Origin: Bacteroidota bacterium
Lineage (GTDB): Bacteria; Bacteroidota; Bacteroidia; 2-12-FULL-35-15
DNA length: 64,000 nucleotides
Assembly: GCA_947504725.1 (NCBI GenBank)
Contig: CANNHN010000004.1
Coordinates: forward strand, 135,203-199,202
Direction: 5' to 3'
Within the stretch, counting starts at the first letter, position 1. Each line of letters opens with the position of its first letter. The notes below the pieces were generated by a model. The model saw nothing but the letters and a program-made list of their open reading frames with translations. It was not told the DNA's origin and ran no database searches. This document shows, in pieces, positions 1 to 64,000 of this stretch. Both the position numbers and the translations under genes were made by a program.

Positions 1-133
1 ACTCTAGCTTCCTTCGACCGAAGACTAATTAAAGGACCATCAGGATACTTTTTACATCCAGAAAATGCAAAAAGTATAATGAAAAGGAAAAGAAATAAAA
101 TGGATTTCAATACTTTCATTTTGAAAAGAAGTA

Positions 134-168
134 TAAAAAAAACCTCTGTTTTGTCAGAGGTTTTTTTG
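134..168. terminator. Bidirectional rho-independent terminator-like hairpin (A-run, stem aacctctg/cagaggtt, T-run) 3' of the acyl-CoA dehydrogenase gene
   Basis: The stem-loop is flanked by A- and T-runs and lies immediately beyond the stop of the minus-strand gene. Confidence 0.5.
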
Positions 169-174
169 TCTATT

Positions 175-1314
175 CTAAGCTAACAAAGCTCTTGAGATAA
201 CAATCTTTTGAACTTCTGTTGTTCCTTCGTAAATCTGAGTAATTTTTGCATCACGCATCAAACGCTCTACATGGTATTCTTTTACGAAACCATATCCTCC
301 GTGTATCTGAACTGCTTCAACTGTTACAGCCATCGCTACTTTTGATGCAAACACTTTTGCCATTGCACTCGCTTTGTCAAAATTCATGTGTTGATCTTTC
401 ATCCAAGCCGCTTTGATACAAAGCAAACGAGCGGCTTCAATTTCAGTAGCCATATCCGCCAATTTAAATTGAATGATTTGATGTTGGTTGATCGTTTTCC
501 CAAATGCTTTACGTTCTTTCGAATAAGCCAATGCTAATTCGTAAGCGCCAGATGCAATTCCCAATGCTTGAGAAGCAATTCCAATTCGTCCACCCGATAA
601 TACTTGCATCGCGAATTTAAATCCGAACCCATCATCACCAATTCTGTTTTCTTTAGGAACTTTTACATCGGTAAACATTAATGAATGTGTATCCGATCCA
701 CGAATTCCTAATTTGTTTTCTTTAGGACCAACCACAAATCCTGGTGCTCCTTTTTCTATAATTAATGCGTTGATTCCTTTATGTCCTTTTGCAACATCTG
801 TTTGTGCAATTACCATAAACACAGAAGCAGAGTTACCATTGGTAATCCAGTTTTTTGTACCGTTTACTAAATAGTGGTCGCCTTTATCAATTGCAGTTGT
901 CTTTTGAGAAGTTGCATCCGAACCAGCTTCCGGCTCCGATAAACAAAATCCGCCAATGATTTCACCTTTTGCTAATGGAATTAAATATTTTTGTTTTTGT
1001 GCTTCTGTTCCAAATTTTTCAAGTCCCCAGCATACTAATGAGTTGTTAACGCTCATCACCACCGAACAAGAGGCATCTACTTTTGAAATTTCTTCCATCG
1101 CTAAAACGTAAGAAACGCAATCCATTCCGCCACCACCGTATTTCGGATCAACCATCATTCCCATGAAGCCCAATTCACCCATTTGCTTAATTTCTTCAGC
1201 AGGAAATTTTTGGTGCTCATCGCGCTCAATTACTCCAGGTTTTAATACATCATTCGCAAAATCACGAGCCGCCTTCTGAATCATTAAGTGCTCTTCTGTT
1301 AAGTTAAATAGCAT
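175..1314 (-). CDS. Acyl-CoA dehydrogenase (short/butyryl-CoA dehydrogenase-like)
   Basis: Full-length 379-aa ORF with an ATG start. The N-terminus MLFNLTEEH..ARDFA and the C-terminal motifs YEGT.E.Q match the ACAD family pattern. Confidence 0.85.
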   Translation of the reverse strand: MLFNLTEEHLMIQKAARDFANDVLKPGVIERDEHQKFPAEEIKQMGELGFMGMMVDPKYGGGGMDCVSYVLAMEEISKVDASCSVVMSVNNSLVCWGLEKFGTEAQKQKYLIPLAKGEIIGGFCLSEPEAGSDATSQKTTAIDKGDHYLVNGTKNWITNGNSASVFMVIAQTDVAKGHKGINALIIEKGAPGFVVGPKENKLGIRGSDTHSLMFTDVKVPKENRIGDDGFGFKFAMQVLSGGRIGIASQALGIASGAYELALAYSKERKAFGKTINQHQIIQFKLADMATEIEAARLLCIKAAWMKDQHMNFDKASAMAKVFASKVAMAVTVEAVQIHGGYGFVKEYHVERLMRDAKITQIYEGTTEVQKIVISRALLA

Positions 1315-1428
1315 TCGTAATAAATTTTATGTTAAAAATTGCTTTATTTTTGAGCCCAACCCCTTTTTTAGGTTGGAAAGCAAATGTATATTTAATATTC
1401 AAATTTTGCTAATAGTTTTGCGACAAAT

Positions 1429-2496
1429 ATGAGTGAAGTGAAATACAACGTAATAGGCTTAATGTCAGGAACCTCGCTTGATGGGCTGGATATAGCATTT
1501 TGTCGTTTTTCTGTTGATAATAACACCTGGAGATGCGAGATTTTGAACACGCAAACCATTCCTTATTCCGACCATTGGAAACAAAGGATTTTGAGTCTGG
1601 AAACAGCAGATGCCTTGTTTTTTCAGCAAACCAATATGGATTATGGGCATTATTTAGGTGGTTTGGTCTCCGATTTCATCATACGTCACAACATTAAAGC
1701 TGATTTTGTTGCTTCTCACGGGCATACCATTTTCCATCAACCCGAAAAGAAGTTGACTGTACAAATAGGAGCAGGAAGCGCCATTGCCTCACGATGTAAT
1801 TTGCCTGTGGTATTTGATTTCAGGACTTTGGATGTGGCTTTGGGCGGTCAAGGTGCTCCATTGGTTCCCATTGGTGATAAGTTGCTGTTTGCTGAATACA
1901 ATTTTTGCCTGAATTTGGGCGGGTTTGCTAATGTTTCTTACGAACACAACGGACAAAGAATAGCTTATGATATTTGTCCGGTTAATATTGTCATGAATGC
2001 CATTGCCGAAAAAAATGGAAAAGCATTTGATGAAAACGGAGCCATGGCAAAAGAAGGAATGTTGAGTGGTTATCTATTAAATGAATTCAATCAAATTGGT
2101 TTTTATAAGATGATGATGGATAGTCCTAAATCTTTAGGAAAAGAATGGGTCATCAAAAATATAAATTCACTCATTGAGCAATATGAAATTTCGGATGAAG
2201 ATTTACTTCGCACATTTTGTGAGCACATTGCTTTTCAAATTGGAAAGTCATTAAAAAGTAAACCGAAGGGCAAAATATTAGTTACGGGTGGAGGAGCCTA
2301 TAATCAGTTTTTGATGGAATGTATAAAACAACATACCGAGCACGAAATCATTATTCCAGATAACAAAACAATTGAATACAAAGAAGCATTGATTTTTGCT
2401 TTCTTGGGTGTGTTGAGAATGAGAAATGAAGTGAATTGTTTGAAAAGTGTAACTGGCGCTTCTAAGGATAATTGCGGAGGGACTATCTGTAATTAA
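1429..2496 (+). CDS. anmK: Anhydro-N-acetylmuramic acid kinase
   Basis: The N-terminal motif GLMSGTSLDGLDIA is typical of AnmK. 355 aa. Confidence 0.85.
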   Translation: MSEVKYNVIGLMSGTSLDGLDIAFCRFSVDNNTWRCEILNTQTIPYSDHWKQRILSLETADALFFQQTNMDYGHYLGGLVSDFIIRHNIKADFVASHGHTIFHQPEKKLTVQIGAGSAIASRCNLPVVFDFRTLDVALGGQGAPLVPIGDKLLFAEYNFCLNLGGFANVSYEHNGQRIAYDICPVNIVMNAIAEKNGKAFDENGAMAKEGMLSGYLLNEFNQIGFYKMMMDSPKSLGKEWVIKNINSLIEQYEISDEDLLRTFCEHIAFQIGKSLKSKPKGKILVTGGGAYNQFLMECIKQHTEHEIIIPDNKTIEYKEALIFAFLGVLRMRNEVNCLKSVTGASKDNCGGTICN

Positions 2497-2540
2497 AACA
2501 GCCCCCTTTTTATAGGAGGCTGTATATATAGGTCTGTTTC

Positions 2541-2783
2541 TTAAAACTCATCATCAAAGAATTCATCATCCACCACATCGTCATCATCAAATTCGCTGTC
2601 TAGTTTCACATCTTCATCCATTGCGAAATCATCATCATCATCATCCATACTGCTTTTCCAATTTTTTTTGTCTTTCTCTTTTTGAGGTACAAGCTTAGAA
2701 GGCTTTCTTAATTCCCCCGAGTCCTTTGCTTTATCTGTGCTTTTTTTTACTGGACTCTTTTTTGAACTACTTGGCTTTTTCAT
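2541..2783 (-). CDS. Small charge-segregated hypothetical protein (Lys-rich N half, Asp/Glu/Phe-rich C half)
   Basis: 80-aa ATG-initiated ORF convergent with anmK. It is an unusual low-complexity protein, and coding status is uncertain. Confidence 0.35.
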   Translation of the reverse strand: MKKPSSSKKSPVKKSTDKAKDSGELRKPSKLVPQKEKDKKNWKSSMDDDDDDFAMDEDVKLDSEFDDDDVVDDEFFDDEF

Positions 2784-3279
2784 TTGTAATGAAATTTGTT
2801 TTGCAAATTGTTTTGGTTGATTCTCTTAAAATATATATGTTATATACAAATCTCTGAAAAATTTATTTTCAAACAAAAAATAAATGTATTTTTTTTATTT
2901 TTTTATTTTTAACGATTTTCGATAGTTTAACATTCTACTATAAAAATAAAGCATAATTATATAAATACATAATTTTTTCTAGCAAATTTTGTTTGTGGTT
3001 TATTCTAAAAAATCATGAATTAAATAAAATAGTGCACTTTTTTTACCTCAATACAATAATTGTATTTGTTTAACGTTATTCTCATAATTACAGTTACATC
3101 CCCCCGCTAATATTTTTTTGAAAGCTTTTAAGTAATTCCTTTGTTTTTGGAGTGTTCCCCTGCTTATACTAATTGATTTTATTGCATTTTCTGAAAAATC
3201 ATTATTTAGATTATGGAATAATATAAAGCAGAGCATCTTAGTATCAAAACAAAATAGTTCACTCTAAAACTTAAAGGCC

Positions 3280-4044
3280 ATGAACACAATTTTCAACTCC
3301 GGAGACAAATTCAACGAATTGCTTTTCGAAAACAAAAACAAAGCATATGGCGCATATGCTATTCGTAATTCAGAAAAGGACAGTATTGCAGTTTCTTTAT
3401 TGATTACGTCTGCCTTTTTTGGACTATTAGTTATGTTGTGCTTTGCTCTTACAAAAACAAAAATTGAGATTCCTACTTTTGAAGGAAATGAACCACCAAT
3501 AATTTTGTCTGGTCCAGAAATTGAAATGCCAAAACCACTTGAGCAACCTAAGCCACCCAAAGCGCCTGAAACACCTAAATCTACCAGTGGAGCATTTGTT
3601 GCTTCGAGTGACCCTCAAAAAACGAATGTAGATGCAAATAATAATCTGCCTATTAGTAAAAATCCTAATCCGACAGGAAAAGATAGTGCAGCACCAGAAG
3701 GGCCAGTAGTTAAATTACCAGAAGCTCCTGAAAAATTGCCAGAAGTTGTGCCGTATGCTGATATAATGCCGAGTTTAAAGAATATGGCTCAGTTTATTGC
3801 AGATAATTTAAAATACCCTCGAAATGCTGTTGGTAATGGAACAGAGGGAACTGTATTTGTGACTTTTGTTGTAGAAAGAGATGGATCGATTACCGATATT
3901 AAATTGTTAAAAGGAATTGGTGATGGCTGTGAGCAAGAAGCGATGCGTGTTGTAAAAATGATGCCAGTTTGGGAGCCTGGAACATTGAAAGGGGTTCCGA
4001 AGCGTGTACAATGTAATTTACCAATAAAGTTTAGTCTTAAATAA
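3280..4044 (+). CDS. tonB: Energy transducer TonB (C-terminal TonB domain)
   Basis: N-terminal TM segment, Pro-rich spacer (PKPLEQPKPPKAPETPK) and a C-terminal TonB-like domain. Located upstream of exbB-exbD. Confidence 0.6.
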   Translation: MNTIFNSGDKFNELLFENKNKAYGAYAIRNSEKDSIAVSLLITSAFFGLLVMLCFALTKTKIEIPTFEGNEPPIILSGPEIEMPKPLEQPKPPKAPETPKSTSGAFVASSDPQKTNVDANNNLPISKNPNPTGKDSAAPEGPVVKLPEAPEKLPEVVPYADIMPSLKNMAQFIADNLKYPRNAVGNGTEGTVFVTFVVERDGSITDIKLLKGIGDGCEQEAMRVVKMMPVWEPGTLKGVPKRVQCNLPIKFSLK

Positions 4045-4170
4045 ACAATGCAGTGTTTATAAGTTGCATCAACAATAAAAAAAGTGCCACTTCATATAAT
4101 TAATTTAGCAATCGTGAGTTATACATTCATGATTGCTTTTTTATATTAAATAAAATCTAAACTAATAAAC

Positions 4171-4926
4171 ATGTTAAATTCTGTTTTATTACAAATTGTA
4201 AGTGGTGCAACTAATGTAGCGAATCAAGTTGTTGACACAGCTAAAGCTGCTGTTACTCAACTAAGCCAACTGCCAATTCCAACAACTGCTGAAGCTCCAA
4301 AACAAGCTTCTCTTTCATTACTTGAACTCGTTATGAAAGGTGGAATTATTATGATTCCGATGGGTATACTTTCTATTATTACGCTTTATTTTTTCTTTGA
4401 GCGATTAATGACAATCAGCAAAGCATCTAAGTTGGATAAAAATTTCATGAATAGCATCAAAGATTTTATTCATAATGGAAACATCGATGCCGCAAAATCA
4501 CTTTGCAGAAATACGATTAGTCCTGCAGCCAGAATGATTGAAAAGGGTGTTAGTCGAATTGGAAAACCAATCAAAGAAATTGAAGAGGCAATGGAAAGTG
4601 TTGGAAAATTGGAGATAAACAGGTTGGAGAAAAACTTAAGTGTATTGAGTTTGGTTGGAAGAATCGCTCCGATTCTTGGATTTGTTGGAACAATTGCTGG
4701 AGTTATTAAAATCTTTTATGATATTTCATTGACAGACAATATTAGTATTGGTGTTATTTCTGGTGGTTTGTATCAAAAGATGATTACAAGTGCATCTGGT
4801 TTAGTTATTGGTTTGATTGCATTTATTGGATATTATATTTTAAACGCAATGTTGGATAAAACCATTAATAAAATGGAAACAGCATCTGTAGAATTTATCG
4901 ATCTTTTACAAGAACCAACTAAATAA
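4171..4926 (+). CDS. exbB: MotA/TolQ/ExbB proton-channel family protein
   Basis: Multi-TM protein with the ExbB-like core GIAPILGFVGT. Adjacent to exbD. Confidence 0.8.
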   Translation: MLNSVLLQIVSGATNVANQVVDTAKAAVTQLSQLPIPTTAEAPKQASLSLLELVMKGGIIMIPMGILSIITLYFFFERLMTISKASKLDKNFMNSIKDFIHNGNIDAAKSLCRNTISPAARMIEKGVSRIGKPIKEIEEAMESVGKLEINRLEKNLSVLSLVGRIAPILGFVGTIAGVIKIFYDISLTDNISIGVISGGLYQKMITSASGLVIGLIAFIGYYILNAMLDKTINKMETASVEFIDLLQEPTK

Positions 4927-4928
4927 TC

Positions 4929-5342
4929 ATGAAACTAAAGCGCAGACATAAAGAAGGTGCTGAAGTAAGTACAGAATCGTTAAACGATATCATGTTCTTT
5001 CTTTTGCTTTTTTTCTTGATTATATCCACGTTGGCAAATCCAAGTGTATTGAAATTGACATTGCCGAGTTCTAATAATGGTGTTCAGATGTCTAAACAAC
5101 AAATCACTATTGAATCGGATGCCGACCATCAATTTATAATAAACAAGTTACCTATTTCGTTTACTCAGTTGGAAGATGCATTAAAAGTAGAAATTGCAAG
5201 AATTAATGGATTAGGTATGGAGCCTACTGTTGTTTTGAAAATGGACAACACATTGTCTATTCAGGATTTGGCAGATGTTATGCAAATTGGTTATGGGTTA
5301 GGAGTTAAAATGGTATTGGCTACAAAGTCAGGAGATAAATAA
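4929..5342 (+). CDS. exbD: Biopolymer transport protein ExbD/TolR
   Basis: 137 aa with a single N-terminal TM segment. Immediately downstream of exbB. Confidence 0.7.
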   Translation: MKLKRRHKEGAEVSTESLNDIMFFLLLFFLIISTLANPSVLKLTLPSSNNGVQMSKQQITIESDADHQFIINKLPISFTQLEDALKVEIARINGLGMEPTVVLKMDNTLSIQDLADVMQIGYGLGVKMVLATKSGDK

Positions 5343-5343
5343 A

Positions 5344-6144
5344 ATGGAAGCAACCGAAACTAAAAGTAAGTATTTGGCAGTGGTATTCACAATAGGATTC
5401 CACGCGTTGCTATTCCTGCTTTTTATTTTAATTGTTTTCGTTACTCCAATTCCTGCTTTTGAAATTAAACCGGTTCCCGAAATTGAAATTGGTTTAGGGA
5501 TGGAAGGGGCTGGAAATACCGCTAGTGGAGGTTCTGGGGAGAATGATCCCAATATTGAAACGAGTATGGAAGCTGCTGTTAGCTCCTCAGAAACTGCTCC
5601 AAATATTATTACTGACGAAACAGAAACGGAAGTTAGCGTAAAAACAAATCCGAATGCAACACCTGAAAGCACTGCTGAAGCATTGAGTCCTGAAGAAAAG
5701 AAAGAACGAGCTGAATTAGAAAAAGCGCTAGCCAAAATTAAAGCGATGAAAGATAAGAAGGGAAAAGGGGATGGAGGAAAAAATACGGGAGGAACAGGAA
5801 ATGGGAATAATACAGGAGTTGGTGATGGTCCAGGAACTGGTATTGGCGATGGAACTCCTGGTGGACCCGGAGGAACGGGTTGGGATTTAAAAGGCCGTTC
5901 TCTTTTGAAAAAACCGGCTAGAATGACTGATTCAGAAGAAGAGGGAATTGTAGTTGTAGAAATTATTGTAAACGAAAATGGAAAAGTAGTAAAAGCAACA
6001 GCAGGTTCTCGGGGGTCAACAACTACCAATGCAAAACTATATTCCAAAGCGAGAAGTGCTGCTTTTGAAGCGAAGTTTAGTCCTAGTCCAGAAGGTATAA
6101 AAGAACAACGTGGAACGTATACATTCGTTTTCACTTTAGAATAA
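5344..6144 (+). CDS. TonB-family protein (second tonB; Gly/Thr-rich linker, C-terminal TonB domain)
   Basis: N-terminal TM segment, a long Gly-rich spacer and the C-terminal GIVVVEIIVNENGKV.. TonB-like fold. Its start lies 2 bp after the exbD stop. Confidence 0.65.
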   Translation: MEATETKSKYLAVVFTIGFHALLFLLFILIVFVTPIPAFEIKPVPEIEIGLGMEGAGNTASGGSGENDPNIETSMEAAVSSSETAPNIITDETETEVSVKTNPNATPESTAEALSPEEKKERAELEKALAKIKAMKDKKGKGDGGKNTGGTGNGNNTGVGDGPGTGIGDGTPGGPGGTGWDLKGRSLLKKPARMTDSEEEGIVVVEIIVNENGKVVKATAGSRGSTTTNAKLYSKARSAAFEAKFSPSPEGIKEQRGTYTFVFTLE

Positions 6145-6206
6145 AATTCAATTACTTTTGTAGAAGTCTTCAATTACAATTTGTGACGTTACTTTATTTA
6201 AACACG

Positions 6207-6288
6207 TCATTGCGAGGAACGAAGCAATCTCTCATGATGAGGACATTCGTCACCATTGAACAGAGATTGCTTCGTTCCTCGCAATGAC
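6207..6288. repeat. Palindromic intergenic repeat, subfamily A (arms gtcattgcgaggaacgaagcaatctct / agagattgcttcgttcctcgcaatgac, approximately 28-nt loop)
   Basis: Near-perfect 27-bp inverted repeat. A second copy lies at 63704..63786. Located between tonB2 and folC. Confidence 0.7.
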
Positions 6289-6334
6289 GGAAGTGAGTTG
6301 CACTTAGCTTAGTCGAACAACACAGGAGTAAATT

Positions 6335-7645
6335 ATGAATTACCAACAAACCTTAGATTATCTATTTAGTCAGTTGCCAATGTTTCAACGCATTGGTGCT
6401 GCTGCTTATAAAGCTGACTTAAATAATACCATTGCCATTTGTAAATTACTCGGCAATCCCGAAAACAAATTCAAGTCGATACACATTGCTGGTACCAACG
6501 GAAAAGGTTCTACTTCTCATATGTTGGCATCTATTTTTCAAGCTTCCGGCTTGAAAGTTGGCTTGTATACTTCACCTCATTTGAAAGATTTTAGAGAACG
6601 CATTCGTGTAAATGGAAAAATGATTCCTAAAAAATCCGTTGTTGATTTTGTTGAGTTGCATAAAAAAAAGTTTGAAAAAATTCAACCCTCATTTTTTGAA
6701 ATGACTGTTGGTTTAGCCTTCGATTATTTTGCAAAAGAAAAAGTAGATATTGCTGTAATCGAAGTAGGGCTTGGTGGGCGACTGGACTCAACCAATGTGA
6801 TTGATCCTTTACTTTCGGTGATTACAAACATCAGTTATGATCATGTGAATTTGTTGGGCGATACTTTGGAAAAAATTGCTGAGGAAAAAGCGGGGATTAT
6901 TAAATCAAATTCTATTACTGTTATTGGAGAAACACAAGCAGAAGTGGCTCACGTTTTTTTTGAGCACGGCAAGAAAAAAGATTCAGGAATATTTTTTGCA
7001 GATATGTTTTTTGATCTTAAAAAACTAAAACAATCGTTTAAGCAAGGAGAATTAATGCTTTCGGCTGATGTATATTTTAAAGGTATGGGTCAAAACGAAA
7101 AAATATTCAGTATCGATTCGGACTTAGCAGGAATGTACCAGCAAAAAAATATTCGAACAGTGCTTTGTGCTATTCTTTTTCTAAAGACCATTCATGGAAT
7201 GAGAATTACTGATAAGTCAATCATAAAAGGATTTAGTACTGTAAAAAATCGAACGGGACTATTAGGGAGATGGCAAGTGTTGTCTCAAAAGCCTTTGGTT
7301 ATAGCAGATACAGGGCATAACGAAGCAGGAATAAAAGAAGTATTGTCGCAAATTAAATTAACTCCGTATAAAAAGCTGCATTTTGTTTTAGGGATGGTGA
7401 ATGATAAAGACATTTCCAAAATATTAAAAATGCTTCCAAAAACAGCAACGTATTATTTTTGTAAAGCAAATATTCCAAGAGCATTGCCTGCACCAGAATT
7501 AGCAATTCAAGCAAAGAAAGCAGGTTTAAAGGGGAATGTTTATGCCTGTGTTCAAGATGCGTTTATAGCTGCAAAACAGAAGGCCACAAAAAATGATTTA
7601 GTGTTTGTTGGTGGAAGTACGTTTACAGTTGCAGAAGTAGTGTAA
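6335..7645 (+). CDS. folC: Bifunctional folylpolyglutamate synthase/dihydrofolate synthase
   Basis: P-loop GTNGKGST and a Mur-ligase-like architecture. 436 aa. Confidence 0.85.
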   Translation: MNYQQTLDYLFSQLPMFQRIGAAAYKADLNNTIAICKLLGNPENKFKSIHIAGTNGKGSTSHMLASIFQASGLKVGLYTSPHLKDFRERIRVNGKMIPKKSVVDFVELHKKKFEKIQPSFFEMTVGLAFDYFAKEKVDIAVIEVGLGGRLDSTNVIDPLLSVITNISYDHVNLLGDTLEKIAEEKAGIIKSNSITVIGETQAEVAHVFFEHGKKKDSGIFFADMFFDLKKLKQSFKQGELMLSADVYFKGMGQNEKIFSIDSDLAGMYQQKNIRTVLCAILFLKTIHGMRITDKSIIKGFSTVKNRTGLLGRWQVLSQKPLVIADTGHNEAGIKEVLSQIKLTPYKKLHFVLGMVNDKDISKILKMLPKTATYYFCKANIPRALPAPELAIQAKKAGLKGNVYACVQDAFIAAKQKATKNDLVFVGGSTFTVAEVV

Positions 7646-7650
7646 AACAA

Positions 7651-7685
7651 AAAGCCCTTTCGAAATTACGAAAGGGCTTTTTCTA
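7651..7685. terminator. Bidirectional rho-independent terminator (stem aagccctttcg / cgaaagggctt, T-run) between convergent folC and the gldJ-like gene
   Basis: Perfect 11-bp stem with flanking A/T runs. Confidence 0.6.
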
Positions 7686-7701
7686 TAAAATATGTTCAGA
7701 A

Positions 7702-9234
7702 TTATTTTCCTAATCCTACTGGGCTACCAACACGTGTCATAGCACAACGAAATCCAATCCAAGCAGTTGCTTGACGTTGATCTAAATATCTTCTTGTTCC
7801 TGGTACCATCCAATATGCACGGTCTTTCCAAGAACCACCTTTGTAAACACGAGCTTCATCGTTAATCATAGAAGTGTTTCCGTACTCATACATTCCACTT
7901 GATTCAGCTTTTCCTGAAGATGGATCATATGGTTCACTCCAGCTTCCACCAACTAAAGTAGCAGCTTGCGATTTAACGTCACCATCTAAGTAGTTGATGT
8001 TGTCAGCATACGTATAGTTTCTTCTTTCATCCAAATTGTCATCAGGGAATGCAGTACTAACATCTCTCCAACGAACCATTCCAGGGATTGAAATAATATT
8101 ACTATCAGCATCATACTTAATAGTATCGTTAATTAAGATACCATCCACATCACGCTCTTGTGTTTTAAAAACGTTTCCACGGAAAGGGCGGAAATCTGCT
8201 TTATCTTCTGGAGATAAAATACGATACACGTCCATTACCCATTCTGAAACGTTACCAGCCATATTATACAAACCGTAATCGTTAGGCCAATATGAGAATA
8301 CTGGAGTTGTGATATCACCGGCATCATTCAAACGACCAGCATTACCCATCATATCACCATTACTTCTTTGGTAGTTAGCCAACATTTGTCCTAAGTATTT
8401 AGAATCAGGGTTACGAGTACCGTGACCATTCCAAGGATATAATCTTCTGTCGGTAATACGCTCACCAATAGTGTTTCCAATTAAACCATAAGCAGCATAT
8501 TCCCACTCAGCTTCTGTCGGTAGTCTGTAACGTGGTAAAAAGATACCATCTTCCATTCTAACTAAACGCTCACCTCCGTTAGGATCCATACTTGGGATTG
8601 GATTTTTGATTGGTCCAGTCCATTTACCAGCAAGATATTGATCCGTATTGAAATAATCGTTTTCTGTTGGTGTTGGAGCATAATCCAAAATACCTTCACG
8701 AACTAAGATAAATTCGTTTACACGGTCAGTTCTCCAAGCACAAAAATCGGAAGCTTGTAACCAGTTTACTCCAACTACAGGATAATCTCTGTAAGAAGGG
8801 TGACGTAAATAATATTCTACGTAAGGTTCGTTATAAGCTAAACGATCGCGCCATACCAAACTATCTGGTGTTGCTTTTTTAAGTACATCTGGGAAATTGG
8901 CAGCAAATACTCTGCCTGTCCAATGCAAATATTCAAGAAAATCGAGGTTACGTACCTCTGTTTGATCCATATAGAATGAAGAAACAGTTACTCTGTGAGG
9001 AATATTATTCCAATCGTAAGTAACATCTTGTTCAGCTCTTCCCATTGTGAACGTTCCACCTTCAACCAAAATTAATCCCGGTCCAGTTTCTTGCTCTTCA
9101 TAAGGTCCAACTTCAAATCCTCCGTTTCTAGGCTCATTATATTCCCAAGCTGTAACAGGAGATCTCTCTTTGCTACAAGATGCAAGGGCAACAATTGCTG
9201 CTAGTGCGATAAATTTGCTTGATACTTTTCTCAT
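7702..9234 (-). CDS. gldJ: Formylglycine-generating-enzyme (SUMF1)-family lipoprotein, GldJ-like gliding/T9SS protein
   Basis: Lipoprotein signal peptide (..ALASCSK). The FGE-sulfatase-like C-terminus reads ...GGSW.D....R.A.R. The gene sits adjacent to porU-porV as in Flavobacterium. GldK cannot be fully excluded. Confidence 0.55.
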   Translation of the reverse strand: MRKVSSKFIALAAIVALASCSKERSPVTAWEYNEPRNGGFEVGPYEEQETGPGLILVEGGTFTMGRAEQDVTYDWNNIPHRVTVSSFYMDQTEVRNLDFLEYLHWTGRVFAANFPDVLKKATPDSLVWRDRLAYNEPYVEYYLRHPSYRDYPVVGVNWLQASDFCAWRTDRVNEFILVREGILDYAPTPTENDYFNTDQYLAGKWTGPIKNPIPSMDPNGGERLVRMEDGIFLPRYRLPTEAEWEYAAYGLIGNTIGERITDRRLYPWNGHGTRNPDSKYLGQMLANYQRSNGDMMGNAGRLNDAGDITTPVFSYWPNDYGLYNMAGNVSEWVMDVYRILSPEDKADFRPFRGNVFKTQERDVDGILINDTIKYDADSNIISIPGMVRWRDVSTAFPDDNLDERRNYTYADNINYLDGDVKSQAATLVGGSWSEPYDPSSGKAESSGMYEYGNTSMINDEARVYKGGSWKDRAYWMVPGTRRYLDQRQATAWIGFRCAMTRVGSPVGLGK

Positions 9235-9318
9235 TTTGTTTGTTTTAGTTTGTTGTAATAATATGCGTGTTCGTAATAAAACTATGTTTTTGCTATAAAA
9301 TTGTATAAATGATTGTTT

Positions 9319-10275
9319 TTAGAATGAAGGACAGCTTACTGTTCTGAATTTTTTCTTCTTTGGCTTACATTCGAATTGCAATGAAAAAGAAATTTCATGA
9401 GAACCAGCTGTCGCGTTTGTTAACTTAGACACGGTTACGTCATAGCTGTATCCAACTTTAAAGAAATGTTGTTGGAAACCAATAAGAGCAATAAATGAAT
9501 CTTGGTTACGATACCAAAGTCCACCTACAATTGAACCTCTAACAACATAAACACCTAAGTTTAACTGTTGGAAATCTTGTTGTTTTTGATAGATCACGTT
9601 TGGAGAAATGTATGTTTCGTTTCCTTTGTCACCAACTGGCAATACTGCACCAGCATGTCCTGTGATTTTTAAAGGTAATTTGCTTGGTCCAATTAAGCCT
9701 TCATCAGGTTGCGTTAAATGGTGAGCTGCAAATCCGAAGAAATAACGTTTGCTAAAGCCTAGCATTCCTACTGATAAATCTACGTTTGATTTTTTTGATA
9801 CGCCCGGAACTTCATTCGTATTGTAAACAAAACCTCTGCGTTCGTCAATCATATCACCAAAAGTTAATTTGCTCCAGTCAATACTTTTTTGGAAGTATGT
9901 TCCCTGGAAACCAAATTTCATTGAAAATTCACGATTGATATTTAATTGGTAAGAATACATTGCAGAAACGTTGGTAGTCGTTAATGTTCCTTGTCCTGCT
10001 TTATCATTTGTAACTAAAAGTCCTAATCCACCAGCAATTTTATCGATATGTTGATCGTATGAAGCTGAATAAGTTATATAAGTACCAGAAATATTTGGCC
10101 ACTGATTACGATAATTTAAGTTAATTCTAGGGCATCTTGCCGTTCCAGCAAATGCAGGATTTAAATAAAGTGGATTTGCGTAGAATTGAGTAAAATGAGG
10201 GTCTTGAGCGAATAATTTTTCGCTAGATCCGAAAGAAAACACTACTAATAAAATTAAAACGATACGTTTTAACAT
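9319..10275 (-). CDS. Type IX secretion system membrane protein, PorP/SprF family
   Basis: After the signal peptide comes DPHFTQFYANPLYLNPAFAG, the signature N-terminus of PorP/SprF. I chose the ATG at 10275 over the TTG at 10302. Confidence 0.7.
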   Translation of the reverse strand: MLKRIVLILLVVFSFGSSEKLFAQDPHFTQFYANPLYLNPAFAGTARCPRINLNYRNQWPNISGTYITYSASYDQHIDKIAGGLGLLVTNDKAGQGTLTTTNVSAMYSYQLNINREFSMKFGFQGTYFQKSIDWSKLTFGDMIDERRGFVYNTNEVPGVSKKSNVDLSVGMLGFSKRYFFGFAAHHLTQPDEGLIGPSKLPLKITGHAGAVLPVGDKGNETYISPNVIYQKQQDFQQLNLGVYVVRGSIVGGLWYRNQDSFIALIGFQQHFFKVGYSYDVTVSKLTNATAGSHEISFSLQFECKPKKKKFRTVSCPSF

Positions 10276-10469
10276 AACATCTCTGATTTTAATGGGACAC
10301 AATTATACACAAAATATTCTAAGAATGTTACATTTGGAGAGCATTATTTTGCAGAATTAAACAATAAACCACTAAAAAAAGCGTTAACCAGAAGAACTTT
10401 TTAGAACTTTGTTTGTACAAACTTATACAAAAAAATGGATACAACCAACAATAAATCCTCATTTTTAGC

Positions 10470-10477
10470 TAAATTTG
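10470..10477 (+). promoter_or_regulatory. Candidate Bacteroidota -7 promoter element (TAAATTTG, consensus TAnnTTTG) upstream of porU
   Basis: Motif match lying 21 bp upstream of the porU ATG. Confidence 0.3.
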
Positions 10478-10498
10478 AAATCTAATCAACCATATCGT

Positions 10499-13400
10499 AT
10501 GCGAATTATACTTGCCTTGTTGTTTATATTAGTTGTTGAAATTTCCGCATTTGGTCAAGCCAAATCTATTGGAAAACTAATTCCAACTAAGTATGCTATT
10601 TCTTGGCAACAGCCTGGTTCTGTTAGGCCATCAGAAAATGAGACCCAACGATTTTTGAGCTTTTCGGGTGCTCAATATCAATTTGAAGATGCTTTTTTGC
10701 CTCGTTATTTCGAAAAAATACCACTTACAAACAATGATTTAAGCTTCGAAACAACTATTATTAACCCTCTTTTTGAAGCTCTTTCTGATGTTGAAACTGC
10801 TATAATTAAAGATCCAGCACTTATTTCTACTGAAATAGTGGTAAAATCGGTTGTTTCCATTGCAAAAAAGCAAAAATATGGTACGGTTTCTTTTATTCCT
10901 ATTCGAAAAAATAGATCTACTGGGAAACTTGAAAAACTGGTTGCTTTTGATCTTTCTGTAGTTCCTAATTCATCAAGAGTGCCAGCTCGTGCTGTTCATA
11001 CTTACGCTGCTAATTCTGTTCTTCAAAATGGTGATTGGTATAAAATAGGGTTGGCTCAAGATGGTGTGTATAAATTATCATTTTCTTTTCTTCAAAGCTT
11101 AGGAATAGATGTATCTACGTTAAATCCTCAAAATATTCGTATTTATGGGAACGGAGGCGGCATGCTTCCTGAATTAAATTCAACTCCTAGAAAGGATGAT
11201 TTGGTTGAAAATGCCATTTTTGTGCAAGGTGAAGGGGATGGCATTTTTGATGCAACAGATTATGTTTTGTTTTATGGAAAAGGACCTCAGAATTGGAATT
11301 ACAATGCAAGTGCTTGTCCGAAATTTACTCATGAATTAAATCTTTATTCTGATTCTGCATATTATTTTATTAATGTTGATTTGGGTGCAGGTAAGCGAAT
11401 TTTAAATCAAGCTTCGTCCGTTTCTGCGGCAACGAATATCGTAAACACATTTGATGATTATAATTTTCATGAAACTAATAATGTGAATTTTATTAAGTCT
11501 GGTAGACAATGGTATGGTGAGTTTTTTGACAATATAGCAACATATAATTTTTCATTTAGTTTTCCAAACATAGACATGTCGGTACCAACAAGTGTTGCTG
11601 CTAGTATTGCTTCACGTTCTTTATCAACTGCCGCAAGTTATTCCATAACAAGTCAAACAGGAAGTACAAGTATTTCAATTGGAGCAACACCTGGCGATGC
11701 TTATAGTGATTATGCAATTATTGGAACAGGTTGTTTTTCCTTTAATCCGAATAACGCGAATGTTGGTGTTACAGTCACAAAATTAACTTCGAGTGCGCAA
11801 GCTTGGTTGGATTATATAACAGTGAATGTTAGACGACAGTTAACAATGTCGGGCGACCAAATGATTTTTAGAGATGTTCAATCTGTAGGCTTAGGAAATA
11901 TTGCTCAATACTCAGTTTCAAGTTTTTTGCCAATTCAAATATGGGATATTACAGAACCAACAAGTGTTTTTGCTCAATCAACTTCCCCAATTGGTTCAAC
12001 TTATCAGTTTACACTTCCGTCCGATACTTTAAAACAATTTATTGCTCATACTGGATTAAGTTATTTAACTGCAAAATTTTCCGAAAAAGTTTCGAATCAA
12101 AATTTGCATGCACTTTCTGATAAAGACTACATTATTATTTCTCATCCTGATTTTTATTCTGATGCTATTCAGTTAGCTACATTTCACGAAAACACTGATT
12201 CGCTTTCATCGATAGTTATAACTCCTCAGCAGATTTACAATGAATTTTCTTCTGGAGCTCAGGATATTAGTGCGCTAAGAGATTTTGTAAAGATGTTTTA
12301 CGATAAAGCTGCTATCGCGTCTGAATTGCCGCAATATTTATTGCTTTATGGCGATGGATCTTATGACAATAGAAGGAGATCAAGTAGCAATACGAATTTT
12401 ATTCCTACATACCAATCCTTTAATTCAACAGTTCTTACTCAGTCATATGTTTCAGATGATTTTTATGGGTTGTTAGATGATTCTGAAGGAACATGGGCTG
12501 GAAGTGCAGATGCTATTGATATTGGGATTGGTCGTTTGTCTGTAAAAAACACTGCTGAGTCAAATGCTGTTTTAAGTAAAATATTTAATTATACAAAAAC
12601 GGGTTTAGTGCCAAATACATCCAATAATGGTTGTTCAAATAATGTATCCAATACTCCGTTTGGCGATTGGAGAAATACTGTTTGTTTTATTGGTGATGAT
12701 GAAGATGGCGGCTTGCACCAATCTGATGCAAATAAATTAGCGACTATGGTAGACACTGCAGCAGACGATTACAATGTAGATAAAATTTATTTAGACGCCT
12801 ATCCACAAGAATCTACACCAGGAGGAAATCGTTATCCCACTGTAGCTGAAGCAATAAACAAAAGGATTGAGAAAGGTTGTTTGATTTTGAATTACACTGG
12901 GCACGGTGGAGAAGTTGGTTTGGCACACGAAAGAGTTATAGATGTTTCTCAAATTAATAATTGGAAAAACTTTAATAATCTACCCTTGCTTTTTACTGCT
13001 ACTTGTGAGTTTAGCAGATTTGATGATCCAGAAAGAACATCAGCTGGTGAGTATGCTCTTATAAATCCTGAAGGTGGAGCAATTGCTCTATTCACAACTG
13101 TTCGATTGGTATTTGCTTCAGGAAATTTTTATTTGAATCGTGATTTTTACGAACGAGCTTTTCTTCCAATTGCTGGTAAAATGCCACGGTTAGGTGATTT
13201 GTTTGCGTATATCAAAAACGAGCCCGGTGGGAATTCGGTAAACAGTAGAAATTTCACATTGCTTGGCGACCCAGCGTTGACATTGGCGTATCCAAAATTT
13301 GATGTCTCAACAGATACCGTAAATGCAATTCCAGTTTCTGTATCAAGTTCAGATACTTTGAAAGCGCTTTCATTGGTAACAATCAGTGGGTTTGTAAGAA

Positions 13401-14386
13401 ACACTAGTGGGTCGGTTATTAATACATACAACGGAGTTGTTTATCCGACAGTTTTTGATAAGTCTCAAAATATTACAACTCTTTCTAATGATGGAACTTT
13501 ATCAAGCCCTCCATTTACATTCGGAGTGCAAAAAAATATTTTATACAAAGGAAAAGCAAGTGTAACAAATGGAGCCTTCAAATTTTCTTTTGTTGTACCA
13601 AAAGATATTGCTTATGCCTTTGGAATAGGAAGAATAAGTTATTATGCAGAAAACGGAACAGAAGATGCAAATGGATATTATGAAAAAGTAATTATTGGTG
13701 GCTCAAATGATTCAGCTGCAATTGATAATGCAGGACCTAATGTTGATTTGTTTTTAAATGATGCAAAATTTGTTTATGGAGGATTAACGGATGAAACACC
13801 TGATTTGTTTGCAATTCTGAAGGATGATAATGGTGTAAATACTGTTGGAAATGGAATTGGACATGATATTACAGCAGTTCTTGATGGAAATACAGAAAGT
13901 TCGGTTGTATTAAACGATTATTATCAAGCCGATTTAAATAGTTATAAAAGCGGAACAATCCGTTACCCTTATTCTGAATTGAGTGAAGGGAAACATACTT
14001 TGAGTTTAAAAGTGTGGGATGTTTATAATAACTCGAGTCAATCGTATACTGAGTTTATTGTTGCCCGTTCTGCTGAATTAGCTTTGAGTCATGTATTGAA
14101 TTATCCAAATCCATTTACTACAAAAACTCAATTTTATTTTGAGCAAAATCAATGCTGTCAAGTATTGGATGTTTCTGTTCAGATCTTTACAGTTTCAGGT
14201 AAATTGGTAAAAAGTATTGACCAGTTTGTACAAACAGAAGGTTTTCGTTCAGACCCGATTGATTGGGATGGCCGAGATGATTTTGGAGATAGAATTGGAA
14301 AAGGTGTTTATATTTATAGAATAAAAGTGAAGACAAGTGAAGGGGCAGTAGCCGAAAAATTCGAAAAGCTTGTTATTTTAAATTAA
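10499..14386 (+). CDS. porU: T9SS C-terminal signal peptidase PorU (peptidase C25/gingipain-like)
   Basis: Approximately 1295 aa with a signal peptide. A gingipain-like His/Cys dyad is visible (NYTGHGGEVG ... LFTATCEFSRFDD). It has a Por-type C-terminal domain and is followed by porV. I chose the ATG at 10499 over the TTG at 10475. Confidence 0.75.
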   Translation: MRIILALLFILVVEISAFGQAKSIGKLIPTKYAISWQQPGSVRPSENETQRFLSFSGAQYQFEDAFLPRYFEKIPLTNNDLSFETTIINPLFEALSDVETAIIKDPALISTEIVVKSVVSIAKKQKYGTVSFIPIRKNRSTGKLEKLVAFDLSVVPNSSRVPARAVHTYAANSVLQNGDWYKIGLAQDGVYKLSFSFLQSLGIDVSTLNPQNIRIYGNGGGMLPELNSTPRKDDLVENAIFVQGEGDGIFDATDYVLFYGKGPQNWNYNASACPKFTHELNLYSDSAYYFINVDLGAGKRILNQASSVSAATNIVNTFDDYNFHETNNVNFIKSGRQWYGEFFDNIATYNFSFSFPNIDMSVPTSVAASIASRSLSTAASYSITSQTGSTSISIGATPGDAYSDYAIIGTGCFSFNPNNANVGVTVTKLTSSAQAWLDYITVNVRRQLTMSGDQMIFRDVQSVGLGNIAQYSVSSFLPIQIWDITEPTSVFAQSTSPIGSTYQFTLPSDTLKQFIAHTGLSYLTAKFSEKVSNQNLHALSDKDYIIISHPDFYSDAIQLATFHENTDSLSSIVITPQQIYNEFSSGAQDISALRDFVKMFYDKAAIASELPQYLLLYGDGSYDNRRRSSSNTNFIPTYQSFNSTVLTQSYVSDDFYGLLDDSEGTWAGSADAIDIGIGRLSVKNTAESNAVLSKIFNYTKTGLVPNTSNNGCSNNVSNTPFGDWRNTVCFIGDDEDGGLHQSDANKLATMVDTAADDYNVDKIYLDAYPQESTPGGNRYPTVAEAINKRIEKGCLILNYTGHGGEVGLAHERVIDVSQINNWKNFNNLPLLFTATCEFSRFDDPERTSAGEYALINPEGGAIALFTTVRLVFASGNFYLNRDFYERAFLPIAGKMPRLGDLFAYIKNEPGGNSVNSRNFTLLGDPALTLAYPKFDVSTDTVNAIPVSVSSSDTLKALSLVTISGFVRNTSGSVINTYNGVVYPTVFDKSQNITTLSNDGTLSSPPFTFGVQKNILYKGKASVTNGAFKFSFVVPKDIAYAFGIGRISYYAENGTEDANGYYEKVIIGGSNDSAAIDNAGPNVDLFLNDAKFVYGGLTDETPDLFAILKDDNGVNTVGNGIGHDITAVLDGNTESSVVLNDYYQADLNSYKSGTIRYPYSELSEGKHTLSLKVWDVYNNSSQSYTEFIVARSAELALSHVLNYPNPFTTKTQFYFEQNQCCQVLDVSVQIFTVSGKLVKSIDQFVQTEGFRSDPIDWDGRDDFGDRIGKGVYIYRIKVKTSEGAVAEKFEKLVILN

Positions 14387-14418
14387 TTTGTACATTAGCA
14401 ATCCTAAATAAAAATTGA

Positions 14419-15693
14419 ATGATAGATATTAGAGCATACAGCAAAAAAATATTTTTATTTGCTACCGCTATTATAGTTGTAGAGAGCGTTAAATCCCAAT
14501 CAAGTCAAAGTCAACGTGCTGAAGAACTTCAGTTAAATACGATAACTACAGCCGTTCCGTTTTTGCTTATTACACCCGACTCAAGAGCAGGTGGAATGGG
14601 AGATGCTGGCGTTGCGTCTTTAAACGATGTGAATGCTGTTCATTGGAATGCATCAAAATTAGGCTTTACAACAAAAAAAATGGGCTTTGGTGTTTCTTAT
14701 ACGCCATGGTTAAGAGCGTTGGTGCCAGATATTAATTTAGCATACATCACTGGTTTTTATAAGATGAAGAAGAAAGGAACTATTGCAGGTTCACTTCGTT
14801 ATTTTTCTTTAGGTGATATCACTTTCACAGATGCAAATGGGCAAACTACTGGACAATTTCGTCCAAATGAATTTGCACTTGATGTAGCTTATGGAACAAA
14901 GTTGGCAGATAATTTTGCAGTTGGTTTAGCGGTTCGATACATCAACTCAAATTTAACTGGAAATGCACTTGTTCAAAGTTCACAAACTCGTCCAGGTCGT
15001 GCAGTTGGCGTTGATCTTTCTGCATTATACAAAAAAGAGAAAGTGAAACTTGCAGATAAAAAAGCAATTGTTGCTTTTGGAATTAATATTTCAAATATTG
15101 GAAATAAAATGTCATACTCAGATAGAGGTGATAAAAATAGCGATGATTTTATTCCAATTAATTTGCGTTTAGGTGGATCGTTAAATGTGAATTTGGATGA
15201 TTATAATTCAATTTCAGTTTTAGCAGATATCAATAAATTATTAGTTCCAACTCCTCCCACTTATAAATTTAAAGTTGATGCAAATGGAGTAACTACAGGA
15301 GAAATAGACGTAGATGCGGATGGGAATCCAATAATTGAAAAAGGAAAAGATCCTAACCGCGGAGTAGCAGAAGGAATGTTTGGTTCGTTTACGGATGCTC
15401 CAGGTGGTGGAAAGGAAGAGTTAAGAGAACTTAACTATTCGCTTGGTTTGGAATATTGGTACAATCATTTGTTTGCTGTTCGTGCAGGATATTTTTATGA
15501 GCATCCAACAAAAGGGAATCGTCAATTTTTTACAATTGGTGCGGGAGTTAAGTACAATGTTTTTGGGTTAGATTTTGCATATTTGATTCCAACTCAACAA
15601 CGTAATCCTTTAGAAAACACATTGCGTTTTACTCTTACATTTGACTTTGATGCATTCAAAGATCAAAACAAAGAAGAAGCAAAAACAGAATAA
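14419..15693 (+). CDS. porV: T9SS outer-membrane shuttle protein PorV (LptO), FadL-like beta-barrel
   Basis: 424-aa signal-peptide OMP immediately downstream of porU, which is the conserved synteny. It shows the alternating beta-strand pattern of a barrel. Confidence 0.65.
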   Translation: MIDIRAYSKKIFLFATAIIVVESVKSQSSQSQRAEELQLNTITTAVPFLLITPDSRAGGMGDAGVASLNDVNAVHWNASKLGFTTKKMGFGVSYTPWLRALVPDINLAYITGFYKMKKKGTIAGSLRYFSLGDITFTDANGQTTGQFRPNEFALDVAYGTKLADNFAVGLAVRYINSNLTGNALVQSSQTRPGRAVGVDLSALYKKEKVKLADKKAIVAFGINISNIGNKMSYSDRGDKNSDDFIPINLRLGGSLNVNLDDYNSISVLADINKLLVPTPPTYKFKVDANGVTTGEIDVDADGNPIIEKGKDPNRGVAEGMFGSFTDAPGGGKEELRELNYSLGLEYWYNHLFAVRAGYFYEHPTKGNRQFFTIGAGVKYNVFGLDFAYLIPTQQRNPLENTLRFTLTFDFDAFKDQNKEEAKTE

Positions 15694-15736
15694 TCTCATT
15701 GCAAAAATTTCATCATTAATGATGTGAATATAAAGT

Positions 15737-15789
15737 CTTCGACTCCGCTCAGCCTGACAAACGAATTGTCACACTGAGCGGAGTCGAAG
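15737..15789. repeat. REP-like hairpin repeat, subfamily B (cttcgactccgctcagcctgaca / tgtcacactgagcggagtcgaag)
   Basis: Inverted repeat in the porV-ispF gap. Its arm is identical to sequence inside pdhC and is related to the copies at 36279, 59626, 38538, 32608 and 27051. Confidence 0.7.
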
Positions 15790-15836
15790 TTTTTACGGAG
15801 AGTCTATAATTGATTTCACAAAAGAGATAACAAATT

Positions 15837-16313
15837 ATGAAAATAAGAGTAGGATTTGGATTTGATGTTCATCAATTGAAAGAAGGAAATGATCTCTGGT
15901 TGGGCGGAATTAAATTGACTCATAGCAAAGGAGCTGTTGGTCATTCGGATGCGGATGTTTTGATTCACGCTATTTGTGATGCATTGTTAGGTGCGGCAGG
16001 TATGCGAGATATTGGATTTCATTTTCCTGATACGTCTTCGGAATTTAAAGGAATTGATAGTAAGATATTATTAGAAAGAGTGAATCAACTTTTGCAAAAG
16101 GAAGGGTATTCCATAAATAATATTGATTGTACATTGGTATTGGAGCTACCAAAGATAAATCCTCACATTGATGAAATGAAAAAAACGGTGGCATCAATTT
16201 TAAATGTAGAGGTGAATGATATTGGAATAAAAGCCACCACGAATGAGAAGCTTGGTTATGTTGGCAGAGAAGAAGGCGTTTGCGCTTATGCAGTAGCGCT
16301 TATTCAAAAATAA
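15837..16313 (+). CDS. ispF: 2-C-methyl-D-erythritol 2,4-cyclodiphosphate synthase
   Basis: MKIRVGFGFDVH...HSDADV, the IspF signature. 158 aa. Confidence 0.9.
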   Translation: MKIRVGFGFDVHQLKEGNDLWLGGIKLTHSKGAVGHSDADVLIHAICDALLGAAGMRDIGFHFPDTSSEFKGIDSKILLERVNQLLQKEGYSINNIDCTLVLELPKINPHIDEMKKTVASILNVEVNDIGIKATTNEKLGYVGREEGVCAYAVALIQK

Positions 16314-16324
16314 AAATTTTTCAA

Positions 16325-17011
16325 TTATAGTGAGATGGTATATTCTAATCCTAGGATATATAAATTTTGTGGAGCGGAAAGATTCCATTCTCTTTGTATT
16401 AAATAATAAACCCCAAAAGTGTTTCTTTCGCTTTTTTTGTAATCTAATCCGACAATGTATCTGCCTCGATGCCATAAGTTATTTACGTCAACTGAACGCG
16501 GATTGTTGATTTGGTATCGTAATTCGCAAGCAATATAGGGTTTTACAGGTTTGTCTAAATCGTATTTTATAGTTAACTTACTTCTGGTGTACCATTCAGG
16601 AATTGCTCCTAATTCACTTGAGTAAATATTTCTGTATTCTCCTTGAAGTCTTTGACGGAAGGCGAAGGAAAGTTGGCCAGCTTTTTTCTTTAAAAGAACA
16701 TCCAACATTACTCGGTGACGAAAACTAATAGCATCGTCCTCAATGAATTTTTCGATGCAACGATAAGACAATGAAATTTTCATGAAATCAGTAGGCTTAA
16801 ATGAAGCTCCTAAATCCGTATAAAATAAATTGCTTTGCGAATAATTTTCTCTCACACGATATTCTTCTGTAATAAACAAGCTGAATTTTTGATTTAATGC
16901 TTTCTCTACATTAAAAGTGCACCATAAACCAGCGTCATCATTGGCTTGTGCGAATGATTTGGACGTTAAGCCAATGGCGATTATAAAAAGCAGTGCAATT
17001 TTCTTTATCAT
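16325..17011 (-). CDS. DUF2490-like outer-membrane beta-barrel protein
   Basis: Signal peptide (..SFAQA) and a barrel-like alternating pattern, 228 aa. Last gene of the co-directional cluster. Confidence 0.45.
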   Translation of the reverse strand: MIKKIALLFIIAIGLTSKSFAQANDDAGLWCTFNVEKALNQKFSLFITEEYRVRENYSQSNLFYTDLGASFKPTDFMKISLSYRCIEKFIEDDAISFRHRVMLDVLLKKKAGQLSFAFRQRLQGEYRNIYSSELGAIPEWYTRSKLTIKYDLDKPVKPYIACELRYQINNPRSVDVNNLWHRGRYIVGLDYKKSERNTFGVYYLIQREWNLSAPQNLYILGLEYTISL

Positions 17012-17017
17012 AAAAAA

Positions 17018-17644
17018 TTATTTTGTTACGTTGTAATAAACACGAATTAATGCTGTGTCCTTCAGGAAATCAATTTTCCCAATGGAAATACGATTAATTT
17101 TGATACCCATTCTGTTTTCGAGATCGGCTAACAACTCTGCTCGTAGTTCGGGTTTAATCATCTCAATGTTTTCGTATTGAATGTTTTGAGAAATCTCCTT
17201 TTTCATAAAAACTGAAGTTTCCAAGGCAAAAGTGAAAATGATAATAATAAGGTTGATGAATGAAATCTCAATCCAGTTTCCTTTGCTTAGTGCTGTAATT
17301 AAGCCCATGGCAATTACTAAAAAGAGATAAGTCATGTCTTTTGTAGAGATGCCTTCCGTTCTATAGCGAAGCATAGAAAAAACAGCAAATAAACCAAATG
17401 CAGCCCCCATGCTCATGTCCGATTTGTTCAAAATGAACGTGATTAAAAATATAATAAGGTTGAAAATAAAGAGTGTGAAAAAATTTTCACGGTTTTTATA
17501 GACAGGGAAATAGATAAATCGAATTAGAATAAATACAGAAACTAGATTGATTGCTAATCGAATAAAAAACTTTTGACCCAGTTTTTCAAAAAGTGTAAAT
17601 CCTGTATTAACAGCTTCTTCAGTTAACTCTTGTAGTAGTACCAT
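17018..17644 (-). CDS. DUF4956-like polytopic inner-membrane protein
   Basis: 208 aa with about 4-6 TM helices. Its start overlaps the VTC gene stop by 26 bp. Confidence 0.45.
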   Translation of the reverse strand: MVLLQELTEEAVNTGFTLFEKLGQKFFIRLAINLVSVFILIRFIYFPVYKNRENFFTLFIFNLIIFLITFILNKSDMSMGAAFGLFAVFSMLRYRTEGISTKDMTYLFLVIAMGLITALSKGNWIEISFINLIIIIFTFALETSVFMKKEISQNIQYENIEMIKPELRAELLADLENRMGIKINRISIGKIDFLKDTALIRVYYNVTK

Positions 17645-18386
17645 ACAATGCTTTTTTTATTAAAATTAATTTAGGTTTAAAATTATTGTGCTTAATCTTT
17701 TCATATAAATTTATAATTCCGAAACAATATTTACTTATTGCACCTTGTCGGATATGATATTTTTTCATTAATTTCAAAAAAGGAGAAGGAACTGCTTTGT
17801 CTTGCTTTACTTCGGCAATTACAATTTTTTCAATCGTTTTATTTTGATCTTCGTTCTTAAAAGTTAAATTCAAATCGATCGTTACTCTTTCGGGTGAATG
17901 TTTGTTTACAAACGTAATTCTAGAATAATTCACCCAAATTTTAGCCTCTAAATTGTCTGATTTTAAGGGAGTTTTATGTGTTAAAAGTTCTTCCGCTTTT
18001 TCTTTTATTGAACCATCAATTTCTTTTTGCTTTACTCTGTCTTTTATTGTCCGTCCTTTGTTTGTTTTAAACTTTACTTCAAAAAAATTCAAATCAGATT
18101 CAACATATTTTCTGAATCGTACTTTAAATCTGCTTGGTTTTCCCCTGTGATGTGAATGATATAAATCAAACCCTTTTGTGTCAAAATATAACGACTCGTA
18201 TCTACTTATTTTGTTGCCATTTACATCTAGTATTTTGTAATCGTTTTTTATCTGATTTAATAATTCAGGTAAAAGCTCAAACTTAAAAACAAATTTAGTG
18301 TCAGTTCTATCCATCAACTTCACACTGTCCATTTCTTTTAAAGTAATGGGCTCAAATTCATTCAATATGCGATTTACTTCGTCCAC
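17619..18386 (-). CDS. VTC-domain protein (polyphosphate polymerase / CYTH-like triphosphate-tunnel domain)
   Basis: Soluble 255-aa protein, or 237 aa if the ATG at 18332 is used instead of the GTG at 18386. It has charged beta-strand motifs typical of the VTC/CYTH tunnel (..YFDT.....Y..H..G...R.K.R.R.Y..). The family assignment is from recollection. Confidence 0.55.
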   Translation of the reverse strand: MDEVNRILNEFEPITLKEMDSVKLMDRTDTKFVFKFELLPELLNQIKNDYKILDVNGNKISRYESLYFDTKGFDLYHSHHRGKPSRFKVRFRKYVESDLNFFEVKFKTNKGRTIKDRVKQKEIDGSIKEKAEELLTHKTPLKSDNLEAKIWVNYSRITFVNKHSPERVTIDLNLTFKNEDQNKTIEKIVIAEVKQDKAVPSPFLKLMKKYHIRQGAISKYCFGIINLYEKIKHNNFKPKLILIKKALYGTTTRVN

Positions 18387-18388
18387 GT

Positions 18389-18958
18389 TTAGTATTCGTA
18401 TGTATACTTCTTTATAGAAATGACCGTACCGTTTCCATCGGTTGTTTTCTTCTCAGTTTTTAAACCATTTTTATCATAAGCATAAATTGATTTTTTTATC
18501 ATTTTACCTTTTTCGTCCATCGTTATTTCGTAAGATCTATCACCTTTTGCATTGTATCCATGTTGCGTTTTTTCTAGAAGTTTCCCGTTCGCATCAGATG
18601 TAGTTTCAAATGTTTTGTCTTTGTTGGAATTGTACTCAGTCGTTATCTTTTTCTTCAAATTTCCTTTTTCATCAAAAATAAGTTCTTCTGTAATATCATT
18701 ATTTTTGTTGTAGGTCTGAGCTTCTTTTTTCTTGATAGAACCATCTTTGTTGTACTCAATTAGTTCTATAACATTCCCGTTTTTGTCAAATTTTTGAGAC
18801 ATGTCTGTCCGTGTTTTTTCTTTTCCTTCAATTGATTCTGTTACAACAGTAACACTTGATTTTATACCGAGTTTTTTTACTTCTTTTTTGCTTTGTGAAA
18901 ATGAAGTAAGTGTAAGTATAGAAAAGATGAATGAAAGGAATATTAACTGAGTTTTCAT
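18389..18958 (-). CDS. Secreted repeat protein (approximately 22-aa repeats Y.KNG....E...D.NG; MORN/YwqK-like?)
   Basis: Signal peptide followed by internally repetitive Lys/Asn-rich repeats. I chose the ATG at 18958 over the one at 18997 to avoid overlap. Confidence 0.45.
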   Translation of the reverse strand: MKTQLIFLSFIFSILTLTSFSQSKKEVKKLGIKSSVTVVTESIEGKEKTRTDMSQKFDKNGNVIELIEYNKDGSIKKKEAQTYNKNNDITEELIFDEKGNLKKKITTEYNSNKDKTFETTSDANGKLLEKTQHGYNAKGDRSYEITMDEKGKMIKKSIYAYDKNGLKTEKKTTDGNGTVISIKKYTYEY

Positions 18959-18969
18959 TTTATATTTAT

Positions 18970-19386
18970 TTATTTTACGATTTCGATTGTTTCGCATTCA
19001 ACCGTTTGTTTTTTCTTTGTGATCTCAACATCTTTAATAACGGCCAGCCTGTTAACAGTTGTTAAGGATGTACCACTTGAATAAGAATATATCGTATAGT
19101 TGCCAGCGCGCAAGTATTTAAATTCATAAATTCCATCAAAATTTGCTTGTACCTTATCGCCATAAGTAGCATCATCACCGTAAATGATGTAGACATCTTC
19201 ATAGGCACCAGCAAATTCTCCTCCTAGTGAAGCAGGGATTGCTATGCCAAGGTCGTTGTATCTTTTTACCCAAATTTTTCCAGTAATTGTTGCCTTTCCT
19301 CCTTCACCTTCTGATTTTTTACATGAAGAAATTGATAAGAGACTTACTGATATAAGTGATAGAATAATTATTTTGAATATTTTCAT
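18970..19386 (-). CDS. Small lipoprotein, tandem paralog 1
   Basis: 138 aa with lipobox ..SSCKK. Paralogous to the adjacent 141-aa gene (shared GKIWV..YN.LG, GEFAGA.EDVYIIYGDD..YG.KV, DGIFEFKYLR.G.Y). Confidence 0.5.
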   Translation of the reverse strand: MKIFKIIILSLISVSLLSISSCKKSEGEGGKATITGKIWVKRYNDLGIAIPASLGGEFAGAYEDVYIIYGDDATYGDKVQANFDGIYEFKYLRAGNYTIYSYSSGTSLTTVNRLAVIKDVEITKKKQTVECETIEIVK

Positions 19387-19405
19387 CTTTCTGAAATGAG
19401 ATTTA

Positions 19406-19831
19406 TTATTTATAAATAGTTAGAGTGCCTGCGTCAACGGTTTCTTTTTTGTTAGCTATGTTTACTGAAACATCTACTGTTTTTATTCCTGAGCCATAAA
19501 AATAGGACGCACGTGTAGTGTCTTTAGACTTTACATAAACTTTGTAATCGCCTTTTCGTAAATATTTAAATTCAAAAATCCCATCAGGTCCTGATTTTAC
19601 TTTGTTACCATAGCTTATATCGTCACCATAAATGATATAAACATCTTCATCTGCTCCTGCAAATTCACCTTTTAAAAAATAGGGAGGACTAGATATACTT
19701 CCTAATGTGTTGTAGTTTTCAACCCATATTTTTCCTTGAATAGTTGCTTGTCCGCCTTCTCCTTCTGGTTTGTTGCACGATGCAATTATCAGTGCTACAG
19801 TAACAGCTAATAATAAGATTTTTTTACTCAT
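19406..19831 (-). CDS. Small lipoprotein, tandem paralog 2
   Basis: 141 aa with lipobox ..ASCNK. About 50% identical to paralog 1. Confidence 0.5.
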   Translation of the reverse strand: MSKKILLLAVTVALIIASCNKPEGEGGQATIQGKIWVENYNTLGSISSPPYFLKGEFAGADEDVYIIYGDDISYGNKVKSGPDGIFEFKYLRKGDYKVYVKSKDTTRASYFYGSGIKTVDVSVNIANKKETVDAGTLTIYK

Positions 19832-19935
19832 AAGTGATTCTGTATTATTGTGTTTAATTAAATGTTTAGCAATATTAAAATAATGTTCTGTATTAAACCT
19901 GTAGTTTGTTAAGTTAATATTAACAATACGCCCCT

Positions 19936-22900
19936 TTAGAGTGTTTTTGTTTTAATTAGTTTAATTGTTTTTGTAAATTCTTTTGTTTTTAATTCAATAA
20001 AGTACATTCCAGACGCCATAGCCAATCCTTTTGTGTCAAAATTAAACGAATAACTTCCCTCTGCATGAAAAGTATCAGGAGAGACAATGGTTGCTACATC
20101 TTGACCAATTATTGAATACAATTTTACGCTTACTTGCATACTTTCTGGCAACTGAAAATTGATAGTAATTAAATCGTTGAAAGGATTTGGATATACATCT
20201 AAGCCCAGTTCAAGAACATCAAAATGTGCTCTGAAAACATCATTTGTATCGATGTTTAAAGTGATACTTTCGAGTTCAGTTTTTAAAATAGTACTATTTG
20301 CTTCCCAATATTTGAACTCGTATCCAGGATTTGCAATGGCTGTGATGGATACAGGAACACCATCAAAGTAGACGCCTGTCCACGGTAGCGACTCAGGAGT
20401 AATGGTGCTGATTTTAATTTTACCAGCTCCAGCAGGCATTACATCTAATGTCACATCCACTTGTTTTGTTAATCCAAATTGACTTTGTATCTGGTCGCGT
20501 GCAAATCCAATTCTATTTGTCGCAAATAGCATCATGGTGTCAATTTCACTTTCCCATTCAGTTACATTTGAAGAAGGACCAATTAAACCACTCCAAAAAC
20601 TTCCTCCCCAGCGAGTAAAATGTCTTGGCATTTCTGGTAACATTTCATCATGCATTGCATCTGCATTTTGTTGCATAGTGCTTGGTAAAAAAATGGTGTT
20701 CATTAAATCAGCATATCGATCAACAAAATAATTTTTAAATTCTGAATTTGCTAAAAGCCCAGACAACATTGTTGAATGGGGATTTACTGTAACGGGGTTA
20801 ATAGCGATATCTAAAAAGTCGGTGCTTACTGCTCCGCCCCAAGCAGTAGCAAATCCAAGTGATAAGTCGGTATCCCATAAAACATAACGCCATTTTCCAA
20901 CTGGATTATTTGGTCGCCAAAATTTGATATTGTTGGTGTAACTTCCAAGCCAATCGATATTTAATATATACGTTTCCGTTATAAAATAGTCGCAAAAATT
21001 TTCTACATCCAACAGACTTTTTGCTGTATTGTAATTTGCAGCAATAGACATATCGTTTGAGCCAATCCAATTTGACATGCTCAAAAATGCGGTATTACTT
21101 CCTTCAATTATACTTCCATCAAATTGTAAAAAATCAATTTTGTCGGCAGGAATACCGCTGTTGTTTTCTATATAATCTTTGTCTTGTTTTTCACGTAATT
21201 CATAAACGCCCCAATAATCACCGTTGATGAAAAGCACACATGGTCTGCCGTCCATAATTTCAAGACTCGTACTTTTTTGAGCATTTTTTTGATTGAAACG
21301 GTCACGCATATGCGCTTTGTTCCAATCTGAACCAGCATTTCGAATGTTGAATGATTTGTATTGCGTGACAAATGGTTTGTCCGGAAACAAAGGGTAATCA
21401 ATCGTTTCGCCTTTGTAGTTTTCTTTTGTTTTTACAGCAAATCCTCTTTGTGGCCAAGCTTTTGAATAATTTCCTTGGATAGCGATAGAAGATGGAGTTT
21501 CAAATCCTAAATTTCCATTTGGGTCGAAATACTCTATGTTCGCAGGTCGTTCCCAGCCTTGCCAAAAATTCGCACCTTGAAAAGGAACATTTACTGTATC
21601 AGCATTTGGGCCCATTACATAAATTCCATAATTGTAATCAAACAAATTATAAGGATCGCTGGTTAAGGAAACAACAGGTAGTTCAATGTTTTCGTTTATG
21701 AAATAAGTATTGGTAATAATTTCGCTTGGCAATTGTAATGGGTCCGTTGAATACGTACGTGCTCTTACAGCCATAGTGGAATCAATAGTAATTGGAGTTA
21801 AGTACAATGCAGATGTTTGATCGGGATCTTTTCCATCAAGTGTATATCTTACCAATCCTGTTGGGGAAGACATACTTAATGTTTGTGTTGAAGAATAAAA
21901 TCCAGCACTTAAAGAAAAAGAAGGTTTACTTAGATAATCAGTGTAGAATGCGGAAGTGTTATTCGTTGTATCTGGAGTTGGAGAATCAAAATAATACCAA
22001 CTGCTAGCTCCATTAGGTCTTCTACCAAATGTGTTATTCAATTGCATTCCTCCAATTATTTTTTGGTCAACGATATTTCCTGAAGCATCTTTTAAAATTA
22101 GTTCTTGTCCAGTGCTATTTAAATTAAAGCTGGTATGTAAATTAACAATAGCTGCAAACGGATAATACGTAACTGCGGTATCGTTTACTCCAATTAAAAA
22201 ATAGGGGATCATAGAAAGATCGTCCGTTCCACTAGAGAAATTGTGTACCTGAACACTAAATACATTTAATCCTGGTTTGATAGCGGCATCAACAACTTCG
22301 GGTGAAACAAAATAAGCTCCTGAAAAATTTCCAGTTGAATAAACACTAGCTTCATGCTCATCATAAGCCCAAGTATTAAAGTTTGGTCGGTCACCATAAA
22401 CGCCAACATTCGCACGAGCTATTTCAACACCATTTAAATAAGCAACAAAGCCATCATCATAATCTAAAAACAATAAAGCTGTTGGGATCTTACTAGTATC
22501 AGCAATATTAAAACTAGTTCGCATAAAAACTGAAGTTATTGGAGGAGTGATAGTGCTATCATCTCCATCGCCATAACCAATTCCTCCAATTCCTGTTAAC
22601 CAAGATGCATCGTTAAAAGTTATATCAGGCCAAGTAGCTGGCGGGTTTGTTGTTCCTAAAAAATATTTCCATGGAAGCTGAGGATAAACAGGTACTTCCC
22701 AATGGTCGAAGTATGCATTTCGGTTTTTCTTAGAACAAAAAACGGTTAAGTAATCGTTTGCTTTTATATTTATGCTTGGAAAAGTCCAAGATTTACTTTT
22801 TCCATTTTCGATAGAAGAGATAGTATATCCACTCATATTGATTGGTGAAGCTGTAGGATTATAAAATTCAATCCAATCTTCTTGGTCGTTATCTTCATCT

Positions 22901-23019
22901 AAATAACTAGAAACACTCGCGTTGGAAACTTCATTAATGACAATTTGTGCATTTGACTGCAATGCACATGCAAAAATTAAAGAGAAAATACAGTAGAGTA
23001 GGCGTATATTAATGCACAT
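19936..23019 (-). CDS. CotH kinase-family protein with N-terminal lamin-tail domain and T9SS C-terminal sorting domain
   Basis: 1027 aa. An LTD-like N-terminus (VINEVS..DWIEFYNPT..MSGYTI) is followed by a CotH core (..FINGDYWGVYELREKQDKDYIE..). The last approximately 80 aa (VYPNPFNDLITINF...GMYFIELKT) match a T9SS CTD. Confidence 0.65.
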   Translation of the reverse strand: MCINIRLLYCIFSLIFACALQSNAQIVINEVSNASVSSYLDEDNDQEDWIEFYNPTASPINMSGYTISSIENGKSKSWTFPSINIKANDYLTVFCSKKNRNAYFDHWEVPVYPQLPWKYFLGTTNPPATWPDITFNDASWLTGIGGIGYGDGDDSTITPPITSVFMRTSFNIADTSKIPTALLFLDYDDGFVAYLNGVEIARANVGVYGDRPNFNTWAYDEHEASVYSTGNFSGAYFVSPEVVDAAIKPGLNVFSVQVHNFSSGTDDLSMIPYFLIGVNDTAVTYYPFAAIVNLHTSFNLNSTGQELILKDASGNIVDQKIIGGMQLNNTFGRRPNGASSWYYFDSPTPDTTNNTSAFYTDYLSKPSFSLSAGFYSSTQTLSMSSPTGLVRYTLDGKDPDQTSALYLTPITIDSTMAVRARTYSTDPLQLPSEIITNTYFINENIELPVVSLTSDPYNLFDYNYGIYVMGPNADTVNVPFQGANFWQGWERPANIEYFDPNGNLGFETPSSIAIQGNYSKAWPQRGFAVKTKENYKGETIDYPLFPDKPFVTQYKSFNIRNAGSDWNKAHMRDRFNQKNAQKSTSLEIMDGRPCVLFINGDYWGVYELREKQDKDYIENNSGIPADKIDFLQFDGSIIEGSNTAFLSMSNWIGSNDMSIAANYNTAKSLLDVENFCDYFITETYILNIDWLGSYTNNIKFWRPNNPVGKWRYVLWDTDLSLGFATAWGGAVSTDFLDIAINPVTVNPHSTMLSGLLANSEFKNYFVDRYADLMNTIFLPSTMQQNADAMHDEMLPEMPRHFTRWGGSFWSGLIGPSSNVTEWESEIDTMMLFATNRIGFARDQIQSQFGLTKQVDVTLDVMPAGAGKIKISTITPESLPWTGVYFDGVPVSITAIANPGYEFKYWEANSTILKTELESITLNIDTNDVFRAHFDVLELGLDVYPNPFNDLITINFQLPESMQVSVKLYSIIGQDVATIVSPDTFHAEGSYSFNFDTKGLAMASGMYFIELKTKEFTKTIKLIKTKTL

Positions 23020-23088
23020 GTTAATTTAATGTAAATTTAACAAAAAATCGGCATCAATACAAGCATTTTTTGGCTTTTATTGATCGAA

Positions 23089-23105
23089 ATTCACCTGATG
23101 TGAAT
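23089..23105. promoter_or_regulatory. Palindrome attcac-N5-gtgaat in the promoter region of the 1027-aa CotH gene
   Basis: Perfect 6-bp inverted repeat, 70-85 bp upstream of the CotH start and just downstream of the LytTR regulator gene. Confidence 0.25.
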
Positions 23106-23155
23106 ATACTTTGACGAACAAAAAGCCGTATAGTTTAAATGATAAAAAGCGGCAC

Positions 23156-23851
23156 TTATTTTTTAAAAATGGCATTAAAATCTGCTTCATAACTGCTTCC
23201 AATAGGAATTTCTTTCCCTGCAATCGAAATCATTTTTTTTCTAACGTTTTCTATTTTACTAAATGGAATAATAAATGAGCGATGCACACGAATGAATTCT
23301 GTGGAAGATAATTTTTCCATAATGCCTTTCATGGTCATTCGTGTTACTATTGGTTTTGGGTTATTTAAAAGATGAATTTTTAAATAATCATCCAATCCTT
23401 CAATTAAAGCGATATCATTTATGGCAATTTTAATCAGACTATAATCTGCTCTCACGAATAAATATTGTTCCATGTTTTTTTCTAAAGTTCCAGCAGAACC
23501 AAAATTATCTTTTGCTTTATTTACTGCTTGTAAAAAACGTTCATAGGTATAGGGTTTTAGTAAATAATCAATGGCGTTTAAATTAAATCCTTCCACAGCA
23601 AATTCGCTATAAGCAGTTGTGAAAATAACCATTGTGTTTTGTTCAATCGATTTGTAAAGTTCAATGCCTGACATGGAAGGCATATTGATGTCCAAAAACA
23701 ACAAGTCGGTTGGGAATTTACTAAGATGTTTCAATGCTTCATTCGGCATTGAAAATGTTTTTTGTAGTTCAATTAATCCAGTTTTCTCACAAAAATTTTC
23801 AATAATTTTCAATGCTGGTAATTCATCGTCAATGGCAATTGCTTTTATCAT
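23156..23851 (-). CDS. LytTR-family two-component response regulator
   Basis: Receiver domain (..LFLDINMP..) plus a C-terminal LytTR DNA-binding domain. 231 aa. Confidence 0.8.
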   Translation of the reverse strand: MIKAIAIDDELPALKIIENFCEKTGLIELQKTFSMPNEALKHLSKFPTDLLFLDINMPSMSGIELYKSIEQNTMVIFTTAYSEFAVEGFNLNAIDYLLKPYTYERFLQAVNKAKDNFGSAGTLEKNMEQYLFVRADYSLIKIAINDIALIEGLDDYLKIHLLNNPKPIVTRMTMKGIMEKLSSTEFIRVHRSFIIPFSKIENVRKKMISIAGKEIPIGSSYEADFNAIFKK

Positions 23852-24849
23852 TTAAGGTCTATTGTTAGTGAAACTGAATATTCTTTTTCAGTATTGTTAA
23901 TTTGTAATTTGTGTTTTCCGGGATAAATCATTTGCAATCTGTTTTTTGTATTTTGTACTCCAACACCACTTTCGGATTCTGCACTGCGTTGAACAAAAAC
24001 TTTATTGTTTTTTACAAATAAAAATAATTGATTTTCCGTTGTGTCAATCTTAATATTAATTATTGAATTGTCTTCAGCATTTACACCATGTTTGTAAGCA
24101 TTTTCAATAAATGGAATAAGTATTAATGGTGCAATTGTTTTGTTTTTATGGTCTCCAGTAATGGTGCATTCAAATTGGATAAAACTTCCAAAACGAATTT
24201 GTTGTAATTCAATAAAGTTCTGAATGTATTCAATTTCTTTTTCTAAACTAACATAATCACTTGAACTTTCGCTTAAAACATAACGCATCATGTTTGACAA
24301 TTTAACAATTGAAGAAGCGACATTGTCGGATTGGACAATTGCCAAGGAGTAGATGCTGTTTAATGTGTTAAATAGAAAGTGAGGGTTGATTTGAGCTTTT
24401 AAATAAGCCAATTCGGCATCAAGTTTTTCTTTTTCAGATTGTTTCAAGCGAACGTTAATTTTAAGCATCAGTGAGAAAACTAAAACAATTAAAAATAAAA
24501 AGAGACGAATTTTAATTTCTCGTATAAAAAATGTATCAAAAGTATTTGAATTAAAATTAGTAGAAGGGATGAGTACAAGTGGTAAAAAGAAGATTAGTGC
24601 AAAATAGAAAAACACTACAAAGTAAAAAATGTAATATTTTTTTTCAAAATATAGTCTTGGAATTAAAACGAAATAACTTAAATAAAAAAAAGGAATCAAA
24701 ATAATTGAAAATAGTAAATCGCGCTGAAACCCTTTGGCGTGAATAAAATCAAAATCAAGAGAAAGGTCAGGCGAAAAAATAATAGGAAGTGCTAAGAAAA
24801 TAGCGCAGCCTAATAAGTGAATGACAAGTTGATTGGTTTTTTTATTCAT
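23848..24849 (-). CDS. LytS/YehU-type sensor histidine kinase (membrane)
   Basis: N-terminal TM helices and the His_kinase motif LKAQINPHFLFNTLNSI. It overlaps the RR gene start by 4 bp. Confidence 0.75.
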   Translation of the reverse strand: MNKKTNQLVIHLLGCAIFLALPIIFSPDLSLDFDFIHAKGFQRDLLFSIILIPFFYLSYFVLIPRLYFEKKYYIFYFVVFFYFALIFFLPLVLIPSTNFNSNTFDTFFIREIKIRLFLFLIVLVFSLMLKINVRLKQSEKEKLDAELAYLKAQINPHFLFNTLNSIYSLAIVQSDNVASSIVKLSNMMRYVLSESSSDYVSLEKEIEYIQNFIELQQIRFGSFIQFECTITGDHKNKTIAPLILIPFIENAYKHGVNAEDNSIINIKIDTTENQLFLFVKNNKVFVQRSAESESGVGVQNTKNRLQMIYPGKHKLQINNTEKEYSVSLTIDLK

Positions 24850-24892
24850 TTCTACAAATGTAAATCAATTTAGAAATGAATTCAATCCTTTT

Positions 24893-26392
24893 CTACTTTA
24901 TTTTTTGAAATTTTGAATACCCGTTCTCATTCACTTTGATCAAATACATTCCGGAAGGAAATTCTGAAATATCAATCTTTTCGGAAGTATTCTGAGATGT
25001 TAGTTTTGAAATTTCTTGTCCTAATGAATTGTAAATTCGAATTGCATTTTCAGTTTGAGTTAAATTGAAGTTAATTGTGATAAAGTCGTTCGCAGGATTT
25101 GGATAAACTATGAATGGATTGTTTTCCGAACTATTTTCATTTACTCCAACATAACAACCATTTAAAAATAATTCTGCTATCAATGCATTTCTGCGGTCGG
25201 TAATAAATGTTTTTATTCCCATTATCATTCCTACGTCTGATGTTAAATTTGTTTCGAAGTCTGCACTCGAATAAAATTTTATGCCATCGGCATAAACATC
25301 CGTACGGATTGCATTTGCTAATGAATCAATTTTTGAATCCAATGCAGCATTACTAAAATCGTATTGAAGCCATTGACAAAATACATCCGTTAATGTGCTT
25401 TTGTAAGATGGTACAGCAAGCATTTTTTGAACTAATGGTCGGTTTGTTGAAGGTGTAGAAACGTGATAAGCGCTTAAGTTTTTAAGCTGTGTGTTCGTTA
25501 ATCCCATATTGAAATTCCCAAAAGATTCATTGACATCCCAACTCACCCATTCAAATTTATTTGCAAGTGTATCGTGATAAATAAAATAATTGTGACCACT
25601 TCCAATATATGAATCCAGATTGACAAATAAATTCATGGCTGCCCAATGTCTAATGAAACTACTAGTGTTTAAAGCCACTTCCAAAGAGTCTTGAAAATTG
25701 CTTGCGCTATTATTAATGTTGTCAATTAAGTCGACTAAATCGGTCCAATCATTTGCTGTTTCATTTGTATGCAATTCGTATTTTGCATAATAGGAAGATG
25801 CGGCAGTACCATACCATCTTAAATCTCCAGATGGATCACCTTTAAACATGTTCCCTTGTTTGTTTCCAAAACGATCATCTAGAAAAGTTTTGTTTGCTTC
25901 TTCAACAAACATGTATAATCCCCAATAAATTCCATTTAAGTAGACACGAGTGTATGAGCATCGTGGAGCCGCTAATCCATGTTCATTATAAAAATCTAAC
26001 GCCAATTTTTCACGCATAAAAGACGGGTCTTTAAAACCGTTATTCAAATTGAATTTTTTTATTCCATCAAGTTCACTAGTTGATCCATATTCATTTAAAT
26101 CTATTTTAAATGGTTTTTTTGTACTTGGGTTAGAGTAAGAAGAATTTCCTTTAAACTTTATTCCCACGTTTGGATAAATCACACCGTCTATAGTTACATC
26201 TCCTTTTAAATATAAATCCAATGGTTTATTTGCCACGAGAGAATCCCAGTAATTGGTTTGTGGAAATGTCATATATATATCATGAACAATAGCTTGTCCG
26301 AAAAAAATATCGCCTTCTGTTTGAGCTTTGGTTTTAGATGAGAGTAAAGAAATTGAGATTAAAAAAAGTGGGAGTAGCTTTTTTAGTTTCAT
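24893..26392 (-). CDS. CotH kinase-family protein with T9SS C-terminal sorting domain
   Basis: 499 aa with a signal peptide. The CotH core aligns by eye to B. subtilis CotH (HDIYMTF.., GIKFKGNSS..KKPFKIDLN, KKFNLNNGFKDPSFMREKLALDFY, YLNGIYWGLYMFVEEANKTFL). A T9SS CTD is present (VYPNPANDFITINF..). Confidence 0.7.
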   Translation of the reverse strand: MKLKKLLPLFLISISLLSSKTKAQTEGDIFFGQAIVHDIYMTFPQTNYWDSLVANKPLDLYLKGDVTIDGVIYPNVGIKFKGNSSYSNPSTKKPFKIDLNEYGSTSELDGIKKFNLNNGFKDPSFMREKLALDFYNEHGLAAPRCSYTRVYLNGIYWGLYMFVEEANKTFLDDRFGNKQGNMFKGDPSGDLRWYGTAASSYYAKYELHTNETANDWTDLVDLIDNINNSASNFQDSLEVALNTSSFIRHWAAMNLFVNLDSYIGSGHNYFIYHDTLANKFEWVSWDVNESFGNFNMGLTNTQLKNLSAYHVSTPSTNRPLVQKMLAVPSYKSTLTDVFCQWLQYDFSNAALDSKIDSLANAIRTDVYADGIKFYSSADFETNLTSDVGMIMGIKTFITDRRNALIAELFLNGCYVGVNENSSENNPFIVYPNPANDFITINFNLTQTENAIRIYNSLGQEISKLTSQNTSEKIDISEFPSGMYLIKVNENGYSKFQKIK

Positions 26393-26516
26393 TGTGTAAA
26401 ATGTTAAGTTTAGATTATCAGACCATACAATATCAAGAAGGTTTAATGCAGTCTAATTTTTATCCATATCAAAAATAGGGCATTTGTTTTTGATTGTCAA
26501 GTTGACTGAAAACCAT

Positions 26517-26524
26517 TATCTTTG
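26517..26524 (+). promoter_or_regulatory. Candidate -7 promoter element TATCTTTG (TAnnTTTG) upstream of cdd
   Basis: Motif match lying 17 bp upstream of the ATG. Confidence 0.3.
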
Positions 26525-26541
26525 GGCTAAATAGCTTTAAA

Positions 26542-27033
26542 ATGATTGAAAAAGAATTAAAAATAGTCTTTACGGAATATGATTCGGAGCAGGAGTTGGG
26601 TAAAGAGGAGCAGGAATTGCTGAAAAGAGCCAAAGAGGCAAGTAAATTGGCCTATGCACCGTATTCTAATTTCCATGTAGGAGCAGCTTTATTGTTGGAA
26701 AATGGGGTAATTGTAACAGGAAATAACCAAGAGAATGTGGCTTATCCGAGCGGATTATGTGCAGAAAGAGTAGCCATTTATGCGGCAGGAGCTCAGTATC
26801 CGAATGTGGCGATCAAAACCATTGCAATAACATGTAACTCAAAAGTTTTTCAGGTAAATGAGCCGCTTTCCCCTTGTGGTGCGTGTCGACAAGCCATGTC
26901 GGAATATGAAATGCGCCATAAAAGTAATATCCGAACGATTTTAGCTGGTGAAACAGGAAAAATCCTAGTGATGAATAGCATTGCCGATTTATTGCCTTTT
27001 ATGTTTAAGGCTGAAGAGCTTAAGAAAGGTTAA
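26542..27033 (+). CDS. cdd: Cytidine deaminase
   Basis: Zinc-binding motifs C(A)ERVAI ... PCGACRQ. 163 aa. Confidence 0.8.
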   Translation: MIEKELKIVFTEYDSEQELGKEEQELLKRAKEASKLAYAPYSNFHVGAALLLENGVIVTGNNQENVAYPSGLCAERVAIYAAGAQYPNVAIKTIAITCNSKVFQVNEPLSPCGACRQAMSEYEMRHKSNIRTILAGETGKILVMNSIADLLPFMFKAEELKKG

Positions 27034-27050
27034 TATGTTGGTATTTGGCG

Positions 27051-27072
27051 TCTCAACTCCGCTCGAAGTGAC
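27051..27072. repeat. Solo arm of REP-like repeat subfamily B (ctcaactccgctcgaagtgaca)
   Basis: Matches the arm consensus cttcgactccgctca..gtgaca without an inverted partner. It lies between cdd and pdhA. Confidence 0.5.
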
Positions 27073-27140
27073 AAAAAGGTTAAGAGTTTTAGTTTTGAAT
27101 TATAATTGTTAAATTTGTAGTTCTACACAAATCGAACACT

Positions 27141-28202
27141 ATGGAAAAAGTAGTAAGTAAAACAAAAAAAGCAATACCAGTGGCAGAAACAAAATCAACC
27201 ACCAAGTTCAGCAAAGATACATACATCAAATGGTATGAATCCATGTTGTTAATGCGAAAGTTTGAAGAAAAAACTGGACAGTTATATATCCAACAAAAAA
27301 TCCGTGGTTTTTGTCACTTGTACATTGGACAAGAAGCATTGGTAGCTGGTTCGGAATCGGTTTTAAGAAGAGAAGACAGGGTTATTACAGCATATCGCGA
27401 TCATGCGCATCCAATCGGAAGAGGTTTACATCCAAAATACATTATGGCTGAAATGATGGCAAAGGTGACTGGTTGCTCTAAAGGCAAAGGTGGCTCGATG
27501 CATATTTTTTCGAAAGAATTTAATTTCTTTGGCGGTCATGGCATTGTGGGCGGACAAATTCCTTTAGGTGCAGGTCTTGCTTTTGCGGATAAATATAATG
27601 GTAATGACAATGTGACTTTATGTTACATGGGTGATGGTGCTGTTCGTCAAGGTGCATTGCACGAAGCTTTCAACATGGCTATGTTATGGAAATTACCGGT
27701 GATTTTTATTATTGAAAATAATAATTATGCAATGGGTACTTCGGTTGAACGTACTTCAAACGTTCATGATTTATGGAAATTAGGTTTGTCTTATGAAATG
27801 CCTGCATATCCTGTGGATGGAATGACTTGTGAAGCAGTTCATGAAGCTATTGAGGAAGCTGTTGGTCGTGCTCGTAAAGGTGACGGACCCACTTTATTGG
27901 AAATGAAAACGTATCGATACAAAGGTCACTCTATGAGTGATGCTCAAAGTTACCGTACAAAAGATGAAGTGAAAGAATATCAAGCTCAAGATCCAATTGA
28001 AAAAGTTTTGGCAACTATCCGCAAAAATAATTGGATGAGCGAAACAGATATTGAAGCAGCAGAACAAAAAGTGGAAGACATAGTTGCTGAGTCGGTAAAG
28101 TTTGGAGAAGAATCACCTTATCCAACACCAGATGAGTTGTTCAAAGATGTTTATACGCAAGAGGATTATCCTTATATCAACGATGAAAATCCAATAGCTT
28201 AA
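27141..28202 (+). CDS. pdhA: Pyruvate dehydrogenase E1 component alpha subunit
   Basis: TPP-binding motif GDGA...G...E..N.A.....PVIF..ENN.YAMGT. 353 aa. Confidence 0.85.
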   Translation: MEKVVSKTKKAIPVAETKSTTKFSKDTYIKWYESMLLMRKFEEKTGQLYIQQKIRGFCHLYIGQEALVAGSESVLRREDRVITAYRDHAHPIGRGLHPKYIMAEMMAKVTGCSKGKGGSMHIFSKEFNFFGGHGIVGGQIPLGAGLAFADKYNGNDNVTLCYMGDGAVRQGALHEAFNMAMLWKLPVIFIIENNNYAMGTSVERTSNVHDLWKLGLSYEMPAYPVDGMTCEAVHEAIEEAVGRARKGDGPTLLEMKTYRYKGHSMSDAQSYRTKDEVKEYQAQDPIEKVLATIRKNNWMSETDIEAAEQKVEDIVAESVKFGEESPYPTPDELFKDVYTQEDYPYINDENPIA

Positions 28203-28203
28203 A

Positions 28204-28240
28204 AAATCCTAAATCCTAAATTTCTAAATCCTAAATAGAA
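28204..28240. repeat. Short tandem heptamer (atcctaa x3, imperfect) in the pdhA-E2 gap
   Basis: The sequence aaatcctaaatcctaaatttctaaatcctaaat sits between the two PDH genes. Confidence 0.4.
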
Positions 28241-28247
28241 TAAGAGT

Positions 28248-29858
28248 ATGGCTGAAGTAGTACGAATGCCCAAATTAAGTGATACCATGACAGATGGTGT
28301 TGTAGCGAAGTGGCATAAAAAAGTAGGCGACAAAGTAAAATCGGGTGAATTGCTTGCTGATATCGAAACGGATAAAGCAACCATGGAATTTGAATCTTTT
28401 CAAACAGGCGTTTTATTGCACATTGGAGTTCAAGAAGGAAAAGGTGCACCCGTTGAATCTATACTTGCAATTTTAGGAAAAGAAGGCGAAGATATAACCG
28501 CTTTATTGGCTGGTGAAGCAAGTAAGTCGACAGAGGCGAAAGAAGAAGTAAAAGCAGAATCTAAAAAAGTTGACACTTCGACTCCGCTCAGTGTGACAAA
28601 AGCGGTAGAAGTAAAAATTCCAGAAACAGTTCAGATAGTTCGTATGCCTCAGTTGAGTGATACAATGACAGAAGGTGTTGTTGCGAAGTGGCATAAAAAA
28701 GTAGGAGATTCCGTGAAGTCAGGTGAATTGCTTGCTGATATAGAAACAGATAAAGCTACAATGGAATTTGAATCGTTCCAAAGCGGAGTGATTTTATACA
28801 TTGGTGTTCAACAAGGTGGTCGTGCTCCTGTTGAATCAATACTTGCAATTTTAGGAAAGGGTGGAGAAGATGTGACAGCGATTGTTGAAGCGGAGAAAAA
28901 TAAAACTGCATCGCCCGTTGCTGAAGAAGTAAAACAGGTTGTTGCTGAAAAATTAACAACTACGGTTGCTGCAAAAACAACAGTTAAACAAACAGTTGTA
29001 TCAAACGGAGAACGCACAAAAATATCTCCTTTAGCAAAAAAATTAGCAGAAGATAAAGGAATTAGTGTTGCAGCTTTAAAAGGCAGTGGCGACAATGGTC
29101 GTATCATCAAGCGCGATATTGATAACTTTAATTCCAATGGTGCGATGTCAACTTTTGTTGGCGTAGAAAGTTTCACAGAAGAACCAGTTTCGCAAATGCG
29201 TAAAGTAATTGCAAAACGTTTGGGTGAAAGTAAATTTACTGCTCCACATTTCTATTTAACAATGGAAATTGATATGGACGAAGCAATAAAAGCACGTGAG
29301 GCAATTAATACAGTTGCTGGATTAAAAATCTCCTTTAACGATATCGTAATAAAAGCGGTTGCTGCTAGTTTGCGCAAACATCCAAAAGTAAATTCATCTT
29401 GGTTAGGAGATAAGATTCGTTACAACAATCATATTCATATTGGTGTTGCTATTGCAGTAGAAGAAGGATTGTTAGTTCCTGTTGTTCGTTTTGCGGATGG
29501 TAAAACATTGACACAAATTGGAACTGAAGTTCGTAACTATGCTGTGAAAGCACGTGAGAAAAAATTACAACCAAGCGATTGGGAAGGAAATACATTTACC
29601 ATTTCTAATTTAGGAATGTTTGGTATAGAACAATTTACTGCAATTATAAATACTCCTGATTCTTGTATTCTCGCTGTTGGCGGAATCAAACAAACACCTG
29701 TTGTAAAAAACGGACTAGTTGTTCCAGGCAATGTTATGAAAGTAACTTTATCTTGTGATCACCGAACAGTTGATGGAGCAGTAGGTTCTGCATTCTTGCA
29801 AACATTAAAACACAATTTGGAAAATCCTGTGTTGATGTTGGGTGCTAGTGCGATATAG
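28248..29858 (+). CDS. pdhC: Dihydrolipoyllysine-residue acetyltransferase (E2) with two tandem lipoyl domains
   Basis: Two ETDKATMEFESF lipoyl motifs, an E3-binding region (ISPLAKKLAEDKGI..) and the catalytic DHRTVDGA motif. Confidence 0.85.
   Translation: MAEVVRMPKLSDTMTDGVVAKWHKKVGDKVKSGELLADIETDKATMEFESFQTGVLLHIGVQEGKGAPVESILAILGKEGEDITALLAGEASKSTEAKEEVKAESKKVDTSTPLSVTKAVEVKIPETVQIVRMPQLSDTMTEGVVAKWHKKVGDSVKSGELLADIETDKATMEFESFQSGVILYIGVQQGGRAPVESILAILGKGGEDVTAIVEAEKNKTASPVAEEVKQVVAEKLTTTVAAKTTVKQTVVSNGERTKISPLAKKLAEDKGISVAALKGSGDNGRIIKRDIDNFNSNGAMSTFVGVESFTEEPVSQMRKVIAKRLGESKFTAPHFYLTMEIDMDEAIKAREAINTVAGLKISFNDIVIKAVAASLRKHPKVNSSWLGDKIRYNNHIHIGVAIAVEEGLLVPVVRFADGKTLTQIGTEVRNYAVKAREKKLQPSDWEGNTFTISNLGMFGIEQFTAIINTPDSCILAVGGIKQTPVVKNGLVVPGNVMKVTLSCDHRTVDGAVGSAFLQTLKHNLENPVLMLGASAI
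28259..28496 (+). repeat. Lipoyl-domain coding repeat, copy 1 (copy 2 at 28638..28875, approximately 85% nt identity)
   Basis: Direct nucleotide-level tandem duplication within the E2 CDS. Confidence 0.7.
28576..28598 (+). repeat. Exact 23-nt copy of the REP-like subfamily B arm (cttcgactccgctcagtgtgaca) embedded in the pdhC inter-lipoyl linker
   Basis: Identical to the reverse complement of 15767..15789. It encodes ..TSTPLSVTK.. in the flexible linker. Confidence 0.7.
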
Positions 29859-29896
29859 TTCACCACAGATTACACAGATTGTCACAGATAATATTA

Positions 29897-29924
29897 AACG
29901 TCAGCTTTGCTGACGTTTTTTTGT
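29897..29924 (+). terminator. Rho-independent terminator after pdhC (aacgtcagc ttt gctgacgtt + T7)
   Basis: 9-bp perfect stem followed by a T-run, 39 bp after the stop. Confidence 0.7.
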
Positions 29925-30019
29925 TTGGAATGTTTTGTATATTAGTGAAAATATCTATTAATCAATTTATTGTGAGCGCGAAAAAAGAAACAAACTTATC
30001 TATCGGTTATTTTGGAGGC

Positions 30020-31096
30020 ATGGATGTCCTGCGCTTTATTTGTGCAACGGGTGTAATCTTTCATCACGCAACACTTACACTTAAAGATAAGGGCGTTGCT
30101 ACTCATGCCGAATCGATTCATCGTTTTTCTGGCTCATTTTTTTTGGATGTTTTTTTTATCATTAGTGGCTTTTTGATTTCTCTTATTTTGATGAAGGAAT
30201 ATGAAACGGGTACCTTTTCTTTGAAAAATTTTTTCATGAGAAGGATAATCAGGATTTGGCCTTTATACTTTCTTGCTGTAATTGTTAGAATTTGGTTGAT
30301 TCCATCAATTAATGGAATGTCACCCACTATGATTAAAGAAAATTTACTCTATGCTTGCACCTTTAGCATTAACTTCCAATTGCTCTTTAATGAAGTTGTA
30401 AAAACGTATACCATTTTATGGTCTATTTGTATTGAAGAGCATATTTATCTTCTTCTTCCGTTTTTGCTACTGCTCTTTAAACATAAGTTTCGTTCTGTAT
30501 CCTATTTTTTAATTGCAACTGGATTTATTTCGTGGCTTTACTTTATAGGTGTTCCATCTAAAGGGAATTATTCAAGTGCCTATTTTGTTAGCTCAAGTTA
30601 TTTTTATTATTTTGGAATAGGCATGTTGCTAGCCTGTATTCAAAATGGAAAGTTTCCGGGAAAAAAATTAGAACAAACAATCTTTAAGCCTGTTACGCAA
30701 GCAATTGTTTTTTTAATATTTTTTGGATTTGTTTTTAACGGCTGGGGAAGTCATAGAACGTTGGTTTCAACACTTATAATAACAGGACTTTTTGGAGGTT
30801 ATCTTGTTTGGGCTTCTACGCAAGAGAGTTTTCTTTTTAAATTGAAACCGAAGTTGTCTAGGTACATGGGAAATATTTCATACGCAATGTATGTAACTCA
30901 TATAATTACTATCGGATTAGCAATAGCCTTTTTTAAAAAGAAAGAGATTCATTTTAGTGAAGCAGCATTTGGTTGGGGATTACCAATTTTAGCAACCGTT
31001 TTATGTATGGTGCTTTCTACAATTCTATATTATGCTTTTGAAAGACCGATTCTGAAATTGAAAAAGAAATTTACTACGGTTAAGAATAAGGAATAA
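30020..31096 (+). CDS. Acyltransferase family 3 (OafA-like) membrane protein
   Basis: Polytopic membrane protein with the N-terminus MDVLRFICATGVIFHH typical of the family. I placed the start after the terminator, so the ORF-track TTG at 29879 is rejected. Confidence 0.6.
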   Translation: MDVLRFICATGVIFHHATLTLKDKGVATHAESIHRFSGSFFLDVFFIISGFLISLILMKEYETGTFSLKNFFMRRIIRIWPLYFLAVIVRIWLIPSINGMSPTMIKENLLYACTFSINFQLLFNEVVKTYTILWSICIEEHIYLLLPFLLLLFKHKFRSVSYFLIATGFISWLYFIGVPSKGNYSSAYFVSSSYFYYFGIGMLLACIQNGKFPGKKLEQTIFKPVTQAIVFLIFFGFVFNGWGSHRTLVSTLIITGLFGGYLVWASTQESFLFKLKPKLSRYMGNISYAMYVTHIITIGLAIAFFKKKEIHFSEAAFGWGLPILATVLCMVLSTILYYAFERPILKLKKKFTTVKNKE

Positions 31097-31151
31097 TTTG
31101 TCAGTCACAAACTCCATAAGAAAAGTAATAACAGCATCCTCAGTCGGGACA

Positions 31152-32579
31152 ATGATTGAGTGGTACGATTTTTATATTTTCGGAAGTTTGGCTCCAATTA
31201 TTGCCACACAATTTTTTCCAAAAGAAAATCCTACTGCAGCTTTTTTGGCAACGCTTGCTGCTTTCGGAGTAGGATTTGTGATTCGTCCGTTTGGTGCAAT
31301 TGTCTTTGGAAGGTTAGGAGATATTGTCGGAAGAAAATATACTTTTTTGTTGACCTTGCTTATTATGGGTGGTGCAACATTTGCAATTGGATTAATTCCT
31401 AATTATGAAACGATAGGAATTCTTGCACCTATTCTCGTTTTTGTTTTACGTGCACTGCAAGGACTTGCACTTGGAGGTGAGTATGGCGGAGCAGCTATTT
31501 ATGTTGCGGAGCATGCGCCCGAAGGAAAGAAAGGATATTATACCAGTTTCATTCAAACCACGGCTACATTTGGTTTGTTTATTTCCCTTGCTGTTATTCT
31601 TACTTGTAAATCATTTATGAGTGCAGATGATTTCAGCACTTGGGGTTGGAGAATTCCTTTTTTGGTTTCCATTATTTTAGTTGTTATTTCTTATTACATC
31701 CGTACAAAGATGGAAGAGTCGCCTGTGTTCAAGGAATTGAAAGCCGCAGGTAAAACATCTAAAAATCCATTGAAAGAAAGTTTTGGTAAATGGAAGAATC
31801 TGAAATTGGTTTTGATTGCATTGTTTGGTGCAACTGCTGGTCAAGGTGTGGTTTGGTACACAGGTCAATTTTATGCAATGAACTTTTGTATTAAAAATTT
31901 AAATATTGAAGCAGCACAAATCCAGTGGATGTTGATTCCTGTTTTATTAATTGGAACTCCTTTATTTATTGTGTTTGCTAGATTATCAGATAAGTATGGA
32001 AGAAAGTGGATTATGTTAACGGGAATGGGATTGGCAGCCTGTTTATACATGCCGATTTATCATGGGATGGCAAAGCAGGCGGATTATGAAAATTGGACTC
32101 GCGTAGTAAATGATACTTTAATGTCAGAGGTGAAAGTAGATTCTGTTTCACAGATTCAAACCGTTACAAGTTATCTCAGTTATACAAATGGTGCGAGAAG
32201 AATTGAGAAACTTGAGTATTCTTTAAAACAAACAAACAATAAAGTTGCAAAGATGACAAGTACGAATCATTTGCCAGCAAAAAACATTTTTATAATCGGG
32301 CTTCTAATTTTTCTCCAATTAGTTTTCGTTTGTATGGCATATGGACCAATAGCCGCATTCTTAGTAGAATTATTTCCGCCCGAAATTAGATATACTTCTT
32401 TATCTCTTCCTTATCATATAGGGAATGGTGTGTTTGGAGGATTAACTCCTTTGATTGCAGAATCGCTTGTAGTTACAACAGGTAATATCTTTTCAGGATT
32501 ATGGTATCCAATTATTATTGCAGGAACAACGTTTGTGTTAGGAACATTTTTAATTAAGGAGAATAGGCGGTTAAATTAA
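31152..32579 (+). CDS. MFS transporter, metabolite:H+ symporter (MHS/ProP-like) family
   Basis: Motifs W.DF..F ... GRLGDIVGRK, 12 TM helices and a long central loop. I chose the ATG at 31152 over the TTG at 31098. Confidence 0.7.
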   Translation: MIEWYDFYIFGSLAPIIATQFFPKENPTAAFLATLAAFGVGFVIRPFGAIVFGRLGDIVGRKYTFLLTLLIMGGATFAIGLIPNYETIGILAPILVFVLRALQGLALGGEYGGAAIYVAEHAPEGKKGYYTSFIQTTATFGLFISLAVILTCKSFMSADDFSTWGWRIPFLVSIILVVISYYIRTKMEESPVFKELKAAGKTSKNPLKESFGKWKNLKLVLIALFGATAGQGVVWYTGQFYAMNFCIKNLNIEAAQIQWMLIPVLLIGTPLFIVFARLSDKYGRKWIMLTGMGLAACLYMPIYHGMAKQADYENWTRVVNDTLMSEVKVDSVSQIQTVTSYLSYTNGARRIEKLEYSLKQTNNKVAKMTSTNHLPAKNIFIIGLLIFLQLVFVCMAYGPIAAFLVELFPPEIRYTSLSLPYHIGNGVFGGLTPLIAESLVVTTGNIFSGLWYPIIIAGTTFVLGTFLIKENRRLN

Positions 32580-32607
32580 CATGCTCTTCTCAATTAGCAA
32601 GATTTCT

Positions 32608-32628
32608 CGGCTTCGCTCGAAATGACAA
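32608..32628. repeat. Solo arm of REP-like repeat subfamily B (tcggcttcgctcgaaatgaca)
   Basis: Matches ctcgactccgctcgaaatgac. It lies in the 55-bp gap between the convergent MFS gene and the 619-aa gene. Confidence 0.5.
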
Positions 32629-32634
32629 GTATGG

Positions 32635-34494
32635 CTAATTCTTAACAAATTTCTGAGTCAAAACTTCTTTTGTTGCGGATGTTATTTTCAAAAAATAAAT
32701 TCCATTCGCTAAAGGTGTTGTCGAGAAACTAAAATTATTTTTTCCTGCTTTTACTTTGTCTTGCAACAAAACTTTTACCAGTTTACCAGTTACATCTACT
32801 ACTTCAAATTTCAAGATATCCGATTTTTCAATGGTGATGGAAACATGCATTAATTCGCTTGTAGGATTTGGATAAATTGATACTTCATTTACTGAAGTAT
32901 TTGTTTGTTCGTTAACTCCTGCTAATGAACTCAAAGATAATTCTCCAATCCAAGTTGTGTTTTTCTTAGAAGCATTTGCCCACATTCCGTTTACCCAAAC
33001 CCTTCCTGGTTGATTGTATTTTCTTTGTGAGCCTGAATAGTCTCCCCAACGTTCGTTGCCAGTTAATACACTAAAGTAGCTTAGGCCAGCTTTAATAGTA
33101 GTCATAGGTGAGTAATTTCCCAAGCCGTCAGAAGTAAGTGCTGAAACTCCAGGAAAAACTGTTTGTGCAGTATGGTCAAAATTTATTATTGATGTGTGAT
33201 CAGTTGTTCCACTTCCTGCATAAGAAATATTTGGGTACCCGATTTCAAGTAAGGTATCAGAAATAATGTTTGCAGTTAAATAAGGAGTTGTACTAATATC
33301 ATTTATAATTCCATGATACACGGCACAATTTCCAGTAGCTGTATCTAAACAGTTGCTTACGAATTGAATTTTATCATTCTCAATAAATGCACCTAATATT
33401 CTGGAATCATTTGTTTCTAAAAGTTGAACTCCAGGTCCAGGTTGTAGTGCTGCCGGTGCCATAAAATAGGTGACTGGAGAAATGAGTGGAGTAACTGTAA
33501 TTGTTTGTCCTGGTGCTCCAAGTGTATCGTTGATATTTACTATAAAAATGGTATCATTTTGCGGATCCAAATTTCTATTCGAAAGAAAATTCATTTCTGG
33601 TCCGTACGTATCAATTCCACCTTTAACTGGACAAAGATTTCTAACTGGTTTTCCAACACAGGTAATATTATTATGTACCATTGCTTGAATTGAACTTCCA
33701 GAATAACCACTGTTTTTGTTTACCTGCCAAATAATCGTTTCATTAAACCCTGTTTGCCAACTTGAATCAGGATAAAGTAAATTACCAGTTATAAAAACTT
33801 CTTGGTCTGTCATTGCTAACATTGGATAGTCGGTCCATAAACCATTACTAAAAGGATTTCCAGGAAGTTCATACATGTTCCAAGAGCCATTTGGATCGTT
33901 GGATGTAGAAAATGCAACAGTAATACTACTCGTTAAATCAGTAAATCCATTTAAAAAAACAAGTATGAATTTATCTTGAATAGGATCGTAAATTACTTTT
34001 GGATCGTATTTAATATTCGGATTTGCTAGTACACTTGCAAAAGACCCTAAAGAAATATATCCTAAAGATGTAGCAGTATTTATATCATATTTAAAAACAG
34101 TAGAATTTTGTACGGATACAATTTTGTTTCCGTCAGAAATTGCAATGTCATTATCATTCGGAACGCTGCTGTTGTACAAATTTCCTTGCAAGTTTTGTCC
34201 AAGAAAAGGTGCAGGAGGAGCAGGCATTTTGCTTTTCTGGTTTAAAGCAGTATGTTTTTTAGGATATACAAGTGACATGCTATCTTTTATAGCTTTCAAT
34301 TTTTGTTTTTCGCCATTTCCTCCTGGAGAAGGCATTTCAATATTTTGAACAACTGGATTCCAGTCTTCTTTAATATCCGCAACATTTACCGTTGCAGCTT
34401 TTTGAATTGTAAATTTCGTTGACTTTGTTTGAGCATTTACATTAATTGTAAATAGAGTAGATAAACAAAGAAGGATAATTTTTATTTTTTTCAT
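32635..34494 (-). CDS. Secreted protein with T9SS C-terminal sorting domain (function unknown)
   Basis: Signal peptide. The last approximately 85 aa (VSIYPNPTSELMHVSI...GIYFLKITS) look like a T9SS CTD. Confidence 0.55.
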   Translation of the reverse strand: MKKIKIILLCLSTLFTINVNAQTKSTKFTIQKAATVNVADIKEDWNPVVQNIEMPSPGGNGEKQKLKAIKDSMSLVYPKKHTALNQKSKMPAPPAPFLGQNLQGNLYNSSVPNDNDIAISDGNKIVSVQNSTVFKYDINTATSLGYISLGSFASVLANPNIKYDPKVIYDPIQDKFILVFLNGFTDLTSSITVAFSTSNDPNGSWNMYELPGNPFSNGLWTDYPMLAMTDQEVFITGNLLYPDSSWQTGFNETIIWQVNKNSGYSGSSIQAMVHNNITCVGKPVRNLCPVKGGIDTYGPEMNFLSNRNLDPQNDTIFIVNINDTLGAPGQTITVTPLISPVTYFMAPAALQPGPGVQLLETNDSRILGAFIENDKIQFVSNCLDTATGNCAVYHGIINDISTTPYLTANIISDTLLEIGYPNISYAGSGTTDHTSIINFDHTAQTVFPGVSALTSDGLGNYSPMTTIKAGLSYFSVLTGNERWGDYSGSQRKYNQPGRVWVNGMWANASKKNTTWIGELSLSSLAGVNEQTNTSVNEVSIYPNPTSELMHVSITIEKSDILKFEVVDVTGKLVKVLLQDKVKAGKNNFSFSTTPLANGIYFLKITSATKEVLTQKFVKN

Positions 34495-34548
34495 GACAAT
34501 GAGATTGTAAGAATCAAATTTAATGAAAAAAAGGCGAAAAAGGAACTT

Positions 34549-35709
34549 TTAGTTGTTATTCAAATGTTGGGCTAAACAATAACCCATGCTAAAGCATCCT
34601 TGCAGTAAATAACCGCCTGTGGGCGCATCCCAGTCGAGCATTTCACCAATACAATAATTGTTTGGAATTTTTTTTAGTTGAAAGTTAGCGTCTACTTCAT
34701 TCAAAGAAATTCCTCCAACTGTAGAAATGGCTTCATCAATTGGTGCTGCAGAAGTAATTGTAATTGGAAGGTTTTTAATATTTTTAGCTAGATCTTCTAA
34801 GTAAGTAAAATCATCTTTACTTAAAAGTGTTTTCAAAAGTTCAATTTGTGTATCATCAAAATTTAATCGATCTATTAATAATTTTTTGATGGAGCGATTT
34901 CCTCTTGCAGAAAATTTATCTCTAATCTGTTCCAATGATAAGGACGGTTTTAAATCTAAATAAACAGTAGCAAAATCATCATCATTCAAATGGCTTCTTA
35001 TTTTTGGACTCAAGGCATAAATGGCTCCGCCTTCTAATCCGAATTTTGTAATCACCAATTCACCCTTGCGTTCTTTCGCATCGCATTTGATAGCAATGTT
35101 TTTTAATGTTTTTCCTTCAGCAAGACTTTTAAATTCTTCTTTCCATTTTACTTCATAAGCACAATTAGAAGCTTGAAATGGAAGAACTTCAATTCCTTTT
35201 TCAGAAAAATAATTTGTCCATGAACCATCAGAGCCCGTTACTTTCCAGCTAGAGCCACCGAGTGCATATATTGTGATGTCAGCCTTGAAACTCGAATCTT
35301 CAAATCCTTGCCAAGTGTGATTTGTTTTAATCACAACATTTTTTCTTTTTAATTCAGTTAGAATGGCATTTAATACATCGATGGGTTTTATTCCTTCAAT
35401 TGGAAACACTCTTTTACTACTTCCAACAAATGTTTCTATCCCTATTTTTGAGAACCATTCACGAAGATTTTCGTTAGTAAAAGAGGAAATGCTATTTTTT
35501 AAAAAATCACTTGGAGTATATCTAGATATGAATTTTTCTAGTTCTTCTGAATGTGTTAAATTGAAACCTCCATCACCTGCAACAAGGAATTTTCTGCCAA
35601 CTGCTGCATTTCGTTCATATATAGTAACGTCAAATTTGTTTTCGTCCAATTGAGCCGCAAGCATTAACGCAGCTGAACCTCCTCCTATAATAGCAATCGA
35701 TTTTTTCAT
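34549..35709 (-). CDS. NAD(P)/FAD-dependent oxidoreductase, HI0933/BaiN-like flavoprotein
   Basis: N-terminal Rossmann motif IAIIGGGSAALMLAAQL. 386 aa. Confidence 0.65.
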   Translation of the reverse strand: MKKSIAIIGGGSAALMLAAQLDENKFDVTIYERNAAVGRKFLVAGDGGFNLTHSEELEKFISRYTPSDFLKNSISSFTNENLREWFSKIGIETFVGSSKRVFPIEGIKPIDVLNAILTELKRKNVVIKTNHTWQGFEDSSFKADITIYALGGSSWKVTGSDGSWTNYFSEKGIEVLPFQASNCAYEVKWKEEFKSLAEGKTLKNIAIKCDAKERKGELVITKFGLEGGAIYALSPKIRSHLNDDDFATVYLDLKPSLSLEQIRDKFSARGNRSIKKLLIDRLNFDDTQIELLKTLLSKDDFTYLEDLAKNIKNLPITITSAAPIDEAISTVGGISLNEVDANFQLKKIPNNYCIGEMLDWDAPTGGYLLQGCFSMGYCLAQHLNNN

Positions 35710-35854
35710 TTACTCAAAAGTACTTATAAAAACTCGTATCATTAGCTCAAATACGAATTTAAAGTCCTTCCCCTTCTTTAAGGAGAAGGATTTAGGATGA
35801 GGCATTAAACCTTTTAAATTTTACTTTGTCATACCGCCAAATAATATAAAAACC

Positions 35855-36259
35855 ATGAAAAAACTAATCTTAATTTTATTTGCTGTTGCGATAGCGTCAG
35901 TAAATAGTAGCGCGCAAGAACCTGTAAAAAAAACTCCGCCACCACAAAAATCGCCTGCAGAACGTGCAGAGAACATGACGAAGCGTTTGACAAAGGAATT
36001 GAATCTAAGTGCTGAGCAACAAGTAAAAGTGAAAGCCATTATTTTGAAACGAGAGCAGGATAGACTGGAAGCCTCAAAGGATCTAAAGGAAGGTAATGGA
36101 AAAGCTAAAGAAGAATTAAAAACTGTATTTACTCCGGAACAATTTCAAAAATTTGAAGCCAAGGAAGCAGAAATGAAAAAGAAAAGGGAAGAAAAAAGAA
36201 AAAATTCTCCTCCGCCTACTAAAAATGCTCCCCAACCACCTGCTCCGGTAGAAAAATAA
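35855..36259 (+). CDS. Small secreted Lys/Glu-rich protein (DUF4890/Spy-like)
   Basis: Signal peptide, the motif LTKELNLSAEQQ.KVKAI and a helical charged C-terminus. 134 aa. Confidence 0.45.
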   Translation: MKKLILILFAVAIASVNSSAQEPVKKTPPPQKSPAERAENMTKRLTKELNLSAEQQVKVKAIILKREQDRLEASKDLKEGNGKAKEELKTVFTPEQFQKFEAKEAEMKKKREEKRKNSPPPTKNAPQPPAPVEK

Positions 36260-36278
36260 CTGTTGGCAATAAAAATTT

Positions 36279-36327
36279 CTTGACTTCGTTCGAAATGACA
36301 GTCCGTTGGCATTTCGAACGAAGTCGA
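36279..36327. repeat. REP-like hairpin, subfamily B variant (cttgacttcgttcgaaatg / catttcgaacgaagtcgag)
   Basis: Perfect 13-bp core inverted repeat between the DUF4890-like gene and recG. No T-tract follows it. Confidence 0.65.
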
Positions 36328-36356
36328 GAAATAATTTAGTAAATTCGCATAGAAAT

Positions 36357-38468
36357 ATGTCGAATAATTTTTTAAATACCCCAATTGAATATCTGAAAAG
36401 TGTTGGCCCGCAAAGAGCCGATCTTTTGAAAAAGGAATTGCATATTTTCAATTATTCCAATCTCCTTACTTATTATCCTTTTCGTTACGTTGATCGTACC
36501 AAGTTTTATAAGGTAAATGAAATCAATGCCGATTTGCCTTATGTTCAACTTCGTGGAAAAATTGTGCATACTGAAATGGTAGGAGTAAAACGAGCACAAC
36601 GTTTTGTTGCAACTTTCACAGATGGAACAGGAAAACTAGAATTAGTTTGGTTTCAAGGTGCAAAATGGATTGGAGAAAAAATAAAACCACATTTAACAAA
36701 TGAATACGTTGTGTTTGGAAAACCAGCAGCTTTTGCAGGAAAGTTTAATGTTGCTCACCCAGATATAGAATTAGTTACCGAAGAAAACACCACCTTCGCT
36801 CCCGCACTGCAAGCGGTTTACCATAGTACGGATAAATTAAAGGGAAGAAGTCTGGATACTAAAGGAATTGCCCGTTTGCAAAAGGGATTGACATCTCTCA
36901 TTAAAAATAATATTCCCGAAACACTTTCTAAAACGATTATTGATCGCTATCAATTAATGTCGAGAGAAGAGGCGATGAAACAAATTCATTTTCCTCAAAA
37001 TCCTGAACTATTGAAAAAAGCAGAGTTTCGATTAAAATTTGAAGAATTATTTTTTATTCAACTCAAATTATTGAAACAAAAAGGATTAAGAGAAAAAACG
37101 TATCGAGGATTTATTTTTTCGAAAGTAGGTGATTACTTCAATGGGTTTTTCAATAATCATTTGCCTTTTGAATTAACGAATGCACAAAAGAGAGTCATCA
37201 AAGAAATACGTTTAGACATGGGAAGTGGCAAACAAATGAATCGTTTGTTACAAGGAGATGTTGGAAGTGGAAAAACGCTGGTTGCATTAATGAATATGCT
37301 GATAGCTTTAGATAATGGATTTCAGGCTTGTTTGATGGCTCCAACCGAAATATTATCTAACCAACATTTTGAAACGCTTTCGGAATTGTTAAAACCACTC
37401 GATATAAAAATTGGATTGTTGACAGGTTCTAAAAAAGTAAAAGAGCGAAGAATATTACACGAACAATTATTAAATGGAGAATTACAAATTCTAATTGGAA
37501 CGCATGCTTTGTTTGAAGATACTGTTCAGTTTAAAAATTTAGGATTGGTAGTCATTGATGAACAACATCGTTTCGGAGTAGCACAACGAGCAAAGATGTG
37601 GGCAAAAAATACCCAGCCACCGCATGTTTTGATTATGTCGGCAACACCCATTCCGCGTACATTAGCAATGACCTTGTATGGAGATTTAGATGTAAGTGTT
37701 ATTGATGAACTACCTCCCGGAAGAAAACCAATTTCGACTACTCATCGTTTTGACAATCATCGCGACAGAGTATTTGGTTTCATGAAAGAACAAATTGCTT
37801 TGGGCCGACAAATATATATTGTGTATCCATTAATCAAAGAATCCGAAAAAATGGATTTTAAAGATTTGCAAGATGGTTATGAAAGTATTGTAAGAGCATT
37901 TCCGCAGCCAAAATATCAAGTGAGCATTGTGCACGGACAATTAAAAGCAGAAGCGAAAGAATATGAAATGCAGCGGTTTGTAAAACATCAAACACAAATT
38001 ATGGTTGCAACAACTGTGATTGAAGTTGGTGTGAATGTGCCAAATGCAAGTGTAATGATTATTGAAAGTGCCGAACGTTTTGGTTTGTCACAATTACATC
38101 AGTTGCGTGGTAGAGTTGGAAGAGGAGCAGACCAATCCTATTGTATTTTGATGACGAGTCATAAATTAGGCCATGACGGAAAATTGAGGATGGAAACAAT
38201 GTGTAATACAAACGATGGTTTTGAGATTGCGGATGTGGATTTGAAGTTACGCGGTCCTGGAGATATGGCTGGAACAATGCAAAGTGGCGTTTTAGATTTG
38301 AACATTGCTGATCTAGCAAAAGATTCTCAAATATTACACACTGCCAGAAATATGGTGATTGAATTATTATCCGAAGATGCAGAATTACAAAATCCTGAGA
38401 ATGCACCAATAGCTTACCAATTTTCAATGATGAATAGCAATCGTACGAACTGGAGTAGAATATCATAG
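36357..38468 (+). CDS. recG: ATP-dependent DNA helicase RecG
   Basis: Walker A GDVGSGKT, DEQHRFG, a helicase C-terminus and a wedge-domain N-terminus. I chose the ATG at 36357 over the TTG at 36306. Confidence 0.85.
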   Translation: MSNNFLNTPIEYLKSVGPQRADLLKKELHIFNYSNLLTYYPFRYVDRTKFYKVNEINADLPYVQLRGKIVHTEMVGVKRAQRFVATFTDGTGKLELVWFQGAKWIGEKIKPHLTNEYVVFGKPAAFAGKFNVAHPDIELVTEENTTFAPALQAVYHSTDKLKGRSLDTKGIARLQKGLTSLIKNNIPETLSKTIIDRYQLMSREEAMKQIHFPQNPELLKKAEFRLKFEELFFIQLKLLKQKGLREKTYRGFIFSKVGDYFNGFFNNHLPFELTNAQKRVIKEIRLDMGSGKQMNRLLQGDVGSGKTLVALMNMLIALDNGFQACLMAPTEILSNQHFETLSELLKPLDIKIGLLTGSKKVKERRILHEQLLNGELQILIGTHALFEDTVQFKNLGLVVIDEQHRFGVAQRAKMWAKNTQPPHVLIMSATPIPRTLAMTLYGDLDVSVIDELPPGRKPISTTHRFDNHRDRVFGFMKEQIALGRQIYIVYPLIKESEKMDFKDLQDGYESIVRAFPQPKYQVSIVHGQLKAEAKEYEMQRFVKHQTQIMVATTVIEVGVNVPNASVMIIESAERFGLSQLHQLRGRVGRGADQSYCILMTSHKLGHDGKLRMETMCNTNDGFEIADVDLKLRGPGDMAGTMQSGVLDLNIADLAKDSQILHTARNMVIELLSEDAELQNPENAPIAYQFSMMNSNRTNWSRIS

Positions 38469-38537
38469 TACGAATATCGAATCAAAAACGAATTTTACGA
38501 ATCGGTGTTGATGTATTAGTTCTAATGTTATTTGTTT

Positions 38538-38560
38538 GTCATTTCGAGCGGAGTCGAGAA
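38538..38560. repeat. Solo arm of REP-like repeat subfamily B (gtcatttcgagcggagtcgagaa)
   Basis: Lies between the convergent recG and the 412-aa membrane-protein gene. Confidence 0.5.
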
Positions 38561-38578
38561 ATCTTTTTAGTTTAAGCG

Positions 38579-39817
38579 CTAATTATTAACCGGATACTCC
38601 ACCACCCAATGAAAGCCTCTGTTGAGTAGTGGGTAATTGCTTACATCTACTTTTCTAAGTTGCACGCTGCTGGAATCATTTTCAGAAAGCGTCAAGATGT
38701 TTTCTGAAAAATCATAATTCACAAGTCGCTTGTCTGATTTGTCATTATTTGATTGGAAAGAAATTGTTTTTGAAATGGTATCAACTGTTGCGGTATAATA
38801 ACTATTCAAATCTTCCCATTGAAAGAGTGTGATTTTTTTATCAAAAATAATTTTCTTTAATTTTTTGGCATCTCTACTGTTTGAACCACTGTATTCATAT
38901 ATGCCGTATAATGCTGGTGTCGGAGCGCTATCCCCATCATTTTTCATATTCTCCCAACTATAATGCATGAACAATAATGTAAACGAAACAATAACTCCTG
39001 CCTTGATAATTTTACGAAAGGATTGAATGCGTTGTGGTAAAACAACTTCAGGCTGTTGTGTTAGCTGTGTTACTTTTTGTAATATGAAAAATTGGAAAAT
39101 AGAATTGATAAAAGGATAGAGCAATAGTAAAGCATATCCAACCATGTGCGAAGCAAATAGTTTTACAGGAACATCGTAGCTGAAATTGATAACGGCTACA
39201 TTAATCATAATAATTAAAACTACCAATGCTCCTAGGGCAGTTGTTCTTCTGAATAATAATAAAAACCCAGAAAGAACCTCGGCTATTCCAATGAAAATAG
39301 TATAACTGGTTGAATATCCCATGAATGCCCACAATAAACCTTGAGGAGTCGATTCACCAAATGTTTGTTCTAGTTTTTCTAAAGAAGGAAAAGGAAAGTG
39401 AGACTTAAACATTTTATCAAATCCATATACCAACATGTAAAATCCAATGCAATAGCGGATATAAACAAATAAATAAGATTGTAATTTCTCGTAATTGTTT
39501 CTTTTTTTATCAATAAGTAATACAGCTAAAGCTGTTATAGTTGATAAAATCAGAAAGATGAAAAAACTAGCAAAATCAAATGTTGTATCTCCACTATCTG
39601 AGAATGTTAGTTTTTGGAAATTATGAATATGTAAAATGTTCTTTCCTATCCAAATTACAAATGCATCATTTACTCGTTCATAAATGTTGAAGATAAAATC
39701 AACTTGTGGAAAAGCATCAAAAGGGAAAGGGAAAATATAAAAGTAGGTGTACGACAAAATGAAAAGAAATAGAAATTTCTTTTGAGCGGACCATTGTATT
39801 GTACTGTTGTTTGACAT
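38579..39817 (-). CDS. Hypothetical polytopic membrane protein
   Basis: 412 aa with multiple TM helices and no recognisable motif. Confidence 0.4.
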   Translation of the reverse strand: MSNNSTIQWSAQKKFLFLFILSYTYFYIFPFPFDAFPQVDFIFNIYERVNDAFVIWIGKNILHIHNFQKLTFSDSGDTTFDFASFFIFLILSTITALAVLLIDKKRNNYEKLQSYLFVYIRYCIGFYMLVYGFDKMFKSHFPFPSLEKLEQTFGESTPQGLLWAFMGYSTSYTIFIGIAEVLSGFLLLFRRTTALGALVVLIIMINVAVINFSYDVPVKLFASHMVGYALLLLYPFINSIFQFFILQKVTQLTQQPEVVLPQRIQSFRKIIKAGVIVSFTLLFMHYSWENMKNDGDSAPTPALYGIYEYSGSNSRDAKKLKKIIFDKKITLFQWEDLNSYYTATVDTISKTISFQSNNDKSDKRLVNYDFSENILTLSENDSSSVQLRKVDVSNYPLLNRGFHWVVEYPVNN

Positions 39818-39949
39818 CTATTGGTAAAAGTATTTCAATTAAAATTCATTTCAAAATGTAAGTTTACTTTTCAACAAAATGCTTTAAACTGTTGAAAATA
39901 TTATAAATATTGAGGGTTTACTAACCTTATATTTGTGTAGACTAGTTTT

Positions 39950-40143
39950 TAACACATAGAAACATAGCTATTTTTTCTTGTTAAAAATATAGAGTCAAAT
40001 AAAATAATTAATCATCATAGAAAAATAAATTTTTAAACATAGAGATTGAGTTGTATAGTATAAGCTCTATGTTTGAAGCTTGCTGCAACTATGTTAAATT
40101 ACCTAAATACAAAACACTTAAAAACTATGTGTCTATGTGTTTA
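39950..40143. repeat. MITE-like element, copy 1 (TIRs aacacatagaaacatag ... ctatgtgtctatgtgtt; internal nested inverted repeat aaacatagag/ctctatgttt)
   Basis: 17-18 bp terminal inverted repeats about 175 bp apart. It shares its termini and an internal agcttcaaacatagag motif with copy 2 at 44291..44507. Confidence 0.55.
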
Positions 40144-40180
40144 AAAGCCATGTTGCATTCTTTTAATATCTAAATATCAT

Positions 40181-42442
40181 ATGTCAGAAACTCGCTTTTA
40201 TAAAAAGATAGCATTAAGCTTAAATATCAACGAAAAACAAGTTGATGCAGTTGTTGGATTGTTGGATGATGGAGCTACCATTCCGTTTATTTCCCGTTAT
40301 CGTAAGGAAATGACAGGTAGTTTGGATGAAGTACAAGTTGCGAATGTGCGTGATGAAATTGAACGTTTACGCGTTTTAGAAAAACGCAGAGAATTTATTT
40401 TAGAATCTATTGAAGGTCAAGGTAAATTGACTCCCGAATTAATTTCGTTGATACGATATGCAGAAACTGTTTCAGCATTGGAAGATATTTATTTGCCATT
40501 CAAACCAAAACGCAGAACAAAAGCAACCATTGCGCGTGAAAAAGGATTGGAACCTTTAGCGCAAATAATTTTTGAGCAAGGGAAAGTAGATTTAGAGGAA
40601 GAAGCGGCAAAGTTTATTGCTGAGGATGAATCCACAACACCGAGTGTTGCTACAATAGAAGAAGCACTTTCCGGAGCACGAGATATTGTTGCGGAGTGGA
40701 TCAACGAAAACGCAGAAGCACGAGATAAAATTCGTAATTTATTTAAACGTTCGGCAACTATAAAAAGTAAAGTCTTGAGAGGAAAAGAAGAGGCTGGAGA
40801 AAAATTCAAAGATTATTTTGATTGGGAAGAAAATTTAATGGGTTGTCCGTCTCATAGATTATTGGCTATCCGAAGAGGAGAGAGTGAAGAAATATTAAGT
40901 ATTCACATTATGCCTCCCGAGGATGAAGCGATCGATATTCTTGTGAATCAATTTGTGAAATCAAACAATGCTGCTGCTGCACAAGTGAAATTGGCATGTG
41001 ATGATGCTTACAACCGAATGATGCAAGGTTCGATTGAAACGGAAATGCGCATGATGACAAAAGAACTTGCGGATGAAAAAGCAATTCAGGTTTTTGCTGA
41101 CAATTTAAGAGAGTTGATGTTGGCTTCTCCACTTGGACAAAAAGCAATATTGGCAATTGACCCAGGATTTAGAACAGGTTGCAAAGTGGTGGTGCTTGAC
41201 AAACAAGGAAAATTATTGGATGATACAGTAATCTATCCGCACGAACAAAATAAAATATTCCAAACCAAACAATTGATTTTAGCTTGGTGCGATAAACATA
41301 AAGTTGAAGCGATTGCAATTGGAAATGGAACAGCAGGAAGAGAAACCGAAACATTTATAAGAAGCATTGAAGAACTTCCGAAAAGTATCAATGTAATTAT
41401 GGTGAACGAAAGTGGTGCATCTATTTATTCGGCATCCGATGTGGCGCGTGAAGAATTTGCTGATAAAGACATCACTGTGCGTGGAGCAGTTTCTATTGGA
41501 AGAAGATTGGCAGATCCTTTAGCAGAATTAGTAAAGATTGATGCGAAGTCGATTGGAGTGGGACAATATCAACACGATGTGGATCAATATCTTCTGAAGA
41601 AAAAATTAGATGAAGTTGTTGAGAGTTGTGTAAATAAAGTGGGAGTGGAAGTGAACACAGCCAGTAAACAATTGTTGACATACGTTTCTGGATTGGGTGG
41701 AGTATTGGCAAGAAATATTGTTGAATATAGAAATGAAAACGGTCCGTTCAAATCCAGAAAAGATATTTTGAAAGTTCCGAGAATGGGAGAGAAAGCATAC
41801 GAACAAGCTGCAGGATTCTTGCGCATTGCAAATGGAAAAAATGCCTTGGACAAAAGTGCGGTGCATCCTGAAAGCTATGTTATTGTGGAGAAAATGGCAA
41901 CGGATTTAAATTGCACCATTGAGCAATTAATGACGGAGAAAGAGTTTCGTAAACAAATTTCTTTACAAAAATATGTGACGGAAAAATTTGGTCTGCCTAC
42001 CTTGAATGATATCATGAATGAGTTGGACAAGCCAGGAAGAGATCCACGAAAATCATTTGAAGTATTTAAGTTTGACGACAGCGTGCACGAAATTGCAGAT
42101 TTAAAAGTAGGAATGAAATTGCCAGGAATAGTAACCAACGTAACCAACTTCGGAGCCTTTGTTGATATTGGCGTTCACCAAGACGGATTGGTTCACGTTT
42201 CTCAATTGTCAAACACATTTGTCTCCGACCCTAACACGGTTGTGAAAGTTCAACAGCAAGTAATGGTAACAGTAACGGAAGTAGATGCACAAAGAAAGCG
42301 AATTGCATTATCAATGAAAGACAATGTTGCCAGCGCACCTGTTTCTAAACCTGCTCAAAACAATAATAAAAAAGGAAAACCTGAACCACCTGCAAATGAT
42401 TTTGCTAGTCAGTTGGCGGCTTTGAAGGATAAGTTTAAATAG
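40181..42442 (+). CDS. tex: Transcription accessory protein Tex (YqgF/HhH/S1 domains)
   Basis: 753 aa with a C-terminal S1 domain (GMKLPGIVTNVTNFGAFVDIG) and a conserved Tex N-terminus. Confidence 0.85.
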   Translation: MSETRFYKKIALSLNINEKQVDAVVGLLDDGATIPFISRYRKEMTGSLDEVQVANVRDEIERLRVLEKRREFILESIEGQGKLTPELISLIRYAETVSALEDIYLPFKPKRRTKATIAREKGLEPLAQIIFEQGKVDLEEEAAKFIAEDESTTPSVATIEEALSGARDIVAEWINENAEARDKIRNLFKRSATIKSKVLRGKEEAGEKFKDYFDWEENLMGCPSHRLLAIRRGESEEILSIHIMPPEDEAIDILVNQFVKSNNAAAAQVKLACDDAYNRMMQGSIETEMRMMTKELADEKAIQVFADNLRELMLASPLGQKAILAIDPGFRTGCKVVVLDKQGKLLDDTVIYPHEQNKIFQTKQLILAWCDKHKVEAIAIGNGTAGRETETFIRSIEELPKSINVIMVNESGASIYSASDVAREEFADKDITVRGAVSIGRRLADPLAELVKIDAKSIGVGQYQHDVDQYLLKKKLDEVVESCVNKVGVEVNTASKQLLTYVSGLGGVLARNIVEYRNENGPFKSRKDILKVPRMGEKAYEQAAGFLRIANGKNALDKSAVHPESYVIVEKMATDLNCTIEQLMTEKEFRKQISLQKYVTEKFGLPTLNDIMNELDKPGRDPRKSFEVFKFDDSVHEIADLKVGMKLPGIVTNVTNFGAFVDIGVHQDGLVHVSQLSNTFVSDPNTVVKVQQQVMVTVTEVDAQRKRIALSMKDNVASAPVSKPAQNNNKKGKPEPPANDFASQLAALKDKFK

Positions 42443-42444
42443 TA

Positions 42445-44238
42445 TTAATCCACAATCCCCATTTTCTTCATCAAAAATGAAGCATTCATTGTAGAGCAAA
42501 CGCCTTCAGATAGTTTGTAGTCGAAATTAAGTTTATCATCTTTGATGGTGATTTCAAAACGTAAATTTCTAACTTGATTTGGGAATTGTGCAGAGAGTTT
42601 TGATAATTCCACATCGTGGGTGGCAACAATTCCAACTCCGTTTAATCGTATAATCTTTTTGATGAGTGCTTCCGAACCGGCATGTTGGTCTTTGCTGTTT
42701 GTTCCTTTTAATATTTCATCTAATAAAAAGAAAACCTGCTTCCCTTGCTCGTATTGCTCCGTTAATAAATGAAGTCGTTTTAATTCTGCATAAAAGAAAG
42801 ATTCGTTTTCTTGCAAAGAGTCATTTGTTCTAAGACTTGTAAATAAGTGTATTGGCGAAAATTTGTAACGGCTTGCACAAACCGGTGCTCCAATCATTGC
42901 AATGGTTAGGTTTACGCCTATCGTTCTCAGGAATGTGCTTTTCCCAGCCATGTTTGCACCCGTTAGTAAATCCACTTTTGGTGCGTGTGAAATGTTGTAA
43001 TTATTTTTCACTAAAACATTTTCTTGAATAAGTGGATGTCCTAAGTTTTCTGCTTCAATTCTAAAATGATTTGTTTCCACCTCCGGGAAAACATAAGAAG
43101 GATTATTATGTGCATACATTCCTAAACTAATAAATGCATCAAATTCTCCAATAGCATCCACCCATTTCATAAAATGATCTTTGTTCTTTTTTCTCCAATT
43201 TTCAATGCCACACATCACGTTAATGTCCCAAAGTAAAATTCCGTTTAGTAAAACAGCTACCACAATGTTCATGCGCGCATCCAGCTTGTCGGTTAAGCTT
43301 TTAAGCTCTTTGATGTTGTCGCTAGCGGATGTATTCTCGTTTACAAAGGCAGCTTTTAATTTGATTAAGAGATCGGATTTAAATGACTCCTTTTCAATCA
43401 AAGAAATTAACTGACGGTATTTCTCTATGGAATCAAACTTGCGACTTAAATTATCGTGAATTTTATTGATGCGTTTAGTGTACGCACCAATGATCCCAAG
43501 CTGAATAAAAAATAAAAGTGTGAACGGTGTTTCGTTGATGATTCCAATGAAATAGAGCACAATAGCGGTGATAGATAAAATTGGAAAAAGAACACAAGAG
43601 ATTTTTAAAAACAAAGTAGAGAAAGTGTTTTTCTCATTCAACCATTCTTCAATTACTTCTTTGTCTTTTGCCTGTTCTTTATTTTGAAATCCCAATGCAA
43701 TAAATTCGTGATTCCATTCAGGCTTTGCCGACAATTCTTTTATCGCTTCCTGACGAGCAACAATTGTTGCTTTATCCATAAAAGGATAAGTCAGCCATTG
43801 TGCCAGTTTTATTCTACCCGTATAAGTTGAAGTCCGGTTTAAAATTTGAAAAATAGATTTTCTCCCAAAAATATCTAAGTCGGAAATAAAGTGATGTTGT
43901 TTATCAATAAACTCTGTTCCTTCATTTATTCCATTAAAATCTTTTTTCAAAAGTTGGATTTCAATTTCATTGACTTTGATTAGATTTTTTAAAAAACTTG
44001 TTTTTCTTTTTAGCTTGAGTTCCATGCTCAATAAAAAAAGAAAAAGAACAACGGTTATTCCAGCAAACGAATACGCAAAAACAGCTTGTGTTTTATAGAA
44101 AAAAATAAAGAGAACAAGAGCTAAAAGGAATAATAGAATTCGGGAATAGAAGATCTTGTTGAATTTACTATTCTGTTCATCAATTTCCTTGTTGAACTCG
44201 GATATTCTGTTTGTGTAGTATGTTAATAAGGTATTCAT
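42445..44238 (-). CDS. MutS-family ATPase (MutS2-like, domain V only; no Smr domain seen)
   Basis: Walker A GANMAGKST and Walker B LLDEILKGTN with N-terminal TM helices. I chose the ATG at 44238 over the TTG at 44247. Confidence 0.7.
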   Translation of the reverse strand: MNTLLTYYTNRISEFNKEIDEQNSKFNKIFYSRILLFLLALVLFIFFYKTQAVFAYSFAGITVVLFLFLLSMELKLKRKTSFLKNLIKVNEIEIQLLKKDFNGINEGTEFIDKQHHFISDLDIFGRKSIFQILNRTSTYTGRIKLAQWLTYPFMDKATIVARQEAIKELSAKPEWNHEFIALGFQNKEQAKDKEVIEEWLNEKNTFSTLFLKISCVLFPILSITAIVLYFIGIINETPFTLLFFIQLGIIGAYTKRINKIHDNLSRKFDSIEKYRQLISLIEKESFKSDLLIKLKAAFVNENTSASDNIKELKSLTDKLDARMNIVVAVLLNGILLWDINVMCGIENWRKKNKDHFMKWVDAIGEFDAFISLGMYAHNNPSYVFPEVETNHFRIEAENLGHPLIQENVLVKNNYNISHAPKVDLLTGANMAGKSTFLRTIGVNLTIAMIGAPVCASRYKFSPIHLFTSLRTNDSLQENESFFYAELKRLHLLTEQYEQGKQVFFLLDEILKGTNSKDQHAGSEALIKKIIRLNGVGIVATHDVELSKLSAQFPNQVRNLRFEITIKDDKLNFDYKLSEGVCSTMNASFLMKKMGIVD

Positions 44239-44290
44239 GGGGAGCAAAGCTACGTAAATAATGTAATTGTGCTTCTATTCATGGTAATTT

Positions 44291-44507
44291 AAACACATAG
44301 ACACATAGCTTTTTTGTTTGTTCTGGCTATGGTGTTCGTTCTGTTCATTTATATTATTCGTAATGTGTTTAATTCGTTTTGTTTGACGTGTTTTTTATAG
44401 GTTGAAACAAGCTTCAAACATAGAGATATGTCTCTGTAAAAAATTTATTTTTCTATCCTTTTTCTTTTCCTTTTACATACCCAGCAAATCTATGTGTCTA
44501 TGTGTTT
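44291..44507. repeat. MITE-like element, copy 2 (TIRs aacacatagacacatag ... ctatgtgtctatgtgtt)
   Basis: Perfect 17-bp terminal inverted repeat about 200 bp apart, in the same orientation as copy 1. Confidence 0.55.
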
Positions 44508-44598
44508 AAAATGGCGTTAACATTGGCTAGCACGAGGATGCCTTTTACTACGATTTATTTCTTATTTTTGTACCTATTCAAAGGATACAAATAGAACA

Positions 44599-47043
44599 AT
44601 GAAAATATCATATAACTGGCTTAAAGAATACATTAAAACCGACTTATCACCTGATGAGCTTGGGATATTATTGACCGATTGTGGATTGGAAGTAGAGAGT
44701 ATTGAAAAATTCGAAACGGTAAAAGGCGGATTGAAGGGAATTGTAATCGGAGAAGTTAAGACCAAAGAAAAACATCCCGATGCTGATAAGTTGAATTTAA
44801 CAACGGTGGATGTTGGAACGGGAACGTTATTGAATGTTGTTTGTGGGGCAGCAAATGTGGAAGCCGGACAAAAAGTGGTGATTGCAACTATTGGGGCAAT
44901 GCTTTATCCAACAAAAGGAGAGCCGTTCGAAATCAAAAAAGCAAAAATTCGCGGAAAAGAATCTGAAGGAATGATTTGTGCGGAAGATGAAATTGGATTG
45001 GGAACGTCACACGCAGGTATTATGGTGTTGGATGCGGATGCGAAAATTGGAACGCCAGCTAATGAATTTTTTAAGATAGAAGAAGATTATACGTTCGAAA
45101 TAGGATTAACACCAAACCGAGCAGACGCAACTTCCCATGTGGGTGTTGCCCGTGATTTGGTTGCGATATTAAATGCAAAAGCCGTTGCAATGTCGCATGA
45201 ATTAACATTGCCAGATGAACGTCTTTTCAAAGTAGATGAAACAACTTCTAAAATTGAAGTAGTTGTGGAAGATGCTATTGCTTGTCCGCGTTACTCCGGA
45301 TTATCCATTTCAAATATTACTGTACAAGATTCACCAGATTGGTTAAAAAATAAATTGAAAGCAATTGGACTTCGTCCGATTAACAACATTGTGGATGCTA
45401 CCAATTATGTATTGCACGAATTGGGTCAGCCGATGCATGCTTTTGATGCTGATAAAATTAAAGGTGGGAAAGTGATTGTAAAAAAGTTAGCTGATAAAAC
45501 GAAATTCAAAACATTGGATGAAACGGAAAGGGAATTATCTTCCGAAGATTTAATGATTTGCGATAGTAAAGGCGGAATGTGTATTGCGGGAGTGTTTGGT
45601 GGAATTGAATCAGGAGTAACTGCAGAAACAAAAAATATTTTCTTAGAAAGCGCTTATTTTAATGCTTCTTCGGTAAGAAAGTCTTCTAAACGTCACGGAT
45701 TAAAAACAGATGCTTCTTTCCGTTACGAAAGAGGAGCAGATCCGAACATTACAGTGTATGCATTAAAGCATGCAGCAATGTTGATTAAAGAAATTGCAGG
45801 TGGAAAAGTTTCATCAGAGATTATTGATATTTATCCTACACCAATTGAAAATTTCAAAGTTCCGTTTTCATTTGAAAAATGTGAACAGTTGATTGGTAAA
45901 AAAATCGATTTTGAATTAGTGAAAATTATTATCACTTCCTTAGGAATTGAAATCGAACACGAAGGAAATGATGCGCTGTTGTTGTCTGTTCCGCCATTCA
46001 AGGTAGATGTTACGCGTGAACAAGATGTGATTGAAGAAGTATTGCGTATTTATGGATACAACAATGTTGAAATTCCATCGATATTAAATTCTTCTTTATC
46101 GTTTGCAGAAAAACCAGACAAAGAAAAACTTCAAAACGTGGTTTCGGAACTATTGACTAACAATGGTTTTTCGGAAATGATGTGTTTGTCGTTGACAAAA
46201 GGAGAATATGCTACAAAGCTAAGTTCATTGAGTGAAGATAGAAGTGTGGCGATGATGAATCCTTTGAGCAGTGATTTGAATGTATTGCGTCAAACATTAT
46301 TGTTCAGCGGATTAGAAACCATTGCGTATAATCAAAATCGTAAAAATGCTGATTTGAAAGTATATGAATTTGGTAAGACATACATCGCTGTTAAAGGTGA
46401 ATCAACGAAATACATTGAAACAAAACATTTATCTGTTTTTATAACTGGTCGCAAACAAGAAGAAAGCTGGAATGCTAATAACGATGGAATGAACTTTTAT
46501 ACTTTAAAAGGAATTGTAAAAAACATTATTGAGCGCTTGGGAATAAAAGATGTGAAGTTGGCTGAATTGAATTCGGACACTTTTTCACAAGGATTGGCAT
46601 TTAACTGGAACAAAAAGTTGTTGGTTGAGTTTGGAGAAGTTGCAAAACCCATTTCATCAAAATTGATGGATATTAAATTACCAGTTTATTTTGCAGATTT
46701 TAATTGGGATTTAGTTCTAGAGGCGATTAAAAAATCAGCTACAATGTATACTGAAGTCTCTAAATTTCCTGAAGTTAGAAGAGATTTGGCACTATTGATT
46801 GATCAGATGATTCAATTTGAGCAGCTGGAACAATTGGCATATCAAGCAGAGAAAAATATTTTGAAAGATGTGAATTTGTTTGATGTCTACCAAGGTGATA
46901 AATTACCAACTGGTAAAAAATCGTATGCTTTGAGTTTTATTTTACAAGATGAAAATGCAACTCTTACAGATAAACAAATTGAAAAAATTATGGAGAAGTT
47001 GATGAAGACATATCAAGAAAAGGTTGGGGCGGAAATAAGATAA
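44599..47043 (+). CDS. pheT: Phenylalanine--tRNA ligase beta subunit
   Basis: MKISYNWLKEYI N-terminus, tRNA-binding domain, and B3/4 and B5 domains. 814 aa. Confidence 0.9.
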   Translation: MKISYNWLKEYIKTDLSPDELGILLTDCGLEVESIEKFETVKGGLKGIVIGEVKTKEKHPDADKLNLTTVDVGTGTLLNVVCGAANVEAGQKVVIATIGAMLYPTKGEPFEIKKAKIRGKESEGMICAEDEIGLGTSHAGIMVLDADAKIGTPANEFFKIEEDYTFEIGLTPNRADATSHVGVARDLVAILNAKAVAMSHELTLPDERLFKVDETTSKIEVVVEDAIACPRYSGLSISNITVQDSPDWLKNKLKAIGLRPINNIVDATNYVLHELGQPMHAFDADKIKGGKVIVKKLADKTKFKTLDETERELSSEDLMICDSKGGMCIAGVFGGIESGVTAETKNIFLESAYFNASSVRKSSKRHGLKTDASFRYERGADPNITVYALKHAAMLIKEIAGGKVSSEIIDIYPTPIENFKVPFSFEKCEQLIGKKIDFELVKIIITSLGIEIEHEGNDALLLSVPPFKVDVTREQDVIEEVLRIYGYNNVEIPSILNSSLSFAEKPDKEKLQNVVSELLTNNGFSEMMCLSLTKGEYATKLSSLSEDRSVAMMNPLSSDLNVLRQTLLFSGLETIAYNQNRKNADLKVYEFGKTYIAVKGESTKYIETKHLSVFITGRKQEESWNANNDGMNFYTLKGIVKNIIERLGIKDVKLAELNSDTFSQGLAFNWNKKLLVEFGEVAKPISSKLMDIKLPVYFADFNWDLVLEAIKKSATMYTEVSKFPEVRRDLALLIDQMIQFEQLEQLAYQAEKNILKDVNLFDVYQGDKLPTGKKSYALSFILQDENATLTDKQIEKIMEKLMKTYQEKVGAEIR

Positions 47044-47112
47044 TTACACGAATACACTCTTTCGTATCGTCATCCCTGCCAAGACACGGGATCTAGAAAT
47101 TCGAATCAATAA

Positions 47113-47146
47113 AAATCCCGCTCCGTTACGGAGCGGGATTTTTATT
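47113..47146. terminator. Bidirectional rho-independent terminator (aaaaatcccgctccg ttac ggagcgggattttt)
   Basis: Perfect 11-bp GC-rich stem flanked by A/T runs, between convergent pheT and the 150-aa gene. Confidence 0.7.
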
Positions 47147-47192
47147 GCCTTTCATTCTTTAAATGGAAAAGGTGTCCGTAGGACGGATGAGG

Positions 47193-47645
47193 CTACAAAT
47201 CTCTTACGGAGTTGCTTTTCGGTTGTTGAATTCCTACAACTAAGTATGCGCAACCTTCTTTTCCCTTTTCAATAGGATAGATTTCAACAATTAAGTTTTG
47301 TGATGAATTTGAATAAAATATCCATGATTCAGGATCTTTCGAACCTGCGCTATTGTATATTTCCGTTTTATATTCATCTAAAATTCTAAAAGTTACTTTG
47401 CCTAAAGTTGCTTCAGAACCAATTTGAAACTTGTAGTTTAATCCTTTGTATATAGATAAGTGGATTTCTGAAGGCTCGTCTAGAATAACAGTAACGGTAT
47501 TCACTTTTCCGTTATGCATAAAAGGGGTTAGTTTATTAATTCCATTTTTTGCTGCTGCACATTGAGCATTTGCATTTGTTGTAAAAGCAAAGAGCACTAT
47601 TAAAATTGCAACAATTGATTTTATAATTTGAATAGATAATTTCAT
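47193..47645 (-). CDS. Hypothetical secreted protein
   Basis: Signal peptide (..TNANAQ). 150 aa. Confidence 0.4.
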   Translation of the reverse strand: MKLSIQIIKSIVAILIVLFAFTTNANAQCAAAKNGINKLTPFMHNGKVNTVTVILDEPSEIHLSIYKGLNYKFQIGSEATLGKVTFRILDEYKTEIYNSAGSKDPESWIFYSNSSQNLIVEIYPIEKGKEGCAYLVVGIQQPKSNSVRDL

Positions 47646-47657
47646 GGTTGAAAAATA

Positions 47658-48530
47658 TTAGAGAGTGATTTTATTTCTAAGAACAGTTACTTTTTCTAAA
47701 ATAGCTTTAAGTTGCTCTTTAGTTAATTTATAAGATGTATTATTTCCTACACTAATAATGTCTTTGTCAGAAACTACTGGTTGGTCTTGTGTTGCATTAA
47801 CACTTTCGTAAATAGTAGCAATTCCTTTCATGTCAATTAGTAGTGAATTAATCTCTTCATCTGATTTAAATTGATCAAGCATGTTTATTAGATTTGTCAA
47901 AACTATTTTTTGATCACCCACTAAGCCCACGATATCTTCTTTTTGAGTTTTTTCAGCAATAGAAGTTACGATGTACATCGCTTCAATCCATCCTCCTGCT
48001 GCTATTGATGAAGTAGCTGTGTTTCTTTGATTATCTTTTAAGTATTGTTCAGCATTTATTCCTACTTCAGTAACAATAGCCATTAAGGAATCTAGATTAT
48101 TACTATTTGATTGAAGCCTTTTATTTACTGCAACACCATAACTACCATCAATACTTAACGCATTTGTTAATTCATTGATGCTTTTCAAATAAGCATTAAA
48201 ATCCTGACTTTGTTTGTACAAATAGCAGAATGACAAATCTGTAGAATAAACGCCTAAGTTTACTGCTTTTGAAAAGCTAGAAAAGTATTTCGGCATTTTA
48301 TCTGTCGAATTAAGGACTGTTTTGTCAAAAGCAGAACCAGACATCTTAAGTATCGTAAACGTTTCTAAAGGAGAAGGGATATTGTAAAAAACGACACTTT
48401 TTGAAGTGTCAATATCCGTTTTTACGATTGTAGAATCGTTAGCGTTTTCTGTTGGTTTTTCAGATCCCCCACAACCGATTAAGCTTAAAGAAGCTATAAA
48501 TAGTGGAATATACTTCGTTAGTCGAATCAT
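47658..48530 (-). CDS. Hypothetical lipoprotein
   Basis: Lipobox LIGCGGS. 290 aa. Confidence 0.4.
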   Translation of the reverse strand: MIRLTKYIPLFIASLSLIGCGGSEKPTENANDSTIVKTDIDTSKSVVFYNIPSPLETFTILKMSGSAFDKTVLNSTDKMPKYFSSFSKAVNLGVYSTDLSFCYLYKQSQDFNAYLKSINELTNALSIDGSYGVAVNKRLQSNSNNLDSLMAIVTEVGINAEQYLKDNQRNTATSSIAAGGWIEAMYIVTSIAEKTQKEDIVGLVGDQKIVLTNLINMLDQFKSDEEINSLLIDMKGIATIYESVNATQDQPVVSDKDIISVGNNTSYKLTKEQLKAILEKVTVLRNKITL

Positions 48531-48678
48531 TTGAAAAGTAGTTTATTTGATTTGTTTAATTCATTTGTAACAAAACTAATATTTTTATTGTAATGTCGAA
48601 ATTATTTTAGTGTTTTCCTCTTCTTTGGCCAATTTATGGGTCATTTTTTCGTTTCTTCTAATTGATTACCTTTATAAG

Positions 48679-50454
48679 ATGCATTTTTTAAGTTTTATTG
48701 TAAACATATTTATCCCAAAGCATTTGAAAAGCATTTTTTCATTGCTTTGCTTTTTATTTATCTTTTCATCCTATTTTGCTCAAAAAAATTACACTTTAGA
48801 TGTTCAATCAGTTAAGGGCGCTACACTTTTAAAAAAAATCACCTATAAAAAACAATTCCTTACACTTTCTGAAAGAGATAAGGAGCTTCAAAGCGTTTTA
48901 TTTACTTGTTTCGATAATGCTTATTTAGCTGCTTCATATGATAGTGTTATAATGGATTCACTCTCAATGAAAGTGTTTTTAAATTTTGGTGAGCAATACA
49001 AATGGGCTAATCTTACAAAAGGCAATGTTGACGAAGGAGTATTGAGTGAGATTGGTTTTCGAGAAAAATTGTATTCGAATAAACCTGTTTCATACAAAAA
49101 TGTAAAACGTGTACAAGAAAAGCTAATTACCTATTATGAAAACAATGGTTATCCTTTCGCCTCTGTTAAGCTTGATAGTATTGTAATAAAGGAAGGAAGC
49201 ATCGCTGCTGTTTTAAAATTAATAAAAAATTCAGAAATTAAAATTGATAGTGTTCTTATTAAAGGCACTGCTCAAATCGCTCCAATATACATCTACAATT
49301 ATTTAGGAATCAAACCAGGAAACTTATATGATGAATCACAGCTGAAGAAAGTAAATACACGAATTGCCGAGTTGCCTTTTTTAAAATCGTCTAAGCCAGT
49401 ATCTGTTACTTTTACCGATAAGTACAACAAGTTGATTTTGAATATCGAGAAAAAACGTGCTAGTCAGTTTGATGGTGTAATTGGAATTTTGCCAGATAAT
49501 ATTACAGGTAAAATATTGTTTACTGGTGATGTTCGATTGAAATTGCAAAATGGATTGGGTAGAGGTGAATTAATAGATTTGAATTGGAGAAGATTGCAAA
49601 CACAAACTCAAGATTTGAAAGCTAGATTGGTTTACCCTTTTATATTCCGTACTCCATTTGGATTGGATTATAATTTTAAATTGTATAAAAAAGATACCAC
49701 ATTTTTAGATGTAAATCAAAATATAGGAGTTCAATATTTGTTGATCGGAGGGAATTATTTAAAAATCTTTTACAATAACAAAACATCTACTTTGCTATCT
49801 ACAAAAGGGTTGGAATATGTTACTTCTTTGCCTGCAAACGCTGATGTTAGTACAAATATGTATGGTTTGGGATTGAAGTTTGAAAAATTAGATTATCGTT
49901 TAAATCCCAGAAGAGGATTTAGTTTTTCTGTTAATGCAAGTGCCGGTACAAAAAAAATCAAAAAAAATGATAAATTAAATCCTGTTATATATGAAAAAAT
50001 AAAATTGTCTTCAGCACTTTATAATGCAGATTTTGATGGAAGTATTTTTTTACCAATAGCTGAAAGAAGTGCAATAAAAATTGGTGCACAGGCTGCTTTT
50101 ATTTATGGGGAATCAACTTTTCAAAATGAACTTTATAGAATAGGCGGTTTAAAAACATTGAGAGGTTTTGATGAAGAATCTATTTATGCCTCAACGTTTT
50201 CAATTCTTACACTAGAATATAGATTTATTTTGGAACAGAATTCCTATTTATATGTTTTTGGTGATGGTGCATGGTATGAAAACAATGAAGTTGCGAAGTA
50301 TATTAACGATACTCCTCTTGGTTTCGGAGCGGGTATTAGTTTTGAGACAAAAGCAGGAGTGTTTTCAATTAATTATGCTTTAGGTAAGCAGTTTAGTAAT
50401 CCAATTCAACTTAGAAGTGGCAAAATCCACTTCGGGATTGTAAATTATTTTTAA
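48679..50454 (+). CDS. POTRA-domain outer-membrane beta-barrel protein (BamA/TamA or ShlB/FhaC-like)
   Basis: Signal peptide, a POTRA-like segment (VKRVQEKLITYYENNGYPFASVKLD) and a C-terminal barrel ending ..IVNYF. I chose the ATG at 48679 over the GTG at 48610. Confidence 0.5.
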   Translation: MHFLSFIVNIFIPKHLKSIFSLLCFLFIFSSYFAQKNYTLDVQSVKGATLLKKITYKKQFLTLSERDKELQSVLFTCFDNAYLAASYDSVIMDSLSMKVFLNFGEQYKWANLTKGNVDEGVLSEIGFREKLYSNKPVSYKNVKRVQEKLITYYENNGYPFASVKLDSIVIKEGSIAAVLKLIKNSEIKIDSVLIKGTAQIAPIYIYNYLGIKPGNLYDESQLKKVNTRIAELPFLKSSKPVSVTFTDKYNKLILNIEKKRASQFDGVIGILPDNITGKILFTGDVRLKLQNGLGRGELIDLNWRRLQTQTQDLKARLVYPFIFRTPFGLDYNFKLYKKDTTFLDVNQNIGVQYLLIGGNYLKIFYNNKTSTLLSTKGLEYVTSLPANADVSTNMYGLGLKFEKLDYRLNPRRGFSFSVNASAGTKKIKKNDKLNPVIYEKIKLSSALYNADFDGSIFLPIAERSAIKIGAQAAFIYGESTFQNELYRIGGLKTLRGFDEESIYASTFSILTLEYRFILEQNSYLYVFGDGAWYENNEVAKYINDTPLGFGAGISFETKAGVFSINYALGKQFSNPIQLRSGKIHFGIVNYF

Positions 50455-50458
50455 AAAT

Positions 50459-51235
50459 ATGAAAAGAAAAATTATTATTTCGTTGGTTGTTATTTTAACT
50501 TTTATCCTTCTCCGAAATATTAAATATGTATATGGTTATTGTGTTTTTGGAAAAGAAGCGTGGGATGTCATGGATTTTCACCTGAAGGTTTCCATTCTCA
50601 ATTATTCAATTATTACAATTGTCCTAATTGTAACGACTCTGCTTTTTAGAAAAAGTCCATTTGAAATATTAGGATTAAAAAAAGATATTTTAAAAGGAAT
50701 GTTATTTGGCTTTTTGTTTACGCTTCCAATGTTTATTGGTTACGGATATGCATCTGGTTTTAAAACGGATGTTACTTTAGGCGATTTTCATTTCGATATG
50801 GTATTAGCTGGATTTTTTGAAGAGTTTTTCTATCGAGGATTTTTGTTTGGCATTTTGTACTATTATGCTGGTTGGGGCTTTATTGCTGCAGTTTTAATTC
50901 CGTCTATGTTCTTTGGAATCGGACATTTGTATCAAGCTGAGACTCTTTCAGATGGCATTTCTGTATTTTTGTTCACAGCTTTGGGTGGAGCCGGTTTTGC
51001 TTGGTTTTATTTGGCTTGGAGAAGTTTGTGGATGGTCGTCTTTCTTCATGGATTTATGGATCTAGCTTGGGATATGTTTTCTATACAAACGAATGTTACT
51101 GGTAATTTGAACGCTAACATTTTCCGTTTTGCTACCTTGGGATTGGCAATTTATTTCTCTATTAAAAAGGCAAAGTCGGAAAACAACTATTCTCTGAAAG
51201 GCAAATTGTGGCTGAACAAGGAGACGCTACTATAA
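50459..51235 (+). CDS. CPBP-family intramembrane metalloprotease (CAAX protease/Abi)
   Basis: Motifs EEFFYRGFLFG and FGIGHLYQ in a polytopic membrane protein. Confidence 0.6.
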   Translation: MKRKIIISLVVILTFILLRNIKYVYGYCVFGKEAWDVMDFHLKVSILNYSIITIVLIVTTLLFRKSPFEILGLKKDILKGMLFGFLFTLPMFIGYGYASGFKTDVTLGDFHFDMVLAGFFEEFFYRGFLFGILYYYAGWGFIAAVLIPSMFFGIGHLYQAETLSDGISVFLFTALGGAGFAWFYLAWRSLWMVVFLHGFMDLAWDMFSIQTNVTGNLNANIFRFATLGLAIYFSIKKAKSENNYSLKGKLWLNKETLL

Positions 51236-51314
51236 GTTCGATTTTGTTCAAAAACTTCCCCTCAACCAAGCGAAAAATTGCTTAAATTAGCCTTTCACAT
51301 TTGCGAAAGATTAC

Positions 51315-52670
51315 ATGAATTTTTTATTTTTAATAATAGGACTGATTTTAGGTTTCGGACTTGCATATTTGTTTTTAAAAGGAAAACAAACTGGATCTTC
51401 TGATACTATTGTATTGGATTCTAAAATTATTGGCTTGGAAAAGGATTTGTCATTTGCTGAAAAAGAAAAACAACGAATTTTCATAGAGAAAGAACAATTC
51501 AATTCAGAATTAAATATCGAAAGAGATAAACTTTCCAAAGCAGAAAATCGAATTGCTAGAGCCGAAGAAATTTTTAAATCTCAAGAAGAAAAATTCAATA
51601 CACTTAAATCGGAGTTAGAAAATGTTCACAAAAAATATTCTGCCGAATTTGAAGTGATTGCAAATAAGATTCTAGATGAAAAATCTATAAAATTTACGGA
51701 GCAGAATAAAACCAATATGGATATTATCTTGAATCCATTGAAAGATAATATCAAACGTTTTGAAGAGCAGGTTCAAAAGTCTTATAAAACAGAGTCGGAT
51801 GAACGCATTACTCTTAAAACTGAAATCAAAAATTTGGTCGACTTAAATAAGCAAATAAGTGAGGAAGCGAATAATCTGACAAAGGCTTTAAAGGGAGAAA
51901 ATAAAACACAAGGAAATTGGGGTGAACTTATTTTGGAGAAAGTTTTAGAGCGCTCTGGTTTGGTTAAGGATCAGGAATACAGACTTCAATATAGCACCAA
52001 CAACGATGATGGCAAGCGTATTCAGCCGGATGCAGTTATTATGTTGCCAGATAATAAGCATATTATTGTTGATGCTAAAGTGTCTCTCGTTGCCTATGAA
52101 GCATTGGTGAATTCTTCTTCTGAAGAAGAGCGATTGAGCTTAACGAAAGACCATCTATTATCTGTTCGCACACATGTTAAATCATTGAGTGAAAAAAATT
52201 ATCCTACCTCTGCTGATTTTAATACTCCTGATTTTGTATTGTTGTTTATTCCGATAGAATCATCTTTTAGTGTCGCTGTGCAAGCTGATCAGGAATTATT
52301 TAATTTTGCTTGGGATAAAAAAATTGTAATCGTTAGTCCGTCTACATTATTGGCAACACTTCGCACAATTGCATCCGTTTGGAAGCAAGAAAGACAAACA
52401 AAAAATGCAATTGAAATTGCAAAACAAAGTGGCGCTTTGTATGATAAGTTTGTTGGGTTTGTGGAAGATATGGATAAGATTGGTAAAAGTATTGATGCTT
52501 CAAATACGGCTTATGAAAATGCGATTAATAAACTACACAAAGGAAGTGGAAACTTGGTGAAACGTGCTCAAGATATTGAAAAGTTAGGTGCAAAAACATC
52601 TAAACAGATTTCTTCTAAGTTTATTGAAAACAACGAAGCATCACAACTAACAGAAGGTTCAGAAGCGTAA
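51315..52670 (+). CDS. rmuC: DNA recombination protein RmuC
   Basis: N-terminal TM segment, a long coiled coil and the RmuC C-terminal nuclease-like domain. 451 aa. Confidence 0.8.
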   Translation: MNFLFLIIGLILGFGLAYLFLKGKQTGSSDTIVLDSKIIGLEKDLSFAEKEKQRIFIEKEQFNSELNIERDKLSKAENRIARAEEIFKSQEEKFNTLKSELENVHKKYSAEFEVIANKILDEKSIKFTEQNKTNMDIILNPLKDNIKRFEEQVQKSYKTESDERITLKTEIKNLVDLNKQISEEANNLTKALKGENKTQGNWGELILEKVLERSGLVKDQEYRLQYSTNNDDGKRIQPDAVIMLPDNKHIIVDAKVSLVAYEALVNSSSEEERLSLTKDHLLSVRTHVKSLSEKNYPTSADFNTPDFVLLFIPIESSFSVAVQADQELFNFAWDKKIVIVSPSTLLATLRTIASVWKQERQTKNAIEIAKQSGALYDKFVGFVEDMDKIGKSIDASNTAYENAINKLHKGSGNLVKRAQDIEKLGAKTSKQISSKFIENNEASQLTEGSEA

Positions 52671-53938
52671 TGAAACAGAACTATTTATATATATTGTTTT
52701 TGTTGCTGTTCGTTGCTTGTGGCACATCCAAGAAAGCAGAAAGCAATAAAACTGTACCTACTACTTACAAGCACGACTCAAACACGATTCATCCTGAATT
52801 TGCTTTGTTTCATGTGACTGATAATATTACTGAATTACATTACAAGATTAATAGTAAAGAATTGCTTTATACGCGACCAGATGGAATCAATTTCTATACC
52901 AATGTATTAATCTCTTATAGGTTATATACTAACTTCGATTCGAAGGATGTAGTCGATAGTGCTTCTGTTCGTCTGGTGGACATGAATAACGATAACTCAG
53001 ATAAAATTTTAATTGGTAAAATGAATGTGCAAGCAGTTACGCCAAGAAGTTACTATTTGCGAATAAATATTACAGATTTGAATAGAAATATTAGTGTTGC
53101 TACGGGAATTGAAATTGATAAAAGCAATGATTTAAATCGTCAAAATTTTTTAGTGAAGTCGAAAGTTGATGATGTCCCTCTTTTTCATAATTATTTTAAA
53201 TTGAATGAGCAGTTGGTCATTAATTATAAAGCAAAAATGGGAGTAACTCTTTTTGTAAGATATTACAATCGTAATTTCCCTTTAGCTGCACCTCCATTCT
53301 CTGTTGCTGAGCCTAGACCTTTTCAATATAAAGCAGATAGTCTTTTTACTATTCAATTGGATCAAAATGGAGTTGCAAATTTTTCAACTGATAAAAAAGG
53401 TTTTTATCACTTTCAATTGGACACTTCAAAAAGGACAGGTTTAACATTGTTTAATTTTTCAGAAACATTTCCAGAAATAAAAAAAGCACAAGATCTTGTT
53501 CCTCCTCTAAGATTTATCACTTCTAAACAAGAGTATGATGAGCTTTCAGCCAGTACAAACCCAAAAGCGGCTGTCGAAAAATTTTGGCTGAATTGTACAG
53601 GAAATCAAGATAGAGCAAAAGAGATTATTCGTAAATATTATAATAGAGAAAAAGATGCAAATTTATTTTTCTCATCATATGTTGAAGGTTGGAAAACGGA
53701 TAGAGGAATGATTTATTTGATTTATGGGGCTCCTAACGTTATTTATCGAACTGCTTATGCAGAAACCTGGACTTATGGTGAAGCAAATAATATTAATTCA
53801 TTAAGCTATTCTTTTTCAAAAGTAGATAATCCGTTTTCTGACAATGATTATATTTTAGATCGCTCAGCAGTTTACAAGCAGAACTGGGGTATAGCGGTAG
53901 ACATTTGGCGCCAAGGAAGAACTTATTTACAAGACTAG
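52670..53938 (+). CDS. GWxTD-domain protein
   Basis: C-terminal ..IYLIYGAPNVIYRTAYAETWTYGE... GWxTD-type signature. The start overlaps the rmuC stop (TAATG). Confidence 0.6.
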   Translation: MKQNYLYILFLLLFVACGTSKKAESNKTVPTTYKHDSNTIHPEFALFHVTDNITELHYKINSKELLYTRPDGINFYTNVLISYRLYTNFDSKDVVDSASVRLVDMNNDNSDKILIGKMNVQAVTPRSYYLRINITDLNRNISVATGIEIDKSNDLNRQNFLVKSKVDDVPLFHNYFKLNEQLVINYKAKMGVTLFVRYYNRNFPLAAPPFSVAEPRPFQYKADSLFTIQLDQNGVANFSTDKKGFYHFQLDTSKRTGLTLFNFSETFPEIKKAQDLVPPLRFITSKQEYDELSASTNPKAAVEKFWLNCTGNQDRAKEIIRKYYNREKDANLFFSSYVEGWKTDRGMIYLIYGAPNVIYRTAYAETWTYGEANNINSLSYSFSKVDNPFSDNDYILDRSAVYKQNWGIAVDIWRQGRTYLQD

Positions 53939-53987
53939 TATTCGGGTTGTGCTCATATTGACAATTTAGTTTTAATATATTTAAATT

Positions 53988-54749
53988 ATGCAAACAAAAG
54001 AACAAAAGAAAGAAGAAGAAAGTTTAATTTTTGGATTACGTCCGATTATCGAAACGATTAATGCAGGGAAAGAAATTGATAAACTATTCGTTCAAAGCGG
54101 ATTAAAAAGCGAATTGGTGAGTCAGTTAATGGGGTTACTAAAACAACGCAATATCCCATTTCAATATGTTCCAGTTGACAAGTTGAATCGTCTTACTTCC
54201 AAAAATCATCAAGGAGTAGTTGGTTACATTTCATCAATTAGTTATCATAAAATTGCAGATGTTTTACCAGGAGTTTTTGAAGAAGGCAAAGTACCTTTGT
54301 TGCTTATTTTAGATAGAATCACTGACGTTCGTAATTTCGGTGCAATAGCCCGTACTGCCGAGTGTTCGGGTGTGCAGGCGATTATTATCCCATCTCGTGG
54401 TAGTGCTCAAATAAATGCGGATGCAATTAAAACCTCAACTGGCGCCTTGCAAAAAATTCCAGTTTGTAAAGAAGAAAATTTAAAAACGACAATCGATTAT
54501 TTAAAAGAATGTGGTTTGCAAATTATTGCTTGTACAGAAAAAACAACTGACTATTATTTCCAAATTGATTTTACTGTTCCTACTGCAATCATAATGGGTT
54601 CTGAAGAAGATGGTATCTTAAATGAATATCTTCAAAAGTCGGATGGTAAAGCGAAAATTCCTTTGATGGGTGAAATAGGTTCGTTGAATGTTTCTGTTGC
54701 AGCAGGTATTATTTTATACGAAGCAGTTAGCCAACGTTTAGTTCATTAA
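53988..54749 (+). CDS. rlmB: 23S rRNA (guanosine-2'-O)-methyltransferase RlmB (SpoU family)
   Basis: SpoU motifs ..LLLILDRITDVRNFGAIARTAE.. and ..IPLMGEIGSLNVSVAAGIILYE. Confidence 0.8.
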   Translation: MQTKEQKKEEESLIFGLRPIIETINAGKEIDKLFVQSGLKSELVSQLMGLLKQRNIPFQYVPVDKLNRLTSKNHQGVVGYISSISYHKIADVLPGVFEEGKVPLLLILDRITDVRNFGAIARTAECSGVQAIIIPSRGSAQINADAIKTSTGALQKIPVCKEENLKTTIDYLKECGLQIIACTEKTTDYYFQIDFTVPTAIIMGSEEDGILNEYLQKSDGKAKIPLMGEIGSLNVSVAAGIILYEAVSQRLVH

Positions 54750-54750
54750 G

Positions 54751-56163
54751 ATGAATTTTTCTGAAAGAAAATATTTTCCGTTTATTGTACTGTTTATAGC
54801 TGTATTCATTTCTAGAGTTCCTTTTTTATCTGCAGGTTATGGTGTAGAAGAAGATTCTTGGGGGATTGCTTTGGCTGGTTTTAATACATATTTCACCCAC
54901 ATTTACGAACCGTCTAGATTTCCTGGACATCCAGTTCATGAGTTTATTTATTCTGCTTTTTGGGGCCTGCCTCCATTTTTTTACAATGCTTCTAGCGCTT
55001 TTTTTAGTGCAATTGCTGTAGTCTCTTTCGCTCTCATTTTAAAAGAATTAAAATTCAAACATTTTTTTATCGCAGCATTAGCGTTAGCATTCACTCCCGT
55101 TTTTTATATTAGCTCCACATACACGATTGATTTCATCTGGACCATCGCATTTATTCTGATTAGTTTTTATGCGCTTTTGAAAAATCAATTTGTGTTTTGT
55201 GGAATTTTTCTTGGATTAGCTATCGGATGTAGAATTACAAGTGGTGCTATGTTGTTTCCCTTTTTAATTATTTTCTGGGAGAAGAATGCTGTTAATGAGA
55301 ATATTAAAAATGGTCTAAAAGTTCTGCTCTCTTTAATTGTTGTGATTTTTATTTCTTATTTACCGCTCATCAATCAGTTTGGTCTCTCGTTTTTTATGTA
55401 TTACGACCAATTTCCTTATCCATCTATGGCTAAAGTGTTTTACAAAATGATTCCGGGAGTGTTTGGTTTTCTTGGTGTTATGGCACTTGGGGTTTGTATT
55501 GTTTTAGCTTTTATTTATAGGAAGAAGATTGTAAGAGGTGAGTTGTTTGAAAATGGTCTTAATAAAAAAATTATTATTAGCAGTTTTGTTGTAATTGTTT
55601 TATTTACGTTATCTTATTTTCGTTTACCTCAGAAATCTGGATACATGATTACAATTATTCCATTTCTGATACTACTTTTAGGATATTATTTAAATAGTAA
55701 ACTGTTCAATTTTCTGTGTTCCGCTTTGATTGTTTCCTCATTTCTTTTTTCCATAAACCTTACAGATAAATTAAGAGGTGCTTCTTATTCACGATTGGCT
55801 ATGATTTTTAATGTATCCGGCCAGGAATTGTTTTTAGATCCTATTTCAGGACCAATATTTTCTGACTATTCCAAAAGATTGCAGAAGATGAAATATACAG
55901 ATGAAGTGATTGATATGACAAGTCATGTAAATACAAAGACAGTTGTAATTGCCGGCTGGTGGTACAACGAAATTATGGTGACAATCATTTCTAGTAACAA
56001 TACGAAAAACAGTTTCGTCCGTTTTGAATCTTATATCGATTCTGAAAAAATGAAAGATTATATTACTGATGGATACGTGATAAAATATTTACCAGAACAA
56101 AATATTTATAACGATCAAATGTTTAAAATGGATTTTACTGATAAAGTTGCAACTGAATTTTAG
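54751..56163 (+). CDS. Polytopic membrane protein, possibly a GT39/ArnT-like glycosyltransferase
   Basis: Approximately 11 TM helices followed by a soluble C-terminal domain. Weak family assignment. Confidence 0.4.
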   Translation: MNFSERKYFPFIVLFIAVFISRVPFLSAGYGVEEDSWGIALAGFNTYFTHIYEPSRFPGHPVHEFIYSAFWGLPPFFYNASSAFFSAIAVVSFALILKELKFKHFFIAALALAFTPVFYISSTYTIDFIWTIAFILISFYALLKNQFVFCGIFLGLAIGCRITSGAMLFPFLIIFWEKNAVNENIKNGLKVLLSLIVVIFISYLPLINQFGLSFFMYYDQFPYPSMAKVFYKMIPGVFGFLGVMALGVCIVLAFIYRKKIVRGELFENGLNKKIIISSFVVIVLFTLSYFRLPQKSGYMITIIPFLILLLGYYLNSKLFNFLCSALIVSSFLFSINLTDKLRGASYSRLAMIFNVSGQELFLDPISGPIFSDYSKRLQKMKYTDEVIDMTSHVNTKTVVIAGWWYNEIMVTIISSNNTKNSFVRFESYIDSEKMKDYITDGYVIKYLPEQNIYNDQMFKMDFTDKVATEF

Positions 56164-56246
56164 GTTGATAAGTTTTATATTTCTAAAAGCCATATTAATA
56201 ATATTTTAACTAATTTTCGGATATAATTATTTAATCTATTTCTCAA

Positions 56247-56636
56247 ATGCCGACAATCGAACAAACTTATGAAATGAATGCTTCACCCGAAGAAGTGTTT
56301 GAAGCATTAGTAAATGCCGACATTATCCAGGATTGGAGTGGTGACGAAGCAAAGATGAGCCCTGAAGTAGGTGCTAAATTTTCACTTTGGGGCGGACAAA
56401 TGTTTGGTACAAATCTCGAAGTGGTGAAAAATAAAAAGTTGGTTCAGGAATGGTGTTACGACCAATGGGAAGCTCCATCAAAAGTTACTTTTACTATCAA
56501 AGGGAAAGGTAAAAAAACAACAGTAGATTTATTGCACGAAGATGTTCCAGAAAAATCAGTGAATAGTATTACTGATGGTTGGAATGCTTATTATCTTGGT
56601 GCTATTCAAGAAATGTTTGATGAGTCAAATTCATAA
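56247..56636 (+). CDS. SRPBCC/AHSA1-domain protein
   Basis: 129-aa soluble protein with an AHSA1-like pattern (..VFEAL.....W.G..). Confidence 0.5.
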   Translation: MPTIEQTYEMNASPEEVFEALVNADIIQDWSGDEAKMSPEVGAKFSLWGGQMFGTNLEVVKNKKLVQEWCYDQWEAPSKVTFTIKGKGKKTTVDLLHEDVPEKSVNSITDGWNAYYLGAIQEMFDESNS

Positions 56637-57095
56637 ATGAATAAATTATTTATCCTTTTAGTTTGTCTGTTTTTAATCTCATGTAGTGAAAGTAAAACTA
56701 CTATTTCGAATTTTGCATGGCTGGAAGGAAAGTGGGAAGGAACTTCTGATAAAATGATTTTTTTTGAAGAATGGAATTCCCTGAATGCGTATACTATGAT
56801 TGGAAAAGGTGGGGCAATTTCTGGCAAGGACACTGTTTTTTCTGAAAACATTAAAATTGAGCAACGAGGAGAAGAAGTTTATTACATTCCAAGTGTGAAA
56901 GAAAATGACGGTGAAGTCGATTTTAAATTTTCCGGATTTAAAAAGGATAGTATTGTTTTTGAAAATCTGAAGCATGATTTCCCTCAAAGAATTGTTTATT
57001 TTCGACTCCCTCACAATAAACTATATGCTTGTATAGATGGCTTAAACGCTGGGAAGTACGAGAGAATTGAGTTTTCCTACGAAAAGACAAAATAG
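56637..57095 (+). CDS. DUF6265-like lipoprotein
   Basis: Lipobox LISCSES followed by the WLEGKWEG motif. Confidence 0.45.
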   Translation: MNKLFILLVCLFLISCSESKTTISNFAWLEGKWEGTSDKMIFFEEWNSLNAYTMIGKGGAISGKDTVFSENIKIEQRGEEVYYIPSVKENDGEVDFKFSGFKKDSIVFENLKHDFPQRIVYFRLPHNKLYACIDGLNAGKYERIEFSYEKTK

Positions 57096-57149
57096 CCGAA
57101 TTAGGTTATTTCCCAGCATTTTCTTAAATTTAGTATCAAATTTTACAAC

Positions 57150-59594
57150 ATGAAAAAAGTTTTTATTTTCTCCATTTTTGCTTTCTGTACTTTTAACGCA
57201 ATTGCACAATCTTGTCAGCAAAAACATAGTCCTATTCAATTAGCAAAGTCTCAAGAAAATGATGTTTCTGTTATGGCTTCTAACTTGAGAAGCGACACCA
57301 TTGATATTTTGAATTATACTATCAATTTGAATATTACTGATTTTACAACCAATATCATTCATGGAAATACGGCAGTAAAATTTACTCCGAAAGTAAACGG
57401 TGTAACTACTTTGAGTTTGGATTTGTTAGAACTCAATATCGATTCGATTGAAATCGGTAGTGTGAATCTATTGACAAGTGAATATAGTTATAACGATACT
57501 TTGTTGAATATCAGTTTGCCAACTATACATAACATTGGTGATACTACAACGCTTGTTGTCTATTACAGAGGAACTCCGCAAGGTGATGCTTCTGGTTGGG
57601 GGGGATTTTATTTTCAAAGCGGTTATGCTTATAATTTAGGTGTTGGATTTGCTGCTCTGCCACATGTTTACGGTAGAGTCTGGTTTCCATGTTTCGACAA
57701 CTTTGTAGAGCGTTCTACTTATGAATTCAACATTACTACAAATGCTGGAAAAATCGCTTATTGCAATGGTAACCTTGCAAATGATACAACTGATGGAGGA
57801 GGAAATAGAACTCGCAGATGGATTATGAATGAAAAAATTCCTACCTATCTTGCTTGTGTTGCTGTTGCAAATTACACACAAATCAATCAATCGTATGCTG
57901 GACTTTTAGGAACACTTCCAATTGTAATTGCTGCTGTACCTGCAGATACATCTGCAATTAAAAATTCATTCATTAATTTGCCAGTTGCTCTTTCTACTTA
58001 CGAAAATCATTTTGGTCCTTACATGTGGAACAAAGTTGGATATAGTATGGTTCCATTTAGTTCGGGAGCAATGGAACATGCTTCAAACATTACTTATCCA
58101 AAAGCATTTGCTACAGGTTCAACAACATATCAAAATTTATATGCTCACGAATTATCTCACCATTGGTTTGGTGATTTAGCAACTTGTCGAACTGCTGAAG
58201 ACATGTGGCTAAACGAAGGCTGGGCACACTATTGTGAGTTTTTGTTTTTTGAAACATTAAATGGTTACCCGAACTATTTATCTTACGTAAGAAACAATCA
58301 CGAACCGAATTTGCAATTCAATACCGTTAAAGAAGGTGCTTTAGCACTTTCAAATATTCCTCAATCAGTAACGTATGGGGATCACGTTTATAATAAAGGA
58401 GCTGATATTGCTCACACAATGCGTGGTTATATGGGCGATAGTTTGTTTTTCTACTCTGTAAAAACATATCTGGCAAACAATAATTACAAAGATGTTTCCA
58501 GTACCGATTTTATGAATGAACTAACAGCAGCAAGTGGAATGAATATGAGCGACTTCTTTAACGGTTGGGTATTCAATCCGGGATGGCCTCATTTCTCAAT
58601 CGATTCAACGGTTGTTGTTCCTAGCGGTCCGAATTTTGATGTTACTGTATTTGTAAAACAAAAACTTACGGACGCTCCTGCGTATTATAATAACGTTCCA
58701 TTAGAAGTAACGTTTAAAGATGCGAGCTGGCTCGAGAACACTCAAAGTCTGATGATGTCAGGTGCAAATTCTTCTTTTACTTTTTCTGTTCCTTTTGATC
58801 CTAAATTTGTTGCAATTAATAAAGGTGAAAAAATTAGTCATGCAGTAGCTCCCGAATTCAAGACAATTAAAGTGACTGGAGGAGCATCTTTTCCTAATGC
58901 AAAATTTTCCATGAATGTTTTAAATATTGTCGATTCGGCATTCATTCGTGTAGAGCATAATTATACTGCACCAGATCCTGCTTATGCTATTCCGTATCGT
59001 TTGTCGCCAAACCGATATTGGAAAGTGGATGGAATTTTGCCTTCAACTTTCAGTGCTAAAGCGACTCTTCTTTATGATGGAAGAACAACATCTTTTTCAG
59101 GAAATTATTGGCTGGATAATAACTTAATTACCACTTTCGAAGATAGTTTAGTTTTACTTTATCGTCCGAATGCTTCTGTTAACTGGAGTGTTTATCCTTA
59201 TCAGACAAAAAACATGCAAGCCAACAATAATGATAAACGTGGAATTATGACAATTGACTCTTTACAGTTAGGCGAATATGTTTTTGCAATGATGGATTAT
59301 GCATCTGGAATTCAAAACTATGCCTCCTCATCTGCTAATAATACATTGGTGGTTTTTCCAAATCCTGCAAAAGATAAGATTACCATTGACTTTATCGCAT
59401 CCAACATAAACCTTTCTGATAATTCATTGTTAGTAATTACAGATATATCTGGGAAAATTATCTCCAAAGAAAAAGTAAGTCAACAACAAACAATGACTAT
59501 CAACACTTCCACTTATTCAAATGGATTGTATTTTGTTTCTATAAAAACGAAAGATGGTATTGTAGCAAAAAATAGATTTATTGTTGCACATTAA
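57150..59594 (+). CDS. M1-family zinc metallopeptidase (aminopeptidase N-like) with T9SS C-terminal sorting domain
   Basis: HELSHHWFGD...NEGWAHY (HEXXH-E) and GAMEH (a GAMEN variant). The C-terminus VVFPNPAKDKITIDF...GLYFVSIKTK is a T9SS CTD. Confidence 0.8.
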   Translation: MKKVFIFSIFAFCTFNAIAQSCQQKHSPIQLAKSQENDVSVMASNLRSDTIDILNYTINLNITDFTTNIIHGNTAVKFTPKVNGVTTLSLDLLELNIDSIEIGSVNLLTSEYSYNDTLLNISLPTIHNIGDTTTLVVYYRGTPQGDASGWGGFYFQSGYAYNLGVGFAALPHVYGRVWFPCFDNFVERSTYEFNITTNAGKIAYCNGNLANDTTDGGGNRTRRWIMNEKIPTYLACVAVANYTQINQSYAGLLGTLPIVIAAVPADTSAIKNSFINLPVALSTYENHFGPYMWNKVGYSMVPFSSGAMEHASNITYPKAFATGSTTYQNLYAHELSHHWFGDLATCRTAEDMWLNEGWAHYCEFLFFETLNGYPNYLSYVRNNHEPNLQFNTVKEGALALSNIPQSVTYGDHVYNKGADIAHTMRGYMGDSLFFYSVKTYLANNNYKDVSSTDFMNELTAASGMNMSDFFNGWVFNPGWPHFSIDSTVVVPSGPNFDVTVFVKQKLTDAPAYYNNVPLEVTFKDASWLENTQSLMMSGANSSFTFSVPFDPKFVAINKGEKISHAVAPEFKTIKVTGGASFPNAKFSMNVLNIVDSAFIRVEHNYTAPDPAYAIPYRLSPNRYWKVDGILPSTFSAKATLLYDGRTTSFSGNYWLDNNLITTFEDSLVLLYRPNASVNWSVYPYQTKNMQANNNDKRGIMTIDSLQLGEYVFAMMDYASGIQNYASSSANNTLVVFPNPAKDKITIDFIASNINLSDNSLLVITDISGKIISKEKVSQQQTMTINTSTYSNGLYFVSIKTKDGIVAKNRFIVAH

Positions 59595-59625
59595 TTGTTT
59601 TAAAATTATACGTTAAATATTAGTA

Positions 59626-59678
59626 TTCGACTTCGCTCACACTGACAATCGTGTTGTCACACTGAGTGGATTCGAAGT
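59626..59678. repeat. REP-like hairpin, subfamily B (cgacttcgctcacactgacaa / ttgtcacactgagtggattcgaag)
   Basis: Inverted repeat between the M1 peptidase gene and the UbiD-family gene. Confidence 0.65.
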
Positions 59679-59692
59679 GCTTACGAAGACAT

Positions 59693-61519
59693 ATGGGATA
59701 CAAGAGTACGCAAGAGTGCATTGACGATTTAGAAAAACATGGACATCTTATTCGAATAAAAGAAGAAGTTAGTTCTGATATAGAAATGGCTGCCATTCAC
59801 CTACGAGTGTTTGAAAATAACGGCCCTGCTATTTTATTTGAAAATATTAAGGATTGCAAATTCAAAGCTGTTTCTAATTTATACGGATCAGTTGATAGAA
59901 GTAAATTTATTTTCAGAGATACGATTGAGAAAATAAAAATTCTCATCGATTTGAAAAACAACCCGATGGAAGCCATCAAGCATCCATTCAAGTATGCGAA
60001 TGTTGGAATGACTGCATTTTCAGCACTTCCAAAAAAATCAAGATTCTCAAACCCTGTTTTGCAAAATCAAACGACCCTTTCATCGTTGCCGCAAATTAAA
60101 TGCTGGCCAAACGATGGTGGAGCGTTTGTAACACTTCCTTTGGTTTATTCCGAAGACATTGACAAGCCAGGAGTGATGAATTCCAATTTGGGAATGTATC
60201 GGATTCAAATAAGCGGAAACGATTATGTGAAAGACAAAGAAGTTGGTTTGCATTATCAATTGCATCGTGGAATAGGTGTTCACCAAACAAAATCAAATGC
60301 AAAAAACAAACCTTTGAAAGTAAGTATTTTTGTCGGTGGTCCACCATCACTTACTTTAGGTGCCGTTATGCCTTTACCCGAAGGAATGAGTGAACTTACT
60401 TTTGCTGGAGCACTAGGGAATAGAAGAATCAGATATACTTACGAAGATGATTTTTGCATTGCTTCTGATGCTGATTTTGTAATTACAGGAGAAGTTTATC
60501 CAAACGAAAATAAACCTGAAGGTCCGTTTGGTGATCATTTAGGTTACTATAGTTTAAAACATGATTTTCCTTTGATGCGTGTGCACAAAGTGTATCACCG
60601 CAACAATGCCATTTGGCCATTCACAGTTGTCGGCCGCCCTCCACAAGAAGATACCAGCTTCGGTGCATTGATTCATGAGATTACTGGAAATGCGATTCCA
60701 AATGAAATTCCTGGATTAAAAGATGTACATGCTGTGGATGCTTCAGGAGTTCATCCTTTGTTATTGGCAATTGGAAGTGAACGTTATACTCCCTATAACA
60801 ATGAACGTAAACCACAAGAAATTTTAACCATTGCCAATCACATTCTTGGGAAAGGACAATTAAGTCTGGCAAAATATTTATTCATCATTGCAGGTGAAGA
60901 CAATCCAAAATTAACAACTCACGATGTCGCAGATTTTTTCATGCATGTATTGGAGCGAGTTGATTGGACCAGAGATTTACATTTTCATACACGCACTTCT
61001 ATTGACACCTTGGATTATAGCGGAGATGGATTAAACAGTGGAAGTAAAGTGGTAATTGCAGCAGCGGGAGAAAAGAAAAGAGAATTAGGGACAAGTCTAC
61101 CAGAATTAAATTTACCAGATGGTTTTAAAAATTCAAAAGTTGTAATGCCAGGAATTATTGCTATTCAAGGAAATAAATTTGTGGATGCTACGACTGCTGA
61201 AAAAGGTATTTTAGATCTTACATCTCACATCAAACATCTCACATCTTTTCCCTTGGTAATTATATGTGACGACTCCGATTTTCTTTCTAAGAATTTAAAC
61301 AATTTTCTTTGGGCAACCTTCACACGAAGTAATCCTTCACACGATATTCACGGTGTAGATAGTTTTGTAGAAAACAAACATTGGGGTTGTAAAGGTTCAC
61401 TTATTATTGACGCTCGTGTAAAACCACATCATGCACCTCCTTTGGTGAAAGACCCTGAAATTGAAAAGCGAGTTGATGCTATGGGTGTGAAAGGGAAATC
61501 TTTGTTTGGGATAATCTAA
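59693..61519 (+). CDS. UbiD-family decarboxylase (menaquinone/ubiquinone biosynthesis decarboxylase-like)
   Basis: MGYKSTQECIDDLEKHGHLIRI N-terminus and a conserved UbiD core. I chose the ATG at 59693 over the GTG at 59666. Confidence 0.8.
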   Translation: MGYKSTQECIDDLEKHGHLIRIKEEVSSDIEMAAIHLRVFENNGPAILFENIKDCKFKAVSNLYGSVDRSKFIFRDTIEKIKILIDLKNNPMEAIKHPFKYANVGMTAFSALPKKSRFSNPVLQNQTTLSSLPQIKCWPNDGGAFVTLPLVYSEDIDKPGVMNSNLGMYRIQISGNDYVKDKEVGLHYQLHRGIGVHQTKSNAKNKPLKVSIFVGGPPSLTLGAVMPLPEGMSELTFAGALGNRRIRYTYEDDFCIASDADFVITGEVYPNENKPEGPFGDHLGYYSLKHDFPLMRVHKVYHRNNAIWPFTVVGRPPQEDTSFGALIHEITGNAIPNEIPGLKDVHAVDASGVHPLLLAIGSERYTPYNNERKPQEILTIANHILGKGQLSLAKYLFIIAGEDNPKLTTHDVADFFMHVLERVDWTRDLHFHTRTSIDTLDYSGDGLNSGSKVVIAAAGEKKRELGTSLPELNLPDGFKNSKVVMPGIIAIQGNKFVDATTAEKGILDLTSHIKHLTSFPLVIICDDSDFLSKNLNNFLWATFTRSNPSHDIHGVDSFVENKHWGCKGSLIIDARVKPHHAPPLVKDPEIEKRVDAMGVKGKSLFGII

Positions 61520-61523
61520 AAAT

Positions 61524-62048
61524 TTACTTTCCGCCAGCTGGATTTATGTTGATATAATCTTCCAGTTTTCCTTCATCTTCCATGGGTACAATTTTATTTT
61601 TGGCTATGCAGTAATCTTTTAATTTTTCTGCACCACGAATTTGAGGTTTGGTTAGCTTTTTCTTCAAATAAACATCTACAATATCGATGGCCTCTTCAAA
61701 TTTATCATTGTAGTGATAGGCAAGTGCAACATAGTATTCAATATCTTCAGCACTTTTATTGTTTTTATAAACATCTAATAGAAGTTGCAAGCCACGAGCA
61801 TATTCTTCAGGTTTAACTAACGAGCATATTCCTACCATGTATTTAAAGCGAAAATCGTCTGGATGATTTTTTAAAAGCTGATTTAAAAAAGGGAATGCCA
61901 TATTAAAATTTAAATCATCGAACATATCTTGACCTACATTTAATGAGTCAAGTTCTGAAGGTCTCAGTTTTGAAGCTTTGTCAGGAGATTGTGAAAAAGC
62001 ATTTGAGATTACGAATGTAAAAAAAAGTAATATAAATTTGATTTTCAT
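61524..62048 (-). CDS. TPR-repeat secreted protein
   Basis: Signal peptide and TPR-like helices (..YYVALAYHYNDKFEEAIDI..). Confidence 0.45.
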   Translation of the reverse strand: MKIKFILLFFTFVISNAFSQSPDKASKLRPSELDSLNVGQDMFDDLNFNMAFPFLNQLLKNHPDDFRFKYMVGICSLVKPEEYARGLQLLLDVYKNNKSAEDIEYYVALAYHYNDKFEEAIDIVDVYLKKKLTKPQIRGAEKLKDYCIAKNKIVPMEDEGKLEDYININPAGGK

Positions 62049-62202
62049 AGTTTAGAGATTACGATATCAATCTGTTAAATGTAAAGAAAAATTCAATCAA
62101 AAAAAGATTTCAAGTTTATGGAATAATCAGATGGTTGAACTGTCCGTGAAATAAGGGTAAACAGATGATAATCGTAACTTTAAAAAGATTTTTTTAATAA
62201 AA

Positions 62203-62229
62203 GAAACCCCGAAGTAAATTCGGGGTTTC
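62203..62229 (-). terminator. Rho-independent terminator of gltA (gaaaccccgaa gtaaa ttcggggtttc, T-run on the minus strand)
   Basis: Perfect 11-bp stem immediately 3' of the gltA stop. Confidence 0.7.
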
Positions 62230-62231
62230 TG

Positions 62232-63566
62232 TTATGCTTTTGTTGCAGCTTCGGCTGCAGCAATTTTCTTTTTGATGCCTTCAGTAGTGATAGAACCTGG
62301 TCGTTCGATTGGGTGACCTAATGCTCTGTCCCAAATCAAAGATGCTAGTACTCCAAGTGAACGAGAAACTCCGAATAATACAGTATAGAATTCATGTTCC
62401 ACCATTCCGTAATGTGTCAACAACACACCAGAGTGTGAATCTACATTTGGCCAAGGATTTTTAATTTTTCCTGTGCTCTCTAAAATTGGAGGAGCTACTT
62501 TGTAAACCATTTGTACGATTTCACATAAGTCATCAGCCCCTTGTGGTTTGATATAGCGATAGTAGAAATCTTGTTGAGCAGCAAAACGTGGATCTGTTTT
62601 GCGCAACACAGCGTGTCCGTATCCTGGAACAACTTTTCCGTCTGCTAAAGTTTTTTTGATGTACTCTTCAATTTGTTTTTCAGTTGGTAATCCTCCACCT
62701 AATTCTTCGCGCAATTCTAAGATCCAACTCAAAACTTCTTGATTCGCTAATCCGTGTAATGGTCCAGCCAATCCATTCATTCCTGCAGCAAATGCCAAAT
62801 AAGGATCGCTCAATGCAGAGCCGACTAAATGTGTGGTATGTGCAGAAACGTTTCCTCCTTCATGATCCACGTGAATAGTCATGTACATGCGCATCAAACG
62901 TTTCATGTCGAATGATTCGTAACCTAGCATGTGTGCAAGGTTTGCTGCCCAATCCAATTTTGGATCCGGTTCAATGTGTTCTCCGTTTTTATATTTTCTA
63001 CGATAAATGTATGCAGCGATACGAGGTAAGCGTGCAATTAAATTCATCGAATCTTCGTAAGTATAATCCCAATAATCTTTTTTGCTAATTCCTTTTTTAT
63101 AAGCTGCTGCAAAAACAGATTCCGTTTGCATTGCCATAATCGCCATAACAAATTGCGTCATTGGATGTGTTGATGCTGGCATTTTATCCAATACATCAAA
63201 AACATGTTTTGGAACAATCGCTCTGCGTGCCCACATATTTCCCATACTCAAAACATCTTCTTGAGTAGGAAGTTCTCCTAACAACATTAAATAGAAAATT
63301 CCTTCAGGCAATGGTTCTGTTCCACCTGGAGCTTTTGGAAGTTTTTCTCGTAATTCGGGAATTGAATATCCGCGAAAGCGAATACCTTCTTCTGGATCAA
63401 GTTTTGAGGTTTCGGTCACTAAACCTACGATGCCTTTCATTCCTTGATACACTTGAGCAACTGTATACTCACCTAACTTTACATCACCTTTTTCTTTGAT
63501 GATTTTTTTTACCTCAGCAGCCATAGGGCCTGCTTTTTCCGCAAGTTTTTCTTTTAATGAATCCAT
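62232..63566 (-). CDS. gltA: Citrate synthase
   Basis: Motif GYGHAVLRKTDPR and a conserved His/Asp catalytic context. 444 aa. Confidence 0.9.
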   Translation of the reverse strand: MDSLKEKLAEKAGPMAAEVKKIIKEKGDVKLGEYTVAQVYQGMKGIVGLVTETSKLDPEEGIRFRGYSIPELREKLPKAPGGTEPLPEGIFYLMLLGELPTQEDVLSMGNMWARRAIVPKHVFDVLDKMPASTHPMTQFVMAIMAMQTESVFAAAYKKGISKKDYWDYTYEDSMNLIARLPRIAAYIYRRKYKNGEHIEPDPKLDWAANLAHMLGYESFDMKRLMRMYMTIHVDHEGGNVSAHTTHLVGSALSDPYLAFAAGMNGLAGPLHGLANQEVLSWILELREELGGGLPTEKQIEEYIKKTLADGKVVPGYGHAVLRKTDPRFAAQQDFYYRYIKPQGADDLCEIVQMVYKVAPPILESTGKIKNPWPNVDSHSGVLLTHYGMVEHEFYTVLFGVSRSLGVLASLIWDRALGHPIERPGSITTEGIKKKIAAAEAATKA

Positions 63567-63703
63567 GATTTTTATGAATTTTAGTCGTGCAATTCTTATT
63601 CCCGAAAGATAAAAGGATTTTGTGAGAATAAAAACAATCTTACATGAAATTTATATGAAATTGTTTTAAAGGAGCAATATTCTATGATACTTTCGATTAG
63701 AAC

Positions 63704-63786
63704 GTCATTGCGAGGAACGAAGCAATCTCTCCATATTTGTGGCGCATCAGCCATTCATGAGAGACTGCTTCGTTCCTCGCAGTGAC
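63704..63786. repeat. Palindromic intergenic repeat, subfamily A, copy 2 (gtcattgcgaggaacgaagcaatctctc / gagagactgcttcgttcctcgcagtgac)
   Basis: Second copy of the 6207..6288 element. It lies 3' of eno and upstream of gltA. Confidence 0.7.
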
Positions 63787-63823
63787 GCTTTTGATAGGCC
63801 TTTTCCTTAAGCTAAGGCTTCAA

Positions 63824-64000
<177 letters not shown>

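Follow-up and report, generated by a model that had tools for sequence, protein, structure and literature searches.

What are the two similar stretches in the divergent intergenic regions DoxX-like/tex and mutS-like/pheT of this Bacteroidota bacterium, and do they serve the genes beside them? In the window (the whole stretch of DNA analysed, 64 kb), a sequence-only reading had placed one element in each of these regions, with terminal inverted repeats of 17-18 bp and a shared internal motif, and had noticed a recurring CATAG. All of these features were recovered. The 17-mer AACACATAGACACATAG had four matches in the window at ≤1 mismatch, arranged as two inverted pairs, against an expectation of 0.24 matches in shuffled sequences (0 of 100 shuffles reached four), and the motif AGCTTCAAACATAGAG was present exactly once per copy. 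Each terminus consists of two tandem ACACATAG octamers, which is why CATAG recurs, and opposite ends are inverted, so that one strand of RNA or DNA can close into a stem of 21-27 bp. Coordinates are given in Table 1.

Table 1. Positions of the two elements, their parts and the neighbouring promoter boxes in the window.
Feature	Position	Strand	Description
Copy 1, whole element	39946..40146	.	201 bp; ancestral tex -7 box on one side, tex start codon on the other
Copy 1, inverted arms	39946-39972 / 40120-40146		27 nt with flanking TTTAAA/A-T runs, 85% complementary
Copy 1, left terminus	39951..39967	+	tandem octamers AACACATAG-AAACATAG; 1 mismatch to 17-mer AACACATAGACACATAG
Copy 1, right terminus	40125..40141	-	plus strand reads CTATGTGTCTATGTGTT; 0 mismatches to 17-mer
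Copy 1, shared inner motif ATAGAAAAATAAATTTTT	40017..40034	+	100% complementary to 44439-44456
Copy 1, central hairpin	40032..40077	.	arms AAACATAGAG / CTCTATGTTT, 14-nt loop
Copy 1, inner box TATGTTTG	40068..40075	+	fits Bacteroidota -7 consensus TAnnTTTG; directed at tex, 105 nt ahead of ATG
Ancestral tex -7 box TATATTTG	39928..39935	+	now 245 nt from ATG
Copy 2, whole element	44288..44510	.	223 bp; flanked by the core promoters of the divergent mutS-like and pheT genes
Copy 2, inverted arms	44288-44312 / 44486-44510		25 nt, 96% complementary
Copy 2, left terminus AACACATAGACACATAG	44292..44308	+	0 mismatches
Copy 2, right terminus (17-mer AACACATAGACACATAG)	44490..44506	-	0 mismatches
Copy 2, conserved core	44410..44456	+	AGCTTCAAACATAGAG, degenerate central hairpin, then AAAAATTTATTTTTCTAT; reverse complement of copy 1 core
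mutS-like -7 box TAGCTTTG	44245..44252	-	outside copy 2, 6 nt ahead of the start at 44238
pheT -7 box TATTTTTG	44563..44570	+	outside copy 2, 28 nt ahead of the ATG at 44599

The elements had been taken for two copies of one ~200-bp sequence in the same orientation. The termini, being inverted repeats, are uninformative on orientation, and the interiors decide: AGCTTCAAACATAGAG lies on the minus strand of copy 1 (40065-40080) and on the plus strand of copy 2 (44410-44425), and ATAGAAAAATAAATTTTT is likewise reverse-complementary between the two. The copies are therefore mutually inverted. Their identity as one element was borne out for the termini and a core of ~60 nt; beyond these the interiors could not be aligned in either orientation, and the similarity had been overstated.

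The predicted RNA folds of both copies were dominated by the terminal stems, with copy 1 closed by its terminal arms (-39.5 kcal/mol, z = -2.96) and copy 2 reaching -54.8 kcal/mol (z = -5.84). The stem surrounds a fast-evolving interior with a smaller central hairpin, which in copy 1 had a 14-bp stem in both the MFE and the centroid structures and is analogous to the ACACATAG/CTATGTGT palindrome found centrally in a Flavobacterium subfamily. No ORF of ≥80 aa overlapped either copy, and no direct repeat indicative of a target-site duplication was found around them. Rfam covariance models run over 39700-44700 gave nothing near the gathering score (best matches at E ≥3.4); on the elements of 14 family-rich loci they gave no match either, the sole hit there being an unrelated Flavo-1 RNA. 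An additional 19 kb of the same genome contained no further copy, which leaves two in 83 kb. Among the called genes of these 83 kb there was no transposase, and recombinase Pfam families were absent from those around the locus and at both window ends.

Promoter boxes were sought by a TAnnTTTG scan, a sigma-70 scanner being left aside as Bacteroidota promoters differ. Of the 98 matches in the window, 21 were intergenic, though intergenic DNA makes up 8% of it. The tex -7 box owes its present distance from the ATG to the intervening copy 1; in two relatives without the tex-side element, TATATTTG is found 16 nt (L124) and 31 nt (L158) ahead of the ATG, and a relative that has the element (L157) carries TATCTTTG at this position. 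For the mutS-like gene, GCAAAGCTACGTAA of the -7 box was invariant in six relatives, and the pheT box was kept in relatives whether the element was present or absent. Inside the elements, TATGTTTG fits TAnnTTTG in both copies, facing tex in the first and mutS in the second. This match was not conserved in L126 or L056, so its use as a promoter for tex in copy 1 is only a possibility.

From position alone, we infer how the elements might affect expression of tex, mutS and pheT. The insertion point of copy 1 would lie ~10 nt past the tex -7 box, so that tex mRNA would either carry the whole hairpin in a leader of ~240 nt or start within the element, at its TAnnTTTG-like box. Copy 2 lies between the core promoters of mutS and pheT, both of which it would leave intact.

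Comparison with relatives gave a different history for each site. Two independent assemblies (L001 and L002) were identical to the window. The tex site was filled in the window and in L157, where the orthologous element is shorter than copy 1, and empty in L156, L123, L124 and L158; in L156 the Tex protein is 97% identical. Between pheT and mutS, an element of the CATAG type was present in six lineages (the window, L155, L153, L152, L158 and L126), a sibling type with CACAGATT termini in three (L123, L124 and L127), and none in two (L131 and L130). The orthologues of the CATAG type (L155, L153/L154, L152, L158 and L126) had the same orientation throughout. At this site, conservation of the termini matched that of the core promoters in relatives with as little as 71% MutS identity; the interior, of which there are two variants, decays. 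Alignments with relatives yielded no clean empty site and junctions could not be placed, because the flanks are too diverged. The pheT-mutS copy is old, then, and the tex-side copy is polymorphic among close relatives. As the comparison with relatives shows, AT-rich intergenic DNA gains such elements, loses them and has them replaced; an element already in place can pass vertically over a long time, its termini remaining conserved like core promoters as the interior and flanks decay.

These data also bear on two further proposals. The two copies had been suggested as a substrate for deletion or inversion of the tex-mutS segment, for which we found no evidence: every relative examined had its genes in the order pheT-mutS-(variable)-tex. 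It had also been proposed that just two copies, lacking target-site duplications and standing at conserved positions, would favour a regulatory site over a mobile element. The outcome was mixed, with only two copies in 83 kb, no target-site duplication and one conserved site, but a polymorphic second site.

Outside the window, 118 of the 120 genome matches to the 17-mer were in Bacteroidota; the other two were single sites in non-Bacteroidota genomes. The genome loci contained ~100 inverted pairs of termini bounding short intergenic elements, with a spacing peak of 98-105 bp in Flavobacterium. The 17-nt tandem-octamer terminus bounds elements in Flavobacteriales, Chitinophagales, Saprospiraceae and Bacteroidales lineages, and short perfect hairpins of the family occur in Prolixibacteraceae, Saprospiraceae and Dysgonomonadaceae. 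The element of a Chitinophaga MAG (L056) has an inner motif in common with the window copies, and ATAGAAAAATAAATTTTT was found in L056, L152 and L158. None of 97 family elements overlapped an ORF. They lay between tandem (64), convergent (16) or divergent (7) gene pairs, usually 6-50 bp past a stop codon, and the genes adjoining them were unrelated to each other. The flanks of the ~100 members, rich in T to the left and in A to the right, extend the palindrome, and no constant target-site duplication was found among them. Moreover, Flavobacterium elements were more often antisense than sense to the flanking genes (35 versus 12, p = 0.001), and other repeats were nested in Flavobacterium copies, inserted exactly at the hairpin centres. 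As a candidate intrinsic terminator, hairpin 2 of the Flavobacterium subfamily keeps its palindromy through compensatory changes; its stems are very weak (mean MFE of -2.2 versus -1.2 kcal/mol in shuffles), and a T-run follows only 22 of the 54.

No longer element with the same termini was found among the 120 genome loci, and when 774 ORFs from these loci were clustered all against all, the only recurrent neighbours were common Bacteroidota families, with no transposase or recombinase. In viral contigs, the five matches were single and unpaired, which is the level of chance.

MITEs such as the Correia elements of Neisseria (CREE/NEMIS) are likewise short (100-230 bp), non-coding and intergenic, with terminal inverted repeats of ~20-26 bp; they vary in presence between relatives, can form a long RNA stem and may bring promoter-like boxes near genes. 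The description of the window elements as MITE-like holds for their terminal inverted repeats, their length of less than ~500 bp without coding capacity, their insertion polymorphism between relatives and their ~100 related copies. It does not extend to a TA or other target-site duplication, nor to an autonomous parent IS with matching termini, neither of which was found (for the IS, the search covered the 120 loci and the genes called in the 83 kb). Unlike in MITEs, each terminus is built of tandem octamers and is conserved in several orders of the phylum instead of a single genus, and orthologous copies hold their ends over long periods. Such end conservation at a fixed locus is unlike a decaying selfish MITE copy and could instead reflect a host function.

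Overall, each copy is probably a non-autonomous, non-coding, hairpin-forming palindromic insertion element, MITE/REPIN-like, of a Bacteroidota-wide family. Several other explanations were weighed against this one. It is very unlikely that the elements are invertons, with a ~160-180-bp segment whose flipping by a site-specific recombinase would turn the inner TAnnTTTG box between tex and the DoxX-like gene (copy 1) or between mutS and pheT (copy 2). Their architecture is indeed that of Bacteroidota invertons, e.g., the B. fragilis capsule promoters and Mpi, with inverted repeats of 21-27 bp (~20-25 bp in invertons), 150-180 bp between them (a ~170-200-bp intergenic segment in invertons), divergent genes, and a shared inner motif that includes a perfect TAnnTTTG where invertons have a similar box. 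However, not one flip was seen in ~18 orthologous comparisons (six lineages at the pheT-mutS site, two at the tex site and 10 Flavobacterium pairs), CATAG elements never occurring in both orientations at an orthologous site. The two independent assemblies matching the window, the lack of an invertase or other recombinase among the called genes around the locus, the conserved -7 boxes that tex, mutS and pheT each retain outside the element, the unconserved inner -7 match and the location of most of the family downstream of genes all argue in the same direction. A role as host cis-regulatory sites, the paired dyads being operators of a conserved Bacteroidota DNA-binding protein that possibly loops ~200 bp, kept for regulation or as insulators, would account for the promoter-like conservation of the pheT-mutS termini around a decaying interior, for the placement of each copy 2 terminus ~40-60 bp upstream of one divergent -7 box, and for an octamer sequence conserved across orders. 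We nevertheless regard it as quite unlikely: the closest relative lacks the tex-site copy, the pheT-mutS site bears another octamer family in three relatives and nothing in two, other repeats are nested within Flavobacterium copies, and the family lies beside unrelated genes, mostly past their stop codons. The suggestion that the two elements act together as one cis-regulatory module governing tex, mutS, pheT and the membrane-protein gene is not supported, on similar grounds: the conserved -7 boxes of tex, mutS and pheT lie outside the elements, four relatives are devoid of the tex-side element, and family members occur beside unrelated genes. The elements are not a locus-specific operator, and as far as we can see they are not invertible switches either.

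Mobilisation of the single-stranded hairpin by a tyrosine (Y1/HUH) transposase of the REP-associated type, with GxxExxY genes (see below) as incidental cargo or secondary loop insertions, would make the elements close counterparts of REPINs (REP doublets, with RAYT Y1 transposases). REPINs likewise have two conserved inverted units, a variable spacer and a hairpin, cause no target duplication, are extragenic and often at the 3' ends of genes, persist vertically at orthologous sites and have sibling sequence families in related genomes. The antisense bias in Flavobacterium and the repeats inserted exactly at hairpin centres also point to such a mechanism. It is unlikely all the same, as the CATAG arm AACACATAGACACATAG is a direct octamer tandem without self-complementarity, where a REP unit is imperfectly palindromic with a GTAG head, long spacers of 100-180 bp separate the arms, and no RAYT or other Y1 transposase gene was seen adjoining any element in an unsystematic look through the fetched loci. 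To our knowledge, REP/RAYT-type systems are uncharacterised in the phylum Bacteroidota. Finally, the four termini might be a chance likeness of AT-rich promoter regions with repeated degenerate -7-like boxes and no common origin. The octamer CTATGTTT does resemble the consensus TAnnTTTG, and by our own arithmetic the 17-mer is expected ~100 times in 596 Gb, with two of the 120 matches being single non-Bacteroidota sites. This explanation has next to no probability and is refuted by the two inverted pairs in the window where 0.24 sites are expected, by ~100 inverted pairs with a preferred spacing in one phylum only, and by relatives that retain orthologous elements with conserved termini.

For the probable insertion elements, a set of ORF-bearing hairpins offers a possible source of mobility. 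In L058, L095 and L115, a GxxExxY gene occupies the central hairpin of a CATAG element, a single orthologous event within Flavobacterium. Another GxxExxY gene lies within CACGAATT-type inverted repeats (L029), and a four-helix-bundle gene is flanked by inverted repeats of the same plan (L053). Four of eight plasmid-borne GxxExxY genes were flanked by or adjoined inverted CAC(A/G)-type repeats: three were flanked (L139, L140 and L145) and one had a tandem-nonamer hairpin just downstream (L143). Tandem or direct repeats of the same style accompanied three others (L142, L144 and L146), and no such repeats were found at the remaining one (L141). In these hairpin cassettes, with genes of the 23S rRNA IVS/four-helix-bundle (TIGR02436) or GxxExxY (TIGR04256, PF13366) families, the inverted arms consist of 2-4 tandem CAC(A/G)-type 8-9-mers. 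The window elements, with two ACACATAG units per arm, follow this plan of tandem 8-9-mers, as do L139, L140, L143, L029 and L053. In contrast to the cassettes, the two window elements carry no ORF, and GxxExxY and four-helix-bundle genes were absent from the 83 kb of this genome. A possible GxxExxY remnant in the window copies was a match of 8-12 aa (HRKINF / KE..RKINF) at E 0.01-0.05 in a 445-nt database and is not significant; an 18-mer DNA match of the window inner motif to GxxExxY coding sequence had chance-level companions and is likewise not significant.

The tandem octamers may be recognition sites for a trans-acting protein that would mobilise or maintain the element without target duplication. 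Our preferred candidate for its source is an ORF-bearing form with a GxxExxY PD-(D/E)XK nuclease or four-helix-bundle gene in the hairpin loop, from which the short elements would be deletion derivatives. On a broader view, which we offer as conceivable but doubtful, the CATAG elements would be ORF-less members of an undescribed, phyla-spanning class of hairpin cassettes with arms of tandem CAC(A/G)NNNN 8-9-mers; in full-length forms, the GxxExxY nuclease or four-helix-bundle '23S IVS' protein encoded in the loop would recognise either the arms themselves or the hairpin/cruciform once extruded, and would cause the elements to spread, to be replaced and to be homogenised from arm to arm. No functional study of the GxxExxY or TIGR02436 four-helix-bundle family emerged from the literature searches. 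The function of PF13366 (PDDEXK_3, the GxxExxY family) is given as 'Unknown' in the one survey covering it (PMC3424549).

At the level of the locus, the result is modest: one insertion parts the tex promoter from its start codon, an old one lies between the mutS-like and pheT promoters, and neither copy looks like a dedicated regulator. Literature searches found no published description of the family itself. The wider interest lies in this family, with a terminus shared across orders, sibling octamers at the same site, ends that persist like promoters, and the same architecture around GxxExxY and four-helix-bundle genes. If the cassette reading is true, it would explain the conserved termini at fixed loci and give two large function-unknown families their first function. 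A real cassette link would provide a testable hypothesis for these two abundant orphan protein families and a new model of palindromic-element maintenance in Bacteroidota.

Copies 1 and 2, the elements beside tex and in the mutS-like/pheT intergenic region, belong to a family of tandem-octamer hairpin repeats that spans the Bacteroidota; no published description of this family was found in the literature. The 17-mer AACACATAGACACATAG had four matches with at most one mismatch in the 64-kb window, against 0.24 expected by chance, a number reached in none of 100 dinucleotide-preserving shuffles; the terminal inverted repeats that a sequence-only reading had reported at both sites are thus real. 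Both copies lie between divergent genes (a DoxX-like gene and tex for copy 1, a MutS_III/MutS_V protein gene and pheT for copy 2), and every arm consists of two tandem ACACATAG octamers, which explains the recurrence of CATAG. Folded as single strands, the copies are closed by their terminal arms (-39.5 kcal/mol, z = -2.96 for copy 1; -54.8 kcal/mol, z = -5.84 for copy 2). A 14-bp central hairpin (AAACATAGAG...CTCTATGTTT) was found in copy 1 and was degenerate in copy 2. From the arms and this hairpin, the plan of the element is two octamers, a central inverted pair and two inverted octamers. The copies had been described as having the same orientation, which was incorrect: copy 1 carries the inner motif AGCTTCAAACATAGAG on the minus strand and copy 2 carries it on the plus strand, and the other common inner motif, ATAGAAAAATAAATTTTT, is also reverse-complementary between them. 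Apart from a core of about 60 nt and the termini, the two copies did not align in either orientation.

A metagenome contig from ENA, 100% identical to the window, also carried gliding and T9SS genes. The Bacteroidota -7 consensus, TAnnTTTG, was enriched in intergenic DNA (21 of the 98 matches in 8% of the sequence), commonly 5-45 nt upstream of a start codon, and tex, mutS and pheT alike have such a box external to the copies. The mutS-like box ends just 6 nt upstream of the start codon (44238), which suggests that this mRNA is leaderless or nearly so. We infer any effects of the copies on tex, mutS and pheT from position only.

The 17-mer was scanned against one genome per species (596 Gb), and family counts refer to the loci listed (at least 120 in all), 118 of 120 being from Bacteroidota. 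By our own arithmetic, chance would yield roughly 100 matches to a 17-mer in 596 Gb, and the number of hits is therefore of little weight by itself; the arrangement of the sites as inverted pairs, about 100 among the loci listed, is not due to chance. The spacing between arms showed a sharp peak at 98-105 bp in Flavobacterium, and short perfect hairpins with three octamers per arm were observed in Prolixibacteraceae, Saprospiraceae and Dysgonomonadaceae. An element from a Chitinophaga MAG (L056) had an inner motif in common with the window copies. None of 97 elements overlapped an ORF; their context was tandem (64), convergent (16) or divergent (7, two of which are the window copies), and most began 6-50 bp past a stop codon. 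Rfam searches of the window region and element-rich loci yielded no family matching the elements. A Flavo-1 RNA (RF01705, 65.5 bits), unrelated to the elements, was detected in Flavobacterium frigoritolerans (L059, 5150-5237).

The consensus of the Flavobacterium subfamily is clear: from the left terminus it runs through the box AAAGGCGTTTCACTTG, a ACACATAG/CTATGTGT central hairpin and a second small palindrome to the right terminus. The second palindrome is retained by compensatory changes, yet is thermodynamically weak. In 35 of 47 cases, the interior was antisense to the tandem genes on either side (p = 0.001). Other palindromic repeats were nested exactly at the central palindrome of copies in L034, L101, L074, L025, L040 and L009. 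Elements of this subfamily measure about 135 bp and can lie close together; an 8-kb stretch of L104 contains four of them. Within window intergenic DNA, CGTCATTGCGAGGAACGAAGCAATCTCT and its complement occurred twice (6205-6289 and 63703-63787), along with two related GTCA...CGAA-type hairpins (15731-15795 and 36275-36332); similar palindromic repeats were observed nested within Flavobacterium CATAG elements and at contig ends past mutS (L152, L153, L155).

Relatives of the locus, from metagenomes and assemblies, were chosen by MutS and Tex similarity. At the tex site, L157 (Tex 94%) carried a shorter orthologous element in the same orientation as in the window, and the site was empty in L156 (Tex 97%), L123, L124 and L158. 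In L124 and L158, which lack the element, 16-31 nt separate the tex -7 box from the ATG; in the window, copy 1 lies between box and ATG, and the L157 element is likewise 3' of the equivalent box TATCTTTG. At the pheT-mutS site, CATAG-type elements were found in the window, L155, L153/L154, L152, L158 and L126, with one internal orientation throughout and MutS identities of 95% down to 71%. L123, L124 and L127 exhibited a sibling element with tandem CACAGATT-CACAGATT termini, and L131 and L130 had no element. In L123 and L124, the pheT -7 box directly adjoins the right arm of the sibling element. In a six-way alignment of this site, conservation of the termini was about equal to that of the promoter boxes of mutS and pheT, the interior fell into two variants and the flanks drifted. 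Neither a clean empty site nor a target duplication could be defined.

In the orthologue of copy 2 in L153 (~5700-5990) and L154 (1-325), both arms were broken by about 28 bp at mirror-image positions. These inserts, mutual reverse complements at 23 of 28 positions, resemble two halves of another palindromic repeat; a single insertion cannot account for them, and they point to arm-to-arm templated copying or a nested hairpin history. The convergent tex and mutS-like genes are separated by 2 bp in the window (42442-42445), and by 0.15-2.3 kb of variable DNA in relatives, including genes for Por_Secre_tail (T9SS cargo) proteins or for a large membrane protein. Between tex and the DoxX-like gene, L156 had an additional LVIVD/Por_Secre_tail gene.

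A CATAG element in three orthologous Flavobacterium loci (L058, L095, L115) holds, exactly within its central hairpin, a 136-aa ORF that encodes a GxxExxY protein (PF13366, TIGR04256) of the PD-(D/E)XK nuclease type. Eight GxxExxY genes carried by plasmids (L139-L146) were sampled without bias, and in these we observed inverted arms of three CACAGAGGA units in Bacteroides finegoldii (L139) and of CACAGAGA units in Bernardetia (L140), a hairpin of CGCAGAGGA units directly downstream of the gene in Gemmatirosa (L143), the inverted repeat CACACGGATTCG in Treponema (L145), direct repeats in Prevotella (L142, with ACAAATAG octamers) and a Fusobacteria bacterium (L146), tandem repeats upstream only in Sphingomonas (L144), and no flanking repeats in Persicobacter (L141). 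GxxExxY genes in loops of inverted tandem CAC(A/G)-type 8-9-mers occur in several phyla. As a control, 444 ORFs from the loci with lengths of 90-400 aa were examined, and inverted repeats of at least 17 matches flanked only five of them: two GxxExxY genes, one four-helix-bundle gene (TIGR02436) and two others. Of these last two, that in L104 was situated between two separate CATAG elements, and that in L106 encodes ribosomal protein S9, with a flanking repeat that may be due to chance. The function of PF13366 is given as 'Unknown' in the one survey listing it (PMC3424549), and no functional study of the PF13366/GxxExxY or TIGR02436 families was found in the literature. These observations suggest, without demonstrating it, that hairpin cassettes bearing a nuclease gave rise to the short elements as derivatives lacking the ORF. 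Three points speak against this for the window locus: GxxExxY within a CATAG element represents a single event, no such gene was present in the available 83 kb of the window's genome, and a short coding-like match in the window inner motif was not significant.

Features of the window and of the fetched loci
Sequence	Positions	Strand	Feature	Details
Window	39951-39967	+	17-mer match	copy 1 left terminus
Window	40125-40141	-	17-mer match	copy 1 right terminus
Window	44292-44308	+	17-mer match	copy 2 left terminus
Window	44490-44506	-	17-mer match	copy 2 right terminus
Window	39946-39972 / 40120-40146		copy 1 arms, 27 nt	85% complementary; run into flanking TTTAAA/A-T
Window	44288-44312 / 44486-44510		copy 2 arms, 25 nt	96% complementary; run into flanking TTTAAA/A-T
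Window	38579-39817	-	DoxX-like membrane protein gene	
Window	40181-42442	+	tex	
Window	42445-44238	-	MutS_III/MutS_V protein (mutS-like) gene	
Window	44599-47043	+	pheT	
Window	39928-39935		tex -7 box	TATATTTG
Window	44245-44252	-	mutS-like -7 box	TAGCTTTG; outside copy 2, conserved
Window	44563-44570		pheT -7 box	TATTTTTG
L123; L124; L127	3829-3975; 3791-3975; 3813-3930		sibling element	termini GCCACAGATTCACAGATT / AATCTGTGAATCTGTGGC; replaces CATAG type
L123; L125; L131; L127; L130; L156	5794-6900; 1861-3838; 5795-7624; 5784-8050; 4917-7241; 5263-7149		tex/mutS-like variable DNA	
L058; L095; L115	1616-2219; 24-624; 5064-5659		GxxExxY gene in hairpin loop	CATAG element
L029	4240-4780		other GxxExxY gene of the loci	flanks: CACGAATT-type inverted repeats
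L053	831-1330		four-helix-bundle gene (TIGR02436, '23S rRNA intervening sequence protein')	inverted arms, tandem nonamers GTTCAAAGGTGCAGAGGGGCAAAGGTTCAGAG and complement
L106	~1150-1860		ribosomal protein S9 gene, Pyrinomonadaceae MAG	flanked by inverted TTTAATGGTGAATGGTGA, tandem-octamer-like
L104	2301-2433; 3862-3994; 4764-4895; 7733-7870		Flavobacterium subfamily copies	

Overall, the copies fit mobile palindromic elements, a reading that matches their gain, loss and replacement, their confinement to intergenic DNA, the presence of nested insertions and the existence of sibling families. The earlier term 'MITE-like' pointed to the right neighbourhood, but the fit is not complete, as the elements have neither the target duplication nor the parent IS of a classic MITE; they differ from REPINs in that their arms are not palindromes themselves. 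Neither a shared cis-regulatory module for tex, the MutS paralog, pheT and the membrane-protein gene nor recombination of the repeats leading to deletion or inversion of the tex-mutS segment, both proposed previously, was supported. A locus-specific operator is contradicted by the polymorphic tex site, by the other octamer family found in place of the element at the pheT-mutS site of some relatives, and by the unrelated, mostly 3'-end contexts of the family. The architecture also agrees with invertons; however, no flip was observed in any orthologous comparison, the called genes included no recombinase, adjacent genes retained their external promoters, and the inner -7 match was not conserved across the subfamily. 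Some host-level function is nevertheless possible, because the termini are conserved at a fixed locus.
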